Below are positions 1 through 64,000 of a stretch of 64,000 nt of DNA, piece after piece. Positions within the stretch are counted from its first letter, which is position 1. Each line of letters opens with the position of its first letter. The stretch is from the IMG/VR virus record IMGVR_UViG_3300042922_000250, positions 9,829 through 73,828 of that record, one strand, 5' to 3'. Made by a program: the position numbers and the translations under genes. The stretch comes from a virus. Under the pieces are notes generated by a model. That model was not told the origin of the DNA, made no database searches, and saw nothing but the letters and a program-made list of their open reading frames with translations.

Positions 1-396
1 TTTATCGACATACAGCCTAGTGGCGATTGATCCGTCTTGTTTTTCGTATTCTTCCTCGCCGATCACTAAACCGATAAGCTTGCCATATAGAGATTGCTCA
101 TTGCTATTGAATGTGTAGCCATTATTTGATTTTTCAACTGCTGTAATAAAGGCTTTGAAAAACGGCAACGCTTTTTTTTTGTACGATTTGATGAAGTTAG
201 CCCCCCAAAACCCTTTACTGTCGCTGAGTTGTTGGTAATAGCCTTCAAATTCTCCAGCGGCAATGTCATATTCAACTTTCAAATATTCTTTATCGGGGAC
301 ATCCGTAACCGATACAATTCGGCAAATATAACTGCCGGGAGTAACCTTTTTGAATTCTTGAACGTCAGATACTTGCGATAAGTCGATATTTTTCAT
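1..396 (-). CDS. Phage ssDNA-binding protein (DUF669-like), 3' end runs off the window
   Basis: Not in the ORF track. ATG at 396 with RBS, reads MKNIDLSQVSDVQEFKKVTPGSYICRIVSV...GKLIGLVIGEEEY and is open to base 1. Follows the Sak4-like ATPase. Confidence 0.65.
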   Translation of the reverse strand, partial: MKNIDLSQVSDVQEFKKVTPGSYICRIVSVTDVPDKEYLKVEYDIAAGEFEGYYQQLSDSKGFWGANFIKSYKKKALPFFKAFITAVEKSNNGYTFNSNEQSLYGKLIGLVIGEEEYEKQDGSIATRLYVDK

Positions 397-400
397 ATAA

Positions 401-526
401 TCATTCTCCCTTTGTTTTATGTGGCGGTATTGTATTGCAATTAAATACTCTTTTGCATTTTGGGCAAACATTCTTCCCGATAGTTGTAGGCTTAAAGTTA
501 GTCCCGCACGAACAATTGATATTCAT
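401..526 (-). CDS. Small zinc-ribbon protein (41 aa)
   Basis: Manual translation MNINCSCGTNFKPTTIGKNVCPKCKRVF; start overlaps the ATPase stop. Confidence 0.5.
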   Translation of the reverse strand: MNINCSCGTNFKPTTIGKNVCPKCKRVFNCNTIPPHKTKGE

Positions 527-1170
527 ATTTCGTAAACCTCCAATTTTTTAATAACTTTGTTCAAATCGTTTTCAATCTCAAAATCTTCAAAACATCCCAT
601 AGGACTTTTAGCTGTTGAATTTTTTGATTGAGTTTCAAATATGTGATTTCCATTTACGCATTTTGCAATTAATACAGTGGTAAACTTGCTTTCCAATACA
701 ATCTTGTCCAGTTTCTTACCGCTAGTCTTAATCCTGGTAAACATAAATCCGCTATCGTCGCGCTCTGTTTGTGTGTGGGCCATAAAAACAATAGTCAGAT
801 CATCGCGATAAAGATGAGAACTGCTCACCAACCCCCACACAGATGTTGCTAAGTCAAGCCATTTGTCAAATCCCTTTTCCTTGCTGCGCTTGAACTCATC
901 GTCAATCATCATTGTGTTAATTGTGTCGATTATGATTGTTTTGATGTGCAGCACTTTATCAGCAATCCCTGCGATAATTGAACTAACCTTGTCAACATCA
1001 CTTGTCTGTAGATAGTTTTTATTATCTTTGTTGTACTGGCTTTTCCAACCCTTCCACGACAATCCTTTGCGGTCAGAATCAATTATGTATGTTGTTTTTG
1101 GATCTAGGTTCCGCAAGGATGTTGTCTTGCCTGCGCCAGATTCTCCAGCGATACAAATAACTCTGCTCAT
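523..1170 (-). CDS. AAA_24/Sak4-like phage recombination ATPase
   Basis: Walker A GESGAGKT and Walker B IIIDT; lies between gp157 and SSB. Confidence 0.8.
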   Translation of the reverse strand: MSRVICIAGESGAGKTTSLRNLDPKTTYIIDSDRKGLSWKGWKSQYNKDNKNYLQTSDVDKVSSIIAGIADKVLHIKTIIIDTINTMMIDDEFKRSKEKGFDKWLDLATSVWGLVSSSHLYRDDLTIVFMAHTQTERDDSGFMFTRIKTSGKKLDKIVLESKFTTVLIAKCVNGNHIFETQSKNSTAKSPMGCFEDFEIENDLNKVIKKLEVYEI

Positions 1171-1667
1171 CTAATATCAATCCTCTTCCCAGCGGTAAGG
1201 CGGCAACCTTTAACCTTCTTGCCAGCCTTCAACGCTTCTTTAATTTCTGCATTATTCGGTGTAAACGATTTCGGAATAACAGTCAGATATTTAGCCGGAA
1301 TCAATTTTTCATCATCAATAACGAGAGCGGGAGGATTTGCTTTAATTGTCACAGCAAATATTGGTGTTTTGATCTTTTCCAGCTTCATAACTTCCATCTG
1401 TTGCTGTAGATATGCCTTAATTCGCTCTATATTGCCATCAGTTGACTTTTTTCTTGCCTGTAGTCTCTTTATCTCTGTTTCAAGATATTTTGATTCAGTG
1501 GTCAAATTTGAATGAATTACAGATATGCTATGCGCCTTTTCTTCTATGGCGCATTCGATCGATTCTAAAGTGTCAAGCAACGCCTGATTATCTAGTTCTG
1601 GATTGTCAAGCATATCTTGCACTTTCAGGTAGCTTTGCGACAGTTCATAAAGCTTGATTTTCTTCAC
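1167..1667 (-). CDS. Siphovirus Gp157 family (Mu Gam-like) protein
   Basis: KLYEL N-terminus, coiled coil EIKRLQARKK, NPPAL..DEKLIP..Y, IKEALKAG.KV.G. Confidence 0.85.
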   Translation of the reverse strand: MKKIKLYELSQSYLKVQDMLDNPELDNQALLDTLESIECAIEEKAHSISVIHSNLTTESKYLETEIKRLQARKKSTDGNIERIKAYLQQQMEVMKLEKIKTPIFAVTIKANPPALVIDDEKLIPAKYLTVIPKSFTPNNAEIKEALKAGKKVKGCRLTAGKRIDIR

Positions 1668-1896
1668 CTTCTTTGTTTTTGATCAGAGTAAAATATGTGT
1701 TCCCGTTGTATTGCTTATTGTGTTGCGTCCATTCCGGATCGCTTTTATCTATGTTTTCCTCTCCCGGAAGTTCAACAAAAAGACTTGGCGTCACTTGAAT
1801 TCCTTGGCAATAAACTCCTAATACCCCAAACCGCCAAGCCTCTTTAATCTGTTTCGCATATTCCTCTGCCGCTGCCGCTTTATCCATTCTCATCAT
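1645..1896 (-). CDS. Hypothetical early phage protein
   Basis: Coupled ORF in the early operon. Confidence 0.5.
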   Translation of the reverse strand: MMRMDKAAAAEEYAKQIKEAWRFGVLGVYCQGIQVTPSLFVELPGEENIDKSDPEWTQHNKQYNGNTYFTLIKNKEGEENQAL

Positions 1897-2101
1897 CTAC
1901 TTTCATAAATTTTAATCTGTCAGGCGGTATGTCGTGCCTTGCTGCTATGATCGCTCTGCCTCTGGATTCCTCCTCGCCAGGAAAACAAATAACATCCGTA
2001 GTTAATGTCAATCCGTTGTACTTAAACCAAATCCTGTGCCGTTTAACGCCTGTAGTGTGATTAAGGATGCTTTGCATTACCGGGTTGAGGTGATCATTCA
2101 T
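1880..2101 (-). CDS. Hypothetical early phage protein
   Basis: Coupled ORF with GGAGG-rich upstream sequence. Confidence 0.5.
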   Translation of the reverse strand: MNDHLNPVMQSILNHTTGVKRHRIWFKYNGLTLTTDVICFPGEEESRGRAIIAARHDIPPDRLKFMKVDDENG

Positions 2102-2196
2102 TCCTCTTCTTCCTCCTCCTCCGGCTCGTCAGGTGCGCCCCTATACGTCCGTTGATAGTAATAAGGCTGTTGCGTTATGTCTAAATCAGGCATTGC

Positions 2197-2409
2197 TTAC
2201 ACCAACCGCCTTCGCAATCTTTCAACCTCGTTATCCGCTCTAACCGCTCTTCCAATCGCCCAATACCTTTCATCATCGCTTGTTGCAGTAACAATTAGCA
2301 ATCTCGCTAGGCTGTACACATTCTGCTGATGCCATAATTCGCGGGTTGTTGCAGGCCTGTTAATTGGCTTCATGGCTGATCGTCCAATTCTGGATGATAA
2401 TGCCGCCAT
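2197..2409 (-). CDS. Hypothetical early phage protein
   Basis: ORF in early-operon orientation; start probably at MKPINR. Confidence 0.4.
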   Translation of the reverse strand: MAALSSRIGRSAMKPINRPATTRELWHQQNVYSLARLLIVTATSDDERYWAIGRAVRADNEVERLRRRLV

Positions 2410-2598
2410 ACAATCAGATCGTCAGTATCGAAGTAATCTCTTTGCCTGTCACGGTTAGGATTATCGCCATCGCAGAGCAATTGCGCTAGGTTGTCTGACA
2501 TTTTATTTACCTCCCCGCATAATCCGTATAAAATCCGGATATATTGTCATTAGGGTAACTTTGTGCTAAAATCAAGTTGATTATTTTTTGATGGTCGC

Positions 2599-2979
2599 CT
2601 ATACAAGGGCGACTTTTTTTAATCTCAGTTTTCCTTTGTTGATATTCTTGAATATCTTTGATACAACAGTTTTTTTGCTTGCCATGTTGGATGATTCTAT
2701 CAGCGTCATTAATAGACTGTGAAACTGTAAGCAATATTCTCTTGGCGGTTTATATCCTCTCTCAGAGTGTCTAATCATTCCTCTGTTCTCCGGCAACTCA
2801 ATGCCCATCGCGATAACTCTGTTTCTGACTGTATCCGGTGAGCATCCAATCAATATCGCTGTATAGTTCATTGACGTTCCACTTGCTATGTACTTTCTGA
2901 TTTGCGAATCAATGACAGCATAATCATAGAGTTGCTTGCCCATCACTTCATCGCCATCCGCGCATAATAACCGCACCAA
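2599..2979 (-). CDS. Putative HTH protein
   Basis: SMNYTAILIGCSPDTVRNR helix-turn-helix pattern; start probably MGKQ at 2943. Confidence 0.45.
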   Translation of the reverse strand: MVRLLCADGDEVMGKQLYDYAVIDSQIRKYIASGTSMNYTAILIGCSPDTVRNRVIAMGIELPENRGMIRHSERGYKPPREYCLQFHSLLMTLIESSNMASKKTVVSKIFKNINKGKLRLKKVALV

Positions 2980-3549
2980 CCACCTGCAAACATTAACGAG
3001 AGTATGAGAAGCAGACAGCCTAGAAGGTGGATGTTTCCCGCGGTTCGCTGCCCGAAGAACCGGACGTTTTTAATCTCGCGGATCGAGGATTTTGTCAATG
3101 TCTGCGGCCTCCTTTGGTTCCCAACCAGAAACTTTGTAGTTACCGTCGGCATTCAAACATTGCCGGCAGTTTATGCATGAAAATGGTTTGGAAAGATGTT
3201 TGCAACCGTGGCAATTTTTATAATTTTCATTCACTTACTTTCCCTCCTCAACTCCAACCATACCGCTACTTTTACTGCCAGGATGATACACGCCATCAAA
3301 GTTGCAACGGCCGCTATCAGTTTCACGCCTAACCCTCCAAATCTCATCTAATTTGGCATTGCGCTTGTCTCTTCTTCTTGCTTGTGCTTCTTTTGATCGT
3401 TTACCCATGTTTCACCGCCTTAATGCAAGCAACTGCTGCAAAGTGTGTGACTTTGATTCCCCATTGTTTGCAAGCCTCAATTTTGGCTAAAGTACCATTT
3501 GATGCTATAACCGTTGCTGTTTTGCCATTGCTGGCTGTTACTGTGTAGG

Positions 3550-4284
3550 TCACGATGCGCTAACACCTTTGAGAAACTTGTTAACAAAGTACACCTGTCC
3601 TTTACCTGTCAATTTTGGTGTTTTGTTGATGGTGATATGGCCATCTGAATGATTGACTGTAGTTTCCTTAATCGTGAATAATCCAATTTCCATAGCTTTC
3701 TGCGTTGGCATGTTGTAGTCAGATCCGTTGCGGTTAATCAAATAACCATTTTTACGCATCCAGTCAAACAGGCGATTCTGACCGATATCTATTCCGTTTT
3801 GTTTGAGAATTTTAGCCAGTTCACCGATAAGGATTGAAGTTTTGCTGGCTTCTACTGAATCTGCGAAGAGGACTTTTGGCTTTGTCGCTTCAAGCTGTGC
3901 TGTTGTGACTTGATGCGCCTCAATCTCTGCCGCATAGGCTCTTAGAGCGTCAGGGAGGGTTTTGGGGATAGGTGTTTGAGTAAGTTGTTTTTCCATTTCG
4001 TTGAACGCCTGGATGTATCTGATTTTCCATGTCATTGCCCTATCGCCAGTAAATCCCATTGCTAAAAGGGTGAACCCGTCGCGGTTCATGAGGTAAATTC
4101 TTTGAGACCGGCCATAGCTATCAGGCTCTGTTGTTTCTAAGAACATCAGTCCAAAATTGGACACATCTTTTTGAAGGCTATCAATATCCCTTAAAACGTG
4201 TTTGTGTTCTTTGCCGAAATTCTCAGCAATCTGTCTACTACTTGCTGTTGCTTGTCCATCTTGGATGGTGATTAAATCTTGCAT
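3550..4284 (-). CDS. Phage antirepressor, Rha N-terminal domain plus KilAC/ANT C-terminal domain
   Basis: SSRQIAENFGKEHKHVLRDI, MNRDGFTLLAMGFTG, KPKVLFADSV, IGQNRLFDWMR, TGKGQVYF. Confidence 0.9.
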   Translation of the reverse strand: MQDLITIQDGQATASSRQIAENFGKEHKHVLRDIDSLQKDVSNFGLMFLETTEPDSYGRSQRIYLMNRDGFTLLAMGFTGDRAMTWKIRYIQAFNEMEKQLTQTPIPKTLPDALRAYAAEIEAHQVTTAQLEATKPKVLFADSVEASKTSILIGELAKILKQNGIDIGQNRLFDWMRKNGYLINRNGSDYNMPTQKAMEIGLFTIKETTVNHSDGHITINKTPKLTGKGQVYFVNKFLKGVSAS

Positions 4285-4360
4285 TGCTTGTCCTCCTTTG
4301 TTGTAGGAATTTTCCCTCTTTTGTCGAAGTGCTTACTGCGCCCAGGCAGAAAGGAGATAA

Positions 4361-4549
4361 ATGGCTATACTGTCACCAACCGTAATAGAGGCTCAAACTG
4401 CTATTAAGGTTGCAAAAATCCAAGCAGCAGCAACAATTGTGTCTTCCCTGATACAAAACACGGAATTGAATGAGCATAATGTTGAAAAAACACTTAGCGT
4501 TTTCTCTGTAGTACTAAACAAGTTAGATCAAGTAATACCTAACAAGTAA
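4361..4549 (+). CDS. Small moron protein, antisense to the early operon
   Basis: AAAGGAG RBS; upstream AGGAATTT...GTCGAAGT resembles a sigmaH-type promoter. Confidence 0.55.
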   Translation: MAILSPTVIEAQTAIKVAKIQAAATIVSSLIQNTELNEHNVEKTLSVFSVVLNKLDQVIPNK

Positions 4550-4817
4550 CTATTTCTTAAGATTTTTGATAGCCTGGGCGCAATTTAATAGAGTTTCCAA
4601 ATAATCGAAGCTTCTATGTTCAAGATCAACTGCCTTGTACTCTTCGACTTCTTTGATAAATTCCTGACACAAAAAATCTACTGCGCTATCAAACTTTTTA
4701 TTTAGATTTTCCATTGTTTACACTTCCTTTTTATTCATTATTTTCTTTGGAATTTTAATCCATAATGTATTGTCGCAGCGAACACTAATCCGAAAACGAT
4801 AGAGCCTATGACTTCGT

Positions 4818-5060
4818 TCATGTATTCATCCATTCTTTTGGCTTGCGTCTTTCTAGCCATTTAATATAGTCTGTCTTGTATGCCCTTATTGGTTTACCGA
4901 TTCTAAAACTCAGTATTCCTCCAGCCTCTTCTTTCATTTTCATCATCACGTAAGCTTGCTGTGTTGTGATGTGCAAATGGCCTGATATGTGTTTTGCGGT
5001 TATAACTTCCGGCAATTCGTCTAAGGTGAAACTGTGTTCTGCCGTGCGCGGTGCTTGCAT
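4818..5060 (-). CDS. Excisionase-like HTH (HTH_17) protein
   Basis: LPEVIT.KHIS..LHI....AY, SFRIGKPIR..K..YIKWL; located after cro. Confidence 0.7.
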   Translation of the reverse strand: MQAPRTAEHSFTLDELPEVITAKHISGHLHITTQQAYVMMKMKEEAGGILSFRIGKPIRAYKTDYIKWLERRKPKEWMNT

Positions 5061-5061
5061 A

Positions 5062-5253
5062 TTACACCCCTTTTTTTATTCCTAAATATTCGGCTATTTT
5101 GTCCTTGTAATTGTCGCCGCTTTTCTCTCCTTTAAAGATGTACGAAACGTATGCAGTTGATATTTCGAATCGTTTGGCAAGTGCAGTCATTGTAATTCCT
5201 TTTTTAAGCATTGCTGATCTTGCTTTTATCCCAAAAGCCGTGTATTTTCTCAC
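5062..5253 (-). CDS. Cro-like XRE repressor
   Basis: ITMTALAKRFEISTAYVSYIFKG HTH; divergent from the CI-like gene. Confidence 0.8.
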   Translation of the reverse strand: MRKYTAFGIKARSAMLKKGITMTALAKRFEISTAYVSYIFKGEKSGDNYKDKIAEYLGIKKGV

Positions 5254-5517
5254 TTGTTCACCTCCGTATTATTAAAATTATCAAATTTAATAGTTAAAAC
5301 GTTGACAATCAGCAAAAAATATTCTAGAATAAACCCATTGATGAGAATCATTACCAATCGTTCCCCAACGATTTTTTTAAAGGACTATTCTAGGCCTCTG
5401 GTTTTTTGTTGCCGTTTTTAGTCAATCGCTTAACTGTTAATGTAAGTATACTATCACATTTGGTAGAAGTCAATATGTTTTCTATCATTTTTGATAGTTA
5501 TTTTAGGAGGTAAATCA

Positions 5518-5862
5518 ATGTCATTGTTTAAGAGAATTAAATCGCTATGCGATAATAAAGGGATTAGAATAGAAGAATTAAGCACCGGATTTGGTTGGGG
5601 TGAAAACTCTATTTATAGGTGGGACAAAAATTCACCATCTATAGACAAAGTAAAAATGGTAGCTGATTATTTTAACGTAACAATTGATTCCTTGTTAGCA
5701 GATTCTTATACTAGGACGGAAGATGAAAATGACCAAGAAGAATTAAAAAAGTTCATCGCCAGAAAGGGTAATGAACCGTACATAATATTGAGCGCAAAAG
5801 CTAAAAAACAAGGTATTTCTCCGGAAGTATTGCAAAAGCTAATTGATCTCTATACTAAATAA
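5518..5862 (+). CDS. CI-like immunity repressor (XRE HTH)
   Basis: AGGAGG RBS before ATG 5518; ENSIYRWDKNSPSIDKVKMVADYFNVTIDSLL. Confidence 0.8.
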   Translation: MSLFKRIKSLCDNKGIRIEELSTGFGWGENSIYRWDKNSPSIDKVKMVADYFNVTIDSLLADSYTRTEDENDQEELKKFIARKGNEPYIILSAKAKKQGISPEVLQKLIDLYTK

Positions 5863-5865
5863 AAT

Positions 5866-5888
5866 AAGAGCAGCGCGAGGCTGCTCTT
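5866..5888 (+). terminator. Hairpin terminator after the repressor
   Basis: AAGAGCAGC-gcgag-GCTGCTCTT. Confidence 0.6.
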
Positions 5889-6100
5889 GCGTTAATTAAA
5901 TCGTATAAAATTCTTTAAATTCTTCCAAAAATAAAGGATCAACAACATATGTACCGTCATTAAGCTCTAGCCAACAAATGCAACCATCAAGATCAACAAT
6001 AATAAATACTGGCATTGTCTCCACTCCCCGAATAAATAACATTTTTGAATAAAAATGGTATTTGCTCCAAGCAATAAGAGCGTAGAGGTGTTTAGCTTAT

Positions 6101-6301
6101 TCAATCCTCCTTAAATAATCTTTCTGGTTCTATTTCAAACACGTTTGCCAGTTTTTGAATCTCATCCCTTTTTAGGGTGTGCCGGTGTGTTTCAATGTCG
6201 CTTATTACGCTTCTTGTTTTTATGCTAGATTTTTTGCTAAGTTCTGTTTGCGTCCAACCTCGTGCCATGCGAAGCTCTTTTACTCTGTTTGTTCTTGCCA
6301 T
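6101..6301 (-). CDS. XRE HTH regulator
   Basis: RVKELRMARGWTQTELSKK...ISDIET...KLANVFEI. Confidence 0.8.
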   Translation of the reverse strand: MARTNRVKELRMARGWTQTELSKKSSIKTRSVISDIETHRHTLKRDEIQKLANVFEIEPERLFKED

Positions 6302-6506
6302 TGCGAACGCTAAACACCATCTACGACAATAATATGCTCAAAAACTAGGCATAAAATTATACTTAATACGAGACACAACGGGATAATCCTGGCAATTTTC
6401 TGCAAATTAGTTTATTTTTTTAACAAAATAGGAATTTTGTCCTATTTAAAACAAAAAACACTTACAATTAATCAGAATAAACAGATGCAAGGAAGGTGTT
6501 TTGTTT

Positions 6507-6926
6507 ATGGCATCGATTTTTAAACGTGGTGAAAATTGGGCTTTTGTTATGGACTTCGGCAAAGACAATCAAGGAAGACGAAGGCGGATAACCAAAACAG
6601 GATTTAAAACAAAAAAAGATGCAGAAATTGCTTTGCATGAAACAAAACAGATGCACTATCAGAATAGGCAGCAAGACATTCAGAAACCATCCTATGAACC
6701 ATTAATACTACTTGATGAACCTCAAATAAAACCACGGAATCTTAAAGAATATCGGAATATAGCTATAACCATAGCACGTTTCGATGAGAATAACCCTGCA
6801 GTCAAATATTTCGATAATCTCATTGCTGAACAAGGAGAATATGAAGAAGTCCCTGTCGATGAAAGGCAAGTCCTTCTTTTAATTTTAAATTTGGCAAATA
6901 AAGAGGACGTTAGGCGCGATGATTAG
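6507..6926 (+). CDS. Stand-alone integrase arm-DNA-binding-domain protein
   Basis: First ~45 aa (MASIFKRGENWAFVMDFGKD..G.RRR..KTGFKTKKDAE) match the N-terminus of the adjacent integrase; no catalytic domain. Confidence 0.7.
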   Translation: MASIFKRGENWAFVMDFGKDNQGRRRRITKTGFKTKKDAEIALHETKQMHYQNRQQDIQKPSYEPLILLDEPQIKPRNLKEYRNIAITIARFDENNPAVKYFDNLIAEQGEYEEVPVDERQVLLLILNLANKEDVRRDD

Positions 6927-6939
6927 ATAGGAGGCATAT

Positions 6940-8109
6940 ATGGCAAGCTTCTACAAACGGGGTAAAACATGGTCTTTCAGTATTGATATTGGCTTCGATA
7001 AGGATGGCAAGCGCAAAAAGAAAGGCGTTGGTGGTTTTAAGCTAAAGAAGGATGCCGAAGAAGCAGCCGCGCAATTGTTGCTAGAATTAAAAGCTGGAAC
7101 CTATGTAGACGAGGAAGATGTTTCATTTCGTAATTTCTCTAAGATGTGGTTTGACGATTATAAACTCGGCAATGTAAAAAAAAGTACTATCAGAATAAGG
7201 AATAACGAACTATCGATTCTATACAAATACTTTGACGGAATATCAATTAAAGAGATTACAAGAAAGCAATATCAGGATGCATTGATCGACTTACTAACAC
7301 AAGGATATGCAGAAAGCACAATAGAAGGCGTCCACTGTACAGGAGGGATGATATTTGCAAAAGCTGTTGAATTAAAGGCGATAAAAGAAGACCCAACTGA
7401 ATATGTCCGATCGCCTCGCAAGCAACAAACGGCTGAAGAACTCGAAAAAGAAGAAGAAGAACTGCCTAAGTTTCTAGAAAAAGAAGAACTGGCAAAGTTT
7501 TTAAAAACAGCACAACGCGCAGGACTTAAAGATGATTATGCTATTTTTCTTACCTTGTCATACACCGGAATAAGAGTTGGAGAGCTATGTTCTCTTCGCG
7601 ATGTAAGCCTAAATAATAATGATTGTATAATAAAGATAACACGAACATATTACAACCCAAATAATAGCATAATAGAATATGAATTATTAACACCAAAAAC
7701 AACAGCATCGCGAAGAACAATAAAAACTAGCAATAAGGTTTTTGTTGAGTTAATCGATTTATTGAAAAGACAAAATATAACTAAGATAAAATATAAAGAA
7801 ACATGGCACAATAAAGGGTTTATCTTTTGTGTAGATAGTCACCCTGGTTATCCGATATATCCTAAATTAGTGGCAAATCGTATGCAAAGATTATTAAAGT
7901 TATCTGAACTAAACACAAACTTGTCGCCTCATTCTTTGCGGCACACACACACATCGTTATTAGCAGAGGCTGGCGTAAGTCTAGAGGCAATAATGGAGCG
8001 ATTAGGCCACGAAGACGATGAAACAACAAGGAAAATATACCTGCATGTTACCAAGGCAGTAAAAAAAGAGGTCGCCCACAAGTTTGACGAACTAATGGAC
8101 AACCTCTAA
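6940..8109 (+). CDS. int: Tyrosine integrase
   Basis: Arm-binding N-terminus; catalytic motifs TGIRVGEL, TPKT, HSLRHTH, RLGH and TRKIYLH. Confidence 0.95.
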   Translation: MASFYKRGKTWSFSIDIGFDKDGKRKKKGVGGFKLKKDAEEAAAQLLLELKAGTYVDEEDVSFRNFSKMWFDDYKLGNVKKSTIRIRNNELSILYKYFDGISIKEITRKQYQDALIDLLTQGYAESTIEGVHCTGGMIFAKAVELKAIKEDPTEYVRSPRKQQTAEELEKEEEELPKFLEKEELAKFLKTAQRAGLKDDYAIFLTLSYTGIRVGELCSLRDVSLNNNDCIIKITRTYYNPNNSIIEYELLTPKTTASRRTIKTSNKVFVELIDLLKRQNITKIKYKETWHNKGFIFCVDSHPGYPIYPKLVANRMQRLLKLSELNTNLSPHSLRHTHTSLLAEAGVSLEAIMERLGHEDDETTRKIYLHVTKAVKKEVAHKFDELMDNL

Positions 8110-8120
8110 AAATTTAACTA

Positions 8121-8347
8121 TTGCGGTAACAAAATGGTAACATTCGACTAATTATCGATTGTCGACCGTTGAAATTACTAGGATGCACACCGAATTGCCA
8201 GCATGGCCGCCCTAACTTAACAATTTAAACAGCAACAAATATTGCAAATTACATCAACAAAAATAGAGAAAATAATTCTGCGTGTGCAAAATAAGCAAAT
8301 ATAAAAAAACAAGAAAAACAATACTGGTAACATTTCGGTAACATTTC
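8121..8347. other. attP-like site with paired integrase arm repeats on both sides of a core
   Basis: GGTAACA direct repeats at 8125, 8136, 8326 and 8337 (two pairs, each 11 bp apart), immediately 3' of int. Confidence 0.7.
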
Positions 8348-8435
8348 AAATAATAAATTAATACAATCATATTTATTAAAAGAAGGAATATAATGTTTTT
8401 TATGGTAGTTATAATTAGCATTTTATTTACAAGGA

Positions 8436-9134
8436 GTGGCTAGCGTGAAAAAACAATTAGTTATCCTGGTTATTTTATTGTTAACTATAACATCAACAGT
8501 TAATGCACAAGATACCGAATGGAAGGACAAGCAATATAATTTTAATACTGTAAAAACAATTCTATTACTAGAACCTTCTGTTGGTGAAAAAGTCGAAGAT
8601 CCATTTGCTAAACAAAAAATTACAGAATACATAGAAAAAAGATTGCCTAAAAATATAAAATTCATCAAACTAAACGATGCTATACAAGATGCTATAAACA
8701 ATAAAATACTAACGGAAGACGACACAAAAGACGGTAAAGTATTCCTTAGTCTATTTCTTCCATATGCTGCAGGACGCTATGATGCAATGCTAACTATTCG
8801 TTTGCATGCCATGTATTATTCAGATAAGTTCCAACAGGGGTTTTCATATAATTACACGACATATAATGCAACGCACGTAACCGGATCTAATGGCTATGTG
8901 GCTACCATTCAAACGCCACAACAAAACAATGTAAATGTACCGGGTGGTTATAGAAGTTTCGCAAATACAGCAATGGAATTTGTATTAACCGATATGAAAA
9001 CAAACAAAATGATATGGGGATACACGGCAAGCGAATCAGACATGGAAGCTGTTTTATTTGGAGCGACAACTGACGGACTGGCACAAAGCATAATTAAAAA
9101 GGCTTTTCGAAAAATGCCAGTTGATAAAGAATAA
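8436..9134 (+). CDS. Secreted/periplasmic moron protein
   Basis: Signal peptide ending VNA-Q; AT-rich; antisense to the late genes, next to att. Confidence 0.65.
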   Translation: MASVKKQLVILVILLLTITSTVNAQDTEWKDKQYNFNTVKTILLLEPSVGEKVEDPFAKQKITEYIEKRLPKNIKFIKLNDAIQDAINNKILTEDDTKDGKVFLSLFLPYAAGRYDAMLTIRLHAMYYSDKFQQGFSYNYTTYNATHVTGSNGYVATIQTPQQNNVNVPGGYRSFANTAMEFVLTDMKTNKMIWGYTASESDMEAVLFGATTDGLAQSIIKKAFRKMPVDKE

Positions 9135-9165
9135 AAAAACCGCCTACCAAACGGTAAGCGGTTAA
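9135..9165. terminator. Terminator between the moron and the lysis cassette
   Basis: A-run, then AACCGC-TACC...GGTA-GCGGTT hairpin. Confidence 0.5.
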
Positions 9166-9211
9166 AGAAAGGAGGCAAACTATAGACAACCGTCAAATAG
9201 TATTTGGCGGT

Positions 9212-9595
9212 TTATTTTAATGCTAGATAACCAACAGCAAGCAAAAGAAGGTTGCGTTCGAACTTCAATTTATTGCGCTCTCGTTTTACTTCTTTCTCGT
9301 ACTGTGTTAAAAATTGATTTGCCTTCACTAAAGAGTCCTGAGTTTGAACGATTGATTTCTCTGCTAGATTCAATTTCTCTGACAATAGATTGATTTGTTT
9401 CTCTGACTTCAACAACAATTCGCTGGCTCTCTCTAACTTCTTCGCTTGCTCGTTGTTGTTGATCTCCAGCTGATTGAAGATTTGTTCTAGTCGCGTCAAT
9501 TCCTGGTCTGTAATCTCGTGAGCCATACCAATACAAGGCGACCATAGCAATAATAACAGCAATAACGATATAAATAGTTTTCCTTTGATTTTCAA
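9212..9595 (-). CDS. Signal-peptide coiled-coil protein with hydrophobic C-terminus (putative o-spanin analogue)
   Basis: TTG start with AGGAGG; SPase I-like signal ...IGMA-H; heptads; ends NLLLLAVGYLALK; paralog at 35111. Confidence 0.65.
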   Translation of the reverse strand: MKIKGKLFISLLLLLLLWSPCIGMAHEITDQELTRLEQIFNQLEINNNEQAKKLERASELLLKSEKQINLLSEKLNLAEKSIVQTQDSLVKANQFLTQYEKEVKRERNKLKFERNLLLLAVGYLALK

Positions 9596-9596
9596 T
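9270..9596 (-). CDS. Overlapping alternate-frame N-terminal TM plus coiled-coil protein (putative i-spanin)
   Basis: Frame is open from ATT 9596: IENQRKTIYIVIAVIIAMVALYWYGSRD...; same overlap conserved at 35163. Confidence 0.6.
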   Translation of the reverse strand: MENQRKTIYIVIAVIIAMVALYWYGSRDYRPGIDATRTNLQSAGDQQQRASEEVRESQRIVVEVRETNQSIVREIESSREINRSNSGLFSEGKSIFNTVRERSKTRAQ

Positions 9597-9655
9597 AAGA
9601 AAACGACCTCCTAAATCTGCTTATAAGCACGATTAATATTCCGGCCTTTATGTTT

Positions 9656-9805
9656 CTATGCAAAAAGCGTAAAAACGAATGCGAGTGCCAAAATGACGAT
9701 AAAAAGGCCAATCCATACTTGCGGCTTTGTGAAGCTGTGTTTGTCGGCTTTTTCCTCAACAAAGTCGTCTATTTTGTGACCAAATTTATCCAATTTGTCA
9801 TTCAT
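9656..9805 (-). CDS. Small single-TM lysis-cassette protein (49 aa)
   Basis: Manual translation MNDKLDKFGHK...VWIGLFIVILALAFVFTLFA; coupled to the amidase stop. Confidence 0.6.
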   Translation of the reverse strand: MNDKLDKFGHKIDDFVEEKADKHSFTKPQVWIGLFIVILALAFVFTLFA

Positions 9806-10319
9806 AGCTTTGTACCCCCTTCACAATTGCTTCTGCTGCTTTATTTTTCCATTCTGTCGAAGCTAGTAATTCTTCCTCTTGCAAGTTGGTAATAAATGCA
9901 AGTTCAACCAGACAGGCCGGACAGTTGGTATGTTTTAATACGTATAATCCGGAAGACTGCTTAACCCCCCTGTCGGCCAGTCCAGTTGCTTCAACTAATT
10001 CGTCTTGTACGCATCTAGCGAGATATGAAGATTTCCCGGAACCATCATAAGCCCATGTTTCTGTTCCGTGAGCCTGTGGATTAGTTGCGCCGTTGCAATG
10101 GATGGAAACAAACAGGTCTGATCCCCACGCATTTGACAAGTCACATATTTCTTCCAGACTATCAGATTGGACAAATTGAACTTCATGGCCAAAATATTTA
10201 AGCAAGTCGCAGACGGTTGTCGCGACTTCTTTTACTACATCTGCCTCTTGCAATCCATTCTGTCCGATTGCGCCAGGGTCGATTCTTGGACAATGCCCTG
10301 CATTAATTGTGATTCTCAT
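9798..10319 (-). CDS. Endolysin, N-acetylmuramoyl-L-alanine amidase (Amidase_3)
   Basis: INAGH, DPGA, E, FVSIHCN, LYVLKHT..PACLVELAFITN; start at MRITIN. Confidence 0.92.
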   Translation of the reverse strand: MRITINAGHCPRIDPGAIGQNGLQEADVVKEVATTVCDLLKYFGHEVQFVQSDSLEEICDLSNAWGSDLFVSIHCNGATNPQAHGTETWAYDGSGKSSYLARCVQDELVEATGLADRGVKQSSGLYVLKHTNCPACLVELAFITNLQEEELLASTEWKNKAAEAIVKGVQSYE

Positions 10320-10654
10320 AAATTTTCCCCTTCGTGTAAATTTGGAGTATTGGTTAATGATTGAGCTTTGCGAACAACGGCAACCTCGCAGTCGATAATA
10401 AAGCCGATGATTGAAGCAGGAATGATAATTTTCTTCCAACCCAAAGCATCACGGGCAATATCGATAGCCTTCTGCCGTTTCTGTTGATTCTCCATGTTGT
10501 CAGCTGCTCGATCAAGCTCATATATGATTTTCTGCAAAGCTTCTTTAGGCTTACCGTTTGGCAATCCTCGATAAATTACATGGGCAGCTAAAACCAAAGC
10601 GGCAATAGCGGCCAGCGCGCCGATCACAGCATACGCTATTTGTAAGTCGCTCAT
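10316..10654 (-). CDS. Putative holin
   Basis: N-terminal TM, directly upstream of the endolysin; paralog at 36288. Confidence 0.65.
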   Translation of the reverse strand: MSDLQIAYAVIGALAAIAALVLAAHVIYRGLPNGKPKEALQKIIYELDRAADNMENQQKRQKAIDIARDALGWKKIIIPASIIGFIIDCEVAVVRKAQSLTNTPNLHEGENL

Positions 10655-10905
10655 TTGCTTGACTTCCTTTCAAGTTTCATCTGCTCATTAATCATCCGCA
10701 TTTGAACCGGAGTAACTTCCAGTCCAGATTCATGCAGAATTTTTCGCAAACTCTTTGACGCAATGTTGTTTTTGATGTAGACTGGTCTTGACAAGTGAGA
10801 TTTAGCGGTATTGTAACCGGATGAATAACCGATTTGATACGCTATCCCTGCGCATATTGCGATCACAGCAACGGAAAACACCATGAATACATAATGCTTG
10901 TTCAT
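10651..10905 (-). CDS. Membrane-anchored hypothetical protein
   Basis: N-terminal TM; lies in the lysis cassette. Confidence 0.55.
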   Translation of the reverse strand: MNKHYVFMVFSVAVIAICAGIAYQIGYSSGYNTAKSHLSRPVYIKNNIASKSLRKILHESGLEVTPVQMRMINEQMKLERKSSK

Positions 10906-10910
10906 ATCTC

Positions 10911-11105
10911 CTACTTTCTAAGCGCAACATATGCGCCCAATGCAAAGTTGATTAGCATCACGCCGCCAACAAAGTAATTGTATGATCGTTCGATTGTTGC
11001 GACTCGTTCAGCTATTTTAAGCTTTTCCTGTTCTTCAATCTTAGTTCTGATTACTGCGATATCGACAGCCATCTGTCTTAAAAGACGTTCATTGTCATCT
11101 GGCAC
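10911..11105 (-). CDS. XhlA-like small membrane protein
   Basis: Coiled coil followed by C-terminal TM; first gene of the lysis cassette. Confidence 0.55.
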   Translation of the reverse strand: MPDDNERLLRQMAVDIAVIRTKIEEQEKLKIAERVATIERSYNYFVGGVMLINFALGAYVALRK

Positions 11106-11149
11106 GTCATCACCCTTTCGAATCGGAAAATTGGATAGGAGAGGATTTT

Positions 11150-11476
11150 ATGCTTTATAAGCAGAAAAAAATTATTGTTATTTACTTAGTATGCGTAATC
11201 ATTGCTTGCGTCTATGTTCCTTGGGAGGCAGTAGCAGGAGAAAATATTAGAATGCCTGCCGGATATGCATTAATTAGTAATCCACCGATATTTTTTACTT
11301 TTTATACAGAAAATAAAAAATTAAATACTAAAAACCCATATATCGAAGATGTTCCACAAGCAAACAAACGGTACATAACAAACGTTGATATTAATAGATT
11401 ATTGATAGAGATTGTTATAATTACCGCTACTTTGGGGATAGCATACATTCAGACGATAAAAAACGACGAATCTTAA
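11150..11476 (+). CDS. Two-TM membrane moron
   Basis: AGGAGG RBS; antisense and AT-rich; N- and C-terminal hydrophobic helices. Confidence 0.6.
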   Translation: MLYKQKKIIVIYLVCVIIACVYVPWEAVAGENIRMPAGYALISNPPIFFTFYTENKKLNTKNPYIEDVPQANKRYITNVDINRLLIEIVIITATLGIAYIQTIKNDES

Positions 11477-11491
11477 AAAAGAAAAGAGAGG

Positions 11492-14278
11492 CTATATTGC
11501 CCCTCTTTTCTTTTCTCGTTTATATGCGTCTGCGGCCTCTTTCATTTGCCGACCTAATTCTTTTATCTGGTTCTCATGATCCTTAATGCGCGACTGCTTT
11601 TCTTCTTTTGATAATCGTTGATCTTTTTTTATGTCATTCAAAACGCTATTAATACTCTGTCTTTGCCTAGACATTGCCGACATATTTTGTTTGAAAACCT
11701 CGTCAACGTTTATAGGAACATTTTTAACACCTGCAAAAACCTGCGCTAATGCAGAGGCAGGACTGTATTGCCTGCCCATTCTGTCAACATTGCCGCTTAG
11801 ACCGTCTCCTAATTTCTCGCCAGCATAATTATACGGCAACGGAAAAGATGGCCCCAAGGAATTCCAGGCATACCGTGCATATTCGCCAGCCTTTTCATTG
11901 TTTGTCATTCCGGGTTTAATGACTTCCTGCCCTAATCCGTTGCGGCCAGTCTTAATGAGTTGCGCCGCATCAAACAAAGGATTACCTAATGAAATATCAT
12001 TCGCAAAAGGCAGGATATAATTAAGATCGATATTGTTTTGCACCTTTTGCTCTTTACCGTTTACGATGCGTGTCCCCTGTCCGATTGGCAACAGTTGGCG
12101 CGTTTGCAGGTGTTCGGGAAGAATCTTTTCTCGATCAGCGGTATTGTCCTGATTTTGTAGTTTAGTGTACTTGGTAACTTGCGCCGGGCGTTCATACAGT
12201 GCTTTGGCTGTCTCTTTTGTCGCAAAGTATGGAAACTTAGCAAATGGAACAAGACCGCTTCGCGACAATGAATTAATAATATCCGGAGCCTGCGAATAGT
12301 CAAACAATGCTCGATTAGCAATGTCTGCGGCTTCTTTTATTGTTTTTCCTTCCTCGCGATGATATGAATAGACAACAGCACGCCAAAATTTATCAGGTGC
12401 GCCGAAAGCTTCCATAGCCTTGTCGGCTACTTTTTTAATTCCGGTAGGATTTTCGCCAATGATATTGCGCAACTCCTGCTTATTCCACACATTACCAAGG
12501 ATTCCAGTTTCGCGAAGTTCGCGAAGAATAGGAGCATTTTTTCCTTGTTCAGAGAATACCTTCGATATTTTGAACATTTGCTTTGGCATTGACTGAAAAG
12601 GGACTTTACCAAATACGTTCGCCATCGGGATACCAGAATAGAAGTTTCTAGCAATTGCGGAAGGAGAAGCGAGTTTTTCAACTTTCCACCACGACACCAT
12701 CTTTTGCAGAGTGGCATTGATATTATCTGGCTTAGTTCCCATCGTTCCCATTATCTGATTTGCTACGTCCTTAGGAACCCATTTGCCAGATAATGCACCG
12801 TATGCCTTTCCTTCTGGTATTTCAACATACTGCCTGCGTGCTGGCAATGTCCTGGACAAGTCGGCAGCTTCTTCCGCGCTTTTGCCAAACATATTATCAA
12901 CGGTTCTCAAGAATTCATCCTCTCGAATTGTCTTCGATGCGCGGTTGAGAGTATCCATTATTTTATACTCTGGATCCTTTATTTCTCCCAGCTTGCGCAA
13001 TGTATCTTCTGATAATACTTGCCGCTGCGTAAACTCTTTAACATCAACAGAATGAGCGCGGCCAAATCCTTGCCGACCGGGAGCAGTTGTATCGGCTAAA
13101 TCCTTATACGCTCTGCGCCATTCTTCCGGCGTGCCGTTTTTACGCAATGCTTCAAGAAACTGTTCTGGATTTTCATACTTTCCTATTGCTCGACGCAAGT
13201 GAGAACCTTCTTGAAACCTAACAACTGCTTCGTCACCAAGTCGGCCAACATCAGATAATGTATTCTGAATCTGCAAATTCCGGTCAATTACCTTATCGCC
13301 GATAATTTGTATTGCCTTTCTAAGGCCTGGTTCAGGAATGTTAGACAGAACTTCATCACGGAAAGCATAGTCAGGGATGGATTGACCTGCCTTTTTTGCG
13401 ACTCGTTGCGGTTCTTGTAGCAGATAGTCCGGTATTTCTTCTCCAACATCGCGCAAAGTATCAAAAGCAGTAGGCTTATCAATGGTTCCTGCCTTGATAT
13501 CTTCCAATAGCTTACCTTTATTGAAAGAATTTAAAACAGCGTCTTGAGTTTGTGGTGTAATTGCGCCGCCTCGATTCGCTCCCTGGATATAATCATTTAA
13601 GACAGTCGCTTGATCACCGTATTGCTTTTTCAATCCTTGAACTTCGTCAACGATATCTTGACCTTTTACCATATCAGAAGCGCGACCTGCTCTAAATGCA
13701 TCCTGCGCCTCTTGGACGCGATTAATACCTGTCCAGTCCTCTAATGCAGCAATAGCCTTTTGCCCACGCTCTGATCCTTTCGCAGCGTTTACAGCAGGGG
13801 TTATAAGGTTATCGGTTAATCCTACAGCCTTAGAGCCTTTAGCTGCACCTGCAACAATCTTGGCCGGAGTAATAACATTTAGCGGATCAAGTAAAACGTC
13901 TGTAGCAAAGCCAGCAACGGCGGCAGTAGTCGGATTCTCTTTAACCCAATCTTGGTTGAAGGTTTCTTTCCAGCTTGTATTTTCCTGCCAGCCTTTTTTT
14001 GCCCCTTCCAAAAGTGGTGTATCATCTTGATAAGCCTTTACTGTTCCGGCAATAGCTCCGCGCGGCTTGTCTAGGTATGATATAGCATCCAATGCGGCAG
14101 ATGCAGGTTTAAGCAATATAGATCCAACATCTGCCGCTACGTTATACACTTTATCGGCTAATGATTCTTCTTGATTATCTAAATATGGGTTTGATGGTTG
14201 CTGAATGTAGGGATTGTTGGACGAAGCAGGAGATTGTTTATCGACATATGGATTTTGCGTTAAATATGGATTGGACAA
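11492..14278 (-). CDS. Large internal virion/ejection protein (P22 gp16 position)
   Basis: 928 aa, helical; NPY repeats at N-terminus; ALFDYS...LVPFAKFPY motif; last of three ejection-type genes. Confidence 0.65.
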   Translation of the reverse strand: MSNPYLTQNPYVDKQSPASSNNPYIQQPSNPYLDNQEESLADKVYNVAADVGSILLKPASAALDAISYLDKPRGAIAGTVKAYQDDTPLLEGAKKGWQENTSWKETFNQDWVKENPTTAAVAGFATDVLLDPLNVITPAKIVAGAAKGSKAVGLTDNLITPAVNAAKGSERGQKAIAALEDWTGINRVQEAQDAFRAGRASDMVKGQDIVDEVQGLKKQYGDQATVLNDYIQGANRGGAITPQTQDAVLNSFNKGKLLEDIKAGTIDKPTAFDTLRDVGEEIPDYLLQEPQRVAKKAGQSIPDYAFRDEVLSNIPEPGLRKAIQIIGDKVIDRNLQIQNTLSDVGRLGDEAVVRFQEGSHLRRAIGKYENPEQFLEALRKNGTPEEWRRAYKDLADTTAPGRQGFGRAHSVDVKEFTQRQVLSEDTLRKLGEIKDPEYKIMDTLNRASKTIREDEFLRTVDNMFGKSAEEAADLSRTLPARRQYVEIPEGKAYGALSGKWVPKDVANQIMGTMGTKPDNINATLQKMVSWWKVEKLASPSAIARNFYSGIPMANVFGKVPFQSMPKQMFKISKVFSEQGKNAPILRELRETGILGNVWNKQELRNIIGENPTGIKKVADKAMEAFGAPDKFWRAVVYSYHREEGKTIKEAADIANRALFDYSQAPDIINSLSRSGLVPFAKFPYFATKETAKALYERPAQVTKYTKLQNQDNTADREKILPEHLQTRQLLPIGQGTRIVNGKEQKVQNNIDLNYILPFANDISLGNPLFDAAQLIKTGRNGLGQEVIKPGMTNNEKAGEYARYAWNSLGPSFPLPYNYAGEKLGDGLSGNVDRMGRQYSPASALAQVFAGVKNVPINVDEVFKQNMSAMSRQRQSINSVLNDIKKDQRLSKEEKQSRIKDHENQIKELGRQMKEAADAYKREKKRGAI

Positions 14279-14296
14279 TATTAACCGCCTCCTGTT

Positions 14297-15781
14297 CTAT
14301 CGTCTATCGCTCATTAAGTCTCGAACCCATGTAAGACCGCTCTTTTTTGTCTTGTCAAGAAATGATCCGCTTTGATATCCGGTATCTGGATCGTATACGT
14401 CGGGAGTTGCAGGGTTTTGTTCTGCAACAGAATTCGCGCCAACAGCAGCTAAAAGAGCGTCAACGTCAACGCCCTGATTAATTAATTCATTCGCTCTAGC
14501 TTTGATTCCTTGCGCTATTTTAGCAGGTGCAACTCCGCGAGTTATCGCTTCTTGGATATAACCAAGTTCTGTTTCTTGAGCATTTCCTTGCTGCTGCAAT
14601 ACGTCTTGCTGTTGACCTCCGTTAACATCCGGGATAATACTGTTAATATACGGAAGTAAACGTTGTGCCAATTCCGGATTCTTAACACGCCTGGTCATAA
14701 TCGGTCTGCCCATTACATCGGTTTCCCCTGTCGCCTCGCTAACTGTTTCGGATGCATCTTTATAAAGAGCAAGTAATTGGGCAGCATTATTACCGCCGCC
14801 TGTACTTCTTGTTCCTGTTGATCTTATTTCTTGTCCCCTAGCGGTTATATCTTGCGCTCTCCTGGTAGAATCAAGTTGTGCCTGTTGAATCTCAGTAATT
14901 CCCGGCTTGCTCCTGTGAACCTCCGTATACTGACCATCCGGAGTAACAGCGTAGGTTACATTCTCGCCATTTTCCTGCACCGTCTGGAAGTCTCTAGCTC
15001 CCATCTTAATAGCCTGGGCGACTAACTGCATATCCGCAGGCTGAAATCCGTAACGATTAGCCAATGAGCGATGTTTTGCAGCTGCTTGTAAAATCTTGCG
15101 AGGATCGCTCGACCCGAACGCCTGATTCAATTCTTCATCTGCCTGTGCAGCGTATCTGTCGGCAGTTTCCTTGACTCGCATACCGGCTATTTCTTGAGCC
15201 TTTTGATTAACGATACTATAGGCTTCTTTTGCAGAATATCCTGCTTTGACCATATCCTGTATAGATGCTTTCATCTTTGGCGCAAGATCACGCATAGCTT
15301 CTGCGTTAGTACGATAGTCGCGGTTGACTTGCATAGTCGGAGGCTGTTGCGTAGAAGGTTGCAAAGCAGGTTGTGCGGATTGAGAAGCGGATAGAGCCTG
15401 TCTAAATGGCGTTTGCTGCTGTGTTGTACTCTGTTGAAATGCAGCCTGTATAGGCGAGGTTTGCGAAGGTTGTTGACTTAACAGAGCAGATTGAAACGGC
15501 ATTGCCTGCGCGGGTCTATTGCCGGATAGCAAGCCTGTTTGATCAATGCCGAATTGCTGTGGTGCATTATTGAATTGTTGTCCTGCCGATAACAATCCTT
15601 GCCCTGCTCCGGCTGTGTTTAACCGTGTGTCTGTTTGCGGCTGAGTCAATGCAGAATCAACGTTTGTCAGCGCGTTAGCCTGCGCTCTTTCTTGATTGCG
15701 CTGTCCGATTGCGCCGACTATCTGCGCTAATGCGTCCCAACCTGTAGCTTGTGGTTGATAGCGTCCCCACATTAACGACAC
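14297..15781 (-). CDS. Ejection protein (gp20 position)
   Basis: Q/A-rich low-complexity sequence; gene order. Confidence 0.55.
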   Translation of the reverse strand: MSLMWGRYQPQATGWDALAQIVGAIGQRNQERAQANALTNVDSALTQPQTDTRLNTAGAGQGLLSAGQQFNNAPQQFGIDQTGLLSGNRPAQAMPFQSALLSQQPSQTSPIQAAFQQSTTQQQTPFRQALSASQSAQPALQPSTQQPPTMQVNRDYRTNAEAMRDLAPKMKASIQDMVKAGYSAKEAYSIVNQKAQEIAGMRVKETADRYAAQADEELNQAFGSSDPRKILQAAAKHRSLANRYGFQPADMQLVAQAIKMGARDFQTVQENGENVTYAVTPDGQYTEVHRSKPGITEIQQAQLDSTRRAQDITARGQEIRSTGTRSTGGGNNAAQLLALYKDASETVSEATGETDVMGRPIMTRRVKNPELAQRLLPYINSIIPDVNGGQQQDVLQQQGNAQETELGYIQEAITRGVAPAKIAQGIKARANELINQGVDVDALLAAVGANSVAEQNPATPDVYDPDTGYQSGSFLDKTKKSGLTWVRDLMSDRR

Positions 15782-16872
15782 CCCCTAACCGCGAATCCGT
15801 TCGCAAAATAGATGTTTTCGCCAGTGGTCTTAAAGTCATAAATCAATTCTTTGATGGGGTTAATCTCGACAGAGCGAACAACTTCGCCACGCTTTAAGCC
15901 AACCAACTCTTTGCCGATTAATTCAGCAGGAAGAAAATCGCCTTCGGTAGTCAGGAAAGGCTGTGTTGATGTAGGCCTAACTTCTGAACTATCAGTATTG
16001 ATAACCATGTAGTCATTAGGCGATATTTGCGGTTCTTGCACATGAATAACGCTTTCTATTCCGTGAAGCGAATAAACCTTGTCACCTACCTGAATTCGTT
16101 CAATAGGTTTATTTCCATCAGGGCAAGCAATCATTGTACCTGCAACAAAACAAAGCAATGCCGCCGATCCAAGAGAACCGACCGCATTCCATGCATTAGA
16201 TCCTCCATCGCTCTGCGTGGTAGTGGTGCTGCCTGTCCCCATACGACCGCTGTACATTTGATTGAATAGATCACTGGTATTGTTTGCTAGAGAATCAGAT
16301 GTACTAGACAATCCAGACAACATCGTCAAGAAGTTGTTTAAATTGCTAGTGTTATTGGCACTCGCATTGCCTAACAATCCGGAATAGGTACTTTGATCAC
16401 TTGCATAGTTTTTAGCTAGAGTATCAGCAGCATTTTGCGATATCTGATCTAATGCACTGCCAGTGACAGAAGAATTTAATATTCCCCTTGAACCAAGGCT
16501 GTTGATTGCACTGCCTACCGTTCCTGTTAAATCGCTGTTTAGAGCCTGTTGTCTAGCAGTTGCATAGGAAGACGGAAGATTGCCGCTAAGCAGGCTTGCA
16601 TAGCCACTGTTGATGTCGTTAGCGGTATTGTTATAGTTGCTGTATACGTTGCCAGCGTTACCTGCTACTGTGTTAGCAGTTCCAAGAAGACTATTAGCTG
16701 TACCCATAGCGGTATTAGCATAGTTAGTTGCACTACCTTGCAATGCTGCTTCTTGTGCTGTCTGATTGGGGATTGATCTTTTTGTCGAAGAGCTAGATCC
16801 ACCCTTAAAATCAACCATTTGTAGATGCAGACGTTTTATTGTATCATCCGGTATGACTGTCCATGTTCTCAC
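15772..16872 (-). CDS. gp7-like ejection protein with C-terminal Hint domain
   Basis: GTG 16872 with AAGGTGA RBS; leader then FKGGSSS; S/N/A-rich body; CFVAGT...KPIERIQVGDKV...YDF...YFANGFAV. Confidence 0.75.
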   Translation of the reverse strand: MRTWTVIPDDTIKRLHLQMVDFKGGSSSSTKRSIPNQTAQEAALQGSATNYANTAMGTANSLLGTANTVAGNAGNVYSNYNNTANDINSGYASLLSGNLPSSYATARQQALNSDLTGTVGSAINSLGSRGILNSSVTGSALDQISQNAADTLAKNYASDQSTYSGLLGNASANNTSNLNNFLTMLSGLSSTSDSLANNTSDLFNQMYSGRMGTGSTTTTQSDGGSNAWNAVGSLGSAALLCFVAGTMIACPDGNKPIERIQVGDKVYSLHGIESVIHVQEPQISPNDYMVINTDSSEVRPTSTQPFLTTEGDFLPAELIGKELVGLKRGEVVRSVEINPIKELIYDFKTTGENIYFANGFAVRGCR

Positions 16873-17213
16873 TAAATCACCTTCTTTTCCATGATCCAAT
16901 AAAATGTACCGTTTGGTCTTATTCCGCTTAATGCTATGTTTGGCGTAGATTTCGTTAATCGCATATAACCGGAAGGATCACGAGAAGTTGCTGTTCTGAG
17001 CATTTTACATCCTCTCGCCTTTGCCATTTCCACGCATTTGTCATGCGCCCACGTGACATTTTCTGTGCAGGTGTGGTCAATCTCAAACACATCACCAAAT
17101 TTATGCCAACAAAAAAAGCCCTTATCAGGCTCGTAATAAATTTGAAAGCCGGGAAGTAATTCAAACTTCTCGGCTTTCTTTTCGTATTTGGCTATCCATT
17201 CACTCAGTTGCAT
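16872..17213 (-). CDS. GNAT-like virion assembly protein (P22 gp14 position)
   Basis: Size, AKARGCK motif and position before the gp7-like gene. Confidence 0.45.
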   Translation of the reverse strand: MQLSEWIAKYEKKAEKFELLPGFQIYYEPDKGFFCWHKFGDVFEIDHTCTENVTWAHDKCVEMAKARGCKMLRTATSRDPSGYMRLTKSTPNIALSGIRPNGTFYWIMEKKVI

Positions 17214-17349
17214 TTTCTACTTTATCCGGTATGATAATCGGATCGTTGAACTTGCTTAGACAATCAAGGCACTTGTACCAATCGGGGCCAAGCTTTGGAT
17301 AAGGAACAATGTTTGTACTCCAACAAAGTGAACAATGTATTTCAGACAT
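17200..17349 (-). CDS. Small zinc-ribbon protein (49 aa)
   Basis: Manual translation MSEIHCSLCWSTNI...YKCLDCLSKF. Confidence 0.5.
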   Translation of the reverse strand: MSEIHCSLCWSTNIVPYPKLGPDWYKCLDCLSKFNDPIIIPDKVENATE

Positions 17350-17566
17350 TCCCCGACTCCTCCTCTAATGCTTCTATTTCCGCATTTCTATTTGCTATTG
17401 TAGCCAAATAAGCAGTGGAAAGGGCAGTTAATTTTGCCTGTTGGCTTGTTCCATCTGCAGCGAATACAAGCGGTATAGAATCCTTGTATGCATCAAGCTT
17501 AGATTTATATTTAGCAATAACATCCGCTATTTTTTCATCAGCTGTTTTTTCTCTGATTGTGATCAT
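17342..17566 (-). CDS. Tail-fibre-associated hypothetical protein
   Basis: Start probably MITIREK after GGAGGTG RBS. Confidence 0.5.
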   Translation of the reverse strand: MITIREKTADEKIADVIAKYKSKLDAYKDSIPLVFAADGTSQQAKLTALSTAYLATIANRNAEIEALEEESGNV

Positions 17567-17571
17567 TGGCG

Positions 17572-17790
17572 TTAAGCACCTCCATATCCGTCTGGTGTTG
17601 AAAAGTCTGCACCCCATAACATTCTGGCCGATCTATCTACTGGAATTTCAATAGCATCTACAATTAAAAAAGGCGTACCTTCTGGCACGTCTTTTTGCGC
17701 TAATTCTTCTATTGTGCCGCTATAGCTAGGAGCGGGGATAATTACGGATATTGTTGTTCCATTTGGGTAGATTATTCGTTTCATAAACAA
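17572..17790 (-). CDS. Tail-fibre-associated protein
   Basis: IEELAQKDVPEGTPF.IVD..EIP.DR..R..W motif typical of genes downstream of fibres. Confidence 0.55.
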   Translation of the reverse strand: MFMKRIIYPNGTTISVIIPAPSYSGTIEELAQKDVPEGTPFLIVDAIEIPVDRSARMLWGADFSTPDGYGGA

Positions 17791-17805
17791 CCTCCATTAA
17801 AAAAG

Positions 17806-18876
17806 TTAACAGAAAACAGCAATATTTAACGTTGGCGCGTCTGCCGCAGAATCGGGAGAATAAATATTCCAAGTGGCTATCCTAACGTATGTGGTTGTAT
17901 ATCTGTCAACAATAGAATTCATGCGAGAATTACCACCGGTTCCATCCGAATCCCTACCGGAAATCGCTATCGCAGAAAAGTTATTGCTCGGCATGGCGGT
18001 AATAAAATTAACGGTGTAATCGCCGGTTCCGTTATCGACAATACTTGATATATTACCGCTAGCGCGTATATAAATATTTCTTGTTATATTACCGCTAGTG
18101 GTTAAACTTGTACCTGCTATATAGGTAAATACATTTGCGTTAACTACAGTATCAACAATATACGAACCTGCAACTCCAGTTCCGGATGTTGGGGATAAAT
18201 TCACATTTTCACCAACATTTAAACCATGACCAGTCATAGTGACCGTTACACTTGTACCAGTTTGCGAATATGTTCCAGTTAAAGGGACTCCATTAAAATT
18301 AACCCAAGCTCGACATGCGTAAATAGGAGCGGAGCCAGAAGCGTTCAATTCTGCCTTTATAACATTATTTATCTTTAATGGGTTGCCATCCGATCTAGTG
18401 TATTTTGTACAATAAACAGTCGTTCCGTCAGAATAATAACTAGCCATATCTCCTGAAGCTGTTGTTATATCGGCTGTGCCCGGTAGGTTGTTATTGGTCG
18501 AGTGGTGCGCAAGCGTTAGTATCCCGTCGAATACAACTTCTCTACGCATTCCTGCACCTAACGTAACCGCAGTAATAGCGGTATTTCCTGTTATGTGTAA
18601 GAAGTTTCCTGTCGCGGTTGTTAAGTTAATAGTTGATGCAGAGGCTATTGCAGAACCAACAGATTCATTTAACACGCTGTCAACAACAATTGAACTCAGG
18701 TTAATTAGCGCGCCTCCGTCTGTCGTTCCGTCATGCGTATGTCCTGTGGATTCAGAAATAAACGTACTTAATTTAGTGTAAATCGAAGAAAATTCATTTT
18801 TTAGCTTAGTAAATCCTGTCTGCTTACCATCGCCACCAGGAGCAATATTTAAAGGGTTTTGCGTTGTCCAACTCAA
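17806..18876 (-). CDS. Podovirus tail fibre/receptor-binding protein
   Basis: GHTHDG motif, CRAWVNFNG, IRASGNISSIVDNGTGDYTVNF. Confidence 0.75.
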   Translation of the reverse strand: MSWTTQNPLNIAPGGDGKQTGFTKLKNEFSSIYTKLSTFISESTGHTHDGTTDGGALINLSSIVVDSVLNESVGSAIASASTINLTTATGNFLHITGNTAITAVTLGAGMRREVVFDGILTLAHHSTNNNLPGTADITTASGDMASYYSDGTTVYCTKYTRSDGNPLKINNVIKAELNASGSAPIYACRAWVNFNGVPLTGTYSQTGTSVTVTMTGHGLNVGENVNLSPTSGTGVAGSYIVDTVVNANVFTYIAGTSLTTSGNITRNIYIRASGNISSIVDNGTGDYTVNFITAMPSNNFSAIAISGRDSDGTGGNSRMNSIVDRYTTTYVRIATWNIYSPDSAADAPTLNIAVFC

Positions 18877-20337
18877 TCAGAAATTCACCTCGCTTACGTT
18901 AGTAACTAGAGTTTGAACGGCCAACCTTCCCGATGATCCGCTTATTCTGGCCTCTAAATAATCAAGCCTCTTTTGTAGATTCTTTCTTATTCGAGTATAT
19001 TTATCTGACACAATTGGCGATTCGTCACCATATATCTCTGATTCATCGCCAAAAATATCGCTGTCCGTAGATGAAAACATATACGGATATGACTTTGTAC
19101 TTAACTCTAAATTTGCATTTCCAGGAACAAAGTTAACCGTCATATAATTGAAGTACTCAAGGATATATTTTTTCAATGTCGGAATATGGCGTTTTGTAAT
19201 GAGCAAGTAGTCAAAATTATTACCATCATCAGTATCTATGGTCTCATCGATTTTGCCTATTTTATTACCGTATAAAACATACACATTGTTTTCGTTTATC
19301 ATCACATCGTTAATCTGATAGGCAAACGTTCTGCGTGTCCAACTGCCTGCAATGCCATTCACCGTAACATTATAGTGATACATATAGACGAGTTTGTCTG
19401 ATTGTCCTTTTACCCATATTTGGCGTTTACTAGGAACATGCCACATATGCGCCCCTACATCCGAATTAAGCACAAACCACGGGTTTATAAAATAACCAGG
19501 TGCAGGATAATCTACTTTAACTGCTCCGTATGAATCAGTGGTTGTGAATGATTGAATGCCATCACTGCCGCAAAAATACGCTACATTGCCAACGGACAGG
19601 CCGCAATTGTAATTATAAGCATATACGTTATCGGCGGCAGCAATTACAGCCACGCTGTTAAAGTTATTCTCATTAACAATTCGATACGGTGTACCACTTG
19701 ACTTAATAACGATAAAATCCTGCGATAGTCGCATTGTTGCAGTAATTACGCCTGCATCTTTATAGCCAACATCGATAAACTGAGCGGAAGAAATGTCAGA
19801 CGGATTATTTGTCCATCCGATACGATCACCGATCGCAGAGTAATTCACAACATCAGAAAAGATATTATAAGCTCTGACTCGACCAGATACAACGCTAACA
19901 TGGTGAGAATTTGGCGATCCCGTTGTAGTTGCTAATGTAGATCCATCATACTCCTGAACTTGACCGCCACTAGCAATCAATGCATAAGTATCATATAAAC
20001 AAAAAGCAGGCCTATACGTGCCTGTTAGTGTGCCTATATGCGTTTTTGTTGCAAAGTTAGTTGTGACAGTATATAGTTCTTGTCCGCTTACAACCAAGTA
20101 AATGTCGTGTACTTTATCATAAAATCCTGCTGTCGCTTCTTCTGTTAAGTCCAACTGAGTGACTACACCAGGAACTACCTGAGGTTGCAAAACCTCGCCG
20201 CCGTACTCCCAATTATAGGCTCTTTGTACACATGCATCAGGTATTGATTCCGGTGTTCCTACTAGGCATTCGCCGCCCATTAAATTAGAAAGGGTAATTG
20301 GGTGTGACGTAGCGTTTTTAGCTTGGTATGTACCCAT
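18877..20337 (-). CDS. Tail hub/nozzle (P22 gp10-like, beta-propeller)
   Basis: Beta-rich; VNYSAIGD...W pattern; gene order. Confidence 0.65.
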   Translation of the reverse strand: MGTYQAKNATSHPITLSNLMGGECLVGTPESIPDACVQRAYNWEYGGEVLQPQVVPGVVTQLDLTEEATAGFYDKVHDIYLVVSGQELYTVTTNFATKTHIGTLTGTYRPAFCLYDTYALIASGGQVQEYDGSTLATTTGSPNSHHVSVVSGRVRAYNIFSDVVNYSAIGDRIGWTNNPSDISSAQFIDVGYKDAGVITATMRLSQDFIVIKSSGTPYRIVNENNFNSVAVIAAADNVYAYNYNCGLSVGNVAYFCGSDGIQSFTTTDSYGAVKVDYPAPGYFINPWFVLNSDVGAHMWHVPSKRQIWVKGQSDKLVYMYHYNVTVNGIAGSWTRRTFAYQINDVMINENNVYVLYGNKIGKIDETIDTDDGNNFDYLLITKRHIPTLKKYILEYFNYMTVNFVPGNANLELSTKSYPYMFSSTDSDIFGDESEIYGDESPIVSDKYTRIRKNLQKRLDYLEARISGSSGRLAVQTLVTNVSEVNF

Positions 20338-20340
20338 CCA

Positions 20341-20817
20341 TTACCCTCCCTTGGCTTTAGCGAATGCATTGGTGTCTCGATCCAAAATGTCAATATCCTG
20401 TTGTACATTCATGCTATTGTCTGACTGTAGGCGCGTGCTGATATATGACGCAACAATATCTGCGTACTCGTCAGGGAGGGGGAAATTATCAGACGATGAA
20501 TTTACTCTAGACACTTTAGTTGAATATCTGAATTTAACACTGGGAGGCGCACCAACAGCCAAGGAAATAGTTGAACCCATTGCATTAACTGGATATTGAG
20601 AAGTCGGCGGAAAGAATGCGAAAAAATCACTCGGCTTTGTTATTGTTCCTGTAATTACTAATTCTTTTATAACTTCCGGATCTTTTGACGATACTCGCAA
20701 GTTTTGAACATAGTAAATGCCAGGATTGGTATATGTCATTAACTTTGCGCTGTCGTAGTCGCTTGTGTCGCTATTCAGAAGTTGCAAGGCGAGTGCATGA
20801 ATATCAGATATTTGCAT
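20341..20817 (-). CDS. Head-tail adaptor-like protein
   Basis: FPLPDEYADIVASY motif; gene order. Confidence 0.55.
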   Translation of the reverse strand: MQISDIHALALQLLNSDTSDYDSAKLMTYTNPGIYYVQNLRVSSKDPEVIKELVITGTITKPSDFFAFFPPTSQYPVNAMGSTISLAVGAPPSVKFRYSTKVSRVNSSSDNFPLPDEYADIVASYISTRLQSDNSMNVQQDIDILDRDTNAFAKAKGG

Positions 20818-20819
20818 TA

Positions 20820-21425
20820 TTAATAATCACCTCTGCCGCAACTTCCGGAGTAGTAACCGTCAACAACCGTTACGCCTGTCTCAATATTTCCTAGTAGCTT
20901 ACCAATTGTAGAGTTATATTCAGCCACCAAATCAAACCCATTCCCGGATAAAACAGCAACGATATATTGCACCAATAACTCTTCAACGTCCGTCTGATAG
21001 CCGCTATCGTCCGTATCTTCCATGTTTTCTGTCTCTGGAATATAGGTAATTTCATAGTCATATGATTTGTCTGGGATTGGATAGAATTTAACAACGTTTG
21101 TATTTAACAAATAGTATCGTCTCGGTTCTCCGGTTCTTGTTTTATCCGGTATCTCAGATAAGGATACCTTTGTTACTGGGTGTTTATTTAAACGAAAGTC
21201 AATAATCTTGATTGGCTTCTTAGCCATTGCCAGAGACTCGCCAGCATTTACCGTTCCAGTAATTTCTTCCGATAATTGCATTGGCATATGGTCAAGTATT
21301 GTTTTGCGCAACAACTTATTCCCTTTGTTGTATCTATCCATTAATTCATATGAATTGAACACGTCAAATCCGATGTTTTTTAATTCATAGTTAGCACTAA
21401 GCAACAATTCGTTGATAATCGTCAA
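20820..21425 (-). CDS. Head-tail adaptor-like protein
   Basis: TGEPRRYY...FYPIPDKSYDYEITY motif. Confidence 0.6.
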   Translation of the reverse strand: MTIINELLLSANYELKNIGFDVFNSYELMDRYNKGNKLLRKTILDHMPMQLSEEITGTVNAGESLAMAKKPIKIIDFRLNKHPVTKVSLSEIPDKTRTGEPRRYYLLNTNVVKFYPIPDKSYDYEITYIPETENMEDTDDSGYQTDVEELLVQYIVAVLSGNGFDLVAEYNSTIGKLLGNIETGVTVVDGYYSGSCGRGDY

Positions 21426-21450
21426 TTTGTCACCTCCAATAAAGGAATAA

Positions 21451-21469
21451 GGAGGGGCAAAGCCCTCCC
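21451..21469 (-). terminator. Terminator after the capsid genes
   Basis: GGAGGG-gcaaag-CCCTCC hairpin, followed by T-rich sequence on the minus strand. Confidence 0.55.
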
Positions 21470-21473
21470 GTTA

Positions 21474-21938
21474 CTACGATGTAAAAGTTACTACGCAAGT
21501 TCCACTTGCTGCTAATCCCGCAAGTCCTTGCTGTGCTACCAAACTAGCTGTTAATGTAGCCGTTTCAGCATTTAACCATGCAGCAGCAGCACCGGACAAG
21601 GTGACAGATAGCACACCATCAGTCATGAGATGCGCTCCTGCTGCTGGAGATATCGCGGCTGTTCCGGCTGTTGATGTGTCAGCTACGGCCAAAGTTATTG
21701 GTCCGGAGTACCATGTATGGCGTTCGCCGTCTGCCGTTTCAAGAGCAACAGAAACAACCTGGCTCCATGCCGCAGAAGTTGGAGCAGGTGTTGCGGTTGC
21801 CGGGGTGCATTTTACGACAATATCTCCGCTTAAAGCTTTGAATAATGCTTTGATGTTGGTTAATTCGCCAGTCATACCACCGTTAGCCAATCCGGTTCTT
21901 AATGACTCCATGCCTGGGTTATAAGTTACATCTGCCAT
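21474..21938 (-). CDS. Capsid decoration/Ig-like protein
   Basis: A/T-rich beta protein, TAATG-coupled to the major capsid gene. Confidence 0.55.
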   Translation of the reverse strand: MADVTYNPGMESLRTGLANGGMTGELTNIKALFKALSGDIVVKCTPATATPAPTSAAWSQVVSVALETADGERHTWYSGPITLAVADTSTAGTAAISPAAGAHLMTDGVLSVTLSGAAAAWLNAETATLTASLVAQQGLAGLAASGTCVVTFTS

Positions 21939-22912
21939 TATTCCACCGCCCCGCCAGTCATTACCTGGATAACGCCATAATCCTTGCTGTCGTATACGGA
22001 TTTATTCATAGAACCCCAGAACGCACAACCTTGACCCAATACGTTTCCGTAATCGTCATCATCTTTAATAGGCCACATGTTGCGACCAATTGCATGGCAG
22101 CAAGCTTGTTGACCAAGTAGCAGATTGTGAACTACGTTTGCAGAGCTTGCGCCGGTAGTGGTGTTTTTAATGCGCTCCCACTCGTAAACTGCTACACCAT
22201 CAATAAAGCCTAAAACTCCGCTAAACAATGGGTTTTTCTTCATGTCACGAATGCCAGCACCTTGCTGGTTCGCAATCCATACGGGATCTGCCTTTAGGTC
22301 ACGAGCCGCCCAAGTTCCAACGAGCATAATATACATGTCCTCGCCTTCAACTTTTAGCGGTATAACTTTCGGAGAGTGCGTGATAGCTCTGCGCTTTGCT
22401 TTAGAAATAAGCGCACAAGTCAATTTATCATTTGCGGTAATAGCAACTTCAGTACCAGCAGCAGCAGCAGACATCCATTCACCAGCAGAAGAAGTGCCGG
22501 TAGGTGAAGTTGTCATTTTAGTTACAAACGTTTTTTCCTGCCAGTTACCATACCACCGGACAAGAGCTTTTTTAATCATAGGCCATTGCTCATATACGGG
22601 TTTTTGAGTATCCCATTCAGTAGAACTAACGGCATGACGCACTTGGTCAATGGTAACCGAGAAATCATGTACAATGTGCGCCTCTTCATTGCCTTTAAGC
22701 GTTGCATTACCGGTTACGCCATCGCCAGTTAATTCCATTTCAAGGCCGAAGGTAATCGTCGTTCCTTTTTTGCTTACAAGGTCAGTGTTTTTGTGAATAA
22801 CGTTGCTACCATCAGTAGCGGTCAACTTCGATACCCAGTTTTCTTTTTCGCCCTCAGTTTGAATTTTTGATACCCACAATTGCGGGATTAATGCGGTATT
22901 GATTGTATTCAA
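21938..22912 (-). CDS. Major capsid protein, N4-gp56/DUF4043 family
   Basis: DL..KKG.TITF.L...LTGDGVTGN.TL.GNEE, IDQVRHAV, NPLFSG.LG..DGV, KDYGVI. Confidence 0.88.
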   Translation of the reverse strand: MNTINTALIPQLWVSKIQTEGEKENWVSKLTATDGSNVIHKNTDLVSKKGTTITFGLEMELTGDGVTGNATLKGNEEAHIVHDFSVTIDQVRHAVSSTEWDTQKPVYEQWPMIKKALVRWYGNWQEKTFVTKMTTSPTGTSSAGEWMSAAAAGTEVAITANDKLTCALISKAKRRAITHSPKVIPLKVEGEDMYIMLVGTWAARDLKADPVWIANQQGAGIRDMKKNPLFSGVLGFIDGVAVYEWERIKNTTTGASSANVVHNLLLGQQACCHAIGRNMWPIKDDDDYGNVLGQGCAFWGSMNKSVYDSKDYGVIQVMTGGAVE

Positions 22913-22929
22913 TATTTACACTCCTTTTT

Positions 22930-23931
22930 TTATACCAATCTTGGATCTATTTGTTTTAACATTTCTTTTGGAATCTGATCGCTTTTACCATCGCGGATAA
23001 GCTGTTCAACTTGCGCCCATGACATTGCAGATGTTTTTGCGCCGCTAAGATTCTGCGCCATTGGCAACCCTGCCGCTTTATCTAGCGGAGTTGTTGCAAT
23101 TTGTGCTGCTTGCTCTGGCAAAGAAATAGCACCCTGTGCAGGTGCTTGCGTGATACCTTTCATTTTGTCTTGACATTTCTTAGCGAACTCGCGGAGAACA
23201 ACAAAGTCGTCTTTTGTGCCGAACCCGTTATCAACTCGCTCATAGGCTTCGTCAATCTTCCTGGCTTCTTTTCTAGGAAGTTCGTCAAGCTCTGCCTCTG
23301 CGAATTGTAGCAACACCGGAAAATCAGGTATTGCTTTTAACTCTTGCGCGAAGCTTAAGTTTTCATTCAAAACAACCTGTCGCTGTTGATAATCGGCTTC
23401 TAGGCGATATTCTTCTTTAGATACGCCCTTAACATATTGCAAATACTTGGCCGGGTCTGTATATTGCAATGTTTCGATATCGTCAGTTATCTTAAGAGCT
23501 TTTCTGATTTTTTCATCAGCCATTTTAGCAATTAGCTCGCTAACATCGATTTGTTGAGGCTGTTGATTTGTCTGAGCAGCGGCGGGTGCTGGCTGTTGAA
23601 CAGGCGCTGACTGTTGCTGTTGCGAAGCCTTTACTGCGGCTAATTCAGCAGCAAGAAGCTTGTTCTTGTCGTTAATCTCCTTGAACCGGTCATACGCTAT
23701 TACGGTAGGTTTTAACTTTTCGGCTGTATCGCCGCCGACTTGCGAAGGTTCTTCCTGTTCGGCTGAATGTTCGGCTGAATTATCTTGTTCCTCTGCCAAC
23801 TCGGCAGGAGTTTCAGTAGTTTTTTCGGTTTCTTTTGGTTGTTCGGTTGTGATTCCTTGCAGTTCTTCCGCGGTAAAATGGTCTTTTAACGTGTCCACCG
23901 GCACGAGATTTATTTCTTCCATTATTAGCAC
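22930..23931 (-). CDS. Capsid scaffolding protein
   Basis: Acidic N-terminus, YDRFKEINDK motif; directly upstream of the major capsid gene. Confidence 0.7.
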   Translation of the reverse strand: MLIMEEINLVPVDTLKDHFTAEELQGITTEQPKETEKTTETPAELAEEQDNSAEHSAEQEEPSQVGGDTAEKLKPTVIAYDRFKEINDKNKLLAAELAAVKASQQQQSAPVQQPAPAAAQTNQQPQQIDVSELIAKMADEKIRKALKITDDIETLQYTDPAKYLQYVKGVSKEEYRLEADYQQRQVVLNENLSFAQELKAIPDFPVLLQFAEAELDELPRKEARKIDEAYERVDNGFGTKDDFVVLREFAKKCQDKMKGITQAPAQGAISLPEQAAQIATTPLDKAAGLPMAQNLSGAKTSAMSWAQVEQLIRDGKSDQIPKEMLKQIDPRLV

Positions 23932-24064
23932 TCCTTTTTACGTCTCGTGGACGAAATTTAATCTGTGCTTTTAACGACTGTTGCTGTCGATTGGCATAAA
24001 AAATACACCTATCGCTAGGTGCTATGCGTTTATTGAGAGTGTTTTACCACTCCGATCACACTCC

Positions 24065-24262
24065 TTAGATTCTTTTAACTAGCGTAGCCTGCATTCCTCT
24101 TGAACTTTCTTTTCCTGGTTCAAACTCAACCAATTCACCAACATCAAGCGTTATGTCTGTGCTCTGAATCGCCGAGAAATGGCAGAAGTAATTAGTTCCA
24201 TCATCGCCTGTTATTGTTCCATAGCCTTTGTTGTCGTCCCACTCTTTGCATGTTCCTTGCAT
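24065..24262 (-). CDS. Cold-shock domain protein
   Basis: RNP1 KGYGTI and RNP2 YFCHFSAI; GELVEFE...RGMQA. Confidence 0.88.
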   Translation of the reverse strand: MQGTCKEWDDNKGYGTITGDDGTNYFCHFSAIQSTDITLDVGELVEFEPGKESSRGMQATLVKRI

Positions 24263-24273
24263 GAATTACTCCT

Positions 24274-26313
24274 TTACATAGAATTACCGCCCTGTACAGG
24301 CGGTTGCTTCGGCGGGTTATTCATTTGCTGTTGCACTATCAAGCTTGCAGGATCAACCTGTATCCCTGCCTCTGCCAACACTGCTATTTTGCCTTCAATC
24401 GGCAAATCCTTGAAAGCGATTGATAACGAAGTCTTAGGAGGCGGCATCTGGTCAGCATCTTCTTGCTGCTTCTCCATCATCCTCCTCAACTCTGTTTTGT
24501 TATTGATCGGCATATACTCAAGCAACATCTGCGGAGGAATTTGAATTCCTGCTTTTTGCGCATCAATCAACTGGTATAACGTAGATTGCATAAGGGTTGG
24601 AGTCGATTGGCTAGGAGCAACAACAATATCAAACTCAAACTTTGACAGGTCATATAGCACACGCTGTACTAATTGCCCTTGTTCATCAATCACTGGCTTC
24701 CCTGTGTTCGGGTCGATTTGCGGTTGACGTGTTACCGCTTGATCTTGTCCGTTAGCCAACTCAACGAATTTATTCTCGCCATCCTTGCCAATAATTCGCA
24801 TTACCATTTGTTCTGTAAAGTATTGCGGTATTAGCCCAGGTCTTCCCTTATCACCCCAAAGCAAGTCAAGAATTAGGCGTTCTGAATAGTTTGCTTCATC
24901 AGCTAAGTCGCTAACCTGCATAAACGAAGCCTTTTGCCTGCGGTCAATCGCAACGCCGGACATATCACCCGGAACATTAATACTGCCCATCGTTTCAGGA
25001 TTGATACCACTTATCATGTAGAAGTCTTCGCCGCTAACCTTTTCCATTTCGACATTAGCAGTCGATATCCCATCCGGCATGATTCGTTCAACCTTAGTTA
25101 CGCTAGGCGGAACATTCAATTTTGCTCCCGGAGTAGTTCCAAACGATTTTAACTGCGCATCAAACTCAGGAGTGCTTGTTCCGTATATAAGCCATATGCC
25201 ATTAGCCTGCGTATTGACGATATGCATCCGCTGACTTCTGTGCTTATTAAGCTCTCGTTGAATCGGCTTCAAATCTCTGATCAGTCCAGCAGGTTCAAGC
25301 GAAGCGTCATTCTCGTCCTTTTCTGCCGTGTAATAGGCGAACTCTTGGACAAGAGGGAATCGCTTATGCTTGTATGGCGAGTCGCTTTCTTCTAACAGCA
25401 CATCATCTGTGAACACTAGATAGCGGTAATTACAGGATGGAATACGATGCTTTTTGATGCCAGGTATGCGAAGTGAAGCCATTGACTTCAATTCTTCTGT
25501 TTCTTCTAGTATCTCAGGGGTTCCGTCCATCTGATAAACGTTTCTAAATGACCGCTCTTTATACCAATACTGCGCCACCCTCAGTTTTTTTAATTCCTTA
25601 CTGTACCAAATTGGTTCGTTGGCGATTGACTCAACTTCTTTTTCTGCCTTGTCGTATTGGTGTTTTAGTCCGTTTATTTCGCTTGCCTTATCCTCATAAA
25701 TTAAGGATAATTCGTCAGGATCTTCCCAACTATACACACCACAAAACTCTGCATCTGACAAATCTTCTTTGATGCTCTCAGGATCAACAAATACTTCAAA
25801 CGGTGAACGGCGTTCAATCTTTATCATTCCGTCCATTTTGTCATAATCAAAGTCATAGAACACCCAATAATAGCCTTTGCCACATATTAGCCTGTCGCGG
25901 CTTACCTTCTTTTTGTGGCGATTAAACATGCACTTATCATATACATATTTATTAACGCCTTTTGCAATAGCGCATATTTCATCATCTTCGCCGCTTCTTG
26001 GCAGGAAGTTAGCTTCTGACATATTCTGTCCAAAATAACCTGATACCTGATTGATCAATGGTCTGCAACGGTTAATGGTGATTGCCGGTCTGCCCTGTTT
26101 CATTAGTGCCTGTTCGTCTTTAGCGTCCCATTGCTTACCCTGCACAAAACGAAAGTCTTCCCTTGCTTCCTTTCGCCAATCAACAGACGCTTCAAGAGAT
26201 AGGCTAACATTCTGTCTTGCTTTCTGTACTTTGCCTATGTCTGTTGGTTCTGATCTTATTGAATCGTCCATGTATTCACCTCCTTGAAGTCCAATGTTTG
26301 CATCTATTGTCAA
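24274..26313 (-). CDS. Portal protein, P22-like
   Basis: EDFRFVQGKQW, GRPAITINR, GLIRDLKPIQRELNK, SGVAIDRR; Q/P-rich tail. Confidence 0.88.
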   Translation of the reverse strand: MTIDANIGLQGGEYMDDSIRSEPTDIGKVQKARQNVSLSLEASVDWRKEAREDFRFVQGKQWDAKDEQALMKQGRPAITINRCRPLINQVSGYFGQNMSEANFLPRSGEDDEICAIAKGVNKYVYDKCMFNRHKKKVSRDRLICGKGYYWVFYDFDYDKMDGMIKIERRSPFEVFVDPESIKEDLSDAEFCGVYSWEDPDELSLIYEDKASEINGLKHQYDKAEKEVESIANEPIWYSKELKKLRVAQYWYKERSFRNVYQMDGTPEILEETEELKSMASLRIPGIKKHRIPSCNYRYLVFTDDVLLEESDSPYKHKRFPLVQEFAYYTAEKDENDASLEPAGLIRDLKPIQRELNKHRSQRMHIVNTQANGIWLIYGTSTPEFDAQLKSFGTTPGAKLNVPPSVTKVERIMPDGISTANVEMEKVSGEDFYMISGINPETMGSINVPGDMSGVAIDRRQKASFMQVSDLADEANYSERLILDLLWGDKGRPGLIPQYFTEQMVMRIIGKDGENKFVELANGQDQAVTRQPQIDPNTGKPVIDEQGQLVQRVLYDLSKFEFDIVVAPSQSTPTLMQSTLYQLIDAQKAGIQIPPQMLLEYMPINNKTELRRMMEKQQEDADQMPPPKTSLSIAFKDLPIEGKIAVLAEAGIQVDPASLIVQQQMNNPPKQPPVQGGNSM

Positions 26314-26421
26314 ATGGATGCTTTTCTATTTCTTTGTCGTCATATGCGCAAATGTTGCGCATTGCGTTCCATTCGTCGCTATGGCTTAGAAGCCATTCGC
26401 AATTAGCACATTTATGCCACA

Positions 26422-26655
26422 TTACTGCACCATCCCAGTGTTATAAAACATGTAGTAAATCTCCGATAATTGATCGCTTGTTAGCGAATCAACAAAGAAT
26501 TTAATCTCCAACGGCGTTGTTCCTGGATTGCGAGCTTTTAGCAAATCCATCTCTGACATTAGGACTCGGTAGGCGAAGTCGCGCAAGGCTTTGTCTGAGA
26601 CGTGAGGGCTAGCGTACATTATCGAGAAACCTCTTCGCTTTTTCGATTGTGTCAA
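26422..26655 (-). CDS. Hypothetical protein
   Basis: Coupled ORF between terL and portal. Confidence 0.45.
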   Translation of the reverse strand: MTQSKKRRGFSIMYASPHVSDKALRDFAYRVLMSEMDLLKARNPGTTPLEIKFFVDSLTSDQLSEIYYMFYNTGMVQ

Positions 26656-26875
26656 ACTCAGTTACATATAAACCGCGCTCCGCGACTACAACTCTACTGC
26701 CTGAATCTTCAACGATCATGTATCCCCGGTATTCTTGAAAAGGAACTGCTGTTCCAGGACTTGAACTAAGTTCTTTCATTAATGATTTGTTTTCAAGCTC
26801 CGCTGCCTGCTTCTTAGCTCTTGCCTCTGCTCTCGCCTGTGCTAATTTCGCTTTTTGCTCGTCAGTCATTGCCAT
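26609..26875 (-). CDS. Hypothetical protein
   Basis: MTDEQKAKLAQARAEARAKK; RBS present. Confidence 0.55.
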   Translation of the reverse strand: MAMTDEQKAKLAQARAEARAKKQAAELENKSLMKELSSSPGTAVPFQEYRGYMIVEDSGSRVVVAERGLYVTEFDTIEKAKRFLDNVR

Positions 26876-27073
26876 TTATTTAGCACCTTCCTTGTAGTCA
26901 ATCCAACTCTTTAACGCTTTAATGCACGATGAAGTTCTTTCTGTTTTTTCTATATCTATCTCGCTATTCATTGTTACGCCGTGCCGAATTACTCCGTCTT
27001 TAATGGCAAATATGTTGTTATTATCATCTAAACTAAACGAATACCCCTTATAATTTTCTATCCTGCCATCCAT
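26876..27073 (-). CDS. Hypothetical protein
   Basis: Overlaps the terL stop. Confidence 0.5.
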   Translation of the reverse strand: MDGRIENYKGYSFSLDDNNNIFAIKDGVIRHGVTMNSEIDIEKTERTSSCIKALKSWIDYKEGAK

Positions 27074-28365
27074 GATGTTGCCTCCTCTTCCTCTTGACGG
27101 TCATAGCCGCCATAGTCTATTTTTGGTTTTTCTTCCGCAATGTGTTCACGCCAATAGACCATTTCCTGCTCATTGCCGTATCGAATAGCATCAATCAAGT
27201 GATTGTTTCTATCAACAGGCTTGGCAAGCTGTTCACCATGTTTGTTTTCTTCCCACTTGTAAGAGGAAAATTCATTCTTTGTGTTTTGACAACGCACATC
27301 AATAATGATTTCCTGCTGTTGCAGCCATTGTATACCGTAATTAACGCTATCTTTACCCTTAATTGCACCAACCGTTGATATGCCGCGCTGCGCCAATTCT
27401 ATAATTGATTTAGGCTCTGAGCTATCGCAAGTAATTAATTCCTTGCCGATCATCGGCTTTAGTGATTTTGCTAAATCATCATTAGTCAATCCGCGCTCGT
27501 ATAACTCATCTAAGATATATAAACGTTTTCGCTTTCTATCGTAATGAGTACGAGCAGCAGCAGAAGGATCAGAAGCAAATCCGAAGTCAAGACCGTTATT
27601 AAACGTAGCAAATGTTTTGCGTTCCTCTGTTAAATCCCTAACAATCCAGTTAGTAAAGATAACGCCGCCAAGGAATCCCCAATTGCCAAGCAAATAAACA
27701 TCTTTATAATACTTGTCTTTGGTGTTCTCTAGCCTCTTTATATCGTCAGTTGTCAAGAATGTGTTGTCTTTGTATGTTGTCTTTAAGATGAATATTTCAT
27801 CATCTTTGTACTTCTTTGCTCCATCTGTCCAGATGGGCCTAAAGTATGTTGTGTATATCCAATGTGTTTGGTTGATCGGATTAAATGACAGGACGATTCT
27901 CTTATTAACCTTAGACATACCGCGCAGACGTTTATCTAACTGCTGGACATCTTCGTAATCAGCCTCAGTAGCTTCCTCATACCATATGTCAGTAATAACG
28001 CCCTTTGCCGGAGTTATAGACTTAACACGTTCTGAATCATCCATACCAATAAACAATATCTGATACCCATTCTGACAAGTTATAATCATATCTGTTTGAT
28101 TAAACTTAAACAGATGAGTACATTTGAATTTACTGATAGACTTACTTATTTCGTTATAAACAGAACGCTTTGCTGTGTTCGCTACCTTCCGAACAACCAG
28201 ATAATTATGACCACCTTTCAGTATATCAAGAACAGTTCTATCAGCAAGAAATACTGATTTCCCAGAAGATGAACCGCCATAATATACCTCCAACGGCGCA
28301 ACCCATCCAAGATACGGACGATAAACAGGATTAAAACACTTCTTGTCTATGTTCAAATTAATCAT
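27058..28365 (-). CDS. terL: Terminase large subunit, PBSX family
   Basis: YGGSSSGKS, Walker B WYEEATE, SFNP, GLDFGFASDP, CDSSEP, NHLIDAIRY. Confidence 0.93.
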   Translation of the reverse strand: MINLNIDKKCFNPVYRPYLGWVAPLEVYYGGSSSGKSVFLADRTVLDILKGGHNYLVVRKVANTAKRSVYNEISKSISKFKCTHLFKFNQTDMIITCQNGYQILFIGMDDSERVKSITPAKGVITDIWYEEATEADYEDVQQLDKRLRGMSKVNKRIVLSFNPINQTHWIYTTYFRPIWTDGAKKYKDDEIFILKTTYKDNTFLTTDDIKRLENTKDKYYKDVYLLGNWGFLGGVIFTNWIVRDLTEERKTFATFNNGLDFGFASDPSAAARTHYDRKRKRLYILDELYERGLTNDDLAKSLKPMIGKELITCDSSEPKSIIELAQRGISTVGAIKGKDSVNYGIQWLQQQEIIIDVRCQNTKNEFSSYKWEENKHGEQLAKPVDRNNHLIDAIRYGNEQEMVYWREHIAEEKPKIDYGGYDRQEEEEATSWMAG

Positions 28366-28662
28366 TGAATCAGTCCTTTTTAGGCAATAAAAAAAGCCCT
28401 TATTATAGGCTTGAAAAGTTTCGAACGTATAAAAAAAATTAGGATTTTGAAATACCGATAATTGATTGAAAAGGAGTGAAAAACTTGTAATTAGGGGTGC
28501 AATACAATTTGATAGCTGGTAGAAGTAGATATATATAGCACAGGCGCATTCGCCACAGCCCCCATACCCCCTCGAATCTCACACGCTAACGCCCGCCTGC
28601 GCTCATGTCTGCGTGTGAGCCTGTGCGCTCATGCACCAATGATCTGCACGCATGTATGCATT

Positions 28663-28773
28663 TGTTTGCTGGCTAGGATTTGCACCTAGCATAACGCAGC
28701 ACGAATTGCCTTGGCGCACCACTGCATCATCTAACAGCCAAGATTAATGTCTACCTATTCCATCACCACAAAC
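28663..28773 (-). ncRNA. tRNA-like RNA with non-canonical anticodon and variable region
   Basis: Class II D-arm TG-ATG-GAATAGGTAGA-CAT; T-arm CTAGG-TGCAAAT-CCTAG; bulged acceptor GTTTG.TGG/CCA.CAAAC. Confidence 0.55.
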
Positions 28774-28937
28774 AGGCATAAGAAAAGGACGCAACGAATA
28801 GTTACGTCCGATAATATTGAGTATGTAAACAATAGAATACAGTGTTTATGCGGCTTTCCGGATTCGCAGTTTACAATAACACAATTTACCATGTTAAAAC
28901 AGCTAAAATCCATTGAGCGTGGACATCTTTAGTTTAT

Positions 28938-29375
28938 TTAATCATCAGATATAGTTACATTGATAGTCAAGTCAGAACCATCTTTGCCGGTGATTTCTGT
29001 TTCGTTTTTATCCTTCCAACCGTAATTGTTCTTTAGGTTGAACAAAACACCGTTAGGATTCTTGGCTGTCATGCTTAATTCCTCTGCATAATTATGGCAA
29101 ATACGCTTCGCGCGTGTAATCGCGTCGAAGAACTCAGCCCTACCTTGATAATTTAATAACCCTTCTCTATCCATATCTAATGCCAATCCTAGCCCCGTAA
29201 TAGTATATGGCCTAATCTGCACTCTCTCTACACCTATCACATCGCCGTTCTTATCAATAATAGGCTTATCAGTAAAGCATGATTCGAAATATCCATCTAT
29301 TAATTTTTGCATCTCGTCAACAGTCTTATATTTTAACGGTCTTCCACCTGCATGCTTCTGCTTTTCTTCGCTCAT
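28938..29375 (-). CDS. terS: Terminase small subunit (gp3-type DNA packaging protein)
   Basis: GRPLKYKT, PYTITGLGLAL, LFNLKNNYGWKDK. Confidence 0.85.
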   Translation of the reverse strand: MSEEKQKHAGGRPLKYKTVDEMQKLIDGYFESCFTDKPIIDKNGDVIGVERVQIRPYTITGLGLALDMDREGLLNYQGRAEFFDAITRAKRICHNYAEELSMTAKNPNGVLFNLKNNYGWKDKNETEITGKDGSDLTINVTISDD

Positions 29376-29906
29376 TCAATTCACGTCCTTTCTGCCATTA
29401 TATATCTTCCTATACAAATCAATTTTAGTGGCATATTCCTCTTTCGTTTCGCCTTCCGTCATCTTTCTGCATACCGATTGCTTTCCCTGTCCACTAAAAA
29501 TATAAGGAACAGGTTCATTAAAATCAATCTCGCTATTAGTTATATCATTATTACTAGCATTCGATTTCCCGTTATCGGAAAACCGCATAACGGTGATATT
29601 TACTGGCTTCGTAGGTTGTTCGTAAACATTATATAGATATCCAGCAAACTTTTTCTTGCTGTCTCTCTGCTTTGTTCTGGTGATATAACCTAGCTGTATT
29701 AATTCCTTAATCCCCGATCTAACGCTACACAGTTTATCAGCACTATTATTTGCTATGTCTAATTCGTAAACATTCCAATTATCCGGCTTACTTAATAGAT
29801 ATAGCATAATTCCTTTAGCCTTCCAGCTCAACCTGTTATCATTGACTAACTGCTTATCAATCTGTACAAACGGTAATTCCCTTTTATGAATATGAAACAC
29901 ACTCAC
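29376..29906 (-). CDS. Winged-HTH protein resembling the N-terminal domain of phage replication initiators
   Basis: FVQIDKQLVNDNRLSWKAKGIMLYLLSKPDNW...GIKELIQLGYI; no DnaD-type C-domain evident. Confidence 0.7.
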   Translation of the reverse strand: MSVFHIHKRELPFVQIDKQLVNDNRLSWKAKGIMLYLLSKPDNWNVYELDIANNSADKLCSVRSGIKELIQLGYITRTKQRDSKKKFAGYLYNVYEQPTKPVNITVMRFSDNGKSNASNNDITNSEIDFNEPVPYIFSGQGKQSVCRKMTEGETKEEYATKIDLYRKIYNGRKDVN

Positions 29907-29965
29907 AATTTTACCACCTCCAAAACACAACAAAAAATAATTTGAAAAAATATTAAAAAATCATA

Positions 29966-29994
29966 TTGACAACGCTATTTTGATTTGTTATGAT
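29966..29994 (+). promoter_or_regulatory. sigmaA promoter
   Basis: TTGACA, 17-bp spacer, TG-extended TATGAT. Confidence 0.7.
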
Positions 29995-30028
29995 TCAATC
30001 AAGATAAGCGACAGGGAGGACGAACACA

Positions 30029-30454
30029 ATGGCAAAACCGCAAACACTCAAACATAATTTAGGACACTACTGCAACAACCAGGATGATTTAATCGATGAA
30101 TTAGTGGATTTGCTTGGCGAAGACGGAAATTTTGCAATTGGTATTCGCGGCATGTATGAAACGGAAAAGAACAAACTTCGTCAATCATATGTATGGATAG
30201 ATGGCAATAAAACACGGCAAAAACTCCCGGGAACTAGCTGTTTAGGTATTGTGTCCAATTGGGGAGACGCAAACAATCAAGACCTAATTGACGGGTTAAA
30301 AAACATCGGTAAATCTGCAATGTATGGCGACGGACGCTTTGCAATTATAAAAGGACAATATGATGTCAATGTGCAGGATGATTGGGCAAACGACCCTGGA
30401 GAATATGTCTTATTAAACGCTGAAATAGTAGCATATACAAATCATGACAACTAA
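30029..30454 (+). CDS. Hypothetical accessory protein
   Basis: GGGAGG RBS and its own promoter. Confidence 0.7.
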   Translation: MAKPQTLKHNLGHYCNNQDDLIDELVDLLGEDGNFAIGIRGMYETEKNKLRQSYVWIDGNKTRQKLPGTSCLGIVSNWGDANNQDLIDGLKNIGKSAMYGDGRFAIIKGQYDVNVQDDWANDPGEYVLLNAEIVAYTNHDN

Positions 30455-30596
30455 AACACACGGCGGCTATCGACCAAACTCAGGCCGTAAAAAACAACTC
30501 CCAGAAGGTGCAAAAATCAAGTCAATCACAGTTACAGAAAATGAATTTGTTAAGCTAAAAGAATATCTGCAACAACTTAGAGAGACCGCTAAATAA
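30444..30596 (+). CDS. Small GGxRxxxGRK / RHH-like DNA-binding protein (50 aa)
   Basis: Manual translation MTTKTHGGYRPNSGRKKQLPEGAKIKSITVTENEFVKLKEYL; terminator overlaps the stop. Confidence 0.6.
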   Translation: MTTKTHGGYRPNSGRKKQLPEGAKIKSITVTENEFVKLKEYLQQLRETAK

Positions 30597-30931
30597 GCGG
30601 TCTTTTCTTTTTTTACCGCCTGGAATAAAGTCTGCAACCAAGCGGCAATATATCGACTGATAATACAGTCATTAGTGGTTCTCGCAGACATTACACCGCA
30701 TAAAACAAAAAGCCACATGCGCAATGCATATGGCTTAATTTTATTAATTCCCCGCCGTGGTGCGGATCAATGTCTGAACCGGCATATAATCCGTGGCGGG
30801 GCTACAATCAGCGGCAGAACTAAATATGTTGTCCTGGTTGCAACTCCGCTGATTGCCTTAAATGTCCTGTCCTGGTCAGCATTGTTAAGAGGATTGACAG
30901 GCTCTGTTTTTTTACTCTCATCATAATAATA

Positions 30932-31186
30932 TCATCTTTGCAATGGCTTGTCATTCGGCGAATCTGACAGGCTATTTTTCTTTTTCCAAACAATATCAAA
31001 TCCAGTTATATCCGCAATATCTTCTGCCTCTGATAGTCGCAATGTTTTATTGCGTATTTTATTGTTTAGATTTTGAACAGAATAAGGCCTTTTGTATTTA
31101 TCGCTCAATAACTGCGCTACTTCGGTTAACGACATACCTGCTGCCGTTATAATCGTCTTGACATTCATCCATACCACCTCAATCAT
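30932..31186 (-). CDS. HTH regulator
   Basis: MSLTEVAQLL...SVQNLNNKI...LRLSEAEDIADITG; divergent from the 31309 operon. Confidence 0.7.
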   Translation of the reverse strand: MIEVVWMNVKTIITAAGMSLTEVAQLLSDKYKRPYSVQNLNNKIRNKTLRLSEAEDIADITGFDIVWKKKNSLSDSPNDKPLQR

Positions 31187-31244
31187 ATTTTACATCATAT
31201 GGTTTATAATTGCAAAATAAATATAAATTAATTGATTTAAGTAG

Positions 31245-31273
31245 TTGACATCTTAAATTATATAGTTTAAGAT
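31245..31273 (+). promoter_or_regulatory. sigmaA promoter
   Basis: TTGACA, 17-bp spacer, TAAGAT. Confidence 0.6.
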
Positions 31274-31308
31274 AAAGACAGGATAATCAATCAGGGAGGT
31301 AATCAGGG

Positions 31309-31713
31309 ATGGCGAAGACGGCAATGAGAAAGCTGGAAGAGTCCAGTTGGTTAGCGCAAATTCTACTAGATAAAATGGATGTCGAACTCGATAAAAACGG
31401 TGGTTCACCTCGCTGGCATTGCCTACACACGCTATACATTATCGTAAAAGAAGCTGACGACATGGAAAACAACCAAATATACTACGATACTTATAACGGC
31501 AAAAGATCTATCACGATATGCAAGATACCATCTCTAATGAAGCACGGAACCAACTACGATACTTACGGCATGCAATGCAAACTAAGAGGACTTGCTGAAA
31601 GATATAAAGATGACGAAGGGCATTACCTTGTAAGCGTCCTTACCACTAACGACCTGAACAGTGCCACCATAAAAGACGTATCAGAACTGGTATTTCAACT
31701 CGGAACCCATTAA
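31309..31713 (+). CDS. Hypothetical accessory protein
   Basis: GGGAGG RBS. Confidence 0.6.
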   Translation: MAKTAMRKLEESSWLAQILLDKMDVELDKNGGSPRWHCLHTLYIIVKEADDMENNQIYYDTYNGKRSITICKIPSLMKHGTNYDTYGMQCKLRGLAERYKDDEGHYLVSVLTTNDLNSATIKDVSELVFQLGTH

Positions 31714-31750
31714 TCGCACGAGAGCCAGTAAATATAAGGAGGCAGTAAGG

Positions 31751-31912
31751 ATGATTATTTTCAAAGAGAACAAAGAAACAGGCTTCTCTTGTGGAGCCAA
31801 TGATTATGGCGAATTATTCTTAGGCAACGATAATGGCGGCTACAACCTGCCCGATACAGAGGAAAATAGGGACTATGTAAAAGCTGATTTTGACTATTAC
31901 AATAAAAAGTAG
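31751..31912 (+). CDS. Small hypothetical protein (53 aa)
   Basis: Manual translation MIIFKENKETGFSCGANDYGELFLG...; AAGGAGG RBS. Confidence 0.6.
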   Translation: MIIFKENKETGFSCGANDYGELFLGNDNGGYNLPDTEENRDYVKADFDYYNKK

Positions 31913-31967
31913 CGCAGACTAACGGCCTCCGGGCCGGTAATGCGGCAAGCGGGGTCGGAAGCCCACC
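31913..31967 (+). ncRNA. Twister ribozyme-like motif (permuted, P5 type)
   Basis: CGCA-GACTA-A-CGGCC(TCCG)GGCCG-G-TAA-TGCG-GC...GGTCGGAAGCCC; P4 imperfect. Confidence 0.55.
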
Positions 31968-31987
31968 ACAGAAAGGAGATAACGAGA

Positions 31988-32221
31988 ATGACATACTTAG
32001 AAAGCAAACTAATAATCGGGATAAATGAACTATACTGCCCAGGCAAAGGCTGGATACCAGCTAGTCAATATCAACCATCAATACATGGAATCCCTAGTGC
32101 CGCTAACGTTAAGTGTGTAGACCATGAAGGCCGCATTCACCTGCAAGCAGATTTGACCGAAGAGGAATATAAAAGCTTCCTGGCATTTCCCGCAAGTGAA
32201 GGTGATAGCGCCCCGGCCTAG
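31988..32221 (+). CDS. Small hypothetical protein
   Basis: AAAGGAG RBS before MTYLESK. Confidence 0.6.
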   Translation: MTYLESKLIIGINELYCPGKGWIPASQYQPSIHGIPSAANVKCVDHEGRIHLQADLTEEEYKSFLAFPASEGDSAPA

Positions 32222-32229
32222 CCGGGATA

Positions 32230-32469
32230 ATGCTACCAATGAAAGGACGGATAAAAATGGCAATGAAGTTTTTAGATGCTATCCATATCGATAATTTTGA
32301 GGGCGAAATTCCTATTGCTGATTGGGCGCAAATGAACAAACTCAGCAATGAGCAAAATGGAGAATATAAGTATCTCGGCAATAGCTTCGGCGATAACAGG
32401 AGCGTATATGCTGTATTTGTAAACTACACAGCCGACATAAAACGCGTAGCCGTAATGATTCGAAAATAA
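32230..32469 (+). CDS. Small hypothetical protein
   Basis: Last gene of the operon, before a terminator. Confidence 0.55.
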   Translation: MLPMKGRIKMAMKFLDAIHIDNFEGEIPIADWAQMNKLSNEQNGEYKYLGNSFGDNRSVYAVFVNYTADIKRVAVMIRK

Positions 32470-32508
32470 CCCCGCCTGACGATGGCCTGCAGGGGACAGC
32501 GCAAAAAG

Positions 32509-32533
32509 ATAGCCGCCCAGTGAGGCGGCTTTT
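32509..32533. terminator. Terminator between convergent operons
   Basis: AGCCGCC-cagtga-GGCGGCT followed by TTT. Confidence 0.6.
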
Positions 32534-32540
32534 CTCATGT

Positions 32541-33578
32541 TCATTTCGTTATTTTACCTAGCATTCTCGCGTTGTTGCGCTGATTACAAACCTCGCAAAG
32601 AGTTAACTGTTTGCCTTTTTTATTAGTCATTGCTGGACGCGCTTTGCACCAAGTACAAACACCGGACTGTTTCAGCCGCTCATATTCAGCATTTTGCTTG
32701 TGGCGTATTTTGGCGTTGCAAGCTTGGCAGCGCGTGGCGTGTTTGCCATCAGGCTTTATTTCTGTCGGTTTTCCGCACGCTATGCAACGGCCTTCCTTTT
32801 TTATAGCAGCATTAGCTACCCTTTGCCGCTCCTTACACGTCTCGCAGAGGGCACTGCCATCGGTCGTGATTGGTCCGCTACATTTTATACATATACCAAG
32901 TGCCTTGTAGCGATCAGCAGAGGCAATGGATGCTTTGCGGACAGCCTCATGCCAGCACTCAGGCGAGCAGTATTTCGGCCTGTTTGCCGGTAGTGGTTGG
33001 CCGCAAATCTCGCAACAGGAATCATTGGCGGGTGCCATTGTCGGCGAGCAATGGCTACAGTATTTTTGGTTTCGCTCCCGAACAACAAACTGGTTCCCGC
33101 ACTTCGGACAGGTATCCGCTCTGCCTAACGGTTTAAGTTTTACGCCGTACCGCTTGCGGCGCTTGTCCTTAATATTGGCAAGGTGGCGCTCGTAACTTGC
33201 CCGCAAAATCTCAGCCGTGCGGCTTTTATTCCTTACCGCCCACTGTCGAGAGCGCTGCAGGTACTGCTTACGCTTGTCCGGATCTCCGTAGTACTCTTTT
33301 AGCCAGGATTCATGCCTGCGCCGCTTAGAATCTGCAGCAGCACAGGACGCACAGTGTTTCTGGTTGCCGCCTTTGACCTCGTAAGACTGACCGCAAATAT
33401 CGCAATAAGCAGTAGAACCGATTTTGCGCAACGTTCCGGCAAGCTTGCGCTGATGCTTCTCACGATCGCGCTGGCGGATTCGCTCAGTTCGACACTCAGT
33501 GCAGTATTTTGCTGTTGGACCGCCGGAAAAACACGCGCCGCAGGTGACGCAGGTTTTTGGTGTGATGTGTGGGTTCAT
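32541..33578 (-). CDS. Multi zinc-ribbon (poly-CxxC) basic protein
   Basis: More than a dozen CxxC/CSxxC pairs separated by Arg/Lys-rich helices. Confidence 0.7.
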   Translation of the reverse strand: MNPHITPKTCVTCGACFSGGPTAKYCTECRTERIRQRDREKHQRKLAGTLRKIGSTAYCDICGQSYEVKGGNQKHCASCAAADSKRRRHESWLKEYYGDPDKRKQYLQRSRQWAVRNKSRTAEILRASYERHLANIKDKRRKRYGVKLKPLGRADTCPKCGNQFVVRERNQKYCSHCSPTMAPANDSCCEICGQPLPANRPKYCSPECWHEAVRKASIASADRYKALGICIKCSGPITTDGSALCETCKERQRVANAAIKKEGRCIACGKPTEIKPDGKHATRCQACNAKIRHKQNAEYERLKQSGVCTWCKARPAMTNKKGKQLTLCEVCNQRNNARMLGKITK

Positions 33579-33892
33579 TTGCCGCGAACCTCATCGGCAT
33601 ATTTTAGGATTGATTCCCATTCGGCGTCAGTAGCCTGTAAAAAGCGTTTCTTTCTGCCGGTTACGGGACGACCTGCACCGGGACGTTTGCCGCCCTGTGT
33701 AGGCAAGCCAAGCTCTTTCTTGATCGCGGTCTGATCAAGACTAGATATTGCACCCGCATTGCCACGAACATAGATTCCTGTGGACATTAAAATCAGTGCG
33801 CTGCCATCAACTACTCCGATTGCTTCTGCATCCTGAGGGAGCGGAATTGCTCCCCAATATAGTTTCCAGTTGCCGTTTTGATCGATATTCAT
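33575..33892 (-). CDS. Hypothetical protein with C-terminal GGKRPGAGR / RHH-like DNA-binding region
   Basis: QGGKRPGAGRPVTGRKKR...TDAEWESIL. Confidence 0.6.
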   Translation of the reverse strand: MNIDQNGNWKLYWGAIPLPQDAEAIGVVDGSALILMSTGIYVRGNAGAISSLDQTAIKKELGLPTQGGKRPGAGRPVTGRKKRFLQATDAEWESILKYADEVRGK

Positions 33893-33895
33893 TAT

Positions 33896-34219
33896 TTAAT
33901 CCTCCGTAAAATTTAATACTGTTGCTCTATGGCTATCGTCGCATATTTCGCTAATTGGGTAATCTTCTTCTCCGTCATAACCTTCGATAGTTGAGCACAT
34001 TTCGTCGCTATAATCGATTTCGTTTATTTCTGGCACTAATCCTAACTCTAAGCAAGCGCGTAAGCGGTGACAACCTTCAAGTGCTACCCAGTGACCGTAG
34101 CATTCCATCCATACTGCGTTAATTGTAGGAGTTCCGAGAGTTAACATTTCATTTTTAACAGCTTCTAATTTTTCAACGTCGTAAGCCTTAGTAACTAATG
34201 CGACTCTCATGTTCAGCAC
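33896..34219 (-). CDS. Minimal ParB/Srx-like domain protein
   Basis: PTI.AV...ALEGCHRLRA motif. Confidence 0.6.
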   Translation of the reverse strand: MLNMRVALVTKAYDVEKLEAVKNEMLTLGTPTINAVWMECYGHWVALEGCHRLRACLELGLVPEINEIDYSDEMCSTIEGYDGEEDYPISEICDDSHRATVLNFTED

Positions 34220-34243
34220 CGCCCTTGTTTTATCTTATGATTC

Positions 34244-34273
34244 ATTATACCATTAATCAAATATGATTGTCAA
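34244..34273 (-). promoter_or_regulatory. Strong sigmaA promoter
   Basis: TTGACA, 18-bp spacer, TG-extended TATAAT. Confidence 0.75.
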
Positions 34274-34307
34274 TACTATTAATCAAAATAACTGCGATTA
34301 TTTAAAA

Positions 34308-34372
34308 TAAAAAAAGCCCCAGCCGAAGCCGGGGCAAAAAAGAGCCGCTCACCCTCTGCGGGCGGCTCTTTA
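34308..34372 (-). terminator. Tandem intrinsic terminators
   Basis: GCCCC.GC-cgaa-GC.GGGGC and AAGAGCCGC...GCGGCTCTT, each next to an A-run. Confidence 0.7.
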
Positions 34373-34375
34373 GCA

Positions 34376-35005
34376 TTATTTAAGCTTGATCAGTTCTTCC
34401 TTCGTGATTTTTAATTCATTCAATATTTTCGGCAAGTAATCATTCATTATTTCTCCGGACTTTGCGATGGCATCTTCATGTCTCCGACAAAAATCTGTAA
34501 ACACCCCTTGATAGTCTTTGCTGTTCTCTATGCCAGCTCCTCTCATACGCACAAGAAGCCCATCAATATTAAGAATTTCTCGACTTTCATTTGAGTATGC
34601 TCTTACTGTATCGAAAAATACCTTTGTCTCAATATAGGCATTTACTACTTTTGCGGATATATCTTTGGGCAACATGCCAATTTTGCTGGCATTCTCTGAA
34701 AAAACCGTAAAGTAGTCTTCTGCAATGTGATAATTAACAAGCTCGCCGCCACTCGCTACATATTGCTCCTTATGCCTTTCAATTATATTGTGAAGAGCAC
34801 TAATCTCTGCAATAAGCGATGCTACAAAATTGGATTTACTTCTTTTGGAATCCTGAGACTTGAAATAGTGATTTGCCGATAATGTAACTCCGGTTGCAAT
34901 AAGAGCGCCAAGAAGAGGGCCGGCGAATGGTTGCTCGCTCCAACACCATATTATTATCGAACCTAATACAACGGATATTATAAGAAATAATAATGAAATA
35001 ATCAT
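34376..35005 (-). CDS. Membrane-anchored moron protein (two N-terminal TM segments)
   Basis: AT-rich; follows the lysis terminator. Confidence 0.65.
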   Translation of the reverse strand: MIISLLFLIISVVLGSIIIWCWSEQPFAGPLLGALIATGVTLSANHYFKSQDSKRSKSNFVASLIAEISALHNIIERHKEQYVASGGELVNYHIAEDYFTVFSENASKIGMLPKDISAKVVNAYIETKVFFDTVRAYSNESREILNIDGLLVRMRGAGIENSKDYQGVFTDFCRRHEDAIAKSGEIMNDYLPKILNELKITKEELIKLK

Positions 35006-35073
35006 CTAAATCCCCCCTCAATATTTCTAAAATATGTTCTTCTAGCTAACACCGTATATTTTCCTGCAACAAC

Positions 35074-35101
35074 AAAAAAAGCCCCGCATTTCTGCGAGGC
35101 T
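35074..35101 (-). terminator. Terminator ending the myovirus late operon
   Basis: GCC.CGCA-tttc-TGCG.GGC with a T7 run on the minus strand. Confidence 0.7.
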
Positions 35102-35110
35102 AAAACCATA

Positions 35111-35539
35111 CTATTTTAACGCCAGGTACCCAACTGCCAACAGCAGTAGATTGCGCTCGAACTTAAGGCGGTTGCGTTCGGCCTTCATCTCTCGCTCGTA
35201 CTGTTTTAATGATTGATTGGCATTCTCTAAGTAGCTCTGCGCTGTCAGCAGATTGGATTTGGCTTCCTGAGATTCGCGTTTCAGCGTCAGCAATTGCGCC
35301 TGCAACGTCGCCAAGTCCTTCTGATATTCGGCCAGATTCAGCCGCGCCTGTGTTAAGTCCGTTTTCGACTGCGTCAAGTCGGCCAGCAGCCTGTTGTTGT
35401 TGATCTCCAACTGCTGAAAGATTTGCTCGAGTCGCGTCAGCTCCTGGTCCGTGATCTCGGCTGCCATACCAATAGAGGGCACCAAGAGCAAGCAGAGCAG
35501 CAAGAGCGACATACAAATATTTTTTATTTGTCGTGTCAA
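35111..35539 (-). CDS. Signal-peptide coiled-coil protein with hydrophobic C-terminus (putative o-spanin analogue)
   Basis: TTG 35539; ...VPSIGMA-AEITDQELTRLEQIF...NLLLLAVGYLALK; paralog of 9212. Confidence 0.65.
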   Translation of the reverse strand: MTRQIKNICMSLLLLCLLLVPSIGMAAEITDQELTRLEQIFQQLEINNNRLLADLTQSKTDLTQARLNLAEYQKDLATLQAQLLTLKRESQEAKSNLLTAQSYLENANQSLKQYEREMKAERNRLKFERNLLLLAVGYLALK

Positions 35540-35540
35540 T
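35163..35540 (-). CDS. Overlapping alternate-frame TM plus coiled-coil protein (putative i-spanin)
   Basis: KKYLYVALAALLALGALYWYGSRD...; ATT 35540 or TTG 35555 start. Confidence 0.6.
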   Translation of the reverse strand: MDTTNKKYLYVALAALLALGALYWYGSRDHGPGADATRANLSAVGDQQQQAAGRLDAVENGLNTGAAESGRISEGLGDVAGAIADAETRISGSQIQSADSAELLRECQSIIKTVRARDEGRTQPP

Positions 35541-35692
35541 GAGGATCGCCCCCAAACAGTTTTACCCAAAGCCGCTTTGCTCCCTGCCAGAGCCATACAA
35601 ACGGCAATTTAATGAGCCACCAGACAAACATAGCCAACATTATGGGGATGTCCTGTTTCGTGAAAAACGGATTGCTCATACTACTTCCCTCC

Positions 35693-36301
35693 TTATAATC
35701 TTGCCAATGCATCGGCGTATTCAGATTCAAACCGACTATACAGCCCATCTCTGAGCGCCGGGCTGCCGTTTGTCCATTCTGGGGTGCGACACACGTCCAG
35801 ATAAATTATCCGGATCATGTCCGCATCGAAACTGGGCGCATCCACGTATGACAGGTTAGGATAACCCAGTACCAGGCAAGCCGTTTCAAACATTTCAACA
35901 ATGTACGAGCCATACTGCACAGCGCGACTCCATATCACATCTGCCATAACAGGATGATGATTTTCGACATTAAATCCCTCGACGCGCAGAGCCTCGACCG
36001 CGGTATCGTAGTAAGCATATTTAATGTAGTCATGCTGCAGATCGCCAAACTCTGTAATGTTAGCCGCGCAGTATTTCCACGCTGCCGAGAACTCACGACT
36101 TCCGGGCTCATGCTGCCCAAGGATGTTGCCGGCAGGGTTATTCTGGTTGCGCAGCCACCGAACAAAACTGGCCGCGCTGCCTGCCGCGCTGGACAGTTGA
36201 TATGTACCGTAACTCACGCCGCCAGCGTCGCCGTAGCCGGTCGAGACTGTGCCGGGATCGCCGTTGGATTCGTATTTTGCGGAGAGTTCACCTAACCTCA
36301 T
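35693..36301 (-). CDS. Endolysin, lysozyme-fold muramidase (VgrG3 C-terminal-like)
   Basis: LGELSAKYES, GTVSTG.GD.GGVSYGTYQL, WSRAVQYG, SRFESE; follows the holin. Confidence 0.75.
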   Translation of the reverse strand: MRLGELSAKYESNGDPGTVSTGYGDAGGVSYGTYQLSSAAGSAASFVRWLRNQNNPAGNILGQHEPGSREFSAAWKYCAANITEFGDLQHDYIKYAYYDTAVEALRVEGFNVENHHPVMADVIWSRAVQYGSYIVEMFETACLVLGYPNLSYVDAPSFDADMIRIIYLDVCRTPEWTNGSPALRDGLYSRFESEYADALARL

Positions 36302-36638
36302 TATTCTCATCCTCCTGATGTAAGTCGGGCGTATTAGTTGCCGCTTGAACCTTCCGGATAAACGCCACTTCCGCATCAATCAGCCATCCGACCAGCACCT
36401 TCGGGATCATGATCCGGCGCCAGCCTAAAATATCCATGACTGCCTGCACAGCCGCAGCTCGCTTTTCCCGGTTCTGCATTTGGTCAGCATGCCGATCCAA
36501 CTCGTAGATGATTTTCTGCAGGGCAATTTTCGCACCGCCGACCGGCAACCCCCGATACAACAAATGGACAACCAGTACCAATAAAAGGACCGCCAGCAAT
36601 GCGCCAGCGGCCAAGTAAGCGATTTGTAGTTCGGTCAA
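36288..36638 (-). CDS. Putative holin
   Basis: Paralog of 10316 (YRGLP...ALQKIIYELDR.AD.M.N). Confidence 0.65.
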   Translation of the reverse strand: MTELQIAYLAAGALLAVLLLVLVVHLLYRGLPVGGAKIALQKIIYELDRHADQMQNREKRAAAVQAVMDILGWRRIMIPKVLVGWLIDAEVAFIRKVQAATNTPDLHQEDENNEVR

Positions 36639-36653
36639 ATTAACGCCCTCCTT

Positions 36654-36830
36654 TTAATGTCCTCTAAAATACCCTCCGACAGCTATTGCTGTAGTGATTA
36701 TCCATGCGACAATTCCTGTGTAGTTTTTACTTGCCTTTTCCTGCTCCTCAAGTATGGTTTCCACCCTGGCCATGCGGTCTCTAAGATCATCAATTTTATC
36801 AAACAGCCGCTGGATTACATCGTCTGACAC
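36654..36830 (-). CDS. XhlA-like small membrane protein (58 aa)
   Basis: Manual translation MSDDVIQRLFDKIDDLRDRMARVETIL...GIVAWIITTAIAVGGYF. Confidence 0.55.
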   Translation of the reverse strand: MSDDVIQRLFDKIDDLRDRMARVETILEEQEKASKNYTGIVAWIITTAIAVGGYFRGH

Positions 36831-36860
36831 GCATCCACCACCCCCAATAAAAATAGCGCC

Positions 36861-37064
36861 CTATTCTTTTGGCGCTGCTTCGGTTGTTTCTGTCGGTTTC
36901 TCTGGCTCTTTCTTTTCCGCTTCTTGCTCTGCCTGCTGAATCTGCTGTAACAACTGTCCACGCGTCCGAATGAGCCGCTGAACTTCTAACTGGTGGCAAT
37001 CGAGTTGCACGTCCAATCTGCCGAGCGTTGCATAGAGTTTTTCAATGTTCATATTAATACTCAC
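36861..37064 (-). CDS. Small coiled-coil protein
   Basis: ORF downstream of the fibre genes. Confidence 0.5.
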   Translation of the reverse strand: MSINMNIEKLYATLGRLDVQLDCHQLEVQRLIRTRGQLLQQIQQAEQEAEKKEPEKPTETTEAAPKE

Positions 37065-37281
37065 TCCTCGTTAACAATCCCTTGCCATACAAAAAATCCC
37101 TAAAACCATCAACCACCTGTTTGCCGTTGTCGGTTAACATGCCACGAAGAAATATATCTCCGTTTTTCTCAAACCTTAAGATTTCCTTTCCGTTTGAACC
37201 AACAAGTAAAAATAAGCTGGGTGACGGTGCTGCTTTAACATAAATATCATTCATTATTTTTAACCCTCCCTTAATATACAA
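37054..37281 (-). CDS. Hypothetical fibre-associated protein
   Basis: KEILRFEKNGDIFLRG motif. Confidence 0.5.
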   Translation of the reverse strand: MYIKGGLKIMNDIYVKAAPSPSLFLLVGSNGKEILRFEKNGDIFLRGMLTDNGKQVVDGFRDFLYGKGLLTRSEY

Positions 37282-38269
37282 TCATTAATTGTCCTGTCGA
37301 TGTCATATAAAAATCGCCAGCAACCAACCCGCCAGTAATTGCCGCAGCGTTACTAGCATATGTTGAGATTGCAGCTATATTTAAAGTTCCTGCTGTAAGC
37401 ACTGTTTTATAGCCGCTTCGTGGTGTAATTTCAAAATTTCCTCCTAAACTATTAGTCAATTTTGCCGCGAACGCTGAATTGTTAGTAGAGCCTCCACCGA
37501 TATAAATACTATTTCCTGCTGTCCGAAAATGCACATTATAGCCGCTTCGTGGTGTAATGTGGATGTCGCCACTTGTTTCTTCGTATTCGATCGTCGCTTG
37601 GCCAGCAAGCATGATTGGGCCACCAAAACGCACAGGCGTGGTTCCTGCCGTATAAATTGCATAGTTGCTAACGCCACGAGTTAAGCTGTCAACGTATAGA
37701 CCATACAGATTTGTGATTACGCCTGTTCCAAGCGGGTTCGCCGCCTTAAACTCGCTCAATTCAGTGATAGTTCCCGCGACAACATCTGGCTGCATCCAAA
37801 AACCAGACATTCGGCCTAGTGTCCCGGTGTTGTCGTAATGCGGATATGCTTGGAAACTGTGATGATGATTAGAATTCTGAACTCCCTGGATTCTAGCGTT
37901 ATCGTTGAAGCTTGCGTGCGCCTGCGTTGGACTGATCTCCGAATAATCAACGATTGAATCGTCGAGAAAACCGTAGTGTGCATGGGCGGTGATTTCTTCT
38001 GCTGCGTGATAACGCGCTATGCCGGTTAGTCCTGTTCTTGTTCCGGCGAAAACACTCTTGATTATTGCGGTTGATGTTCCATCCAAAAAACCGCCAATCG
38101 TTTCCGCGTTCTCTTTCGCTTTTATGTCTATGTTTTTAAATAAGAAATTGAACAGTTCAAGGCTTGGCGGCAATCCGTTTAAAAATTCAAACCCTTGCAA
38201 ATACTCTTCGTCTGTCGGCGGAGACACCGGTCCATTTTGTGCAAAAATCTTAGAAAAGTCGGCGGCCAT
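37271..38269 (-). CDS. Tail fibre/receptor-binding protein 2
   Basis: First 30 aa identical to fibre 1; ITPRSGY repeats; YASNAAAITGGLVAGDFY C-terminus. Confidence 0.7.
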   Translation of the reverse strand: MAADFSKIFAQNGPVSPPTDEEYLQGFEFLNGLPPSLELFNFLFKNIDIKAKENAETIGGFLDGTSTAIIKSVFAGTRTGLTGIARYHAAEEITAHAHYGFLDDSIVDYSEISPTQAHASFNDNARIQGVQNSNHHHSFQAYPHYDNTGTLGRMSGFWMQPDVVAGTITELSEFKAANPLGTGVITNLYGLYVDSLTRGVSNYAIYTAGTTPVRFGGPIMLAGQATIEYEETSGDIHITPRSGYNVHFRTAGNSIYIGGGSTNNSAFAAKLTNSLGGNFEITPRSGYKTVLTAGTLNIAAISTYASNAAAITGGLVAGDFYMTSTGQLMIVY

Positions 38270-38306
38270 TTCAAAACCTCCCAAATAAAAATAAACGCCG
38301 AAGCGC

Positions 38307-38375
38307 TTAGTACTTAATGTATTAGAAAATGCAACATTACGCGGCCTTGCCTCAGATTCACCGCTTTCAGCGTTA
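38307..38375 (-). pseudogene. Remnant of a tail-collar fibre C-terminus
   Basis: SGESEARPRNVAF, then frameshifted YIKY-stop. Confidence 0.55.
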
Positions 38376-38403
38376 ACGTCCGCATGCTTTAACGACTCCT
38401 TAT

Positions 38404-39285
38404 TTAGTAGCGCATCACCGCCAATGCTGCGATGTTTTGAGGGCGTGCCATGCCAATGAAGGCTTCACCTTGCACACCTGTGTTTTGATCCAAAAAAGGA
38501 GTATTTATGCCCGGAGAATAGGTCCCGAATGGAAATGTATCCATACCAGCTGCAGCTAATGCATCGGCATAGACATTCCCCGATGTATACCATAGACCAG
38601 ATATTGTTACGGCACTTTGCGACGTATCAATCGCAATTGCAGAGCCTTTTTGCCAAGAACCGATAGTTCTGGCGTTGTCAACGCCTTTCCCGTCATCGGA
38701 GTATCTCTCGAATTCCCCGCGCCAATCCGGTAATGAAAATGTGGTGCTGCCATCTCCCATGCCAAATAATCCGGGATATGTTGCTGTATTAACGGTTGTA
38801 AGTCCGTTGTCGATAGCGAACTTCCATAGGCGGGGATATGTTGCTCTATTTACGGTCGCCCCATTAGCTTTGATATACCCAGGGCGCACAGCTAAGTCAC
38901 CGATAACCCGGCCGATCGCTGTGCCATCCCGCACGTCGTCAATTATCCACGTTACAGTTCCGTCTGCCGTCATTTCTCCGACATTTGGCCATGTAGGTTC
39001 AGTCGATCCGCTGGTCCCTGCGATAACACATTCAAACCGTTTATAGCTTGCGGCATTAATCGAAAATCGGATATCGCCAACAACATACGATGTTAACGGC
39101 ATCCATTGCCGATTAATCGCCAGCAAGTACTGCATTTTTAAGTCCAATTTCTGGAACATGTAATTAAACAGCCTATACGTAGGAGGATTGCTGCCCAAAA
39201 ATTCAAACCCTTGCAAATACTCTTCGTCTGTCGGCGGAGACACCGGTCCATTTTGTGCAAAAATCTTAGAAAAGTCGGCGGCCAT
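38404..39285 (-). CDS. Tail fibre protein 1 with tail-collar domain
   Basis: GYIKANGATVNRATYPRL, GDGSTTFSLPDWRGEFER, ARPQNIA. Confidence 0.85.
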   Translation of the reverse strand: MAADFSKIFAQNGPVSPPTDEEYLQGFEFLGSNPPTYRLFNYMFQKLDLKMQYLLAINRQWMPLTSYVVGDIRFSINAASYKRFECVIAGTSGSTEPTWPNVGEMTADGTVTWIIDDVRDGTAIGRVIGDLAVRPGYIKANGATVNRATYPRLWKFAIDNGLTTVNTATYPGLFGMGDGSTTFSLPDWRGEFERYSDDGKGVDNARTIGSWQKGSAIAIDTSQSAVTISGLWYTSGNVYADALAAAGMDTFPFGTYSPGINTPFLDQNTGVQGEAFIGMARPQNIAALAVMRY

Positions 39286-39299
39286 TAGCTATCACCTCT

Positions 39300-39965
39300 T
39301 TAATTTATTCGTCTAGCGAATACGCCTTCGCCAAAGCCTTTATATCCGATTTCAGGATAATTCGAAAAACCAAACACCGAATCGCCAAAATACGATTTAA
39401 ATTCAATTCCTACTCCGCCTGGCCTAACGAGTAAATTTATAGCGCTAATCAGCGCTATATCGTTTTTAGTGAGCTCTTTCCCAATCGCTAACCATATCTT
39501 CGCATCCCCATTTTCTTTCATCAGCACCTTGGAATTAAACATCCGTACCAAACTGTTAATGGTGCCTTCGGTGGTTCCGTCTGACGTGTTATATGCGACC
39601 TTGGCCCACAGAACGCGCTTATATTCAGCGTCGCCTAACGTGCGCGAAGAATAATAGGTTTCTCCTATGTCGCGGAATCGCGCCTGATCAAAGCCAGTTA
39701 CATAAGGCAATTGCTCATAAAAACCAAAAAATGGGATCGTAATTGCCTTGTCTATTTTTCGGGGGCGAACAACTATCTCGCCGCAACCGTCTAGTTGTGC
39801 ACCTGCTCCGGTATCAATCCAACGTTTATTTTGTAAATCGTCAAATACTTGCGCCAATAGATCAAGTTCAGCGCCAATAGCATCAAGAAGTCCATGCAGA
39901 TTCGGAGAGTTCGCAAATTGCATCAAAAGGCGATCTGTCATTTGTTGACCATATGCGCTGCTCAT
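39300..39965 (-). CDS. Baseplate wedge protein (DUF2612-like)
   Basis: IDT..GAQLD..GEIV..PR, FFGF, RPGGV. Confidence 0.75.
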   Translation of the reverse strand: MSSAYGQQMTDRLLMQFANSPNLHGLLDAIGAELDLLAQVFDDLQNKRWIDTGAGAQLDGCGEIVVRPRKIDKAITIPFFGFYEQLPYVTGFDQARFRDIGETYYSSRTLGDAEYKRVLWAKVAYNTSDGTTEGTINSLVRMFNSKVLMKENGDAKIWLAIGKELTKNDIALISAINLLVRPGGVGIEFKSYFGDSVFGFSNYPEIGYKGFGEGVFARRIN

Positions 39966-41386
39966 CCCGCCGTCACCTCGATCCTCGCAGCATCAAACGT
40001 CGCTAGTTCTCTTACCCCGATATTTATATTGGTGGCAGTGTAGGTCACGCCGTCAGCAGAACCGGTTAACTCAACATATCCGATCCCTTCCACGTTGCGG
40101 ATTACATAGGCTGATAATCTTTGCAAGATCACGTTCTGACCAACGGAAAGCGTATTCCCTTGCGTAAGCAAGTATTCAGCACTTTCCAATACTGCATTAC
40201 CAGACATCCCGACTTCTGTATCCTCGTGGAGTATACACCGCAAATAAACAGGAATATCCGTAGGGCGATTAAATTTAATTATGTGCGGGAGACCCTGACT
40301 GTCGGTAACTTCAACGGACACGCTGCCGTATGTATCAATTCCCGCAGCTTTTTTCCTCCAAATTGCATTTGCAATATCTCCTTCGTCTCCGCCCTGAATA
40401 ACAGCCTCAATACTGTGTGGAGGCCGTCCATCGCTGTCGGTGGCGTCAGTCGTATTTTCAAAAACAATTGCCGCCGCGACGCCAACAACGTCGTTAATCA
40501 AACTCGCTTGTATGGCTTCCACCATTGCGGCGCCTTGAGAAGAAACTGAGCGGGAATATCTTTGCCGCAGTTCTGTGTCGGTTTCCAAATCACGACCAGG
40601 ATATGCAGCACTTTCATTGATGGCAGATGTCCACCCAGCAATCTGAGTGACAATGCTTTTAACTGTGCCGATAGCAGGATTGAGCGTGCCTGTTTCCGCT
40701 GCGTAAAACTCCACAGGGCTGCCAACATTAACAACAGTCAGCGTCGTGGAATAGTTAACCGCCTTTCCATTAATCCGGTCTACCTGGGTATAGGTCAGCA
40801 CATCGTTTGTCACGCTCGCCGTCCATCCAGCAGGCGAACCTACTGTTAACGCCACTAATACGCTATTAACCGTATCACCGCCGCCGGCTGTTTTTGTCAT
40901 GGTCGTTCCGTCAATGGTGACGCTATATGTTGAGCCGTTTGACACGCCGTTAGAGGTAATCGACAGGCTCACCGCATTAGACAAACTGATCGTATTTGCC
41001 TGATTAGTTTCATAGTAGCTGCTATCCGTCCCCTGGATTTGAGCGCCGCTGCCGATTACCGTCCCTGGGGCGCCATAGCAAACCTCGTAAAGCTTGGTTT
41101 TCTGAGCATTAATTCTGGTAATACCCGCGAATCCCACCGAATTCGACATACTCACGCCGTTTGCGGTGTTTGGATACATGGCATTATATTGATCTTCGGC
41201 CACCTGCCAAAGATCATCAATTGCCGCCACGAATACGCCAATGGCCTGCCCGATAACGCTGTTCGGCTTTGTGCTAATTGCAACGCCGACTGCAGCCGAT
41301 AAATTGCTTTCAATATCCGATTTGATTTGATCTAGCCGCTTCCGCACAAAGCCATTTACAGTAACTCCATATTCACTCGTCGCCAT
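39962..41386 (-). CDS. Baseplate J/gp47 protein
   Basis: GRDLETDTELRQR, PPHSIEAVIQGG, KKAAGIDTYG. Confidence 0.88.
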   Translation of the reverse strand: MATSEYGVTVNGFVRKRLDQIKSDIESNLSAAVGVAISTKPNSVIGQAIGVFVAAIDDLWQVAEDQYNAMYPNTANGVSMSNSVGFAGITRINAQKTKLYEVCYGAPGTVIGSGAQIQGTDSSYYETNQANTISLSNAVSLSITSNGVSNGSTYSVTIDGTTMTKTAGGGDTVNSVLVALTVGSPAGWTASVTNDVLTYTQVDRINGKAVNYSTTLTVVNVGSPVEFYAAETGTLNPAIGTVKSIVTQIAGWTSAINESAAYPGRDLETDTELRQRYSRSVSSQGAAMVEAIQASLINDVVGVAAAIVFENTTDATDSDGRPPHSIEAVIQGGDEGDIANAIWRKKAAGIDTYGSVSVEVTDSQGLPHIIKFNRPTDIPVYLRCILHEDTEVGMSGNAVLESAEYLLTQGNTLSVGQNVILQRLSAYVIRNVEGIGYVELTGSADGVTYTATNINIGVRELATFDAARIEVTAG

Positions 41387-41744
41387 ATCCCAACACCTCC
41401 TTTGCGGTAACAAGTCCATAAGTCGTTTCGGCCACAAAATCGACGGTTAATGTTCTGCTTTGGTTGTTCAACGTCAAAGATAAAGCAGTTACAGCGAACA
41501 CATCGTCAACGTCAAGAATTTGCTGGCGCAAGATATTGCGGATATGGTCAAGGCTCGGGTTTTTAATCAGGATATCTTCCCAGTATGGCACGCCATAGGT
41601 GGTGTCCAGAAACCATTCGCCTAAAAAAGATTTGAGTTTGATTTTTATTTGTTGTGCGACACGCTCAGCGTCGCTAATCAGCACAAGATCGCCGTCTTTA
41701 AAAATCAGGTCATGGTTTGCTGCGGATAGTGCAAAATCATGCAT
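41373..41744 (-). CDS. Baseplate gp25/gp46-like sheath initiator
   Basis: VAQQIKIKL..FLGEWFLDTTYGVPY. Confidence 0.8.
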   Translation of the reverse strand: MHDFALSAANHDLIFKDGDLVLISDAERVAQQIKIKLKSFLGEWFLDTTYGVPYWEDILIKNPSLDHIRNILRQQILDVDDVFAVTALSLTLNNQSRTLTVDFVAETTYGLVTAKEVLGYGDE

Positions 41745-41755
41745 AAATAACCTCC

Positions 41756-42298
41756 TTAACTCGGAGTCGATGTATTACTACCGCCAGACTGGACGCCGCC
41801 GTGGACATGACCTAAAAACGATATTCCCCCGATAATCAGATCCGTGTTAATGCTGGCCGGTCCGTTCTCAGGGATAGATAACACGCAGCTACCGTGTTTA
41901 ATTTCGATCGCATTGTTATTCGTCGCCCTGGTTGGCTTCATGCCAACAAAGGCGGCACAGTCGGTCAGATCATACTTTCGCGGATCCTCGCTCTCGCCAC
42001 TTAACAGCCAATCGTCTATAGACCGCTCAGCAAAAACCAGCCAGCAATCGTCACCATCTTTAACGGGGTATGTAATTGACGCATTGCCGCCGCTTGGGAA
42101 ATATACCGGCACATTAACAATGACCGGAGCATCAAGCGTCCGGCCATCGGATACCTTGTATTTTATTGCCGACTGCACACTGGCTCTGCCTGTGCCAGGG
42201 TCATAACTGATGATCTTGCCGGGGGCAGAGGTGTGAATTCCTGATACTATTCCTTTCGCCAAGTCAACAACGGCCTGCATTGTCTGGTTGTTACTCAT
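41756..42298 (-). CDS. Central spike (Gp138-like)
   Basis: VPVYFP.GG..SITYPVK.GD.C.LVFAERSID.W; HVH metal-binding tip. Confidence 0.85.
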   Translation of the reverse strand: MSNNQTMQAVVDLAKGIVSGIHTSAPGKIISYDPGTGRASVQSAIKYKVSDGRTLDAPVIVNVPVYFPSGGNASITYPVKDGDDCWLVFAERSIDDWLLSGESEDPRKYDLTDCAAFVGMKPTRATNNNAIEIKHGSCVLSIPENGPASINTDLIIGGISFLGHVHGGVQSGGSNTSTPS

Positions 42299-43193
42299 CT
42301 TCATCCACCACAATCAACTCCTGTTCGGTGTACCATTCATTACCGTGCGTGTCCCCTGAATGCTTCATCGTTTCCACCCGAAACCACCCCGTTACCGTGT
42401 CGGATTCAACACGAACCAGATCGCCCGGGTTAACGGTCGGCGCAAGCAGAGTAACTATTTTCCACCCGGCTTTTTTCTCCGCTTTCTTCTTCTTGACCTT
42501 GCGCTTCTTTTTGGCAACTTGGTCAGGACGTTTGACCGCCTTTATAATCCTCTCAGGGCTGCCAACAAGGCCGCTAGATGGAGAAAAGACCAATGCTCTA
42601 ACGGTTGTACTGCCGCCGTCCATAATGACCTGCAGGACGTTGTTTTGGATGCTCCACGTTGCCCCGGATGCGTCCAGGACTTTATTGAGGCATTCCCTAC
42701 CCTGGCCGACAAAAGAGAATCCTGCCGGGTATGATGCGAGTTCCACGTCAGGCGCAATCTGCGCAACCAGTCCCATCTGCGCGGTTACATCGGATACGAT
42801 CTTACTGCCAGCAACCCCCGCAGAATAGCCAAGCGATACAACCGTGTCCCGGATAGCGATTTGCCCGTCTGATAGTTCAAACTCAGTTACTCTTTCCGGT
42901 CCTTCCCTGCGCGTTGTCGCGTAGGTAACTGCGCCAAGAAAAATACGCCGCAGGCCTATGTCCTCGGCGTATCCTACCTGTAATTCGCAGATTAAGTCGT
43001 CAACCTCTAACTTCCCCCTGGTCGCTTCCGAAAGGTTATAGATTTTGATTGACGACTTATTTGTCTGCTGGGTCAGGTCCTTATCGATATCGAACTCAAT
43101 CCGTAGGCTATCGTTTTTACCGTCGGACTCAATGACAATACCCTCTTCGCCTTGAACCCCAGCCATGAGGCGAAATATACGGTTAAATTGCAT
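42291..43193 (-). CDS. Baseplate hub protein
   Basis: IKIYNLS, LQVGY, GLVGSPE, HSGDTHGNEW. Confidence 0.8.
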   Translation of the reverse strand: MQFNRIFRLMAGVQGEEGIVIESDGKNDSLRIEFDIDKDLTQQTNKSSIKIYNLSEATRGKLEVDDLICELQVGYAEDIGLRRIFLGAVTYATTRREGPERVTEFELSDGQIAIRDTVVSLGYSAGVAGSKIVSDVTAQMGLVAQIAPDVELASYPAGFSFVGQGRECLNKVLDASGATWSIQNNVLQVIMDGGSTTVRALVFSPSSGLVGSPERIIKAVKRPDQVAKKKRKVKKKKAEKKAGWKIVTLLAPTVNPGDLVRVESDTVTGWFRVETMKHSGDTHGNEWYTEQELIVVDEDE

Positions 43194-43512
43194 TGATTTC
43201 AGCCTCCGTGACGTAAACCAGAATAGCCTTGCTGTTCGAAAAGTCATTTCGGCTTACGGTTTGAATTGTGGTATCCATAGTTACTATCATGAGTTCGCCG
43301 GGAGGCAAGCCGGGGCGGTGATACGGTTTAAGCAAAGGATAGTCCGGCACAGACTTGACGCCTTCAAGCAGCGAAACACCGCTGTCGCTTCGAATGCTTA
43401 ACGTCCAGTAACCGCCTACATCGTTGTAAAGCATGCGGATTTTATATTGCGTGCTATCCAGAGTAGCAGTAAACACAATATCATTCGCATCTAAAAAGGC
43501 TATTGTCTGCAT
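43183..43512 (-). CDS. Baseplate-associated small protein
   Basis: Gene order; FTATLD...YN..GGYWTLSI. Confidence 0.65.
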   Translation of the reverse strand: MQTIAFLDANDIVFTATLDSTQYKIRMLYNDVGGYWTLSIRSDSGVSLLEGVKSVPDYPLLKPYHRPGLPPGELMIVTMDTTIQTVSRNDFSNSKAILVYVTEAEINAI

Positions 43513-43516
43513 TGCA

Positions 43517-44125
43517 TTAACCTCCAAACGCCTTGGATATTCCTTCTAATGCTCTTTTGGCCATAGAGGCCCTTCGGCCAGAATCATCCGGCGCGTTATT
43601 TATTTCCTCCTGCGTAGCCGTTCCGCCGTTCGCTTCCGTCTCTCCTGCCCGGTTGATCATGGACAGGTCAACAATGTTTTGCGGAATATCGGTTGTTTTG
43701 ACCTTTACCCGCCGGATTTGGATAAACTCGCAGGGAATGCGGATTAGGTTTTTGTTTTCGACATTACGAGGAATTCTAGCCGATGTCATGACCATGTTTT
43801 CCCATGTGTTAAACTGCGTGATAATTGTTATAGGCTGAGCGTTTTTATAAATTTGTTCAAAGGCTGCCAGAGCGGTACTGACCTTATCCGTCGACTGCCC
43901 CAATCTATCCAGCCATGTTACCGGGCTTTGTGTAATGCCGACGACTGCGGAAACCTTGACCGGCTTCCTGATTACATGATCGGCGACAGGAAAGCCATCT
44001 TCTACCGGATGCTCGGTCACATCGCTTTCAAGGCTGTATTCCTGCTCGACAAGAACATCAACTTCGATTAATCCTATCTTTGTTGGATTTGTCAGGTCAG
44101 GGAAAAATATGCTTGATGTTGCCAT
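43517..44125 (-). CDS. Tube initiator/Dit-like baseplate protein
   Basis: VTEHPVEDG..VADHVIRKP. Confidence 0.75.
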   Translation of the reverse strand: MATSSIFFPDLTNPTKIGLIEVDVLVEQEYSLESDVTEHPVEDGFPVADHVIRKPVKVSAVVGITQSPVTWLDRLGQSTDKVSTALAAFEQIYKNAQPITIITQFNTWENMVMTSARIPRNVENKNLIRIPCEFIQIRRVKVKTTDIPQNIVDLSMINRAGETEANGGTATQEEINNAPDDSGRRASMAKRALEGISKAFGG

Positions 44126-44127
44126 TA

Positions 44128-45747
44128 TCAGTCGCCCCCTGGGATCAGATACTGCAGATCGCGGGCCAGTTTGTCGTTGCTTGATCCGGCAGCTTCTGCG
44201 GTTTTTTCTCCGACTTGCGCCGCGACCTGCTGGCCAGTTCCAGCCATATTTTGCTCGATATGGGTGTCGCTGGTATAGTGAACGACAACCGTACTTCCGC
44301 CGCCAATGCTTGCCATTCCAGCAGCGCCGACGCCATATGAACCCATGCCCCCCGCTCCTCCGTTGAAGGTAGGAGCGTTATCTTTTATTTTCTGAAAAAC
44401 GGACATTGCTTTTTCGCCCAATCCAGTAAAATGCTCTTTGGCCGTTTCAATCGCGCCGCTGATATCGCCGGTGAACACTTGCTTCCAAAATTTTAACCCG
44501 CGCAGCATTATGTCTATAATACTTTGCCACGTAGACAGCCAACCAGTTTTCAAATCATCCCAGTACCCAATAAGTTGATCTACTAGCTGAGATATCCAAG
44601 CGCTTACCTTGATCTTGAAATCGTCCCAACTGCCGAGCCAATCGCCAAGAACCGATTCGCCGCCTGTTATCCAGTAATACAAATCCTCGACGACCAAAAC
44701 CAGAGCCATAATCCCTAACGTTATAGCGGCTATGGTCAGAAAGGCAGGGTTGAGAAGAAACGATAGAAACGATTTTGCAAGATTAACAACGCCAATCCTC
44801 AAAACACCAAGAGCTATCCTCCACATTTCCAAGGTGAATAGCCCCTCACGGAATATAACAAATGCTACTCCGAAAGAGGCCAAAGCTATTGTGGCTAACT
44901 TAAAAGCGTTAGCCCACCCGCCGACAAGTTTGATTCCTTTTTCGAGAACAGTTGCAATTCCGTCAGCAGCTTTCATGATTCCCCTAGCGATGTGCTGAAA
45001 TACGCTAGTTTCCTTGTTCAGACCAAAAATAAGGCTTCCGATCCGGTTCAGCGCATAGGTAACAGATTGTTCAATCGTTACAGGCATGCGTTCAAATTCG
45101 CGGTCCATTTTTGCTTTAGCTTTGAGAATGGCTTTAAAGACACCCTCTGCAGTCAGTTCGCCATCGGCGCCCATCTGTTTCAGTTTGCCGACCGTCACAC
45201 CGTAATATTTCGCTACTTCATCCATCAGTACTGACGCGTTTTCACCCAGGCTGCGCAGTTCGTCGCCCTGCAGTCGACCGGATGATAACGCCTGACTAAG
45301 CTGCAAGATCGTTGCCTGTGCCTGGGCCGTGCCTGCACCGCCAACAACTAAGGCTTTATTTACTGTCTCAGTTACGTCCAGTATGTCCTGTTGAGATGCG
45401 CCTAACTGGTCAGAGCTGCGTGCCATTTTATAATAAAGATCGCCGGTAGCAGCATACTCCTGCCTGGTCTTCTGTGCAATGTCGAAAACCTTCTGCTGCA
45501 TGTCCGCTTGTTCTTCTGCGGATTTTGTGACCAGGCCAATCCGGGAATTGACGTTAGTCCATTCGTCGCCGATCTTAACGACTTCACCAGCGCCTAGCGC
45601 CAGACCGACAACCGCAGCCATCCTGCCAAGAACACCGATAGCGGCAGTTGCACGGTCTTTAATATTCGCAATGCCCTGGTCAGCCCTTTTAAGTTTGCTT
45701 TCGTCCAGGCTAAAACCAAGACCAATAAGCAGTTCTCTAACGACCAT
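44128..45747 (-). CDS. Tape measure protein
   Basis: QLSQALSSGRLQGDELRSL tape-measure motif; TM segments. Confidence 0.9.
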   Translation of the reverse strand: MVVRELLIGLGFSLDESKLKRADQGIANIKDRATAAIGVLGRMAAVVGLALGAGEVVKIGDEWTNVNSRIGLVTKSAEEQADMQQKVFDIAQKTRQEYAATGDLYYKMARSSDQLGASQQDILDVTETVNKALVVGGAGTAQAQATILQLSQALSSGRLQGDELRSLGENASVLMDEVAKYYGVTVGKLKQMGADGELTAEGVFKAILKAKAKMDREFERMPVTIEQSVTYALNRIGSLIFGLNKETSVFQHIARGIMKAADGIATVLEKGIKLVGGWANAFKLATIALASFGVAFVIFREGLFTLEMWRIALGVLRIGVVNLAKSFLSFLLNPAFLTIAAITLGIMALVLVVEDLYYWITGGESVLGDWLGSWDDFKIKVSAWISQLVDQLIGYWDDLKTGWLSTWQSIIDIMLRGLKFWKQVFTGDISGAIETAKEHFTGLGEKAMSVFQKIKDNAPTFNGGAGGMGSYGVGAAGMASIGGGSTVVVHYTSDTHIEQNMAGTGQQVAAQVGEKTAEAAGSSNDKLARDLQYLIPGGD

Positions 45748-45777
45748 GTATCACATCTCCTTTTTAAAGGGCATAAA

Positions 45778-45801
45778 GAAACCCGCCATTAGGCGGGTTT
45801 G
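45778..45801. terminator. Terminator-like hairpin
   Basis: AAACCCGCC-atta-GGCGGGTTT. Confidence 0.6.
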
Positions 45802-45804
45802 TAC

Positions 45805-46257
45805 TTAATATTTCGGCCTTGTATCAATCGTTTCTTTGTTTTCTCGGATGTATTTTTCTATAACCCCATAGGGAGATTGATTATTATATTTTTTCCATTT
45901 ATCGCCTCGCGTATCTCCTGTCACCCATTCGCCGTTCTCGTCGAAAGCGGCAAACGACAACAATCTGGCAATGCTTTCGTTAATGCTAAATTCATTCGTA
46001 CTTTCCATAGTGGCAACCTTTGACCACACGTCTTGCTGTTTCTTCGCAAATTCCGGAGAAAAGGTATGCTTAATTTTAACCTTGTAGTTTGTTGGCTGGA
46101 GTGTAAATTGCTGGATGGTATCCGATTCAAATAAAAACTTGACTTCTGGATTCGCGGTTTTAACCTCGACCCACTCAGCAGATGAAATTCCTGGGAAAAA
46201 CAAAATAGTAATAACAATGAGCAGTTTCCCAATTGTCGATTTAATATATTTCCCCAA
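45805..46257 (-). CDS. Secreted moron protein
   Basis: Signal peptide ...SSA-EWVEV; own TATAAT upstream; inserted before the tape measure gene. Confidence 0.65.
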   Translation of the reverse strand: MGKYIKSTIGKLLIVITILFFPGISSAEWVEVKTANPEVKFLFESDTIQQFTLQPTNYKVKIKHTFSPEFAKKQQDVWSKVATMESTNEFSINESIARLLSFAAFDENGEWVTGDTRGDKWKKYNNQSPYGVIEKYIRENKETIDTRPKY

Positions 46258-46360
46258 AGCATGTCACTCCTTTTTTGCCATCATTATACCATATTCAACC
46301 ACCTCCGACTATAATCTCCAACAAAAAGGAGCCTTTCGGCTCCCGATGACATTTACTACT

Positions 46361-47134
46361 TTAGGCTGTTTTATCTCCGTACTTTATTGCCATTTCTTTT
46401 ACTATGATTAAATAACCTTCTATCAATTTTTTGTCTTCGGCAATAACATCAAGATAATTCAGACTGGCTATCTTAGACTTGGAAACACCTTCTAACGACA
46501 TGTTTTTACGTTTGTTTGTCAATCGGATTTTGAGATTAACGCCAAAACGCTCATCGAGAAGCTTATAGCTTTCTTTTCTCACATCTTGGATTAATTCATT
46601 GCCGCCCAATTGCTTGGCTATTTTATTAATTAATGTCGTTGCATCCCGCCGCCAGTCGTTAGGGCTAAGGGCAACAATCTCACGAATCCCTTTAATCTCA
46701 TTTGCCTGTTCTTGCTGAGCGGCAGCAAGTCTCTTAATCTCCTTATCTTGTTCAAGAAGAGATTGTGTGGCCTGAGCAAGTATTTCAAGTTGGGACATTG
46801 GCTTAGTCACATACATTCCGGTTCGGCGAATAGCCGGGAGAATTTCGTCAGCAACGATAGCCTGGAAGGCTTCTGCGGTTTCATTTTTGGCTTTCATCGC
46901 CAGCCGGTAGAAGATGTTTTCGGGGATGAATGATTCTGCCACTTGTGGCAGAAGGCCAAATTCTGCTAAATGACCATTTACCCTTGACCACCTAACAGAT
47001 TCATACTCTTTTCCGCTCTTTGTCTCGGTACTGGTAAACCCCAACCCTCTTGCCACATCTTCCAAATTCAATTGTGCAACGCCGTTTTCATCAATATACC
47101 CTCGTACGCCAGAAATGGTAATTAAATTACTCAT
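46361..47134 (-). CDS. BRO-N-like antirepressor
   Basis: LNLEDVARGLGF, FIPENIFYRLAMKAKNETAEAFQ, ILPAIRRTGMY. Confidence 0.85.
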   Translation of the reverse strand: MSNLITISGVRGYIDENGVAQLNLEDVARGLGFTSTETKSGKEYESVRWSRVNGHLAEFGLLPQVAESFIPENIFYRLAMKAKNETAEAFQAIVADEILPAIRRTGMYVTKPMSQLEILAQATQSLLEQDKEIKRLAAAQQEQANEIKGIREIVALSPNDWRRDATTLINKIAKQLGGNELIQDVRKESYKLLDERFGVNLKIRLTNKRKNMSLEGVSKSKIASLNYLDVIAEDKKLIEGYLIIVKEMAIKYGDKTA

Positions 47135-47693
47135 ACTTTTCCCTCCATTCATTTAACCATTGGTCATAATATCTAAAATCTACAAAGATAGTCCCGTCTT
47201 CGTGCTCTACCCAATTTGCTAGATTTTGCAGGTCGCATATAATCGTGTCATTCATGCTCCTGCCTCCATTCGTCCACATATGCCGGGTCAACAATGTATG
47301 TACCATCGGTGAACTTCACCCATTTGAAAAAGCCTTGCAGGTCAGCGAACGTTACATTACTCATATGGCTGCACCTGCCTTCTTCTTGTCTATCAGATGT
47401 TCAATGAGCATTAAGACAATTAAATCTAACACAAGGCTGTCGTTATCAGTCATAATGCATCACCTGCCTCTTTCTCGCGTTTCGTTTCGGACATTACGTC
47501 CCATAGCCAGAGGCGAGCTAGGATTTCAACCAGCGATTCATAGGGGATATCCGTTTTGGTCATAAAAATACCTCCATCATGCTAAACCTTGCAGATAGAG
47601 GGTGGAACATGCTATACTTATAGCAAGTAAGCCTCTTCTGAGGTTTGCGGGATTGGAAGTCCGTCAGAGCGGCAAACTTGAGCGGGCTTCCTT

Positions 47694-47831
47694 TTACTTT
47701 TGGGATTTTTCCAGGTCAGATTTTATAAGTGAGATAACATAGTCCTTGAGGGTGATTCCCTCCAGGGCTATTTTTACTTTTATCTGCTTATAAAAATCTT
47801 CATCGACCTTGAAATTGATGGTTTTTTCCAT
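47694..47831 (-). CDS. RHH regulator (45 aa)
   Basis: Manual translation MEKTINFKVDEDFYKQIKVKIALEGITLKDYVISLIKSDL; AAGGAGG RBS. Confidence 0.7.
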   Translation of the reverse strand: MEKTINFKVDEDFYKQIKVKIALEGITLKDYVISLIKSDLEKSQK

Positions 47832-47907
47832 TACATCCCTCCTTGGTACAATATTACAACATTACATTATATAATGTCAAGAGGGATTCCCAAAATAAAA
47901 GGAAGCG

Positions 47908-48129
47908 TTATTTTCTTTTCCCCGGCGCATTGTCCTTCGCTCTTGCGTCATCAATCGCTTGGTCCTGAATATCAGCCTGCATGTCTAAAATTGCATTTAG
48001 CTTTTGTAGGTCAACCAATGTTATATCCCCGGACTTCACCGCCTCCAAGCGGCACTGCTTTGCCGCTATCGGCTTCCATATGATAAGCTGTTCGGCCACG
48101 TCTTGCCGGAGCGTACCGGGGATGTTCAC
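47908..48129 (-). CDS. Tail assembly chaperone GT extension
   Basis: In the -1 frame of the 48168 gene; ITLVDLQKLNAILDM. Confidence 0.7.
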   Translation of the reverse strand: MNIPGTLRQDVAEQLIIWKPIAAKQCRLEAVKSGDITLVDLQKLNAILDMQADIQDQAIDDARAKDNAPGKRK

Positions 48130-48147
48130 CGACTTATCCTTCCGTTT

Positions 48148-48183
48148 GCTAACCCAAATTGGATTAGCTAGGTTATAAAAAAA
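48148..48183 (-). promoter_or_regulatory. -1 programmed ribosomal frameshift signal
   Basis: T TTT TTT heptamer followed by GCTAATCCA-att-TGGGTTAGC hairpin. Confidence 0.75.
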
Positions 48184-48632
48184 TCGCTGTAGTTCACCCG
48201 TAGCACTTGCCAGGCCAGTTCAAACATGCCTTTTAGTTTGCCGTTGTAGATTGCCGCCAGCGCGGCCCTATCAAGCTTTTTGACCTTATCCCGGTCTCCA
48301 TAAGGACCATAACTAATATAGTCGCCGTTGAGGATACGAGTAAGCAGGTCATTCAGTTTCGCGCCGCTAACAGCCGCAGACAGTTGTTTTAATGCGTTTT
48401 CAACGTCCAGTTCCTTGCTCAGGAGCTTAGACAGAGTAACGGCTTCTTTCTGAGTTGGCAGTTCCTCCCCGGGCTCATCGCCTGCGGCGCCAAGGTTCGT
48501 TTTCCCAAGCGCAGCCCCTAATGCAGGCAGAACCGTCTTTTGCAGATCGCCCAACAAATCAAGTGATTTGAAAGGGTCCATAGGGCGAAGGTAAAACGTA
48601 TATTCGCCCTGATTAAATTCCGTGATATCCAT
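48168..48632 (-). CDS. Tail assembly chaperone (gpG-like)
   Basis: Between tube and tape measure genes; ends VLRVNYSDFF. Confidence 0.8.
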   Translation of the reverse strand: MDITEFNQGEYTFYLRPMDPFKSLDLLGDLQKTVLPALGAALGKTNLGAAGDEPGEELPTQKEAVTLSKLLSKELDVENALKQLSAAVSGAKLNDLLTRILNGDYISYGPYGDRDKVKKLDRAALAAIYNGKLKGMFELAWQVLRVNYSDFFIT

Positions 48633-49057
48633 TAATCATGCCCTCCTACAAACAAAGTGCCGTCAGCGGTATTCAGAACCCATTCCGTATTTCCTCCGCT
48701 GGCGTCGTTGGTCCGGTTTACCTCCGGATGCTTGGTGATCCACGCCTGCGAGGCGAAAAACGTCGTTCGGCCCGACAGGTCTTTTACCAGGAGGGGGAGG
48801 ATTCCATCTCCCTTGCTCCTGTCTCGGGCGTGAATAATTGACAATTCATCATTGCTGGAACTTGATTGTTGCAGTGGAATCGTGACCTCGTGCCGCCGGT
48901 CTGGAGACAAGGTTCTGACGACCTGCCCGTCGCAGCCGACGACGGATGTGATCCCGTCACCCATCGGCGATATAGTGATTATGCTGTCTTCGGAGAATCC
49001 GTGAATATTCAAGCCGCCAAGGGAAACAAGAACCTTTTTCGGATCATATGTCGGCAT
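48632..49057 (-). CDS. Tail tube protein (DUF3277-like)
   Basis: TYDPKKV, VGCDG, LQQSSSSNDEL, KDLSG. Confidence 0.8.
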   Translation of the reverse strand: MPTYDPKKVLVSLGGLNIHGFSEDSIITISPMGDGITSVVGCDGQVVRTLSPDRRHEVTIPLQQSSSSNDELSIIHARDRSKGDGILPLLVKDLSGRTTFFASQAWITKHPEVNRTNDASGGNTEWVLNTADGTLFVGGHD

Positions 49058-49071
49058 CCTTTACACCCCCT

Positions 49072-50142
49072 CTAAAATTCATAGGTCAGACTACCGGTAA
49101 TTTCAGCAACGTGGATTGCTCCGGCCAGACGCGCAGAAAACGTCATATCCTCCAGGATACGGCTTGCTTTGGTGTTTGCGCTGATGTTAGCAGCCAATGG
49201 TACGCTAATGACATAGCCAGGAATTTCGTTGTCGTCTTCGTCGTATTCCGTCGGCGCGATTCCACCGCGGCGCTGTCCGAGTTCCAAGGCTTCGGCCATT
49301 TTTGCTTCAATGGTGGCAATACCATCATCTGTATATGGCACCTTGTCGCGGTTGATCAACAGGTTAAAAATATTGACTTGCATTTCTTCTTGCAACCAAT
49401 CGCGGAAGCGGATAACGTCAATCCATTCGCCAGCGGCAACCTTGCCGGTCTGAGTAATTGAAACGCTGTCCCTAAACGATTCGAAGGTATTGCAGTTCTT
49501 GGCTTTGGCGGCCAGGAATTGAGTCTCAGTCAGGCGGTCGGTAGTGACTCCGGCCAGTTTCTTGTTTGCCCAAGTTTCTCCGCCAGGCAATACCGCAAAG
49601 CACCGAGCCATGCAAGCCAGTTCCGGAAAGTCTGTCGCGGCGTCAGCGTGGTAAAAACTAAATGTCCGGTAGTAGTTGCTTTCTTTTAGCAGGTACGGCG
49701 TGTCCGTGGTAGACGCTGCGGAAACGGCTCCTGCTTCTGATACAGCAGTCCCAAACAGTTTTCCCTCGGCTTCGGCCCAAGCGGCCACTGCAAGGATATC
49801 GGCAGACGTGCGGCTGGTAAGCCCCAAACCATACCACTGATTATCTTCTTGAACGATTGCTGCCAGCGCAGCAGCCCAAGAAGCGTCGGCCGCTTTCTTT
49901 TGTCCTATCTTTACATAGCGCGGGCGCGGCGTCTGGCTTAGCGCATCGCGCACGGCCAAATAAGCGGCGTCAGTATCTGTAAATCCGTCGTCCAGCATCG
50001 CACTGGCAGACGTATACGTTACCACACGGCTTGATTCAACGACTTCCGGGCAAAGAATCAGGATCGTGTTAAAATCCTTTTTGTTAATGCCAGTTGTCTG
50101 CAAACTAATTTGCACGTTGGCAATTCTGGTTATATCGGCCAT
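49072..50142 (-). CDS. Tail sheath protein (DUF3383-like)
   Basis: PGGETWANKKLAGV, GEWIDVIRFRDWL, KVPYTDDG, LAGAIH. Confidence 0.88.
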   Translation of the reverse strand: MADITRIANVQISLQTTGINKKDFNTILILCPEVVESSRVVTYTSASAMLDDGFTDTDAAYLAVRDALSQTPRPRYVKIGQKKAADASWAAALAAIVQEDNQWYGLGLTSRTSADILAVAAWAEAEGKLFGTAVSEAGAVSAASTTDTPYLLKESNYYRTFSFYHADAATDFPELACMARCFAVLPGGETWANKKLAGVTTDRLTETQFLAAKAKNCNTFESFRDSVSITQTGKVAAGEWIDVIRFRDWLQEEMQVNIFNLLINRDKVPYTDDGIATIEAKMAEALELGQRRGGIAPTEYDEDDNEIPGYVISVPLAANISANTKASRILEDMTFSARLAGAIHVAEITGSLTYEF

Positions 50143-50693
50143 TATTGCACCCCTTTCGTAGTAATGTTGACCTCGACCTCTGCCGGGTCTGTTTCGTGTA
50201 TAGTTTGGTCCCGTTCGCCCAGTTCGCCAGTAACAATGACGGTAGTAATGTAGCCGGGTTCGTCTTCTATCGACCTGCCGTACGTAACATACAGGTCAAT
50301 ATTTGCGCGTTCTTCCCAACTCCTGCCGTCAAGTAATGCGGTTAAGTCCTGCGGGGCTTCGGCGCGCGGGAACGCAATGCTGGCAGCAAAACAGCGGTCT
50401 ACAATCGTAGGCCGCTGCAACGCTGTCCAGAGCATATTTAATTTGTCGATTGTGCCGGTCCCGAAAGCATTCACGGAAAGGGTAGCCTCTTTCTGGCTAA
50501 CCACGTCAAGAATGCCGGAACCGTCTTTTCTGCGCCGGACCTCAGTCCCTGTTGTTCGCTCGGCCGACAGGCGCAGGCTGATATAGGGATTTGATGGTTT
50601 TGGCGCGTTTTGGTAATCCCATATACATTTCGTTCCGCCGGTTAACTCCCTGACAAGCGGTAATATAAAGGCTTTCGCCTCGGGATAGGTCAA
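50142..50693 (-). CDS. Neck/tail terminator protein
   Basis: QNAPKPSNPYISL; gene order. Confidence 0.7.
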   Translation of the reverse strand: MTYPEAKAFILPLVRELTGGTKCIWDYQNAPKPSNPYISLRLSAERTTGTEVRRRKDGSGILDVVSQKEATLSVNAFGTGTIDKLNMLWTALQRPTIVDRCFAASIAFPRAEAPQDLTALLDGRSWEERANIDLYVTYGRSIEDEPGYITTVIVTGELGERDQTIHETDPAEVEVNITTKGVQ

Positions 50694-51052
50694 TTGGCCT
50701 TCACCTCCACGGCAAAAGACTTGTAATGTGAGATAACCCCCATTTGATGGGCATTACAGCCAACAACTTCCCACGTTTTCCCTAACCAAGTGATGAGATC
50801 AGCATTTCTGCCAGTGTCTCCTTCAGTTTCTGCCTGTTCAGCAGGGAAAAGCTCGGCGCTAGAGTAAATCTTCACAGACTTACTCGTCCTGCGTCCCTCT
50901 GGAAGAGATTCCATTTCGTCAACTGCAAGCGGCTGAATACTCATTGGTATGGTTAACATGAGCGGGGCTCCAGGAACCCAATTACCGTCATCTCCATAAT
51001 CCCCTTCAGTGTTTGCCCTGGTTACTGGTATAGGTTTTCTAAAGCTGCTCAT
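50690..51052 (-). CDS. Head closure protein
   Basis: SIQPL...LPEGRR...KIYS. Confidence 0.65.
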   Translation of the reverse strand: MSSFRKPIPVTRANTEGDYGDDGNWVPGAPLMLTIPMSIQPLAVDEMESLPEGRRTSKSVKIYSSAELFPAEQAETEGDTGRNADLITWLGKTWEVVGCNAHQMGVISHYKSFAVEVKAN

Positions 51053-51660
51053 TGGTTCACCTTCCCGCTGCCGCGCTTGCGGACTACATAACGGATTGAT
51101 TGACGCATGCGGCCAGAGTCGATAAGGGGGCGAGAACTTTTCTTTTTGCGAATCGTACTGGGGGCATTAGCGGTAAAAGGGCCGTCAACAATTTTGCGCT
51201 GGATATCTCCCTGCATTACGTTGCCGAGCATATCCATGGCCCCCTGCGCCGTAGTCTTACCGTCGACTATTTGCCCGACTTGTCCCCAAGCTGCCGTTTT
51301 CCAAACACCTGTTTTCTCATCGAAAGTATCTCTCATGAATCGGCGCTCAGGGATAGTAACTGAATGAGCACCAACAGACACATCGCGGGCAAAGTTAGAC
51401 CGCTTGGCTTTTACGAACCTTCCACCTCGCAGGAATTTGCCCTTTGAACTAATCTTATGAAAGACGGTCTGTGTTCTAGCTTCACGGTCAATTACGGCAC
51501 CAAACTCATGTATTGCCCCCAACTCAGCCATATCCATAGTTCCATCCTTGGTCTTTTTGCCCGCCTGCAGCCCGACAGCAATCTCCTTGCCCTTTAGCTC
51601 GGCTAACCCCTGCATGATCCGGCTGAATCCCCGGTCAATATCCCTGATTGCCTTTGCCAC
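51049..51660 (-). CDS. Neck/tail completion protein
   Basis: IHEFGA, IPERRFMR, NAPSTI.KK.SS.PLIDSG. Confidence 0.7.
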   Translation of the reverse strand: MAKAIRDIDRGFSRIMQGLAELKGKEIAVGLQAGKKTKDGTMDMAELGAIHEFGAVIDREARTQTVFHKISSKGKFLRGGRFVKAKRSNFARDVSVGAHSVTIPERRFMRDTFDEKTGVWKTAAWGQVGQIVDGKTTAQGAMDMLGNVMQGDIQRKIVDGPFTANAPSTIRKKKSSRPLIDSGRMRQSIRYVVRKRGSGKVNQ

Positions 51661-51664
51661 GCCA

Positions 51665-52051
51665 TCACCCCATCCTCGTTAGAATCGGTGTGATAACCAT
51701 CCGGCAGATACGCTTGTATTCCAGGCCGTAGGCGGTGCGCTCCAAGTTATCGGTAAAACTGCCGCTATTGGAGTTATTGCCGTTATCGGAGTAGCTGCGG
51801 GATAGGTCGCCCTCTTTCTCAGCTGTCACCCTGCCGCCAGTAGCCGCGCCGCTATTACTGCCAGATTCGGCGATGGTCGCCTGCCACGAAAGCCAGTGAG
51901 CAACAAGGTAAGCATGCGCCATAGGGTACAGCTTACCAAATTTGCTCTCGCTGATCATTGGCGCAGTTAATTCGATCAGCGCCGTTACAGTTTCGTCAGT
52001 CGTTGCTGTATACTCAGGGGCTACAATGCGGAATGCCTGTAGCACTGTCAT
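51665..52051 (-). CDS. Head-tail adaptor (DUF4054-like)
   Basis: AHWL, EKEGDLSRSY, TAYGLEY. Confidence 0.75.
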   Translation of the reverse strand: MTVLQAFRIVAPEYTATTDETVTALIELTAPMISESKFGKLYPMAHAYLVAHWLSWQATIAESGSNSGAATGGRVTAEKEGDLSRSYSDNGNNSNSGSFTDNLERTAYGLEYKRICRMVITPILTRMG

Positions 52052-52053
52052 GG

Positions 52054-52263
52054 CTATTCACTCGCTTTTTTACTGGCTTTGGCAGCACTTGCCGTAGTTT
52101 CAGTAATTTCGGTCAGAGCCAGCTTGCCAGCAGAAATATAGGCGGCAATCATCGGATGTGCAGCCTCTTCTGCGGTAACTTCAATTGCCTCGGCGCCGGG
52201 AATGAAGTTTTTCGCCCCAAGGCAGATAACGCCTTTGCTAGTGTTGGTGATGAACTTAGCCAT
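52054..52263 (-). CDS. Small virion-associated protein
   Basis: ORF directly after the major capsid gene. Confidence 0.55.
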   Translation of the reverse strand: MAKFITNTSKGVICLGAKNFIPGAEAIEVTAEEAAHPMIAAYISAGKLALTEITETTASAAKASKKASE

Positions 52264-52264
52264 A

Positions 52265-53221
52265 TTAGCAGCCCTCCGCTTTCATGAGAGATAACGGGAA
52301 ATAGATGATCACGCCGCCATTCCGGGAGTGGCATGGAACAACGTACTCCAAACCTTCCATTTGCACCGGAAACTGTTCGAACGGTTGCGGGATCTCAAGG
52401 GTCAGTTTGTCTGGCGATTTCTTGTAGATCATGCAGATATCAGTCCCGCCTGTGCCGACGCCAACAAACTCTGGAACGACCTGAACACTCTTGATATACG
52501 GATTGTTTGCCAAAAAGAAGGCCAGGATAGTAACCTGCGTATCGCCTACACGCCGACTGGTCAAGTCAGAGTGGGTCGTGTGACCAAGCAGGAGAGTGTC
52601 CGGCCTTTCTATGTTCTTGGTTAATTCCAACATCTTAGTAACCATGCCATTCAGATCACGCAATACTTGATCAGCGGTCTTGTCCTTAAACTTAGTGCTA
52701 GTGCCAGTTCCGTCCGCAGGCAATGTGTAAGCCGGAATATTTGGATGAGTCAACAGTCCGACAAGGCCATGTTCTTCGTCGCCGAAAAAAGCAATGTCGT
52801 TGACCTGCTGGTCATTGGCGCGGCGCGCGGCGCTGGCTTTGCGTTGTTCAAGCGGTTTGCCCGCCATCCGTGCGCCCCGGATATCCTGGATCGAATAGCC
52901 GTAGCTAACGCCAATGGACTTCACGTCAGAGGTGAATTTCTTGCCGACCAGATCCACGCGCGGCAAGTCGGTTGAATAGTTGGCAATAATTTTCGCTTGC
53001 CCGACTTCGCCGTACTGGTGGTAGGTAATGGTTTCAGCACCGGCGCCTGCAGAGCTATCAACCGGGATAATCCCAAGTGCGGACAGTTCAGCCAATACAA
53101 TGTCATATGTCCGGGCCTTTACACTCTCCAATTCCTGGGCAAAGAAAATGCTCTCGTTGGCGTCAAGCCGCTGAGAGCTTTCAATTGCATATAAATCTCT
53201 TTCGTCGTAACGTTTTTCCAT
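52265..53221 (-). CDS. Major capsid protein (DUF2184-like, HK97 fold)
   Basis: DLPRVD, YGYSIQDI, GLLTHPN, GGVIIYFP. Confidence 0.88.
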   Translation of the reverse strand: MEKRYDERDLYAIESSQRLDANESIFFAQELESVKARTYDIVLAELSALGIIPVDSSAGAGAETITYHQYGEVGQAKIIANYSTDLPRVDLVGKKFTSDVKSIGVSYGYSIQDIRGARMAGKPLEQRKASAARRANDQQVNDIAFFGDEEHGLVGLLTHPNIPAYTLPADGTGTSTKFKDKTADQVLRDLNGMVTKMLELTKNIERPDTLLLGHTTHSDLTSRRVGDTQVTILAFFLANNPYIKSVQVVPEFVGVGTGGTDICMIYKKSPDKLTLEIPQPFEQFPVQMEGLEYVVPCHSRNGGVIIYFPLSLMKAEGC

Positions 53222-53237
53222 TCGTGCAATCGCCTCC

Positions 53238-53699
53238 TTAATTTAGTTCCACTACGGCCAACCCGGCCCCAGTGGTTGAAGTGATAAATTTAGCGCCGGT
53301 AATTGCAGACGCCAGCGGACCAGCACCAGCCGCAGCAGCCCATTTGCCTTTGTTTGCACCGGAGAATACCAGGAAAGCGCCGTTGCCGGCAGTAACCGCC
53401 TCAGTGACAGGAACCCACGCCCGGCCTTTGTTTAGGACCGGAACTGTCTGCTCATCCTTATAGATTACATTGCCGTCTGCGTCCTGCTCTTTTGCCTGCA
53501 GCATCGCAATCCCAGCTACTACAGCAGTAGTTGCAGCAGCAAGCTTTACCTGCTTTTCTTTATTTGTTCCAAGGATAACGCCCATTCCCGGGTAAATGTC
53601 ATCTGTTTCAACAGCATAGGCATCCACACGACGAAAAGAAATATCGTACTGCGTACCGGCAAGCCCAACGGGCATTTTCTGATTATAGGTCAGTTGCAT
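53238..53699 (-). CDS. Capsid decoration/cement protein
   Basis: VLNKGRAWV...AVTAG; upstream of the major capsid gene. Confidence 0.7.
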   Translation of the reverse strand: MQLTYNQKMPVGLAGTQYDISFRRVDAYAVETDDIYPGMGVILGTNKEKQVKLAAATTAVVAGIAMLQAKEQDADGNVIYKDEQTVPVLNKGRAWVPVTEAVTAGNGAFLVFSGANKGKWAAAAGAGPLASAITGAKFITSTTGAGLAVVELN

Positions 53700-53701
53700 T
53701 A

Positions 53702-54811
53702 TTATTTACCCCCTTTGTCTTCGCCCTTATAGGCGTTTTGTTGGCGCTCAATCATTTTCTGGCGGCGACCTTCGGCAGAATCTTCCTCTGCGTCGGCTCG
53801 TTTGCTGACCTGATACAGTTTCTTGCGCTGCTCGGCCATGCTATCGGTCCGTTTTTCGGCTTTCGCTAGGTCAAAGGCGGCGTTGATATAGTCGTCAGAT
53901 TTGCCGGCAGGGTCGAATGAATCACCGTGAACAGCCTTAATAACGGCTAGTTTGATATCCTTGTCAGTTAGCTCGTCGGCTTTGTCGATACGGAAAGTAC
54001 CGGCAACCTGCAGCAGATCGACGCGAGTCTTTACCGCGGCGTTAATGCTGTCAGCAGCATCCTTGCGGACCTTTTCCAGTTCTCCCGGGTGAGCATCGAC
54101 CTTTACTCTCAAGGTGTCGCGTTCGGCTGTCACGGAGTCAAGCCGCTTCTGAGTATCCTTGCCTGTAGTTTCGGCCTCATCGGCTCGCTTGTTGGCCTTA
54201 TTCAAGGCGTTGACCACTTCCGGGGCGGCTTCATACTCAATGTCGTCTAATCGAATTTTCATTGATGGTTTTCCCTCGCTTTCATTTTCATAGATTTCGT
54301 CCCCGTCAAGATTCAGACGGGCTTCTCCACCGGCTCTCGCCGCCGGGACAACAGATAAGTGATTGATCACAATATTGCGCTGGATGTAGTCGTATTTCTC
54401 GCCTCCGGGAGTAATGCCAGGACTTGCTTCCGCATCTAGGCGATATCCAAGCGATAACTGGCGATTACTCCCCATAGCCGCAGGATCGTGAATAACAATG
54501 TCGCCTAGCACCTTGTCTCCATCCTGCCTGCCTTCGCTGATCATTGTTCCAACCGTAACCCGGCGCGCGTTCTTTGGTGTTACCTCACCCTCGGTAGGGT
54601 GACGGATAGTGATTGGTTTGCCCTTGTAGGAGGCCAGGCTATCCGCCCGAAAGACCTCTTCCGGTGGTCGGTACTCTCGCCGCGCCGATCCATCAGGATT
54701 GCGGTAAACAAAAACCCCTGTCCTTGTCAGAATGGGGCTATCATGCAAAAAGCCGTCAGCGTCAATTCTAGCGGACGGTAAGGTTATACTGTCATAGCGT
54801 TTTACTGTCAA
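53702..54811 (-). CDS. Prohead protease/scaffold (DUF2213-like)
   Basis: RTGVFVY, EYRPPEEVF, LSLGY, NHLSVV..ARAG. Confidence 0.85.
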   Translation of the reverse strand: MTVKRYDSITLPSARIDADGFLHDSPILTRTGVFVYRNPDGSARREYRPPEEVFRADSLASYKGKPITIRHPTEGEVTPKNARRVTVGTMISEGRQDGDKVLGDIVIHDPAAMGSNRQLSLGYRLDAEASPGITPGGEKYDYIQRNIVINHLSVVPAARAGGEARLNLDGDEIYENESEGKPSMKIRLDDIEYEAAPEVVNALNKANKRADEAETTGKDTQKRLDSVTAERDTLRVKVDAHPGELEKVRKDAADSINAAVKTRVDLLQVAGTFRIDKADELTDKDIKLAVIKAVHGDSFDPAGKSDDYINAAFDLAKAEKRTDSMAEQRKKLYQVSKRADAEEDSAEGRRQKMIERQQNAYKGEDKGGK

Positions 54812-54853
54812 ATTCTCACCTCCTTTCGGGCATAAAAAAACGGCTATTCGCCG

Positions 54854-55036
54854 CTAAGACTTAAACTCGTACTTCATCCTTTTAAGCACAAACTGGCTCA
54901 TTATCTTGAAACTATTTTGTGCGTTTTCGGCTGAAACAAGTTTCAGTTTTATTCCTGCCAATAATGCCATTTGATAAACCTTAAACGTAAGCCACACCCA
55001 GTTAGGCCACCATATCCGTATTACAGGGAGTTTCAC
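54854..55036 (-). CDS. Hypothetical protein
   Basis: Coupled to the gpF-like gene. Confidence 0.4.
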   Translation of the reverse strand: MKLPVIRIWWPNWVWLTFKVYQMALLAGIKLKLVSAENAQNSFKIMSQFVLKRMKYEFKS

Positions 55037-55950
55037 AGATCAACACCTCCTTGAAGCGATTCAACGTTAATCACCGGCAAAGCCACACAGCGGCAGGCTA
55101 TCTCCAATCCAGGCGGCTTGCCGTTGACTAATTCAAGTACCTTGATTGACTTTCCGTCTCGACCGTTAATTACCTTTTCAGCCATGCCGCTACCCGGCCA
55201 AGCATAATATTTGCCTTCGCGGTCTGCGTGGCTATCACGAACGCGAGAATCCCTGCTTGAACTCCACTCATAAACGCCAATCCCGGCGCCCATTTGCCTT
55301 TTTTCGGTTATCAGTCCATTTAGCGAGGCGGTCTGATCACGCGCAATCAGTTGTGCCCGCCGACTGGTTACGCCATACAGATTTTCAATCTCTTTCCCCA
55401 TGTCTCTGGCGAGCGTGCCTTCCGACAGCCCCCGGCTCACAACCCCTTGCAACTTTCCGAAGTATTCATCCGGGATTGTCTTAATCAGCCTAACATTCTC
55501 AGCCGTCCATTCTTCCATGATCCTTCGTAAGTCCGGGTCAGGCAGAAAGATATCAACCCGCAATGCAGATCGCAGAACATCGTAAAACTCGCCACGGTTA
55601 AATCCTCTAATCTGTTCGGCTATCCTCGACGCTCTCTGAATAGCCTTGTCAGTGGCTCCAATCGCCGCATACGCCTCTTTGATTAGGCGGGTGATGTATT
55701 CTGAATCGGTTTCGTCTAAACGGGTGGTAAATTCTTTTGCAGACCCTATCCACCATCGCTCAACAATTTTCTTTCCGTATCGGACCTCAGGTATATAACT
55801 AAGAATAAACTCCATTTTGCTCATCGTGGCCTCGCGTAAGGCTCTAGCGACAGCGCGGAGCGTGCGAGCATAATCGCGTTCAATGGCTGTAGGATGTCGC
55901 CACTTGCGGCGCGGGACGATGTATCTACTTTTCGGTTTCGCCATCGTCAA
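55033..55950 (-). CDS. Minor head protein (Mu gpF/SPP1 gp7 family)
   Basis: RAQLIARDQ, W.SS.D.RVR.SH, PG....CRCVALP. Confidence 0.85.
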   Translation of the reverse strand: MTMAKPKSRYIVPRRKWRHPTAIERDYARTLRAVARALREATMSKMEFILSYIPEVRYGKKIVERWWIGSAKEFTTRLDETDSEYITRLIKEAYAAIGATDKAIQRASRIAEQIRGFNRGEFYDVLRSALRVDIFLPDPDLRRIMEEWTAENVRLIKTIPDEYFGKLQGVVSRGLSEGTLARDMGKEIENLYGVTSRRAQLIARDQTASLNGLITEKRQMGAGIGVYEWSSSRDSRVRDSHADREGKYYAWPGSGMAEKVINGRDGKSIKVLELVNGKPPGLEIACRCVALPVINVESLQGGVDL

Positions 55951-57277
55951 CCACTTCCTCAGGATCGGGTTCTGGCTCTGGCGTCACATCAAGCGTCATG
56001 TCCATGTGTTCGCTGTATTTGCTGTCAGCCGCCAACATTTGGCGAACTTCCGAACCATCAAGCGCATTAATATTGGCATAAGCGGTTGCGGTGTCCGCCT
56101 CTGCCTTATCAGCGTCAGCATTTAGCTTGCGGGTTTCTGCTTGCTCTTTCTCGCTTGGCATCCAGATAGGATTAAATTCGACATTCCATTTCTCAAGTTG
56201 AACGCCACGGAATAGACCGTGCCTAGACAACATCAGAAGTCGAACAAGCTTGTCAATATTTCCTTTTAGCCGACGCTTTTGCAGGCGGCGAACCAGGCTA
56301 TAGAATATTTCATTATCCGATTGCCCGGTCGCGCTAAGCCCTGCCGGGGAGCGACCGAAGAGAACCGTAAAGGGAATCCCTGTCAGCGCACATACATACA
56401 GGCCGAACCGGTCAATCATTTCAGGTATTTGAGACAAGTTCATATTGTGCAGTTGAAAATCGTCTTTCGCGTCGATTGCCACAGTATTAAGGATTGACCG
56501 GGCCATATCAATGAGTTGCAGGCGAGTTTTAACCTGTTCTTCGCCGTCGTCTGAAGCTAGTTGCTCTAGCAGTCCTTCAAACTTAGTCACGGACTGGCTC
56601 ATGCGTTCCATAATCATACGCGCCAGCCGGTATGAATCGTCATTGCGCGCCAGCGAATCAAAAAGCCCTTGAACACACGACATTCCCCATCCTTGGCGCT
56701 GCAATCGCTCGCGATTAGGCAACGGTTCACCGTCGAACAGCAGCACCCTGCTCCGGTGAGCATAAAATAGTGTTCCGTCTGCCGGGTTAAATTGATACCA
56801 TTCCGGCATGCCGAAAAAGCGACTATGATCATCATCGTTAATAATGGCGTTCTGAATAATGACCTCTCGCTTGTCGTACACCTTTAGCGTTTCAATCTCT
56901 GTGATGTTGTTTTCTCGCAATTCGTCTTCGAGCGTTCCACCGTCATTCACCGAAAGCAAAATCGCGCTCCCGCCGAACAACCGACTCCACCGGACGGCGT
57001 TAGCGAAATGCTCTTCTGCATTCAGATCGTCTAGCATCTGAATAGCCAATTCCTCTTCTTCGTCGCCGCAGACCTTAATCCAGTTTTTAACCGCTTCCTC
57101 TGCCGGTAGGTCTACGATCCGACGAACAAGGCCGTCGCCGTAATACATGGCGGCTAACTGCTGGTCAGTCAGTAAATGGCCCGGCTGATAGCGGGTACTT
57201 GCGAAAGGGTCACGGCCTTTTATATTGCTGCCAAGAAATGCATTTGTGAAGCCGTCTTGCCTTTTTGTTTTTGCCAA
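55925..57277 (-). CDS. Portal protein (DUF1073-like)
   Basis: RIVDLPAEEA, RLFGGSAI, IP.T.LFGRSPAGLSATGQSD, FNPIW. Confidence 0.85.
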   Translation of the reverse strand: MAKTKRQDGFTNAFLGSNIKGRDPFASTRYQPGHLLTDQQLAAMYYGDGLVRRIVDLPAEEAVKNWIKVCGDEEEELAIQMLDDLNAEEHFANAVRWSRLFGGSAILLSVNDGGTLEDELRENNITEIETLKVYDKREVIIQNAIINDDDHSRFFGMPEWYQFNPADGTLFYAHRSRVLLFDGEPLPNRERLQRQGWGMSCVQGLFDSLARNDDSYRLARMIMERMSQSVTKFEGLLEQLASDDGEEQVKTRLQLIDMARSILNTVAIDAKDDFQLHNMNLSQIPEMIDRFGLYVCALTGIPFTVLFGRSPAGLSATGQSDNEIFYSLVRRLQKRRLKGNIDKLVRLLMLSRHGLFRGVQLEKWNVEFNPIWMPSEKEQAETRKLNADADKAEADTATAYANINALDGSEVRQMLAADSKYSEHMDMTLDVTPEPEPDPEEVVDDGETEK

Positions 57278-57294
57278 ATCATCACCTTCTTTTC

Positions 57295-58659
57295 TTACGA
57301 GCTAACACCGGACCAGTCCCTTATCCCTTGTATTTCTGCGAAAGCATCACTTGACGCATCCACTTGGTCATCATGGCCGCCATCTGGGAACGCTTCTAAC
57401 TCAGCAAAGTATTCTTCATTCCATTCACCGGCCACTACAAGCACATTACCACCTTGCCACTGTGCACTGAACGGCTCTGCCCGGGTTATCTTGTCGCCCG
57501 ACATACGCTCAGTTTTAACATTGTGTCCTGATAAGTGCTTGACATAGCTTTGGGCCTGTTCTTTACCGGCCTGCCCGGGGTCTTGTGGCACCCTAATTTT
57601 CACATTCCTGTATGTTGCCCGGTCAGTCTCAGCAGTGTTTTTTGTCAGCTTACGAACATCATTAGCCGCTTGAGTAACTCTTTTAACATGTGCCACAATA
57701 TAACGGCCATCGTCCAATTTACCCATCAGAACGCCAGCCGTCGCATCCGGAGAAGGATTCTCAGGTGTTGGTATGGTAGCTGCCAAATCCCACGCCCTGC
57801 ACCACTTGACCACCTTGCCGGGGATAACCGGAACGACTTGCACTTGATTGCGGTTGAAATATAACCCGGCAGCAGGTTTGATTTTCCAGTTACCAAATAG
57901 CAGGCGTTCTTTTTCGACCTTACTTTGTGCATTTAGATTGGCTAAGTACCCGGGGTCTTTCTCAAGCAAAATCTTGTTGTCGTATATACTGGACGCTATA
58001 AAAGTAAACGATTTTATCATTATGGGGTCGCAGGCAAACTTCTGTATTAACTCTTCCCGCGAATCTCCCCATTGCACAATGTCTTCAATGACGATAAAAA
58101 AACGGATTACCCCGCTCCGTTCTGGTATTGGATATCCTGTTTTTTGATTTATCCACCAGGAAATGAACTCAGCAACCCACGAATCTGCATCGGGGTTTGT
58201 CGTAGCTCGTATGTATGGCCTTACCCCGCACACAGAGCGATTACGTGATAACATATAAAAAAACTGCTTGCGAGTGAAATGTGTCAACTCATCAAAGCAG
58301 ATTAATGGTACTTCTGAACCCTGCCAGCTAAATACATCATTGTCATATTGAAGATGCGCGAATGTTACCTTTGCACCGGATGGAAATTTCATCATTAGGC
58401 GCGGTGTTTGCTTTGGGATAGCCCCAAGTAGAGGAAATAACTCAAGAGCTTTATCCCACAGTCCACCTTCGTTCGTTATCTGTTGTGTATTACGGCGAAA
58501 GATAACGCTGCCGAAGTTTTTGTTGCTATGGTGGCGGATATTTTCAAGCAAAAGCGCGTATGTTTTCCCTCCGCCTGCTGCTCCGCCATACAGGGCTATA
58601 TCTGCCGATGTCGCGAGGAATATTTCCTGTGGCCCCGGTTGCGGCCTGATCTCGATCAC
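57295..58659 (-). CDS. terL: Terminase large subunit
   Basis: GGAAGGGKT, FDELTHF, ATTNP, WDLAAT, HDDQVDA. Confidence 0.93.
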   Translation of the reverse strand: MIEIRPQPGPQEIFLATSADIALYGGAAGGGKTYALLLENIRHHSNKNFGSVIFRRNTQQITNEGGLWDKALELFPLLGAIPKQTPRLMMKFPSGAKVTFAHLQYDNDVFSWQGSEVPLICFDELTHFTRKQFFYMLSRNRSVCGVRPYIRATTNPDADSWVAEFISWWINQKTGYPIPERSGVIRFFIVIEDIVQWGDSREELIQKFACDPIMIKSFTFIASSIYDNKILLEKDPGYLANLNAQSKVEKERLLFGNWKIKPAAGLYFNRNQVQVVPVIPGKVVKWCRAWDLAATIPTPENPSPDATAGVLMGKLDDGRYIVAHVKRVTQAANDVRKLTKNTAETDRATYRNVKIRVPQDPGQAGKEQAQSYVKHLSGHNVKTERMSGDKITRAEPFSAQWQGGNVLVVAGEWNEEYFAELEAFPDGGHDDQVDASSDAFAEIQGIRDWSGVSS

Positions 58660-59441
58660 CGGCTGTCACCTCTATTGTTATCAGGCAGGTAAAAGCTTAC
58701 CTTTTCAGCAACTAGATTTCCTTTATTGCTATCATCGTCCTTGATCCTTGCAACCTCGGCCCGCAGTTTTTCTGTCCTCGCCTTCTGTTCTTCTGTCGCC
58801 AGTTCTGATTTGCAAAGTTCATCATACTGCTTAATCATGCTTGACAGCGAATTCATAGCCTTTGCTTGCACGGCGAGGAACGCCGCCTGACGATCCCACG
58901 CAAACTGCACTTCGTAAGTAGTAGAGTTTAATCCGTCGGTCTTAAGCTCTTTTACAATATCGTCTTTATCCTCAACATACATGATCTTCTGTGCCCGGAG
59001 GATAGCCGCATACTTAATGCAGATATTGCCCCAAAGTATATCTATTGGTGACACATCTGCCAGACTGTCGGCAATCTCTAATGTTTCGGACGGTAAATAT
59101 TTTGCGTACAGGCCGTGCGTCACGGCATTATTGTTCCCTGGCTTTGCCTTGCCGCCACGATTACCGATAGCGTTTTTATTCCCCTTAGGCGCTCCGTGGC
59201 CCTTAGCATTCTGGCTACCGTAAGGAGGTCCTATCTTTTTCTGTTGTACAACATTACCCTTGCTTTGTTGTACAACATTTGTTTCTTGTTGTACTAACCA
59301 CTTATCGCGTTGCTTCCAAACGGCTACTTTTTTTTCATCTTCTCCGACCAATTCGGCTATTTGCCGGTTAGTGATATCGCCGTTATGTTCAAGCCATATT
59401 TTGAAAGCCCTGTCTCTGCTAGGACTCCGTTCTCGTGCCAT
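58656..59441 (-). CDS. terS: Terminase small subunit (YjcR-like)
   Basis: N-terminal HTH ...WKQRDKW; GAPKGNKNA; NAVTHGLY. Confidence 0.85.
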   Translation of the reverse strand: MARERSPSRDRAFKIWLEHNGDITNRQIAELVGEDEKKVAVWKQRDKWLVQQETNVVQQSKGNVVQQKKIGPPYGSQNAKGHGAPKGNKNAIGNRGGKAKPGNNNAVTHGLYAKYLPSETLEIADSLADVSPIDILWGNICIKYAAILRAQKIMYVEDKDDIVKELKTDGLNSTTYEVQFAWDRQAAFLAVQAKAMNSLSSMIKQYDELCKSELATEEQKARTEKLRAEVARIKDDDSNKGNLVAEKVSFYLPDNNRGDSR

Positions 59442-59477
59442 CTACACCGCTCACCACCTCCCGGTTTTCAAATCAAG

Positions 59478-59681
59478 TTACTTTAGCACGCCAGTCACCC
59501 GGCTGCTCTTAAACTTGCCGCCATCTTTCCGGCAATGCGGGTTGAAGGTATCCATCATCTGCCGGCCGATCTTTGGCCTGTATGACTGACACTGGCAACC
59601 GTCAAAGATAACACGTCTAGCAATGCATATTTCAATCCCGTGGTGTTCGCAGTCTGTTCTTGCGCAATCGACTGTCGGCAT
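59478..59681 (-). CDS. Small Cys-rich protein
   Basis: MPTVDCARTDCEHH...C...CQSY; AGGAGG RBS. Confidence 0.55.
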   Translation of the reverse strand: MPTVDCARTDCEHHGIEICIARRVIFDGCQCQSYRPKIGRQMMDTFNPHCRKDGGKFKSSRVTGVLK

Positions 59682-59831
59682 AATAGACACCTCCTGTATT
59701 TTCGGCATAAGAAAAAGCCGCCCCGCGCACAGGAACGGCTCGCACCGCTGGCGCATACGGCCAGTCGGTTGGAATAATCTTTGTCGTTTTTGCGGAATAA
59801 TTTTTGGAATAAAATCAGTCGTTCAATTCCC

Positions 59832-59886
59832 ACTATAGCAATTTTAGCATGTCAAGCCCCTGCGAAAGTCGCAACTTTGTCGCAAA
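59832..59886 (-). promoter_or_regulatory. Putative activator-dependent late promoter
   Basis: TTGCGAC direct repeats 11 bp apart (59868, 59879) at the 3' end of the activator, followed by TG-TATAGT. Confidence 0.5.
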
Positions 59887-60301
59887 TATCATTTATCAAT
59901 CCCATTTCGATTCCAATTGCTTTAATTATTCCATCTGCCCACCGGTAAAGAGTAGCCCGGTCAATGCCTATCTCGCGCGCTATGCCTTCGTCTGTGAGCG
60001 TCTGCGGCTTCGTCCAATACCTAAGTTCAACCAACCTGTATTTATCTTCTGGAAGTCTGTTCACCACGTTTTCTATCGCCCGGCAGGTCTGCTCCATCCG
60101 CCGAATCCTCTTATTCGTCACCAATTGCAACGCCTTGTCCTGGGTAGGGTTACTTAAATCGTAGCTTGTGCCGCCGTTATTGTCGTGTACCGGAGAGGCC
60201 AGCAGCAGCTCGTTCTTGTCCTCGCCGATCGCGCGCAGGGTGTCGTTATAGTCGCGGAGCTCAGCTTCGATGTACGCTTTAATCTCTCGTCTAATTGCCA
60301 T
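59852..60301 (-). CDS. RinA-family late transcriptional activator
   Basis: YIEAELRDY, NPTQDKA, LVELRYW, HTH GIAREIGIDRATLYRW; upstream of terS. Confidence 0.8.
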   Translation of the reverse strand: MAIRREIKAYIEAELRDYNDTLRAIGEDKNELLLASPVHDNNGGTSYDLSNPTQDKALQLVTNKRIRRMEQTCRAIENVVNRLPEDKYRLVELRYWTKPQTLTDEGIAREIGIDRATLYRWADGIIKAIGIEMGLINDICDKVATFAGA

Positions 60302-60366
60302 TGTCCCCACCCCCATATAATCTAAACGCAGGAATAGGGCGGTTGATCCGCCCTTTATTTTATAAT

Positions 60367-60660
60367 CTATTTCCCCTTCAATACACGTGGTTTTCCGACG
60401 AATCCACCGCTAGCAAAGAAGTTTCGCACCCCTACAATCAACGCCTCACTGTTCTGTTGATGAGCGGACTCGCATTTTCGCGCCAATTGTTCAGCTACCC
60501 CAATGCCAAATCCGCTAACTTTCCAGCCTTGGCCGCATATTTCGCATGAGCACCACTCGGATTTTAACGGATAGTGCAAGCCGCGGCATTCTATTGCATC
60601 CTGGCATGTGTCATAGCGTGCATGACAAACGGGGCATTCGTATATCGTCTCTTTTTTCAT
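60367..60660 (-). CDS. Zinc-ribbon hypothetical protein
   Basis: YECPVC...C...H and CEIC...CE..H. Confidence 0.55.
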   Translation of the reverse strand: MKKETIYECPVCHARYDTCQDAIECRGLHYPLKSEWCSCEICGQGWKVSGFGIGVAEQLARKCESAHQQNSEALIVGVRNFFASGGFVGKPRVLKGK

Positions 60661-60983
60661 AAGGTTCCTCCCACTCCCAAAGCCGCTGAAACCCTTTAGC
60701 CGGTACTGGCTCAATCCGCCGGACGTTTTTGAGTATCCAGGCGTAGCGGCCAGGTTCGAAGTGACCAAAAGCGATTTCATCAGCGCCATAAGTTTCACGC
60801 CAGCCATAACGCGGAGTGAAATGGATCTTGGTAAGTAAGTTTTCGCCTATACATCTCCCATTGCTTCCCCGTATGAATCGCAATCGGCCCCCTATAGCTC
60901 GTCGCCCATCTCCGCGTCTCTATCTGCTTCGCGCCGCAGGCTATCAGGCTGGCCCACGGCTGCAGGATGGTTATGGCTTTCAT
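60611..60983 (-). pseudogene. ASCH-domain gene broken by internal deletion/frameshift
   Basis: N half MKAITILQPWASLIACGAKQIETR and C half FGHFEPGRYAWIL...AKG.QRLWEW are in different frames; central strand missing. Confidence 0.7.
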
Positions 60984-61765
60984 GGCTGCCCCTCCGCTAC
61001 CTGTTTGATCGAATCTTTCCATGCGACTTTCGGACGGCCTTTGAGCGCGGCATATAATGCCCGAATCTCGCTGTCACGTTGCTGATCCTTGATCGCTAGC
61101 GCAGCCAGCGCGACTTGCTGACTATCCTTTAAAACGCGCTGGTCAATTTTATTCATTTTACCTAACCACACTTTGTCGGTAACATAAGACTGAACAGCCT
61201 CAAACGTCCTGATAGCATCCTCCTTGCCGGAAAGCATCGGTTCCATACTGACTGATGTCGAAAAATCAAGTCCATATGCCACCATCAAGCACGCAATACG
61301 CTCCTTTGGCAAAGGCGATCCCGGTTCCCAAAACCTTGACAAGTCGTCGTCGAGCGTGCCAATCGTAAATCTAAATAAGATTTGGTCTTTGAAATGTTCC
61401 AGTGCAAATAGCAACGGCTTAATGCAGTCCATTCTTGGCTTTGACACGACCAAAACATTGTTACCGTTCCGCAGGGTTTTGGTCAGCACATCAATTGATT
61501 TTTCAAGATATGTTGGCGTAATGTCGTGGATTGTCGGGAACATGATCACACCATTTCTCTTTGCCATGCCGTTAGGGAAAGCGTTTTCTCTGACTGTTTC
61601 ACGTTCCCATTCGCTTCTGTCGGCAATCCGCTTGTATCGCAGAGCGTGAACGGTTGCATAGCAGTACCGGCATTTATTCCGGCATCCTAGTCCTATGTTC
61701 ATTGAGTGTTCAGACCATTCGCGGGTTCCTGTTCCTGTTCTTGCGTCGCTAAAGTTGGCTTTCAT
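60980..61765 (-). CDS. Radical SAM protein (gp37/gp68- or SPL-like)
   Basis: GCRNKCRYCYA (CxxxCxxC); VSMEPML. Confidence 0.75.
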   Translation of the reverse strand: MKANFSDARTGTGTREWSEHSMNIGLGCRNKCRYCYATVHALRYKRIADRSEWERETVRENAFPNGMAKRNGVIMFPTIHDITPTYLEKSIDVLTKTLRNGNNVLVVSKPRMDCIKPLLFALEHFKDQILFRFTIGTLDDDLSRFWEPGSPLPKERIACLMVAYGLDFSTSVSMEPMLSGKEDAIRTFEAVQSYVTDKVWLGKMNKIDQRVLKDSQQVALAALAIKDQQRDSEIRALYAALKGRPKVAWKDSIKQVAEGQP

Positions 61766-62130
61766 GACCGCTCACCTGCCGCATCCAGCCGCTGGCGCAA
61801 TCCGATAATACCCGTAATAATTGCCTCTGCCTCTTCGGTCGGTTCCGGCCCGCAATACTCACTGTTTTTAACCGTACCCGGAGGCGCAATAGTTTCGACG
61901 ACTTCTCTGATTTGTCCTAAAGCGGCCCATAGAGCTTTTCGGTTATCGCTGTCAACGGCAAGTTGGCGGCGCAGGACAGCGTTCTCGGCTTCCAATCCGC
62001 GCACATTAGCAATCAAGTCAAACAGTACAGGATCGATCAGTTCGCTAGCTTTTCGCGCGTACAGGTATGTATCCCTAATTTGCACAATCTCGTTTGCTAT
62101 TTTTTCGATATCGTCAAGCCATGTTTTCAT
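61762..62130 (-). CDS. Hypothetical early protein
   Basis: Coupled ORF with RBS. Confidence 0.5.
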   Translation of the reverse strand: MKTWLDDIEKIANEIVQIRDTYLYARKASELIDPVLFDLIANVRGLEAENAVLRRQLAVDSDNRKALWAALGQIREVVETIAPPGTVKNSEYCGPEPTEEAEAIITGIIGLRQRLDAAGERS

Positions 62131-62300
62131 TTCTTCCCCTCCATAACCTTGCCATCGTTAAAAATAACGTCAAAATCTTTCCCGCAATCAACGCATTCAT
62201 AATGAACAGCAATGGCATCAAATAAGTTTTCGTAGTTGACTATCCCGCAATCTTCACTGTCGCATCTCGGGCAGTTTCCGGTAAAGCGTTTCATTTCTTA

Positions 62301-62558
62301 TCACCGTATTTGCGTCAGTTTGTGCTCGGTTGAACCGTTATAATCGCCTAGCTCAGCATGCTCTCTGAGTTTTCTCACCGCCCCAGCCACCGCCTCAAGC
62401 CTGTCAATGCGGTCGAGCAGGGCTAGCAGAGTAGTGGGGTTTATAACCAGGTTAAGCGATACACAACCATTGCAAACGCAAGTGTCGTATGTCTTTTTTG
62501 TTTTTTCATGTTTTTTAACATACCGTGCCGCCTCCCGCAGGGCTTTTGTGTCAATCAT
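62301..62558 (-). CDS. Hypothetical (ead/Ea22-like) early protein
   Basis: MIDTKALREAA...NPTTLLALLDRI. Confidence 0.5.
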   Translation of the reverse strand: MIDTKALREAARYVKKHEKTKKTYDTCVCNGCVSLNLVINPTTLLALLDRIDRLEAVAGAVRKLREHAELGDYNGSTEHKLTQIR

Positions 62559-62712
62559 GGCAACACACCCCTTTCGATTAGCCGACTGATAAAACTGACG
62601 CTGGCAAAAATATTTGCAATAAGTCCCAGCCAGTTGAACCAGCCACCGTTATTCAGTACCCATACAAAAAACGCCCCGGTAAATATCAAATTGCCTATGC
62701 CTAAATAGTCAT

Positions 62713-62967
62713 TCACCCCTGCTCCCTCCCGGCGCGAAGGCGGCAAACACCCAACAGAAAACAATTAGCGCAATCTATGCTATCGTCAGGCAACCTATCG
62801 GGACAACACAGCTTTTCAGCCGCATCAGCCTTTGCCGACAGGGATTCGATTAGGTCGGCGATTTCGTTAGCCCTTTGAATTGATATTGGCTTTATGCCCG
62901 GAATGTTTGGAGCAAAATTAAGGAATTTACTTCGCAGTATTTTGATCGCCGTATCCTTGTCAATCAT
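62713..62967 (-). CDS. Hypothetical early protein
   Basis: RBS present; Cys cluster. Confidence 0.5.
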   Translation of the reverse strand: MIDKDTAIKILRSKFLNFAPNIPGIKPISIQRANEIADLIESLSAKADAAEKLCCPDRLPDDSIDCANCFLLGVCRLRAGREQG

Positions 62968-62985
62968 GCTACTCCCGCCCCTCCC

Positions 62986-63207
62986 TTAATCCACAAAACA
63001 TTCACTATCCCACCCGCACTTTCTACAACGATAACTCCATAATGTTGGATAGCCATGTTCGGGACGCTTATCGCGATAAATTATTTTGCCGGTTTTTACA
63101 TTCCGACCAATAACACATTCATAAGTCGACAGCCTAGTTATTCTATCACTGCCGCAATCAGGACACTTTGTTATTTGGTTCATGTTTCCCCATCGCCTCC
63201 GCCGCAC
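62986..63207 (-). CDS. Zinc-ribbon protein
   Basis: KCPDCGS...YRCRKCGW. Confidence 0.55.
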   Translation of the reverse strand: MRRRRWGNMNQITKCPDCGSDRITRLSTYECVIGRNVKTGKIIYRDKRPEHGYPTLWSYRCRKCGWDSECFVD

Positions 63208-63400
63208 GTTCTTGCCAATCCTTACATTTCGCCTTCCCGGAGTAAGGCGGGAAATTCGGCAGTATCAGTTTGTCATGGGCGGCGCACCCAACGGCAGTTT
63301 CGCTTACCTGTACGAGATTGCCGCATGTCTCGCATGTACCTGTGTCAAATTTCATTGTTCTGGCGAGTAGGCCGCCAGGTTTAAGCATTGTTTGTGTCAT
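63158..63400 (-). CDS. Cys-rich hypothetical protein
   Basis: TCETCGNL...C...CKDW. Confidence 0.5.
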   Translation of the reverse strand: MTQTMLKPGGLLARTMKFDTGTCETCGNLVQVSETAVGCAAHDKLILPNFPPYSGKAKCKDWQERAAEAMGKHEPNNKVS

Positions 63401-63867
63401 CGTTTCCTCGCCTCCGCCAGAGCATCGATAGCATCTCGAATTTTTGCGCCCTTATCATCCGCAACACCCTCAGTTTCAGCAAATCCGACGATATTTTTAA
63501 TATCCTCATTTAGTTTTATCACCGCATTTGCCGCCGCTTCCAACTTACGATTCCGGTCTATTAGCGTTCCGAAATTTTTTCTTGCTTCTGGATAAGGTAA
63601 TCCCTGTAACCCTGCTTCGCTTAATGCTGCTACAAGTGGGTAAATATGCTCTGACCAGTTTATTGTCTGAGTACCAATAATACTATTACGAATGTTGTTT
63701 ATCTTTTCCATTGCCGCTTCGAGCTTCGAGAGGCGACTCAACTCAGCAATGATGCTTTCCAGCTTTTCTTTGCCGCCGTTGTGCTTGTAAAGATAAGCCG
63801 AACCAGTAGAATTAAGCACAGCTAGTAAGTCATCGCAGGTTTCTATCGCTTTTTGTAAATCACTCAT
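63397..63867 (-). CDS. Hypothetical early protein
   Basis: GGAGGT RBS; coupled ORF. Confidence 0.55.
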   Translation of the reverse strand: MSDLQKAIETCDDLLAVLNSTGSAYLYKHNGGKEKLESIIAELSRLSKLEAAMEKINNIRNSIIGTQTINWSEHIYPLVAALSEAGLQGLPYPEARKNFGTLIDRNRKLEAAANAVIKLNEDIKNIVGFAETEGVADDKGAKIRDAIDALAEARKR

Positions 63868-64000
63868 CGCCGCTACCTCCGATCAAATCCGGGTTGTCGT
63901 GGATGTTGCCGCTCTCCCTCTCTAAAACGATAATGGACAATATCACCCATCCGTCAAGCAACCCGTACATTGGTCCTTTAAGTACATGAGTGACAACCGA
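63860..64000 (-). CDS. Partial DUF3850-like protein fused to a YopX C-terminal remnant
   Basis: Manual translation ...VTHVLKGPMYGLLDGWVILSI...GNIHDNPDLI; 5' end off the window. Confidence 0.5.
   Translation of the reverse strand, partial: SVVTHVLKGPMYGLLDGWVILSIIVLERESGNIHDNPDLIGGSGDE

Follow-up and report, generated by a model that had tools for sequence, protein, structure and literature searches.

Overlapping two-frame spanin-like genes in phage lysis cassettes of outer-membrane-bearing Firmicutes

The sequence examined here (the window) is a 64,000-nt stretch, positions 9,829 to 73,828, of the 73.8-kb IMG/VR virus record IMGVR_UViG_3300042922_000250. GC content is 0.36-0.45 in its first 32 kb (1-32000) and 0.46-0.52 beyond (32000-64000), and each half has its own lysis cassette on the minus strand; the record appears to hold two different prophages in tandem, each with its own copy of the locus described below, or else is a chimeric assembly. 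Each cassette ends with two almost fully overlapping same-strand open reading frames, referred to here as A and B, with B in the +1 frame relative to A. The features are, for the copy in the second half (copy 2) and then that in the first half (copy 1):

35111-35539, minus strand: frame B, copy 2 (142 aa); a basic N-terminus and Leu-rich core, a signal peptide ending PSIGMA before AE, one long heptad-rich helix, and a tail of ERN, 11 hydrophobic residues (LLLLAVGYLAL) and Lys.
35163-35555, minus strand: frame A, copy 2 (130 aa, TTG start), -1 relative to B; NKK, a 20-residue membrane helix, YWYGSRD, a putative periplasmic domain, and the conserved C-terminal motif SA.L..E.QSI...VRAR.
35080-35101, minus strand: intrinsic-terminator-like hairpin plus T-run, 10 nt after the B stop; the pair is therefore the last gene of the late or lysis operon.
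35536-35679, minus strand: small hydrophobic protein of no assigned role (47 aa from the ATG at 35679, with GGAGGG upstream), between the endolysin and the pair; no Pfam or PHROG family.
35693-36379, minus strand: endolysin of copy 2, with a T6SS_VgrG3-like_C domain (PF21277, E=1.8e-37), a lysozyme-like fold better known from type VI secretion spikes; the true start is probably an internal ATG near 36301-36310.
36288-36638, minus strand: 116-aa membrane protein upstream of the endolysin, in a holin-like position, with a homologue in copy 1 at 10316-10654; no family match.
9212-9595, minus strand: frame B, copy 1 (127 aa, short form); signal ending CIGMA before HE, helix, and a tail identical to that of copy 2, NLLLLAVGYLALK; AGGAGG lies 11 nt before the TTG start.
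9270-9596, minus strand: frame A, copy 1 (108 codons from an ATT), open and carrying the membrane helix.
9656-9805, minus strand: 49-aa tail-anchored small protein between the endolysin and the pair; homologues occupy the same position in four related loci (L004, L005, L012, and L013; L numbers denote the related loci collected here).
9798-10439, minus strand: endolysin of copy 1 (Amidase_3, PF01520, E=6.7e-44); the likely start is the ATG near 10319, overlapping the stop of the upstream gene.

Three reading frames meet at 35536-35555: the stop of the small upstream gene (TGA, 35538-35536) overlaps the TTG start of B (35539-35537) as aTTGa, and the TTG start of A lies 16 nt further upstream. 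This looks like translational coupling into both frames; a longer B frame reaching 35596 is probably not used. In copy 1, by contrast, A has no ATG, GTG, or TTG upstream of its membrane helix (9546-9596), but only an ATT at proper Shine-Dalgarno (SD) spacing, 10 nt after AGGAGG; an ATG at 9545 would give a 91-aa product without the helix.

The observation in the earlier note, of a dual-frame locus at the end of both cassettes, holds: the motifs it cited (ALYWYGSRD in A, IGMA and the identical hydrophobic tail in B) are all present, and the 45-nt difference in length between the two B copies (142 against 127 aa) is real, arising mostly from one 14-codon indel shared by both frames.

A word-based protein search found only 10 relatives of B, but scans of viral and genome collections gave 12 loci, from Sporomusa, Propionispora, and Negativicutes MAGs, in all of which the A frame is open over 110-130 codons while the third frame carries 10-20 stops. 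A profile of frame A, searched against 1.84 billion cluster representatives, found 788 proteins at E<=1e-3 and 265 at E<=1e-10; A is therefore the gene that callers usually report, and is a large family of 105-135-aa proteins in its own right. Of 401 genomes of the host class, 107 contain frame A. Twenty-seven of these loci, and 20 weaker ones, were read; in all 47 an overlapping +1 frame matches the B profile and keeps the signal, helix, and tail layout. In total, both frames are open in 61 of 61 related loci, with B always +1 to A, so that stops in one frame, which would have counted against the earlier note, were not encountered.

Some relatives depart from the common form. A truncated remnant on a second Propionispora contig (L015:4001-4168) holds only the last 55 or so codons of B together with the matching end of A, and is a decayed copy of the module. 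A 144-aa database protein (P0080, from the frame A profile search) begins as frame A, with the membrane helix and first half, and ends as frame B, with an ANQSL motif and the tail; it is either a frameshift error or mutation, or a natural fusion that would carry an anchor at both ends. One carrier contig of 2.3 kb (L014, genome G005) sits in a MAG labelled Candidatus Poribacteria, but none of 150 other genomes in a sample of that phylum has a real match, and the contig is probably mis-binned.

The maintenance of two open frames is more than chance. When the B protein was held constant and its synonymous codons were resampled from local usage, frame A stayed open in 0 of 2000 trials in 13 of 14 loci; shuffling of codons within the gene gave 0-11%, and the reciprocal test for B gave similar results. 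T at the third codon position of B, which is the first position of A and the only route to a stop in A, is 7.9% inside the overlap and 32.7% just after the A stop (Fisher 8e-78). The choice of A or G at Gln, Glu, and Lys third positions is fixed in some columns (48:1, 1:44, 40:3, 36:5) and mixed in others (chi2 = 366, df 56); column 157, for example, reads 48 A to 1 G, where the Ile of frame A is 97% conserved and the residue of frame B only 36%, while at the heptad Leu columns B is far more conserved than A (92-98% against 24-71%). The 59 related sequences in these counts are not independent, so that the p-values are descriptive, but the pattern is what dual coding predicts. At identical B residues, the same codon is used more often in the overlap than in the B-only tail in every degeneracy class (four-fold codons 0.54 against 0.32, Leu 0.45 against 0.24, two-fold codons 0.70 against 0.59).

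Amino-acid-level tests were less clear for A. An OLGenie-like count gave an omega for B of 0.36 (0.25-0.48), clear purifying selection, with synonymous sites of B near saturation (p = 0.61), but an omega for A of 1.09 (0.84-1.42). The latter is not read as neutrality, since the reference class (nonsynonymous in B, synonymous in A) is the second codon position of B, the most constrained in B, which biases the estimate upward; it is treated as uninformative, and the site-wise tests above do show constraint. The pairwise amino acid identity of A (0.39) is no higher than that of the non-coding third frame (0.37), but this comparison was rejected as a control because every base is shared by all three frames. 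A census of long off-frame ORFs in the window was noisy: a few other genes also have them by chance, as happens in single genomes, so the argument rests on conservation across loci.

Translation signals are varied. In L003, L010, and L011 each frame has its own SD sequence and ATG or GTG, 37 nt apart; in 17 loci a single SD sequence precedes two starts 4 nt apart, and in 8 loci the starts are 2 nt apart in the other order. A canonical start for A upstream of its helix exists in 52 of 59 loci, the exceptions being copy 1 of this window and L006, L031, L033, L040, L052, and L055. In copy 1 and L006 an ATT sits at proper SD spacing; this is either non-canonical initiation that tunes the A:B ratio, or decay of A in old prophages.

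Frame A has, in all loci, Lys or Arg followed by an uncharged run of about 20 residues and a polar domain, consistent with the N-in, C-out topology of an i-spanin, as inferred from the charge distribution. The polar domain is Ala/Glu/Arg/Gln-rich with no Pro in its core, and is expected to be helical. AlphaFold2, with 57 sequences, models B as a signal helix plus one continuous helix over residues 31-141 (pLDDT 92), about 16 nm if straight; Foldseek found nothing significant in the PDB for this model. A complex prediction for A (32-130) with B (27-129), with 57-row alignments, scored 0.27, under the 0.32 mark, a value that says nothing either way about binding.

B has no conserved lipobox. Most of its signals end PG(T/I/L)CSA before Q or GMA before AE, and others SFA, or SQA before E, all of signal peptidase (SPase) I type. 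The Cys found in many of them might be read as a lipobox, but it sits at -3 of the SPase I site, the residue before it is T, I, L, P, or M, and its codon is the other-frame image of hydrophobic Leu/Phe codons in A, so this reading was rejected. A few variants (L047:1496-1945, plus strand; L049, L065, and L067) do look lipobox-like, with VAGSC followed by KDSSTTTT, SAGSC, and LAGFC followed by ADTTT, and lack the usual Ala-x-Ala site after the Cys; only L047 and L049 have AGSC. These may be lipoprotein versions of B that would stay in the inner membrane without Lol.

The C-terminal tail of B is short, with 8-16 uncharged residues (median 12) against 20 for the membrane helix of A. In a recurrent sub-family (L059:1478-2005, plus strand; L066:1314-1838, minus strand; and 14 database clusters, P0166-P0179, one 90%-identity cluster having 252 members) it is replaced by a conserved, predicted beta-rich tail of about 55 residues (..GVAYGRYFRIG..RYIGARA.Y.W..SQF.LW.SVLA), modelled by AlphaFold2 as three strands of 9-12 residues with alternating hydrophobicity, although at only about pLDDT 60. 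Foldseek found nothing significant in the PDB for this variant either.

Neither protein matches a spanin family in Pfam or PHROGs, which gave only weak coiled-coil noise; a precomputed PF23649 label (FKBP15 coiled coil) is spurious, and the JGI names of relatives (EnvC, MCP, CwlO-like) are coiled-coil artefacts. The ESM Atlas returned only unnamed Bacillota and phage clusters. Neither A, B, nor a distant A relative has a tblastn hit in 50,697 deposited phage genomes.

In the loci with enough flank, the pair lies directly downstream of the endolysin, whatever its type (Amidase_3, Amidase_2, GH25, Peptidase_M15, glucosaminidase, or, here, VgrG3_C-like), with a Phage_holin_4_1 gene upstream in some loci and often a small tail-anchored protein in between. 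The hosts are outer-membrane Firmicutes. LolA was not found over its cut-off in any of 151 genomes of the class, while the same search detects it in E. coli and Caulobacter; published work reports no Lol system and no outer-membrane lipoproteins in Veillonella parvula, and no Lol in Terrabacteria (PMC10665443). In an even sample of 401 genomes of the whole phylum only three have a full-length B match, and all three encode Omp85/BamA; the other hits are partial coiled-coil noise inside long proteins.

These results suggest a dual-coding lysis module of prophages of outer-membrane-bearing Firmicutes (Negativicutes, here of the Sporomusa/Propionispora kind), and the pair is the best candidate for how these phages break an outer membrane without the usual lipoprotein. 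Dual coding is very likely; the spanin-equivalent role is the best explanation, held with moderate confidence. In this view A, read from the upstream or adjacent start, is a type II inner membrane protein with a periplasmic domain ending in its conserved basic motif, and B, read in the +1 frame, is exported by a cleavable SPase I signal as essentially one helix of about 110 residues, with a conserved N-terminal motif (Y.ITE.ELT.LE) and a short hydrophobic tail closed by Lys or Arg. The shared SD sequence with two starts 4 nt apart may make ribosomes produce both in a fixed ratio. After the holin and endolysin have removed the wall, A, rooted in the inner membrane, and B, whose C-terminal tail (or beta-strand tail in one sub-family) would engage the outer membrane, would form a periplasm-spanning assembly that destroys or fuses the outer membrane, doing the job of Rz/Rz1 without a lipoprotein because the host has no Lol pathway. 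What the analysis itself establishes is that both frames are coding and conserved, together with the topological signals, the position in the cassette, and the host distribution; production of both proteins, the localization of B, binding of A to B, and a role in lysis are inferred from sequence alone.

The earlier note's interpretation, a new spanin class whose outer membrane partner is anchored by a C-terminal peptide, is thus only partly supported. Conservation of and selection on both frames, the topologies it described, the lack of a conserved lipobox, the position in the spanin slot, and hosts without a detected LolA are all borne out; outer membrane anchoring of B by its C-terminus is plausible but unproven. 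The short tail and the beta-strand variant lean towards it, since such strands suit an outer membrane anchor and not an inner membrane one. On the other hand, a Sec-exported protein with a C-terminal hydrophobic stretch followed by Lys or Arg would by default stay in the inner membrane as a stop-transfer anchor, and no bacterial pathway is known that delivers an alpha-helical tail to the outer membrane. In its fullest form, which remains tentative, B would be a lipid-free outer membrane partner whose short Gly/Ala-rich C-terminal helix, or BAM-type beta-strand tail, anchors a 16-nm rod in the outer membrane of bacteria without Lol, with its conserved N-terminus docked on the C-terminal motif of A. 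This would be a new class of spanin, and the first lead to how an alpha-helical tail is delivered to a bacterial outer membrane, combined with near-total dual coding of two structured proteins whose ratio is set by two start codons sharing one SD sequence.

As a second possibility, both proteins might be lytic but rooted in the inner membrane, the tail of B being a type I stop-transfer anchor, so that A and B run antiparallel from the same membrane as one rod whose distal tip (the basic C-terminus of A plus the acidic N-terminal motif of B) attacks or binds the outer membrane. This would be a lipid-free cousin of the unimolecular spanin (u-spanin) layout. The N-terminal export signal and basic-ended hydrophobic segment of B fit it and the positive-inside rule, as does default Sec behavior, and the most conserved segments, the C-terminus of A and the mature N-terminus of B, are the two free ends in this model. 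However, the tail is short for an inner membrane span, the beta-strand sub-family is hard to place in an inner membrane, and a single rod of about 16 nm may not reach across the periplasm; this alternative is considered unlikely, though it is the strongest of the rivals.

A third possibility, less likely still, is that both proteins are made but are not the outer membrane disruptor, acting instead as an antiholin-like lysis-timing pair, an envelope-stress or superinfection-exclusion module, or a wall-associated factor carried at the end of the late operon. The lack of homology to any spanin, the purely inferred function, and the presence of other small membrane proteins of no assigned role in these cassettes leave room for this, but the pair is constant while holins and endolysins are swapped around it, it is confined, in the genomes sampled, to hosts with an outer membrane, and no other spanin candidate is visible in the two cassettes of this window. 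Finally, that only one frame is functional, the other staying open because Leu-rich and Gln/Glu/Lys-rich coiled-coil codons give few off-frame stops, is very unlikely: chance off-frame ORFs elsewhere in the window, the A identity no higher than that of the third frame, and the omega for A of about 1 are outweighed by the 61 of 61 open loci despite near-saturated synonymous sites, the resampling results, the avoidance of T-ending codons only as far as the A stop, the mosaic conservation, and the start and SD signals of each frame.

Spanins are defined, and searched for, by the o-spanin lipobox (PMC6139136; PMC12596118), and a 2025 survey that filters o-spanins by the lipid box reports none for Firmicutes (PMC12596118). 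Phages of outer-membrane Firmicutes, which include abundant gut and oral genera, therefore look spanin-less; this pair would fill that gap and show that the last step of lysis can be rebuilt without lipoprotein trafficking. Literature searches for spanins together with Negativicutes or Veillonella found no paper describing this system. It is one of the most extreme cases of dual coding in a cellular or phage genome, with two proteins of 110-145 aa, one modelled and the other expected to be helical, sharing nearly all their codons and conserved across a bacterial class, which makes it useful for testing overlap-gene detection methods and the limits of dN/dS-type tests. Gene callers report only one of the two frames at any given locus, so that annotation pipelines miss half the system. 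The tail variants of B offer a handle on protein targeting to the outer membrane in bacteria without Lol.

Among known systems, the beta-tail sub-family alone resembles trimeric-autotransporter or TolC-type coiled coils with an outer membrane beta anchor, in having a long helix followed by a few C-terminal amphipathic strands of membrane-spanning length, but there is no Pfam match to such anchors at E<=1 and no Foldseek match, and the strands are predicted at low confidence. The disruptin of phage phiKT, gp28 (bioRxiv 10.1101/515445), is also a lipoprotein-free way for a phage to break the outer membrane, but is a small cationic, antimicrobial-peptide-like protein without a signal or membrane anchors, whereas here there are two putatively anchored coiled-coil-type proteins. 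The u-spanin gp11 of phage T1 shares with B alone the linear layout of an N-terminal export signal and a C-terminal hydrophobic segment; u-spanins are defined by a lipoylation signal plus a C-terminal transmembrane domain (PMC6139136), and the gp11 signal places its N-terminus in the outer membrane by way of Lol, whereas B has an SPase I signal in a host class in which LolA was not found. The periplasmic domain of gp11 is beta-rich while B is modelled as one helix, and B always comes with A.

Closest are the two-component spanins with embedded or overlapped genes, lambda Rz/Rz1 and P2 LysB/LysC (Kongari et al. 2018, PMC6139136). They too are the last genes of the lysis cassette, after the endolysin, with two products from overlapping same-strand (+1) frames, one of them a class II (N-in, C-out) inner membrane protein with a periplasmic domain, in hosts with an outer membrane. 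There is no sequence similarity to any spanin family in Pfam or PHROGs, and B differs from their second partner in having an SPase I signal and no conserved lipobox, in being as long as its own partner and one long predicted helix rather than a short proline-rich peptide, and in carrying a C-terminal hydrophobic (or predicted beta-strand) tail. The overlap here is nearly complete, with the two starts side by side and often sharing one SD sequence. Frame A has the inferred topology of an i-spanin, but B lacks the lipobox that defines an o-spanin, so that the pair would work like, but is not a member of, the described spanins.
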